Shown here piece by piece: positions 1-19,349 of a stretch of DNA of 19,349 nt (positions are counted from its first letter, which is position 1; every line of letters begins with the position of its first letter). Made by a program: the position numbers and the translations under genes. The notes below the pieces were generated by a model. It was not told where the DNA came from, did not search any database, and worked only from the letters and a program-made list of their open reading frames with translations. Origin of the DNA: Bdellovibrionota bacterium (lineage in GTDB: Bacteria > Bdellovibrionota_C > UBA2361 > JBIKUX01); contig JBIKUX010000032.1 in assembly GCA_044347345.1 (NCBI GenBank), forward strand, positions 1 through 19,349, in the 5' to 3' direction.

Positions 1-1
1 C

Positions 2-376
2 TTAGCAAAATTTGAAGATTGGATTAAGAATACTGGGAATAAGATTCTTCCAATTCACTCTCTAGCGGTAATAGGTGATATGTTATCTGATGGTAGTGCA
101 TGCAGTGAACGATTTTGGAGAGCTCAAAGCGTAGCTGAATTTTATCAACCTGATGAGATAAGTACACTTTATAATATTGGTTCTGTTAGCTCTGAGGGTG
201 CCTCCGTTGCTTTACGACCTATTGAGAGTATGGCTAATAAAGTGGCACAAGCAAAATCGGCGGTTGCCAAGAAAGTACAGTCGAAGAAAAAGAAAATAAC
301 TCCAGGTTTTAGACCAAAACCATGTAAGCCAGGTCGACCTACTAAACCCAACCCTAATCGCCCCAGTTTTAAGTAA
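2..376 (+). CDS. Hypothetical protein, 5'-truncated by window edge; Lys/Pro-rich basic C-terminal tail
   Basis: The frame of the listed ORF 80..376 is open back to base 2 (LAKFEDWIKNTGNKILPIHSLAVIGDM...), so the gene starts upstream. It ends KKVQSKKKKITPGFRPKPCKPGRPTKPNPNRPSFK-TAA. No family recognised. Confidence 0.7.
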   Translation, partial: LAKFEDWIKNTGNKILPIHSLAVIGDMLSDGSACSERFWRAQSVAEFYQPDEISTLYNIGSVSSEGASVALRPIESMANKVAQAKSAVAKKVQSKKKKITPGFRPKPCKPGRPTKPNPNRPSFK

Positions 377-441
377 GTAATAAATATGGCTGGTTTGCCT
401 TAAATATAAAAAGATGAGGTCTATAATCAATTCGGAAATAA

Positions 442-501
442 ATGAAAAGATTTAGATCTTATCGATGTATACTACTACTACTACTAGTAACGCAAAAATA
501 A
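442..501 (+). other. Candidate 19-aa micro-ORF MKRFRSYRCILLLLLVTQK with five tandem CTA (Leu) codons
   Basis: ATG 442-444, (CTA)5 at 472-486, TAA 499-501. TATAAT at 422-427 and GGA at 434-436 lie upstream. Too short for the ORF track. Confidence 0.35.
470..486. repeat. Trinucleotide microsatellite (TAC)5TA
   Basis: tactactactactacta read directly at 470-486. Confidence 0.9.
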
Positions 502-523
502 ATAGATCTCGCTAGATTAGATT

Positions 524-1111
524 ATGTTACCCAATTATTTTACAACTCGCAGACTGGATACTATTTTTTTTGGTTTAATCTGTTATATCGCATCCTTAAT
601 GATTTTTGGATGTGGGGGAGGCACTTATGGTACAGGTGGTAGAAGCCAAGAAATTACAATTAAGTTAGCAAGTGCTACTTTTCTAGATAATAATCCGACT
701 CAACTGCAAATAGCTGGCGTAGATGGCATAGTAAATGTAAACAGTCAAAATATAAGTAGTAGAGAGAGCGAGTTTACAGCTAGAGTTAATCCAGAAGTAC
801 CAATCACTTTAGCCCGAGTAACTTTTTCTGACGGCAAATATCAAGACTTTTATTTTGAAACTGGTTCAGCAATTAGCTCCGGAGAGGTAACGGTTTCTTC
901 TGATATTTCATATGCTCCCAAAATACCAAACAGTGAGGATATTAAAGGATCATGCCAAGCTATTTTAGATTCTTGGACCTATGTAGTAGCAACAGAAACT
1001 GGCGACTTTTCTTCTGAGCAAATAAGTTTGATTCAGGAAAAAATAGTTGATGAAACTCTAAATTGTAATCAAAAACAGCAGGCTATAGCGGAGATAGCAT
1101 TTTTTGAGTGA
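524..1111 (+). CDS. Putative lipoprotein of unknown function
   Basis: Basic N-region (RR), hydrophobic stretch IFFGLICYIASLMIF, and lipobox-like IFG-C followed by a Gly-rich tether CGGGTYGTGG. A terminator-like hairpin follows the gene. Confidence 0.7.
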   Translation: MLPNYFTTRRLDTIFFGLICYIASLMIFGCGGGTYGTGGRSQEITIKLASATFLDNNPTQLQIAGVDGIVNVNSQNISSRESEFTARVNPEVPITLARVTFSDGKYQDFYFETGSAISSGEVTVSSDISYAPKIPNSEDIKGSCQAILDSWTYVVATETGDFSSEQISLIQEKIVDETLNCNQKQQAIAEIAFFE

Positions 1112-1150
1112 TATTTTTCTCAAATTGTCAGTTAAGTTGAAAAAAACTTT

Positions 1151-1187
1151 GGCCGACTCCTTCTCCTTATAGGAGTTGGTCTTATTT
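1151..1187 (+). terminator. Probable intrinsic terminator after the lipoprotein gene
   Basis: 11-bp stem GGCCGACTCCT (1151-1161) / AGGAGTTGGTC (1171-1181) with two G-U pairs and a 9-nt loop, followed by TTATTT. Confidence 0.65.
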
Positions 1188-1200
1188 ATACGGTATGCCA

Positions 1201-1218
1201 AATTTCAGTACTAAAATT
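1201..1218. promoter_or_regulatory. Near-perfect 18-bp palindrome, possible operator
   Basis: AATTTCAGTACTAAAATT matches its reverse complement at 16/18 positions. It lies about 80 bp upstream of ORF 1299. Confidence 0.3.
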
Positions 1219-1298
1219 GGTAGGGTCAACGAAATTTAAAATAAAAGATTTGCTTATAAGTTAGGTCGCTCGTAGCTGTTACTTTGTGAGGATTTATA

Positions 1299-1802
1299 AT
1301 GGCAAGTTCGGGGCAAAACGAGCATGAACAAAGGTTTAACTTAGAGACAATGGACCCTGACACAGAGCAAATTGATATTAATCCTTTAACAGACAAAACG
1401 GGTAATCATACTGATATCATCTTTATAGATGAGCTTACTCCAATCAGTGAGATACAAGGAGCTAATAAGCAATTTAATGTTTGGCCTGATGGCTTTATAG
1501 AAAGAATTAATGAGGGTATTCGCCAGTGTGGTATCCCCCTTGCCTGGCATTTTGGTAAAACAGGACGTTTTAAGGTGTCAGAATCTCTAAAAGAAAATGA
1601 TACTTATTTTCTTGAACTGCAAAACAATGAAAGATTAACTTTTGCATGGATTGAATACGTGTTACCCGGAAAGGTTAAAAGGTCGAGACGTGGGCCAGAT
1701 AGCGAAGATGAGATGTCATCGGAAGAGCTTGCAGCTTTTCTCGATATGGCATCCCAAGCTTTTCTAAAAACTTACTTAAGTGAAGATGAACAGCTATCCT
1801 AG
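1299..1802 (+). CDS. Hypothetical protein, acidic termini
   Basis: 167-aa ORF with SD-like GAGG at about 1288-1291 and a terminator downstream. No family recognised. Confidence 0.7.
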   Translation: MASSGQNEHEQRFNLETMDPDTEQIDINPLTDKTGNHTDIIFIDELTPISEIQGANKQFNVWPDGFIERINEGIRQCGIPLAWHFGKTGRFKVSESLKENDTYFLELQNNERLTFAWIEYVLPGKVKRSRRGPDSEDEMSSEELAAFLDMASQAFLKTYLSEDEQLS

Positions 1803-1818
1803 CAAGAACTAGTCGAGT

Positions 1819-1851
1819 TAAAAAATAATGGGCGTAACCTATTATTTTTTA
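1819..1851. terminator. Bidirectional terminator-like inverted repeat between convergent genes
   Basis: TAAAAAATAATGGG-cgtaa-CCTATTATTTTTTA forms a 14-bp stem (one G-U) with an A-tract on the left and a T-tract on the right, between the stops at 1802 (+) and 1859 (-). Confidence 0.75.
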
Positions 1852-1858
1852 GGTAAAT

Positions 1859-2539
1859 TTAATTAAAAATCACCAGACGTTTGAGTAGTTCCTCTGCTTT
1901 TTGCTGCGATAATGATTTTTTTTGAGTAAAAAAGGCAAAACCGATATCTGCTCCTTGAGGAAATTTTTCTTTCTGAAGTAAGGTTGTACTCAATAAGCGA
2001 AGAGTACCAATCATATGCTTATCTTCATTTCTGCCGGTAAAGGTTGCTCCAACTCCTTGAAATTTAGCTAAATTAGGAAGAACAAAAAAAGATACATCAC
2101 GCCCTCTACGAGTATCCCCCTGAGCTGCTAAGAAAGTAAGAACTGTTTGGTTAAATCCAGAGGTAACTGATTTTGTTGTTTTAAAAAGACGCACTGCCGC
2201 AAACATTTTCTCTGGCTCAACGTATAGCTTTGAATCGTTATTTAACTCGTGTGGAGCAATTAACAGAGATAATTTAGCTTCTTCTTCCGGAAAAAAAAGT
2301 TGAACATAGGCACTTCCTTTTGAGCCGTGGTAAGCTTGCGCTTCCCTAATGCCTTGAGGTAAAGGAGCTCCAATGATGGATTCTATCGGTATATATGAGG
2401 CATAATAGGCCGAGCGATAAAGCCAAGATAGAAAAATAATTACCGCAATTGTACTGATAACAAGTGCGCGTACTGTCAGGCTTCCCAAAAATTGCAAATT
2501 GTTGGAGTGTTTCATAGAGACTTGCATTAACTCTTTCAT
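1859..2539 (-). CDS. Hypothetical membrane-anchored protein
   Basis: One hydrophobic N-terminal segment (ALVISTIAVIIFLSWLY). The listed start at 2677 overlaps hisG, so an ATG at 2539 (MKEL) or 2515 (MKHS) is more plausible. No family recognised. Confidence 0.65.
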   Translation of the reverse strand: MKELMQVSMKHSNNLQFLGSLTVRALVISTIAVIIFLSWLYRSAYYASYIPIESIIGAPLPQGIREAQAYHGSKGSAYVQLFFPEEEAKLSLLIAPHELNNDSKLYVEPEKMFAAVRLFKTTKSVTSGFNQTVLTFLAAQGDTRRGRDVSFFVLPNLAKFQGVGATFTGRNEDKHMIGTLRLLSTTLLQKEKFPQGADIGFAFFTQKKSLSQQKAEELLKRLVIFN

Positions 2540-2547
2540 AGAGACTT
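2510..2547. repeat. Perfect 14-bp direct repeat with 24-bp period
   Basis: TTTCATAGAGACTT at 2510-2523 and 2534-2547. Confidence 0.85.
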
Positions 2548-2604
2548 TTGAGAGCCTCTTTCTGTCGCAATAGTATTTGACAAAGAGTATATGAGGTCGC
2601 AACC

Positions 2605-2631
2605 TTGCACCATCACTGTATACTAAATTGA
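2605..2631 (+). other. Candidate His leader micro-ORF (M)HHHCILN
   Basis: SD-like GAGGT 2593-2597, 7-nt spacer, then TTG CAC CAT CAC TGT ATA CTA AAT TGA. The stop overlaps the hisG-frame TTG at 2628 (TTGA). Confidence 0.45.
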
Positions 2632-3578
2632 ATCTTAAATTCTTAATTTTTGTGAACGAACGTACTGAATGGCTCACTCTCGCAGTTCAAAAGGCAGGTA
2701 GGCTTAGTGAAGACTCTCTTCAGTTGCTTGCAGAATGTGGCATAGCACTCAACTTATCTGGCAGTAGGTCTGGGAAGCTGCGCGTCCGTGCATCAAACTT
2801 TCCTCTCGAGGTTTTGTTTGTTAGAGATGATGACATTCCAGCTTTAGTTAACGACGGTATTGTTGATGTCGGCATTGTTGGAGCCAATCTTATTGCTGAA
2901 AAAGGTGGTCAATATGCTACCTTACAGCGCTTAGGTTTTTCACAATGTAGGCTTGCTATAGCTGTGCCTAAGGGGTTTGCATATTCCGGAACTTCGTCAT
3001 TAGCGGGTGCGCGCATAGCTACTTCGTATCCTCGATTACTTTCCGAATTTTTAACTTCTAATGGTATTGAGGCTACCATTCACGAGATTAGCGGTTCTGT
3101 AGAAATTGCACCATCTTTGGGGCTTGCTGAGGCAATATGCGATCTTGTTAGTTCAGGCAGTACGTTAATCAGTAACGGATTAGTTGAAGTAGAGACTATC
3201 TTTTATTCAGAAGCGCTTCTCATCGGGCGAACCTCACTCGACTTAATGAGTGCTGAATATGAAGGAGCGTCTCCTCCGGCACTAATAATGATGGAGAAAA
3301 GTGCCTTATTGCGTCGCCTTGTGTTTAGAATTGGCTCTGTACTGAAAGCTCGTGAGCATAAGTATATAGTTCTTAATGCACCTGTAAGCTCACTAGAACA
3401 AATAAAGGCTCTTTTACCCGGAATGAAGAGCCCTACTGTTATACCTCTTGCTGAAGAGGGATGGTGTGCTGTTCATTCTGTTGTTGCGGAGTCTCATTTT
3501 TGGGAAATTATTGAGAGTCTCAAAGAGGCTGGTGCTCAGGGGATTTTAGTAGTCCCAATTGAAAAGATGGTAGGATGA
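2628..3578 (+). CDS. hisG: ATP phosphoribosyltransferase, long form
   Basis: Motifs LAVQKAGRL, VRDDDIP, RIATSYP, ISGSVEIAPSLGLAEAICDLVSSGSTL, plus the C-terminal regulatory domain (LPGMKSPTV...GAQGILVVPIEKM). The start is either TTG 2628 or GTG 2652. Confidence 0.97.
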   Translation: MNLKFLIFVNERTEWLTLAVQKAGRLSEDSLQLLAECGIALNLSGSRSGKLRVRASNFPLEVLFVRDDDIPALVNDGIVDVGIVGANLIAEKGGQYATLQRLGFSQCRLAIAVPKGFAYSGTSSLAGARIATSYPRLLSEFLTSNGIEATIHEISGSVEIAPSLGLAEAICDLVSSGSTLISNGLVEVETIFYSEALLIGRTSLDLMSAEYEGASPPALIMMEKSALLRRLVFRIGSVLKAREHKYIVLNAPVSSLEQIKALLPGMKSPTVIPLAEEGWCAVHSVVAESHFWEIIESLKEAGAQGILVVPIEKMVG

Positions 3579-3607
3579 CCTAACTAAATTAACCGCTGGG
3601 CATTTGT

Positions 3608-5533
3608 ATGCTAATTATAAATCGTTTCCCCTCTCGAGATGAATGGTCGTCTTTAATAAATAGACCTCAAGTTGCTTACGATTCTTTAATTCAAGTAGTT
3701 GATCCTATTTTAAGTGATGTAAGAGCACGGGGCGATGATGCTCTAAGAGACTATACCTTGCGTTTTGATGGAATAGCCCCATTTTCGCTTAGAGTATCTG
3801 ATCAGGAGATCTTGTGTGCTGAAGAAAGCCTTCCTGATGATTTAAAAAAAGCTATCCGTACTGCTGTAGGCACAATAGAAGCCTTTCATGCCGCTCAAAT
3901 GAGTGATGATTGCCAAGGAAAAATTTCTGTTGAGACTATTCCAGGAATATTCTGCCGGCGAGTTTTGCGGCCTATTCAAAAGGTAGGTTTTTATGTTCCG
4001 GGTGGATCTGCTCCTCTTTTTTCTTCAGTCCTAATGATGGCAATTCCTGCAAGATTAGCCAAAGTTCCCAAACGTATACTTTGCTCTCCTCCACAAAAGC
4101 AACGTCAAAAGGTACAAGTTGATGATGATACAACTGGAGTACATCCAGCTATCTTGTATGCCGCACATTTAACGGGCATTAGTGAGATTTATGCTGTTGG
4201 TGGTGCTCAAGCTATCGGTGCCATGGCTTATGGAACAGAAACAATTCCTAAAGTTGATAAAATTTTTGGTCCTGGAAATCAGTATGTAACGGTAGCTAAA
4301 CAGCGAGTGAGTCTTGATTGTGTTGGCATAGACATTCCCGCTGGCCCGTCAGAACTTTTAATTATAGCGGATAGTAATGCTAACCCAAGCTTTATTGCTG
4401 CTGACTTATTATCGCAGGCGGAGCACGGTGGTGATAGTCAAGTAGTTTTGGTGACAACACAAGAAACCCTTATTGCAGCTGTCCAAGGAGAGTTAGCGCG
4501 GCAGCTTGCAAATCTTTCGAGAAAATCAACCGCAGAGATATCACTTGCACATAGCAGAGCTATTTTGGTTAATTCATTAGCAGAGGCCGTTGAATTTTCT
4601 AATTGCTATGCTCCAGAACATTTAATTATAGCGACGGAAAATCCCGCCGAATTAATGGAACAAGTTCACGCAGCGGGTTCAGTTTTTCTCGGTAATTATA
4701 CACCAGAATCACTTGGTGATTACGCTTCTGGAACCAATCATATACTTCCGACCGCTGGTTGGGCTCGTTCTTGGAGCGGTGTATCAGTTTCGTCTTTTTT
4801 AAAAGGTATAACTGTTCAGGAGGCCACTGAGGTTGGTTTATTAAATATTGGACCAGTAGTTGAAACTTTGGCGCAAGCAGAAGGGCTTGATGCTCATGCT
4901 TTAGCGGTGAGTATTAGATATGAAGAGTGCTCAAAATTGCAAATAAATGGCGTGCAACACCGACGTGGTAGCGTTGTTCGTCAAACAGGAGAAACTACGA
5001 TTGCTATCGAAGTTTTGCTTGATGTTGACGGTAAGGCTGTAATTGAGACCGGTATCGGTTTTTTTGACCACATGCTAAATCAGATAGCCAGACATAGTGG
5101 TATAAGAATACATGTAAGGGCTGAGGGTGATCTTAACGTTGATGAGCATCACTTAATTGAGGACGTCGGTATAGCACTTGGTACTGCTTTGCGGCAGGCT
5201 CTAGGGGCAAAGCATGGCATAGCACGGTATGCTTTTTTGGTGCCGTTAGATGAGTCTCTTACTCACATTGCGCTTGACCTTTCTGGCCGGGCTCATCTTG
5301 AGTGGAACGGTAGTTTTTATCGGGATAGTGTAGGTGGTTTCCCTACCGAGATGGTGCGTCATTTTTTCTGGTCTCTTTGTGAAGCTCTTAGATGTTCGCT
5401 TCATATCAGAGTAGAGGGGGAGAATGATCATCATAAAATTGAAACCGTTTTTAAAGCTTTTGGAAGAGTACTTGGAGAAGCAATACGTAAAACCGATCAA
5501 CAAGGAGTCCCGAGTACAAAAGGTATGCTATGA
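3608..5533 (+). CDS. hisD-hisB: Fused histidinol dehydrogenase (about aa 1-440) / imidazoleglycerol-phosphate dehydratase (about aa 452-641)
   Basis: HisD motifs: VGFYVPGGSAPLFSS, GGAQAIGAMAYGT, KIFGPGNQYV, DIPAGPSE, LSQAEHG, APEHL, GDYASGTNHILPT, EGLDAH. IGPD motifs: RQTGET, TGIGFFDHML, DEHHLIED, NDHHKIE, PSTKG. There is no stop between the two domains. Confidence 0.95.
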   Translation: MLIINRFPSRDEWSSLINRPQVAYDSLIQVVDPILSDVRARGDDALRDYTLRFDGIAPFSLRVSDQEILCAEESLPDDLKKAIRTAVGTIEAFHAAQMSDDCQGKISVETIPGIFCRRVLRPIQKVGFYVPGGSAPLFSSVLMMAIPARLAKVPKRILCSPPQKQRQKVQVDDDTTGVHPAILYAAHLTGISEIYAVGGAQAIGAMAYGTETIPKVDKIFGPGNQYVTVAKQRVSLDCVGIDIPAGPSELLIIADSNANPSFIAADLLSQAEHGGDSQVVLVTTQETLIAAVQGELARQLANLSRKSTAEISLAHSRAILVNSLAEAVEFSNCYAPEHLIIATENPAELMEQVHAAGSVFLGNYTPESLGDYASGTNHILPTAGWARSWSGVSVSSFLKGITVQEATEVGLLNIGPVVETLAQAEGLDAHALAVSIRYEECSKLQINGVQHRRGSVVRQTGETTIAIEVLLDVDGKAVIETGIGFFDHMLNQIARHSGIRIHVRAEGDLNVDEHHLIEDVGIALGTALRQALGAKHGIARYAFLVPLDESLTHIALDLSGRAHLEWNGSFYRDSVGGFPTEMVRHFFWSLCEALRCSLHIRVEGENDHHKIETVFKAFGRVLGEAIRKTDQQGVPSTKGML

Positions 5534-6114
5534 AGGTTGTTCTTGTAGAATATAATGCTGGTAATTACAGGTCTGTAATATGTGCTCTAAATCGTCTAGG
5601 AATTTTTCCAGAAGTATCAGCTGATCCCGCGACAATCAGAAGAGCTGATAGAGTAATTTTTCCAGGAGTGGGAGAAGCTAGCACTACTATGCAATATCTT
5701 CATTCCTCAGGTCTTAGTTCGGTAATTGTTAGCCTTACTCAGCCCATTTTAGGCATATGTTTAGGGATGCAGCTTTTGTGTAAAGCTTCAGAGGAAAATG
5801 ATACTGAATGTTTAAATTGTTTTTCTGAGCAAGTCCGTCGATTTCGGCAAATGCGTAAGATTCCTCACATTGGTTGGAATGAAGTGTATAAATTAACTGG
5901 TCCTCTTTTTGAGGGTATACCTGAGGGATCTCACTGTTATTTTGTTCATAGTTACTATGTTTCAGTTGGGGCTCATACTACAGCAGAAACTATCTACGGA
6001 GAGTCGTTTTCTGCAAGTATACAATCCGGTAATCGTTTTGCTGTGCAATTTCATCCAGAAAAAAGTGGAGAAGTTGGAGCCCAGATTCTTAATAATTTTT
6101 TAAGACTCGAGTGA
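5530..6114 (+). CDS. hisH: Imidazole glycerol phosphate synthase glutaminase subunit
   Basis: AGN, FPGVG, GICLGMQ (catalytic Cys), PHIGWN, YFVHSY, QFHPEKS. ATGA overlap with the upstream gene. Confidence 0.97.
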   Translation: MKVVLVEYNAGNYRSVICALNRLGIFPEVSADPATIRRADRVIFPGVGEASTTMQYLHSSGLSSVIVSLTQPILGICLGMQLLCKASEENDTECLNCFSEQVRRFRQMRKIPHIGWNEVYKLTGPLFEGIPEGSHCYFVHSYYVSVGAHTTAETIYGESFSASIQSGNRFAVQFHPEKSGEVGAQILNNFLRLE

Positions 6115-6126
6115 GGTGTTTTCACT

Positions 6127-6864
6127 ATGTTTATTCCAATACCAGCTATTGACCTTATTGAAGGTAAGTGCGTACGCCTTACTAAGGGAGATTATACAAA
6201 ATCTAAGATTTATAATTTCGATCCCGTTGAGTTTGCCCGCGAAGTGGAAGGAGAAGGGCTACCTCGACTTCATGTTGTTGATCTAGATGGTGCTAAGACC
6301 GGTGTAGTAGTAAATTATCGTGTGCTTGAAAAGATTACCAATGAAACTTCTCTCGTAGTGGATTTTGGTGGTGGAGTTAAAAGTGATGACTCTCTTCGTA
6401 TTGCCATGGAGTGTGGTGCCGCGCAGATAGTAATTGGGAGTTTAGCTGTAAAGGAGTCAGCGCTTTTTGAGCATTGGATTGGAGAGCACGGAGCCCACCG
6501 ATTTATCTTGGGTGCTGATGCTCGTCAAGGATTAGTGGCGGTATCTGGTTGGAAGGAGCTTACTGAGATTACTCTTAATGATTTAATCGATGAGTATCAC
6601 AATAAAGGGATATATTACGTTATCTGCACTGATATTGAACGAGACGGAATGTTACAAGGTTCTTCCTTGGATTTGTATAAATCGCTCAGAGAGCGGTTCC
6701 CTGAAGTAAAGCTAATAGCTAGTGGTGGAGTTAGTGCATTGAGTGAACTAGACTCTTTGGCTGATATTGGAGCTTATGGCGCAGTAATTGGCAAAGCTCT
6801 TTACGAAGGATATTTTACTTTAAAGAGTTTGGGAGATTGGCATCAAAAAATACGAGTATCTTAG
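6127..6864 (+). CDS. hisA: ProFAR isomerase
   Basis: [64 protein letters not shown] lies upstream. Confidence 0.97.
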
Positions 6865-6868
6865 ATTC

Positions 6869-7663
6869 ATGCTTACTAAACGTATTATACCCTGTTTAGA
6901 CATTCGTGATGGGCGCACCGTTAAAGGCGTTTATTTTGAGAGTATTCGTGATGCTGGTGATCCAGTTGAGTTGGCAACTAGATACAGTAAAGATGGTGCT
7001 GATGAGCTAGTTTTTCTTGATATTACCGCGACCGTAGAAGCTAGAAAGGCACTTGTGCCACTTGTATCTCGAATTGCTGAAGAGCTTGATATACCGTTTA
7101 CTGTAGGTGGAGGTATATCGTCAGTGGAAGATGTTCGAGCACTCATCCGAGCTGGTGCCGATAAAGTTTCAGTTAATTCAGCGGCCGTAAAACATCCTGA
7201 GTTAATCAATCAATTGGTGAGTGCGTTTGGCAGTCAGTGTATCGTTATTGCTGTAGATGTTAAGTGTATAGGCGGAACTTGGAAGGTTTTTGTGAAAGGC
7301 GGAAGAGAAGAAACTCCTTTTGAGGCTAATGAGTGGATCCAAGAAGCGGTAGGAAGAGGAGCAGGGGAGATCTTATTAACTTCAATGGATCACGACGGTT
7401 CTAAGAATGGATTTGCAATAGATCTTGTACGAAATATCTCTCAGTTAGTTCCTGTTCCAGTAATAGCATCTGGAGGAGCCGGTAGTGTTAGTGATTTTGT
7501 AGAAGTATTTCTTAAGGGTGAGGCTGATGCTGCACTTGCGGCGAGTGTATTTCACTTTGGAGAGCTTTCAATTACGGCTGTTAAGGAAGCTTTATCGAAT
7601 CATAATATTCCGGTAAGAAATATATATAACAGCTCTCTACAAACACGTTCGATTAGCAATTAG
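6869..7663 (+). CDS. hisF: Imidazole glycerol phosphate synthase cyclase subunit
   Basis: [73 protein letters not shown]. Confidence 0.98.
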
Positions 7664-7680
7664 GGGTAGTTTAAATAGTC

Positions 7681-8319
7681 ATGAGAATTTTAACCCCTGA
7701 CAAGATTGCTACTTTAACTTTTGATGATAAGGGTCTTATTCCCGCTATTGTACAGGATTTTACGACTCAACGAGTGTTGATGCTTGGATACATGAATCAT
7801 GAGGCAATTTTACGTACCTTTGATTCAAAACAAGTTACATTTTTTAGTCGATCAAAAGATAGGATATGGACAAAAGGTGAAACTTCCGGGAATTACTTAA
7901 AATTAAATACAATACTTTTTGACTGTGACAATGACGCTCTTTTGATTTTAGCGAATCCTGTAGGAGCAGTTTGTCATACTGGAACTGATACTTGCTTTGA
8001 TCAATCTAATGATCAAGATCCTCTTCTCTTTTTAAGAGAGCTTCGCGCCGTAATAGCTGGCAGGCAAAGTACCGCTCATTTAGAGGAGCAGTCTTACACC
8101 GCATCTCTTTTTAGAAAGGGTACTCCTAAAATAGCTCAAAAAGTAGGAGAAGAGGCAGTTGAGGTAGTTATAGAAGCTTTGCGGAATGATAAAGAGCGAT
8201 TTATTGAGGAGAGTGCTGACCTTATATTCCATCTTATGGTGCTATGTGCGCAGATGGACACGTCTTTTGAGGATATCTCGCGAGTACTCGCAATTCGTAA
8301 TCAACGTTCACGTGATTAG
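7681..8319 (+). CDS. hisIE: Bifunctional phosphoribosyl-AMP cyclohydrolase / phosphoribosyl-ATP pyrophosphatase
   Basis: HisI motifs GLIPAIVQD, VLMLGYMN, SRSK..WTKGETSGN, DCDNDA, CHTG..TCF. HisE motifs SYTASL, KVGEEAVE, ESADLIFH. Confidence 0.97.
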   Translation: MRILTPDKIATLTFDDKGLIPAIVQDFTTQRVLMLGYMNHEAILRTFDSKQVTFFSRSKDRIWTKGETSGNYLKLNTILFDCDNDALLILANPVGAVCHTGTDTCFDQSNDQDPLLFLRELRAVIAGRQSTAHLEEQSYTASLFRKGTPKIAQKVGEEAVEVVIEALRNDKERFIEESADLIFHLMVLCAQMDTSFEDISRVLAIRNQRSRD

Positions 8320-8328
8320 GTATTAGCT

Positions 8329-10269
8329 GTGCGAATTATTCATACTGCTGTAGGCTCTGTGAATCAAATTGTTCTTGATTGGACTGGTAATAGAGAACGT
8401 ATTCTTCGTGTTATTAAGGCTGCTCAAGATGTTAATGTTGATATCTTATGTTTGCCTGAATTAGCGGTTACTGGGTACGGAGCTGAAGATCTTTTTCTTG
8501 CTCCGTTTTTTTTAAAGCGAGCTTGGGAAGAGCTTCATTTAATTTCAAAGGAAGTTTCAGATACTCTTGTTTGCTTAGGTGTACCTGTTTTTTTCTCAGG
8601 AAAAGTTATAAATTGCGCAGCCTTTCTTCATCAAGGAAAAATTGTAGCAATAGTACCAAAGCAGTTTCTTGCTAATGATGGTATTCATTATGAGACGAGA
8701 TGGTTTACCCCTTGGCCTAAAAGAAAAATATTAGAATATCGAGGCATACCGTTAGGAGATCTAGTTTTAGATTGGGGTGGTGTGCGCATAGGTGTTGAAA
8801 TCTGCGAGGATAGTTGGATGGCAAATCGCCCTTCTGGCGGTTTTCCGTCTCGAGGAGTAGATTTAGTATGTCATCTAAATGCTAGCCATTTTTCAATAGG
8901 CAAGCACCCTACTCGACTTGTTTATATGAAGGATATAAGTCGCTCGGCTGGGGTAGCGGTGCTTGCTGCAAATCTACTCGGTAACGAAACTGGGAGAATA
9001 ATATTTGATGGAGACGGAACCATTATTGCTAATGGGGATGTTCTTGTTGAGAGTGATAGATTGTATCTAGGCGAGTGGTCGCTTACGTCTGCTTTTGTAG
9101 ACGTAGATAATCTTCGTCGAAGCAGAATGCAGAAAGCAGGTATTACTTTTGATATTCAAGATGAGCAACTAATTACCCTATCTGCTACTTCTCCTAAAGG
9201 TCTTGGTAGAACTGTACAAACTAATCCAAAAGAAGAATGGGATAAGGGTAGCGATATATCTGTGACTTACTCGGAAGTAACTAGAGCCGTCACTCTTGGC
9301 TTAAATGATTATTTGCGTAAATCTCTTACACAGGGAGTCGTAGTTAGTTTAAGTGGAGGAGTTGATTCTTCTATTACTGTTGCGTGTGCTGTGCTAACAC
9401 TTGCAAGATTGTATTTGCATTCAGAAGCGAGTAAAAATTTTCTTTCTGACGTAGATTTAGCTACAACAATTCGTAATCGCATTGTTGCCGTTTATCAGAG
9501 TACAAGGCAGAGCTCACAACCTACAGAAAATTTCGCTAGGCTATTTGCGCAAGATGTAGGAGTTACCTTTTATAAGTGGTGCCTTGATCCGATAATAGAT
9601 GAATATGAAAACCTGTTATTTGGAGTAACCGGCATAAAACCCTCTTGGGAATCTCATGATTTGTTAAAGCAAAACATTCAGTCTAGAGCTAGATCACCTG
9701 GATCATGGTTACTAAGTAACTTGAATAAATCATTATTGCTTACTACGGGTAATAGGAGTGAGGCTACTGTAGGATATGCTACTATGGATGGTGATACGAG
9801 TGGAGGATTAAATGTAATTGGAGGTCTTAGTAAAACATTTATTAGAGGTTGGGCAACATGGCTTTCAGCCAATAATAATTGGGGCGTTAATCTATCCTCT
9901 CTTGCTAAGATAGCACAGCAAGCACCAACAGCAGAGCTTCGTCCTGCACAATATAATCAAACTGATGAAGGAGATCTTATGTCGTACGATCTCCTAAATC
10001 GTATTGAGAAATGTCTTGTGTATGAGGGTAAAAGCCCCACAGAGACTTATGCAGTCTTAAAAGATGATTTTTTGATAGAAAATCGAGAAAATTTAATTAA
10101 AAACATCTCTCTTATTTATCGTAAGTGGGCTACTAACCAATGGAAGCGTGAGCGTTTAGCCCCTTGTTTTCATTTAGATGATTATAATGTAGATCCAAGA
10201 TCGTGGTGTCGTTTCCCTATACTTTCTGCAGCCTATGAGGAGGAAATAGCGCAGATTGAGAGTATATGA
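8329..10269 (+). CDS. nadE: Glutamine-dependent NAD+ synthetase
   Basis: N-terminal nitrilase-fold domain with an E-K-C triad (LPEL, VPK, EICED). C-terminal synthetase with SLSGGVDS, QNIQSRAR, TGNRSE, GYATMDGD, PTAEL, QTDEGDL, QWKR. GTG start. Confidence 0.95.
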   Translation: MRIIHTAVGSVNQIVLDWTGNRERILRVIKAAQDVNVDILCLPELAVTGYGAEDLFLAPFFLKRAWEELHLISKEVSDTLVCLGVPVFFSGKVINCAAFLHQGKIVAIVPKQFLANDGIHYETRWFTPWPKRKILEYRGIPLGDLVLDWGGVRIGVEICEDSWMANRPSGGFPSRGVDLVCHLNASHFSIGKHPTRLVYMKDISRSAGVAVLAANLLGNETGRIIFDGDGTIIANGDVLVESDRLYLGEWSLTSAFVDVDNLRRSRMQKAGITFDIQDEQLITLSATSPKGLGRTVQTNPKEEWDKGSDISVTYSEVTRAVTLGLNDYLRKSLTQGVVVSLSGGVDSSITVACAVLTLARLYLHSEASKNFLSDVDLATTIRNRIVAVYQSTRQSSQPTENFARLFAQDVGVTFYKWCLDPIIDEYENLLFGVTGIKPSWESHDLLKQNIQSRARSPGSWLLSNLNKSLLLTTGNRSEATVGYATMDGDTSGGLNVIGGLSKTFIRGWATWLSANNNWGVNLSSLAKIAQQAPTAELRPAQYNQTDEGDLMSYDLLNRIEKCLVYEGKSPTETYAVLKDDFLIENRENLIKNISLIYRKWATNQWKRERLAPCFHLDDYNVDPRSWCRFPILSAAYEEEIAQIESI

Positions 10270-10880
10270 ATAAAGCTAATGTTCGAGTAGCGTTATTTGG
10301 CGGTTCTTTTGATCCACCTCATATTGGCCATCTAATGGTCATTTCAGCGCTACTTAATTCAGATCTCGTAGAAGAAGTATGGTTAGTTCCGAGTGGTATC
10401 CGTCCCGATAAGAGCTACTATTCTAGTACGCTTGATAGACTGACTCTTGTATACGCTCTTCTTTTTGAATCAGGAATTCCAGCGGGAAGATTAAGAGTAT
10501 GTGAAGCTGAGATTCAAGGCAAAGTGCCTGGTGTAGGCACTGCTAATTTATTGAGATTTTTAAGAAAGCAATATACTAATAAAAATTTCTTTTTTGTCAT
10601 AGGTAGTGATCTTGTAATGCAATTGCCAAATTGGCTGGATCCTGATTACTTAAGATTAAGTGTACCTTTTCTTACTATTACACGGGGTGATTATCCTTCA
10701 CTCTCATCCGATGTAGACTCAGAAGTAAAAGGCTTTAACTTACACTCAGTGCCTCAGCCCTTTGTTTGTACCATCTCAAGTTCGGAATTACGCACCCTTA
10801 TAAAGAATGGTAAAGTAATTAATGGGTATATTCCTAAATTAGTAGCCGAGGCTATTAAAGCTTTGGGTCTTTATCGCTAA
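10266..10880 (+). CDS. nadD: Nicotinate-nucleotide adenylyltransferase
   Basis: FGGSFDPPHIGH, FVIGSD..LPNW, ISSSELR. ATGA overlap with nadE. Confidence 0.92.
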   Translation: MNKANVRVALFGGSFDPPHIGHLMVISALLNSDLVEEVWLVPSGIRPDKSYYSSTLDRLTLVYALLFESGIPAGRLRVCEAEIQGKVPGVGTANLLRFLRKQYTNKNFFFVIGSDLVMQLPNWLDPDYLRLSVPFLTITRGDYPSLSSDVDSEVKGFNLHSVPQPFVCTISSSELRTLIKNGKVINGYIPKLVAEAIKALGLYR

Positions 10881-11060
10881 TTATTACCCACCTCTCTAAC
10901 CTTTTTTTCAGAAATTTGACGAGTTTAGACAAGGAAATTGCTACGAAAATTGTTAAGGGAATTAATCATCATCCCGACTTAGTTGCAAGTGTTGTGTAAT
11001 TTGCCCTCAAGTTACCTTACGAAAAAGAAGTATAAACTAAGGAATGGGGCTTAGTAGTAT

Positions 11061-14000
11061 ATGAATTTGTTTCGATTTTTCTTTGCTGGTCTGATTTCTT
11101 TTATTTTACTTACTAGTGGCGGTCATCAGACTTCAGAAGCCCTGACAGGAGAAAAATTACCCCTGTTTACGGTAAAGATCTTAGATGGAATCAGGGTTTC
11201 ATCAAAGTATGTTCTCAATGGTTCGGTATTACGCGCTAAAACCCCGATTAGCGTGTTGTTAGTTCCTAATTCGTCTGAATATTTAGGTAATTCATTAGTT
11301 ACTGGAGCAAGTGGTCTAATTAAATGCAAAAGTAAAATAGGTAAGATTCAACGATCGCGCTCTTTCCGCTCTACTAGTTCTAGTTTTGTTCTTCGTCCAG
11401 ACGCAGGCTCATGCACGTTGACCGGTGAAGTAACTCTTTCCGACGGACGCAGAGAGGCTATCACAGAAAGCAGCTTTACTAGTGTTTCTTTAAAGAAAAA
11501 AAAGCGACCAGGACAGCTTGATAAAAGAGGTAAGCTAGCTATTTCACTTGTAACCGAAAGTGGTTCGGTTCTTCCATTAAGCTCAATACAAACTATTAAC
11601 AGCCAAAAGCAGTATCCAGCTAACGAAGTCTCTATGGCTGTAGATGCGCAATTTTTCGACACCAAGAGCAGGGGAAAGAGTAGACTCCTCAGAGGTAAGA
11701 AGTTAACTGTAACTGTCATATCGCCACGAGGAATTGTAAGTATAACTGAAGCTGATTCAACTCAAGGATTAGTGAAGCTAGGGTTAAATATACTTTCTGC
11801 CGGTACTTACTTAATTAAGGTCACAGTTAAAGGTAGTAGTGCTTCTCAATTAGGGGAAGTAGCGTTTGTGGTTACACTACCTCCATCTTTGATTGGTCCC
11901 CCATTATTGAATCGCACGATTACTCCTAGACCGTTGCCAACAAGTGGGAGTTCGTCATTCTATAAAGCTTTTGATTTTGGGAGTAGGCAATCTATTACTA
12001 TAGACGGAAAAGTCTGGGAAGGTGTAGGTGATGCTTCTGTAAAAAGTGATTCGTCAATTTCTACAAATGGTATAACAAAATATCTTACTCCTTCAGTAAA
12101 CCTAGATCCGTTTGTGAGCGGACCACTCTTTTCCATGCTTAAAAATTTCTTGTGGAAAGAAGAAGGTGTAAAAGTTACAGTGACCGGATTACCAAATGGT
12201 ATATATGAGATATTTGTTTATACAGTAGAAGATAATGAACCGGCTACCTTTGATCTTTTTTTAAACAACAAAATTGCAAAACGTAACATCGCTTCTGGTT
12301 CAGCTGGATTCTGGCAAAGAATTGGTCCGGTTAGAATTGAAGTAACAAACGGTTTAATTGTTCTAGAAGGAAAAAATGAGCATGTTAACTTAGCAGGTGC
12401 TGAGTTATTTAAAATTGATAGAGTAACAACTCCACAAATAACTCAGACTCCTAAGCCTATAACTCAAACTACTCCGATAGCTGTCCCTCAAATAACTCCA
12501 ACACTAGTATCCATAACTACTCCAACACCTTCAGTGGTTGTATCACCTAGCTTTGCCCCAGTACCGGGATTTACGCTTACTCCATCACTGACAAGCACGC
12601 CAAATAACGGAGATATTATCACTAGTGGATTATTACAAGAATTCAAACTTAAGGAGCGTTTTGCTGTATCCCACTCAGATCAAATAGTGGAACTTGATTT
12701 ATCATCCATTGCTCAAAAATCACTTGCAGCCGCTTTTGTGAGTGGCCAATACAGAGCAGCTTTATTAACTTCACCTGGTGGAGTAGAGATACCATTTCAG
12801 GTAATTGAAGAGGGTAAAAAGCTTGCCATTCGCACTAACCTTGCCTCTGGTGAAGAAAAAAAGTGGCAACTAATGGTAGGTAGAAATCCATCTGTGATGG
12901 CAAGTTCTCCGTTATCTATCTCTGAAACAGCTGATCACATTGAAATAGCTTCTGGATTGACTGCACTAAGATTGCCCAACTTTGCGACTCCTGGAAAAGC
13001 GGTAGGGTATACGTCAGCCAATTCGCCGTCGAAGGCTTTGAGAAATCTACCTCATATTGCACCAAACGAATCATTATTCGCTCTAGCACCGATTCAAGGA
13101 GTGCGTCTAGCGAATGGAATATGGACAGCAAGTGGCTCTAATATGCTTGTAGCTCGTGCTAATAAGTTATTAGAAGCGAGTGTCCGGTTTATAGAAAAGG
13201 GTCCATTACGACTAGTAGCGCAAGTTTCATATAAATTTGAAAAGCCAGTATATGATTATGGCTCAACAATTATTTCAAATGCTGGGTTGGGATATTACTC
13301 ATTTACCGTTAAGGCTGAAGCAGGTCAGCCATCCTTTGTATTTGAGGAGGATACTGACCTTGATATGATTTGGGCATTAAATATGCACGAAGGTTTAAAT
13401 CCAGACCAGGCTCGGTACAGGGCTAATTTGAGTAGTTCAGTAGAGAGAGGTCGAGAGCCTGATGGGAGAAAATATCGTCCTTGGCATGAACGTGCTGGTT
13501 TAGATGCTTTGGTTGATCTTAAGTATCCTGAACAGCCAGATGTACGACCATTTATGGCTGTTTGGAATCCTTGGATTTACGACGCAGGTTGGTACTGGCA
13601 GGCTTTTGATTCAAAGGCAAATTCTTCAGCAAATCTTGTAGGGTTATTTGCCGGTCGGGCTTCACGCGCCTTGGGAGCGCACAACAGCGGAGTGTCTGTA
13701 TTTACTCAAGCAGCGGATCCGAGAAACTTATCAAAAAAAGTATTCGGTTTTGCTGTTGAGAGTTACCGAAGGGGGCATGATGCGCGTATTTTTCCGCGCA
13801 GTCGTTTTCAGTGGGGTCTTTATCTAACAAACCGTGAGCAACTCAAAGCTCCTGAAGAGGTGCAGCCTATTAACAGACAGATGAACATTCACGGAGGATT
13901 GAATTTAAGTAAAATAAATAGATGGGTATTTGACTTTCCTGATCCATCTCAAGGCTACGGTGCTGCATTCATGAGTAGGTCAGCTATGGAAGCTCTTCGT

Positions 14001-17000
14001 AAAAGAGTAAGGGAAGACAATGATTACTATAACTTTCTTGTTCAGAAAGATTCATGGACCCGTCCTATACTTGATTCATGGCGTGAGTCAGGACGCGAAA
14101 AATTAGCGCAATCAGTTCAGTCCGTGGTGAAAGACGCTAAGGAGATGATGGATACTCTCATAAATGGTCAGGGGGTAATGGATTTAAAGCATCATTATTG
14201 GATGGGTGGCCTAATCGCTCAGCGAAATGGTGTATGGCTTGATCAGCTACTTGCGGATTCTCGTCTAACAGATTTAGAGCGGGCTAGTCTAAAAGCTGCA
14301 GCGGTTTTATTTGGTGAAGTAATGTGGGATGAGGATCACTCTCCAATTGGTATTGAGAGTATCGGAGTAAACTTGGGTAATGAAAATATGGCGTTGCAAC
14401 ATTCTGGTTATCGCCAGTTTTACGCGTTATTTTTGGCAAGAAACCCCACCATGTCCCAAAGGGTAAACCAAGTTGAACAAAAAGTGAGAGCTAGCTTAGA
14501 GCAGCAAGTTGATGAGAGTGGGGCTCATATTGGTAGTAGTCACTATATGTCAGCTTCGTTTACACCAACATTGAATATTATTTTACAGTTAGAGCAGCTT
14601 GGAAGATCACCTTTTGCTAACTGGCCGAAGCTTAACAAATTTGCGGAGTATCTATTAAATATTCAGGCACCAAGCGACCCTCGTAGAGATAGAAAGCGCA
14701 CGATATTAACTTTTGGTGATGCTGGAATTGAGGGTTCGGCACTTTATGGACTACTCGGGACTGGGTTTTCAAATGCGAATCCATCACTTTCGCGCCGATT
14801 AATGGCTGCATGGAGAGTCGGAGGCAAAGAGCACTCTGCCTTTTTTGGTTCTAGTTTAATGATGATAGATGACACTCTGAGCAGTGTTGAAGTGCCCCTT
14901 GGTGATGCTTTCTTTGCTGGAAGTATGGGAATATTACGACATGGTTGGAATACAGCTAATGAAACAGCATTGTTTCTTTTAGCCGGAAATCATTACCGTG
15001 ACCACCGACATGAGGGAGATGTAGGTTCTATATCTCTATATGGTCTTGGAGTTCCTTTATCAACAGATTGGGCATCTCTTTATGAGCCGCACGTTCCAGG
15101 CGCTTATCAGCACTCTACTGTTGTGCCTGAAGATGCTATCGGTCACTCATGGGCTCAAAATGGTTCAGCGCTTAATCAAGGAAGTTATATTTGGTCTCAG
15201 TCGAATCAGGAAGACTTTTCATCAAATTCTGGTGGCGCCTTTGTGCGAGCAAAAATGAAGAGAGCCAATTCTAAGCTTGATTGGACTCGGACAGCGACTG
15301 TTGTGAGATTAGCTGAAGATTTGCCTGTAATTGTAATTCAAGATCGATTTAGTGGTGAGCAATCTAGAGTGCCGAAGGTAGCAAGTTTTAACTTAATGGC
15401 ACAAGGTTCAGTAATGACCTCTGGTGGCATGATTACACCACCGCAACATACCCATCCTAAAGCTCAGCGGGAAGAGTCACCACCTGCATCGCATCTTCCT
15501 TCGTCATCTTTACCGATAAGCTTCTCTGCTGGAGCAAACGAATTTGGGTTCACAGGACGACATGGGGTTGATTTCTCAGTATTTGTAATAGGAGATGAGC
15601 CTCACGATGTAGCTATAGGTAATTGGGGTGTAACGGCTTGGGGAAATGGTTTAACGCCAAATAAAGAAGAAAGACAACATATTTTACGAGTGAAGTCTAA
15701 TGGCACATTTAATACGGTATTAGTTCCCTGGAGAGCAGGTAACAAGCCCTCTGGACTTTCGGTAACAAAAGATGGAAGCAATATTAAAATTGTGGCATCT
15801 GGCAAATTAACTATAGTAGCTCCAGACGGCTCATGGCAAACAAACTCTATGTCGCAACAAACACAAACACCTTTAGCTGTTACAGTTAGTGTGCCATCTC
15901 CTACGGCCACGCCGACTTTATCTACCACGGCGACTTTATCTCCTACGGCGACAGCTTTTTTTACTCCAACTGTCAATTCCACTCCTACTTTTACACCGAT
16001 TCAAATACCTTCTTTTATACCTACGGCTATAGTTATTCCTACTGCTACTCCGGTACTTGAGTCAACTGCAACTATAAATGCAACTGTAACTGTAACCGCA
16101 ACCGCAGCTATTATTCCAACTGTTACTTTTACTCCAACTATGACTCCAATAGTTATAGCTAGTCCTACGCCAACAGCAGTAGTTTCTCCTACGCTTGCAC
16201 CAACCTCTATTCCTACACCTTCTTTGGTATCACAAGTGCATTTTTCTTCTAGTTATACTTTTACAGGAGGAAGTGTAGGAGTAGGGTTAGCTACGGGTGA
16301 CTTTGATGGAGATGGGAATCTTGATGCTGCTACAACGAATAACGGGCCTGTAAGACTTTGGTGGGGTAATGGGGACGGAACTTTTGCGCAAGGAGATACT
16401 ATCTCAAAGCATGGTATTAATTTTAGCCATCTAGGATCGGGAGATTTTAATGAGGACGGGAGAGTTGATTTAGTTTTTGGTTCAATTCAGGGAGAATTAA
16501 ACATTGCCTTAAACCAAGGAGGAGGAGCTTTTCAAGCACCAGTAACTATACCAATTTACTTACCAGGTAACACCAAGCCGTTAGTAAATGATTTTGATGG
16601 AGACGGCAATCTTGATATTTTAGCTGGTGGAAATGGTAGAGCGCAGATTTTATATGGCGACGGTGGTGGAGCATTTACAAGTGCGACCTTTTTAACGTGG
16701 GGCAGTAATATTGTCATCCCTGCTGTGGGAGATATTAACAGTGACGGAGAGAATGATATTATACTCACAGATATAGAGTGGGGTGGCGGTGCGGCAATAT
16801 TTACAAAAGTTGGTGCTAGAAGTTATGAGTTCTCCGGAACCATATCAGAACCTGGCAATGTATATGCATCAGCTTTAGCTGATTTTAATAAGGATGGAAA
16901 TCTTGACCGAGTATCTATTCGTGATCAGGAATCAAATGGTCTTGCTGGGATTTCATTTGGAAACGGAACTATAATTCTAAGCCCATTGTCATCTATTAAC

Positions 17001-18608
17001 TTGACTAATGTACCGGGGGGGCCAAATAGAGAGCTTTTAGCGCATGATTTTAATGGTGATGGAAATATTGATATTTTAGCTGCGTCTCGTCCTCCTCCTT
17101 ATGATGCGGGCTCTTTATTTTTATCCACCAATAATGGAGACGGCACATTTAAGTCTCCGGTTACAGTGGGCCCATCCAGTCATCTTGATTACGGCCTTGC
17201 ACTTGGCGATATAAATAATGACGGAATAGTTGATATTATAACTTCAGTAGGAGCGATAATTGTATCGCGAACTGGTTTAACTCCAACGCCTGAGTCAACG
17301 CTAACGCTAACACCAACTCCTACTGCAACAGCGACGTTGACACCAACGCCTGAGTCAACGCTAACGCTAACACCAACTCCTACTGCAACACCGACATTGA
17401 CACCAACGCCTGAGCCAACTGCAACTGTAACTGCAACACCAACGGCAACTTTTCCGCCAATCCCAACTCCAACTCCAACTGCAACTGCAACTGCAACTGC
17501 AACTGCAACACCAACGGCAACTTTTCCGCCAATCCCAACATTAACTCCAACTCCAGTGGTTACTCAGTCCGTTCAATTTACATCGAGTGCTGTTTTTGCA
17601 GGAGGTGGCACAGGTATTGGGGTAGCTACTGCTGATTTTAATGAAGACGGTAAACTTGATGCTGTAACAACAGGTCATAGTCGAGGCACATTATGGCTAG
17701 GGAACGGGGACGGCACTTTCGTGCAAGGTGCTCGTATCCCGGCTGAACATTCTGGCTTTGGTTATGGATTAATTGGTTCAGGAGATTTTAATGAGGACGG
17801 AGCTCCAGATCTTGTTATGAGTGAACTAAATGGCCAATTACATATAGCATTAAATCAAGGTGCCGGAATTTTTCCTCAAAATCTTGTACCGATACCTGAG
17901 TTGGCGGTAGTTGTAAATCAGCAGACTCGTCCTGTTGTAGAAGATTTCGACAAGGATGGGCACTTAGATATAGCGGTGGGAGGTCGCACTGGTAACGCTC
18001 AGATATTTTACGGAGAGGGTAATGGATTATTTTTAAATTCAATCATCTTAACATGGGGTGATCATATTCATGACTTGGCCGTAGGAGATATCAACAACGA
18101 CGGGCAAAGAGATATAATTTTAACAGATGTAAATTATAATGCTGGAGCGAGGCAATTTATAAAAACTGGAGCAAGGACTTATCAGATTGGTAATTACATC
18201 GGTGAAGGTGGTAATCGCTACGTGACTACTCTTTCGGATTTGAATAAAGATGGTAATCTTGATCGCGTATCCATTTTAGATCAGACGGTCAATGGAATTG
18301 CTGGCATATCCTTTGGTGATGGTTTAGTGATACCTAATCCTTCTGTTTACAATAATTTTACGATTAGCGGGTCATCATATTATAGAGAAATAGCCACAAG
18401 AGATTTCAATGGTGATAGCAATATTGACATATTAACTCTTGGTAATAACAACTTTTTTCTTTCTCTTGGTCGAGGAGATGGTACATTTAATCCTCCTGTA
18501 TTAGTAGGGCCAGGGGGTGGGGCTGGACTGTCTCTTGCTGATGTTAATAAAGATGGAATAACAGATATCGTATCTTCTGTTGGAGTGCTGATAGCTTCTA
18601 TCAATTAA
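11061..18608 (+). CDS. Giant secreted multidomain protein: putative carbohydrate-binding module, heparinase II/III-like lyase core, Pro/Thr linkers, two FG-GAP/VCBS propellers
   Basis: Sec-type signal [19 protein letters not shown]...SEA. Beta-sandwich-like module at about 11958-12416. P/T-rich linkers at about 12424-12603, 15860-16225 and 17271-17560. Motif [22 protein letters not shown]...HSTV at 15003-15122. Fourteen D-[FILV]-[DN]-x-D-[GS]-x-x-D motifs in two blocks of seven. Confidence 0.85.
16233..17267 (+). repeat. FG-GAP/VCBS propeller copy 1 (7 Ca-binding blade motifs)
   Basis: [63 protein letters not shown]. Confidence 0.9.
17281..17539 (+). repeat. Nested in-frame tandem repeats encoding a Pro/Thr/Ala linker
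   Basis: 60-bp unit at 17281-17340 and 17341-17400 (57/60 identical) plus a partial third copy. Exact 39-bp repeat at 17429-17467 and 17501-17539. (AACTCC)2(AACTGC)5 at 17465-17506. Confidence 0.92.
17568..18605 (+). repeat. FG-GAP/VCBS propeller copy 2 (7 blade motifs), paralogous to copy 1
   Basis: [63 protein letters not shown]. Colinear with copy 1 (e.g. [27 protein letters not shown]). Confidence 0.9.
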
Positions 18609-18640
18609 TACAGCTATTAAAATTAATACAACTATTAATT
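18603..18640. repeat. Tandem 18-bp duplication of a palindromic AT-rich unit
   Basis: AATTAATACAGCTATTAA (18603-18620) and AATTAATACAACTATTAA (18621-18638) are 17/18 identical. 18621-18640 is a perfect 8-bp inverted repeat with a 4-nt loop. Confidence 0.85.
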
Positions 18641-18716
18641 GGCGCCCTCGGCACGGCTCGAACGTGCGACCCCAAGTTTAGGAAACTTGTGCTCTATCCT
18701 ACTGAGCTACGAGGGC
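18640..18716 (-). tRNA. tRNA-Arg (anticodon CCT), 77 nt, encoded CCA
   Basis: Reverse complement folds as acceptor GCCCTCG/CGAGGGC + GCCA, D-arm GCTC-AGTAGGATA-GAGC, anticodon arm CAAGT-TTCCTAA-ACTTG, T-arm GCACG-TTCGAGC-CGTGC. Confidence 0.97.
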
Positions 18717-18774
18717 TAGTTACATCTTCCTAGGGTAATACGATAAAAGTTCTTAGTGCAAGGCAAAGTGAAAC

Positions 18775-18795
18775 CTTTAACATCTCTTGTTAAAG
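18775..18795. terminator. Perfect 8-bp inverted repeat just after the holB stop (weak terminator or protein-binding site)
   Basis: CTTTAACA-tctct-TGTTAAAG. On the minus strand it is followed by GTTTCACTTT. Confidence 0.4.
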
Positions 18796-18798
18796 AGT

Positions 18799-19347
18799 CT
18801 AAAATTGCTGAAACATAAGAAGCGTATCATCGGCAGATTCTTCAAGAAATGTCGACTCTTTCAATAGAGGAGCACAGCGAGAAAAAAGAGTTATTAAAAT
18901 ATATTGAGCATTTAAGTTGCGCTCTTTTATTAGGCGTTCAGCTCCGGTGAGTGCTGTCAGGAAGTAAGAATATCCTCGTAATCTATCAAGTCGTTTTTCT
19001 TTCCTGAGACCATTACAAAGTCCTGCTTTAAGTGCTAAGAAAAGTGCGGCCAGTGATTCTTTGTCTTTTCCGAGTGTTTGAGCAATTTGGATTAATTGAG
19101 CAATTTCTTGTCTTATTAGATGGCGCACTATACTTTCGCTTTTTTCAATTACTTCAGGATGATTAACTAGAAGATTAAGAGTTGCGGCAGAGCCTTTAGC
19201 TAACAAAGCTAATTTTTGTAATGGTATAGATAGATCTAGTCTTTGTTCCTCAGCAATTTTTGTAAGAATTTCAGGAGACAGGGGCTTAAATGATATTTTT
19301 TGTGAACGAGATATTACTGTAGATGGAAGTTTAGACACTGAGCCGGT
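18799..19347 (-). CDS. holB: Probable DNA polymerase III clamp-loader subunit delta', C-terminal part (5' end beyond window)
   Basis: The frame is open to the window edge (TGSVSKLPSTVISRSQKISFKPL), resembling the clamp-loader LPTIxSRCQxxxFxPL motif (SRC is SRS here), followed by LAKGS. The roughly 170-aa tail fits delta' better than DnaX. Confidence 0.7.
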   Translation of the reverse strand, partial: TGSVSKLPSTVISRSQKISFKPLSPEILTKIAEEQRLDLSIPLQKLALLAKGSAATLNLLVNHPEVIEKSESIVRHLIRQEIAQLIQIAQTLGKDKESLAALFLALKAGLCNGLRKEKRLDRLRGYSYFLTALTGAERLIKERNLNAQYILITLFSRCAPLLKESTFLEESADDTLLMFQQF

Positions 19348-19349
19348 TA

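Follow-up and report, generated by a model that had tools for sequence, protein, structure and literature searches.

Sensing of charged tRNA by a leader peptide is textbook regulation that is generally believed to depend on an RNA switch, either a terminator/antiterminator or a helix that sequesters the ribosome-binding site (RBS). The his operon described here raises the question of whether such a sensor could work with no switch at all, as a nine-codon open reading frame (micro-ORF) with three consecutive histidine codons lies directly before its first gene. We analysed this locus in a stretch of DNA of 19,349 nucleotides (the window). Our preferred answer, to which we give a probability of about 0.4, is that the micro-ORF is a minimal hisL-like leader that acts via ribosome occupancy, without transcription termination. 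The most similar hisG genes are preceded by His-rich leader ORFs, and as part of this reading we propose that the micro-ORF is an analogue of these or descends from them in reduced form.

The his operon and the start of hisG

The operon lies on the + strand and runs in the order hisG, a fused hisD-imidazoleglycerol-phosphate dehydratase gene (3608..5533), hisH (starting at 5530), hisA (6127), hisF (6869), hisIE (7681), nadE (8329) and nadD (10266). The hisG gene (2652..3578) has a GTG start and no Shine-Dalgarno (SD) sequence, and its matches to the family profiles TIGR00070 (1.8e-54) and TIGR03455 (1.8e-31) identify the product as a long-form ATP phosphoribosyltransferase with a C-terminal regulatory domain. 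ATGA stop/start overlaps, which the initial annotation had reported from later in the operon, are present at 5530-5533 (genes 3608..5533 and 5530..6114) and at 10266-10269 (genes 8329..10269 and 10266..10880). The fused gene (3608-5533) combines histidinol dehydrogenase and imidazoleglycerol-phosphate dehydratase in one 641-aa protein; the same two-domain fusion, at 616-646 aa, occurs in 18 other database proteins among the matches listed, and four further listed proteins of 989-1080 aa carry it together with an aminotransferase domain. The operon as seen (2652-10880) contains no hisC and no histidinol-phosphatase gene, and continues into nadE and nadD. GC content is 36-46%, HisG and HisD are closest to Bacteroidota proteins (about 60%), and the source lineage looks poorly sampled.

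Upstream, a divergent gene on the - strand (1859..2515) encodes a 218-aa protein with one N-terminal membrane-helix-like stretch and no family, and it bounds an intergenic region of 136 nt (2516-2651). Among 5.8 billion proteins this product has just two relatives, at 81% (P0242) and 43%; relatives of 219 and 200 aa share its start position. By protein language-model similarity, its nearest clusters are most frequent in Melainabacteria/Cyanobacteriota (score 0.95), which is no more than a lead, and the 167-aa ORF gave no useful taxonomic signal. The open frame on the minus strand extends from 2677 to 1859, and a search with the 272-aa extended form returned three proteins (218, 219 and 200 aa), none of them extended. 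An exact 14-nt direct repeat, TTTCATAGAGACTT, at 2510-2523 and 2534-2547 (spacing 24 nt) copies the ATG start context of the divergent gene, giving in-frame starts at 2515 and 2539. The flanking ORFs 2-376, 524-1111, 1299-1802 and 1859-2515(-) match no NCBIfam or Pfam family. At the other end of the window, a 2,515-aa protein (11061-18608) carries at least ten FG-GAP-like repeats (PF13517, 2.1e-66), and its gene is followed by a tRNA-Arg(CCT) on the minus strand (18640-18716).

The distance between the micro-ORF and hisG depends on where hisG begins. The stop of the micro-ORF, TGA at 2629-2631, does overlap a hisG-frame TTG at 2628..2630 (+ strand), and the initial annotation had read this TTGA as a 4-nt coupling of the same geometry as the ATGA overlaps. 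Protein comparison points instead to GTG 2652 as the most likely start, and the TTG is probably not used as one. The database gene call for the HisG of the window (P0001) has 308 aa from GTG 2652; a 92% relative (P0002) begins VNERTEW, and so also has a GTG start; and a 79% relative (P0003) begins MNTNQAEW, with BLASTP against the TTG-start form aligning only from its residue 10. These two relatives, both from metagenome contigs, were compared as proteins. The eight extra N-terminal residues of the TTG-start form are therefore without counterpart in relatives, the overlap at 2628 is probably functionless, and the micro-ORF stop would lie 20 nt upstream of the hisG start.

As first described, neither hisG start has an SD (anti-SD duplex energies of +0.9 kcal/mol for TTG 2628 and +1.7 kcal/mol for GTG 2652). 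This had been taken as a sign of coupling, an argument that loses its force in the window, where, of 13 other gene starts that we examined, just 2 have a GGAG/GAGG/AGGA core and the absence of an SD is thus normal. The notable feature is the SD of the micro-ORF, and not the lack of one at hisG.

The histidine-codon ORF and its RNA context

Every element of the micro-ORF in the initial annotation is present in the sequence. On the + strand, an SD-like GAGGT (2593..2597; anti-SD duplex energy -6.3 kcal/mol) stands 7 nt before TTG 2605, the first codon of TTG-CAC-CAT-CAC-TGT-ATA-CTA-AAT-TGA (2605..2631). These nine codons would give the peptide L(M)HHHCILN, and the three consecutive histidine codons CAC CAT CAC occupy codons 2-4 (2608..2616). 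TTG 2605 is the sole in-frame start, with an upstream in-frame stop at 2578-2580. Between the stop codon and the hisG GTG there remains an A/U-rich spacer of 20 nt (2632..2651), too short to hold a terminator/antiterminator, and 2300-2900 contains no terminator-like site, in agreement with the first description. The weak AU hairpin reported at about 2625-2649 appears in the predicted fold as pairing of 2625-2631 with 2643-2649. Overlapping the micro-ORF, one nucleotide out of the His frame, is an ATG-started ORF, MRSQPCTITVY and stop, at 2591-2626; a single-base indel would join the two into an ATG-started 13-residue His leader. We rejected ATG 2591 as a leader start, as it opens MRSQPCTITVY in the other frame and nothing supports a joining indel or an assembly error.

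The micro-ORF resembles hisL of E. coli and Salmonella (RF00514) in being a short ORF with consecutive His codons and its own RBS, upstream of hisG on the same strand. It differs in having three His codons, starting at codon 2, against the seven of hisL, in its TTG start, in the absence of a terminator/antiterminator, in the 20 nt to hisG and in the lack of an Rfam match. Leader peptides seldom begin with TTG, and stalling as early as codon 2 is uncommon for them too. Neither a T-box nor His_leader (RF00514) nor any other Rfam family matched at the gathering threshold, and in 2450-2760 no Rfam family matched even at E up to 10. A classical attenuation mechanism in the window is excluded by this anatomy.

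Whether the micro-ORF is part of the hisG transcript bears on any role it may have. The sole promoter-like site in 2300-2900, where shuffled sequences average 1.2 such sites, is a candidate sigma-70-like promoter on the + strand, TTGAGA-17 nt-TAGTAT (2548..2576; 9/12 matches). On this weak evidence, RNA might start near 2583, about 10 nt before the SD of the micro-ORF, and so would include the ORF. Two other hexamers, TTGACA (2577-2582) and TATACT (2619-2624), had been flagged as possible promoter elements that could place the transcription start within or beyond the micro-ORF; both are present, but at a spacing of 36 nt they do not form one promoter. The hexamers 16-18 nt after TTGACA (GCAACC, CAACCT, AACCTT) match TATAAT poorly.

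A local RNA hairpin is predicted at 2586..2624 (+ strand), enclosing the SD, the TTG and all three His codons of the micro-ORF. Its energy is -11.4 kcal/mol (z = -2.93, with 3 of 200 shuffles as stable), a significance inflated by the post hoc choice of region. In an RNA starting near 2583 this hairpin would sit at the extreme 5' end. Its stem recurs when the whole leader is folded, although the stability of such whole-leader folds does not exceed that of shuffled sequences (z = +1.22 and -0.40), and the predicted folds contain no stable alternative helices downstream of the micro-ORF of the kind needed for antiterminator-type pairing. The hisG initiation region (2634-2664) has an opening energy of 4.39 kcal/mol, the lowest of 11 starts, the other ten needing 6.3-14.6 kcal/mol. 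Placing a modelled ribosome stalled on the His codons gives 4.17-4.32 kcal/mol, a shift of at most 0.2 kcal/mol, and the sole candidate sequestor helix (2617-2658) is worth about -3 kcal/mol. These opening energies, and the absence of a duplex hiding the hisG start, led us to reject an RBS-sequestor model; with it falls the suggestion in the initial annotation of translation-level control, as far as this would work through RNA structure.

This sets the locus apart from the known leaders that work without a terminator. Poly-Cys short ORFs of mycobacteria control downstream translation in this way, a stalled ribosome blocking the duplex that would hide the RBS of the next gene (10.1101/834739). 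Like the ermC/cat-type leaders, they share with the micro-ORF a codon run in a short upstream ORF and the lack of a terminator, and their output is translation of the next gene; unlike it, both types need an RBS-hiding duplex opened by the stalled ribosome, and none is predicted in the window. The mycobacterial ORFs are also leaderless, whereas the micro-ORF has an SD. Attenuators with an RBS sequestor in place of a terminator are known (PMC9413887), a Leu codon run pairs with the SD in Actinobacteria (PMC1262725) and the his genes of Corynebacterium come under translation-level RNA control by another route (PMC3896937).

Leaders before related hisG genes

Related loci show what usually precedes a hisG gene of this type. 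We compared 14 hisG loci (L001-L014) from genome contigs, mostly of Parabacteroides/Tannerellaceae, with 46-56% HisG identity; none is from the window's own lineage, the best HisG match being 56%. In 11 of the 14, an ORF with 3-6 consecutive His codons lies within 600 nt upstream of hisG. L004 provides a twelfth leader, with the peptide MMGNLAVHVHHTGFRW and a terminator. In L002 neither the ORF search nor the covariance model R1 (below) found a His leader, and L009, with 111 nt of upstream sequence only, is not assessable, so that a classical His-rich leader stands before hisG in 12 of 13 assessable loci. His runs are concentrated there: 11 occur in 4,011 nt upstream of hisG, compared with 20 in the remaining 174,901 nt of these loci. 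The motif HHHC, present in the micro-ORF, is found in 6 of 11 leader peptides of the relatives, for example MITTVTLHLHHHCDGQ. The initial reading of a leader is supported in so far as the most similar hisG genes fetched are preceded by His leader peptides, some with no more than three His codons. A comparative study of 2004 reportedly predicted attenuators in Bacteroidetes/Chlorobi. His leader peptides that carry between three and five His codons are described in print (PMC9413887), as are leader peptides outside Proteobacteria (PMC2965389).

The relatives' leaders are attenuators of the familiar kind. Nine from Tannerellaceae (L005-L008, L010-L014) align with 71% mean column identity and have in common a conserved hairpin spanning the leader stop and a GC-rich terminator of 12 pairs; as we read the alignment, pairing is also possible between the first hairpin's 3' arm and the terminator's 5' arm, following the classical three-hairpin logic. 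R1, a covariance model of sequence and structure built from these nine, matches just upstream of hisG in L004 (38.5 bits), L003 (24.7) and L001 (22.2). In the window R1 finds nothing at 2500-2660, and its best match, elsewhere, scores 8.9 bits. The relatives' leaders match no Rfam 15 family at gathering score. The attenuator lies about 60-240 nt upstream of hisG in the nine Tannerellaceae loci, and R1 detects it across that family as well as in one MAG of Saprospiraceae, in another labelled Competibacteraceae and in one further MAG. L008 also carries a match to the Bacteroidetes FopS small RNA (RF04319, 76.1 bits) at 2625-2698, some 130 nt ahead of its his leader ORF.

Set beside these attenuators (L001, L003-L008, L010-L014), the window shares a run within their range of 3-6 His codons, HHHC as in many of them, and a Bacteroidota-like long-form hisG behind, and lacks the rest: the hairpin over the leader stop, the antiterminator and the 12-bp GC-rich terminator. 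A strong GC-rich hairpin and T run follow all 12 leaders in the relatives, where 62-177 nt separate the leader stop from the HisG match, against 20 nt to GTG 2652 in the window. The relatives have 4-14 codons ahead of the His run and the window has none.

Such a pattern invites the explanation that we consider somewhat unlikely yet the strongest rival, namely that the micro-ORF is the relic of an inherited classical attenuator which has lost its terminator/antiterminator segment, leaving a His ORF with no histidine-specific role or one that just loads ribosomes for re-initiation at GTG 2652. The universal terminator in the relatives' leaders and the bare 20-nt spacer here fit that history, as does the shared HHHC, and the stretch 2630-2651, a GAAT-CTTAA-ATTC mini-hairpin followed by TTAATTTTT, is laid out like a decayed terminator. 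Feedback control could then be carried by the regulatory domain of the long-form HisG alone. Decay should, however, quickly cost a leader its SD, its start and its frame, all of which are intact; beyond HHHC there is no similarity to the relatives' leaders, to which the silence of R1 at 2500-2660 also speaks; and with no codons ahead of the His run, a simple truncation would in addition have had to produce a new SD and start.

The re-initiation component has its own parallel. Re-initiation leader genes (PMC4833913) are short unannotated ORFs ending a few nucleotides before an SD-less structural gene, a description that suits the micro-ORF, and leader genes near a structural gene are proposed there to boost its translation by re-initiation. 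In the same paper, distances peak at 10-14 bp in most phyla, with a ribosome cover of about 12 nt downstream of the translated codon given as the limit, compared with the gap of 20 nt in the window. Re-initiation would moreover make hisG translation fall in histidine starvation, the opposite of biosynthetic feedback.

Chance, termination and ribosome occupancy

It is also conceivable, if unlikely, that His codons, TTG and GAGGT are untranslated and come together by coincidence, in promoter or spacer DNA or in a 5' stem-loop (2586-2624); hisG mRNA may then start at or after about 2631, with TATACT as its -10, or start upstream with no use made of the ORF. TATACT (2619-2624) is a fair -10 hexamer, but the -35 positions available to it (GTCGCA and neighbours) are poor and the promoter scan did not return it. 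The hairpin (z = -2.93) might alone be enough to constrain the sequence; SDs are so rarely used in the window that an SD-like motif may mean little; and no structure ties the micro-ORF to hisG. Against this stand the rule that His leaders precede related hisG genes and the statistics of the run itself. Each strand of the 19,349 nt contains a single CAY-CAY-CAY, the one on the + strand being that at 2608, where base composition predicts 0.31 per strand. Among 20,000 first-order Markov sequences of 136 nt, the length of the gap before hisG, 0.11% contain such a run and 0.03% contain it with an in-frame ATG, GTG or TTG. Of the window's 1,785 start-like triplets, 7.3% are preceded by an SD as good as that of the micro-ORF (-6.3 kcal/mol), and the joint chance of the His run with start and SD comes to roughly 0.0003 x 0.07. 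Little look-elsewhere penalty applies, since there is a single amino-acid operon in the window and its product is the amino acid that the codons specify. The His run of the micro-ORF is thus beyond chance and coincidence is unlikely; the initial identification of a His-codon leader immediately ahead of the operon's first gene is upheld, and this leader is well formed and statistically improbable.

Hidden transcription attenuation, in which ribosome position on the micro-ORF decides read-through into hisG at a Rho-dependent or missed terminator, is highly improbable: ribosome-controlled Rho termination is known for the leader peptides tnaC and mgtL, and the 78 nt at 2598-2675 have the best C/G ratio here, 1.5 (94th percentile of the window), but with C at just 17/78 and a ratio below 1 from 2628 on the excess of C over G is not marked, a ribosome on codons 2-4 could not cover a rut site in so short a leader, and neither an intrinsic terminator in 2300-2900 nor an Rfam match at E up to 10 was found. 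The Rho link offered in the initial annotation has little support.

What survives of the initial interpretation is the His-codon leader and the absent terminator, and not the TTGA coupling, the SD argument, structural control or Rho. The occupancy reading runs as follows. Transcription would begin near 2583, and ribosomes would load at GAGGT/TTG, whose sequence places it among the few good SD sites in the window. With charged tRNA-His plentiful, ribosomes would translate the nine codons and terminate at 2629-2631, where the footprint of the terminating ribosome would reach the SD-less, unstructured landing zone of hisG (GTG 2652) and compete with initiation. With charged tRNA-His scarce, a ribosome would stall on codons 2-4, covering roughly 2591-2626; it would block further loading on the micro-ORF and leave the hisG start free, and it may also shield the 5' end of the mRNA, so that hisG and the coupled downstream genes would then be made in greater amount. 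Occlusion and 5'-protection, which are argued by analogy, would both have the right regulatory sign, the idea of 5'-protection going back to work that reportedly found stabilisation of ermC mRNA. The open hisG start (4.4 kcal/mol) is compatible with initiation independent of an SD, which ribosomes passing 20 nt upstream could disturb.

In favour of the occupancy reading are the His triple, unique on the + strand, its SD, the His leaders of the relatives and the promoter-like site just before the SD. Weighing on the other side, no structure connects the His codons with the hisG start, the SD and start of the micro-ORF lie inside a hairpin of -11.4 kcal/mol, a single sequence stands behind the reading, and the promoter call is no better than chance (1 found, 1.2 expected). 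Termination 20 nt before a start could equally feed re-initiation, with the wrong regulatory sign, by the mechanism put forward for leader genes (PMC4833913).

The part of the literature that we covered yielded no His-codon ORF before hisG that has neither terminator nor sequestor. If real, a leader with neither of these and with its regulatory codons directly after the start would be new. That the micro-ORF represents a minimal class of sensor, an SD-driven nine-codon ORF with His codons right after its start, no terminator and no RBS-sequestering helix, tuning an SD-less gene 20 nt downstream by ribosome position alone in an unsampled lineage that rarely uses SDs, is a more general proposition that we regard as doubtful.

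Should the occupancy reading be true, ribosome occupancy alone would suffice as a sensor, with no RNA switch, and the search space for such sensors would widen to unannotated short ORFs before biosynthetic genes in SD-poor lineages. Should the micro-ORF be a relic, it would be an example of the decay of an attenuator after a Bacteroidota-type operon has settled in another lineage.
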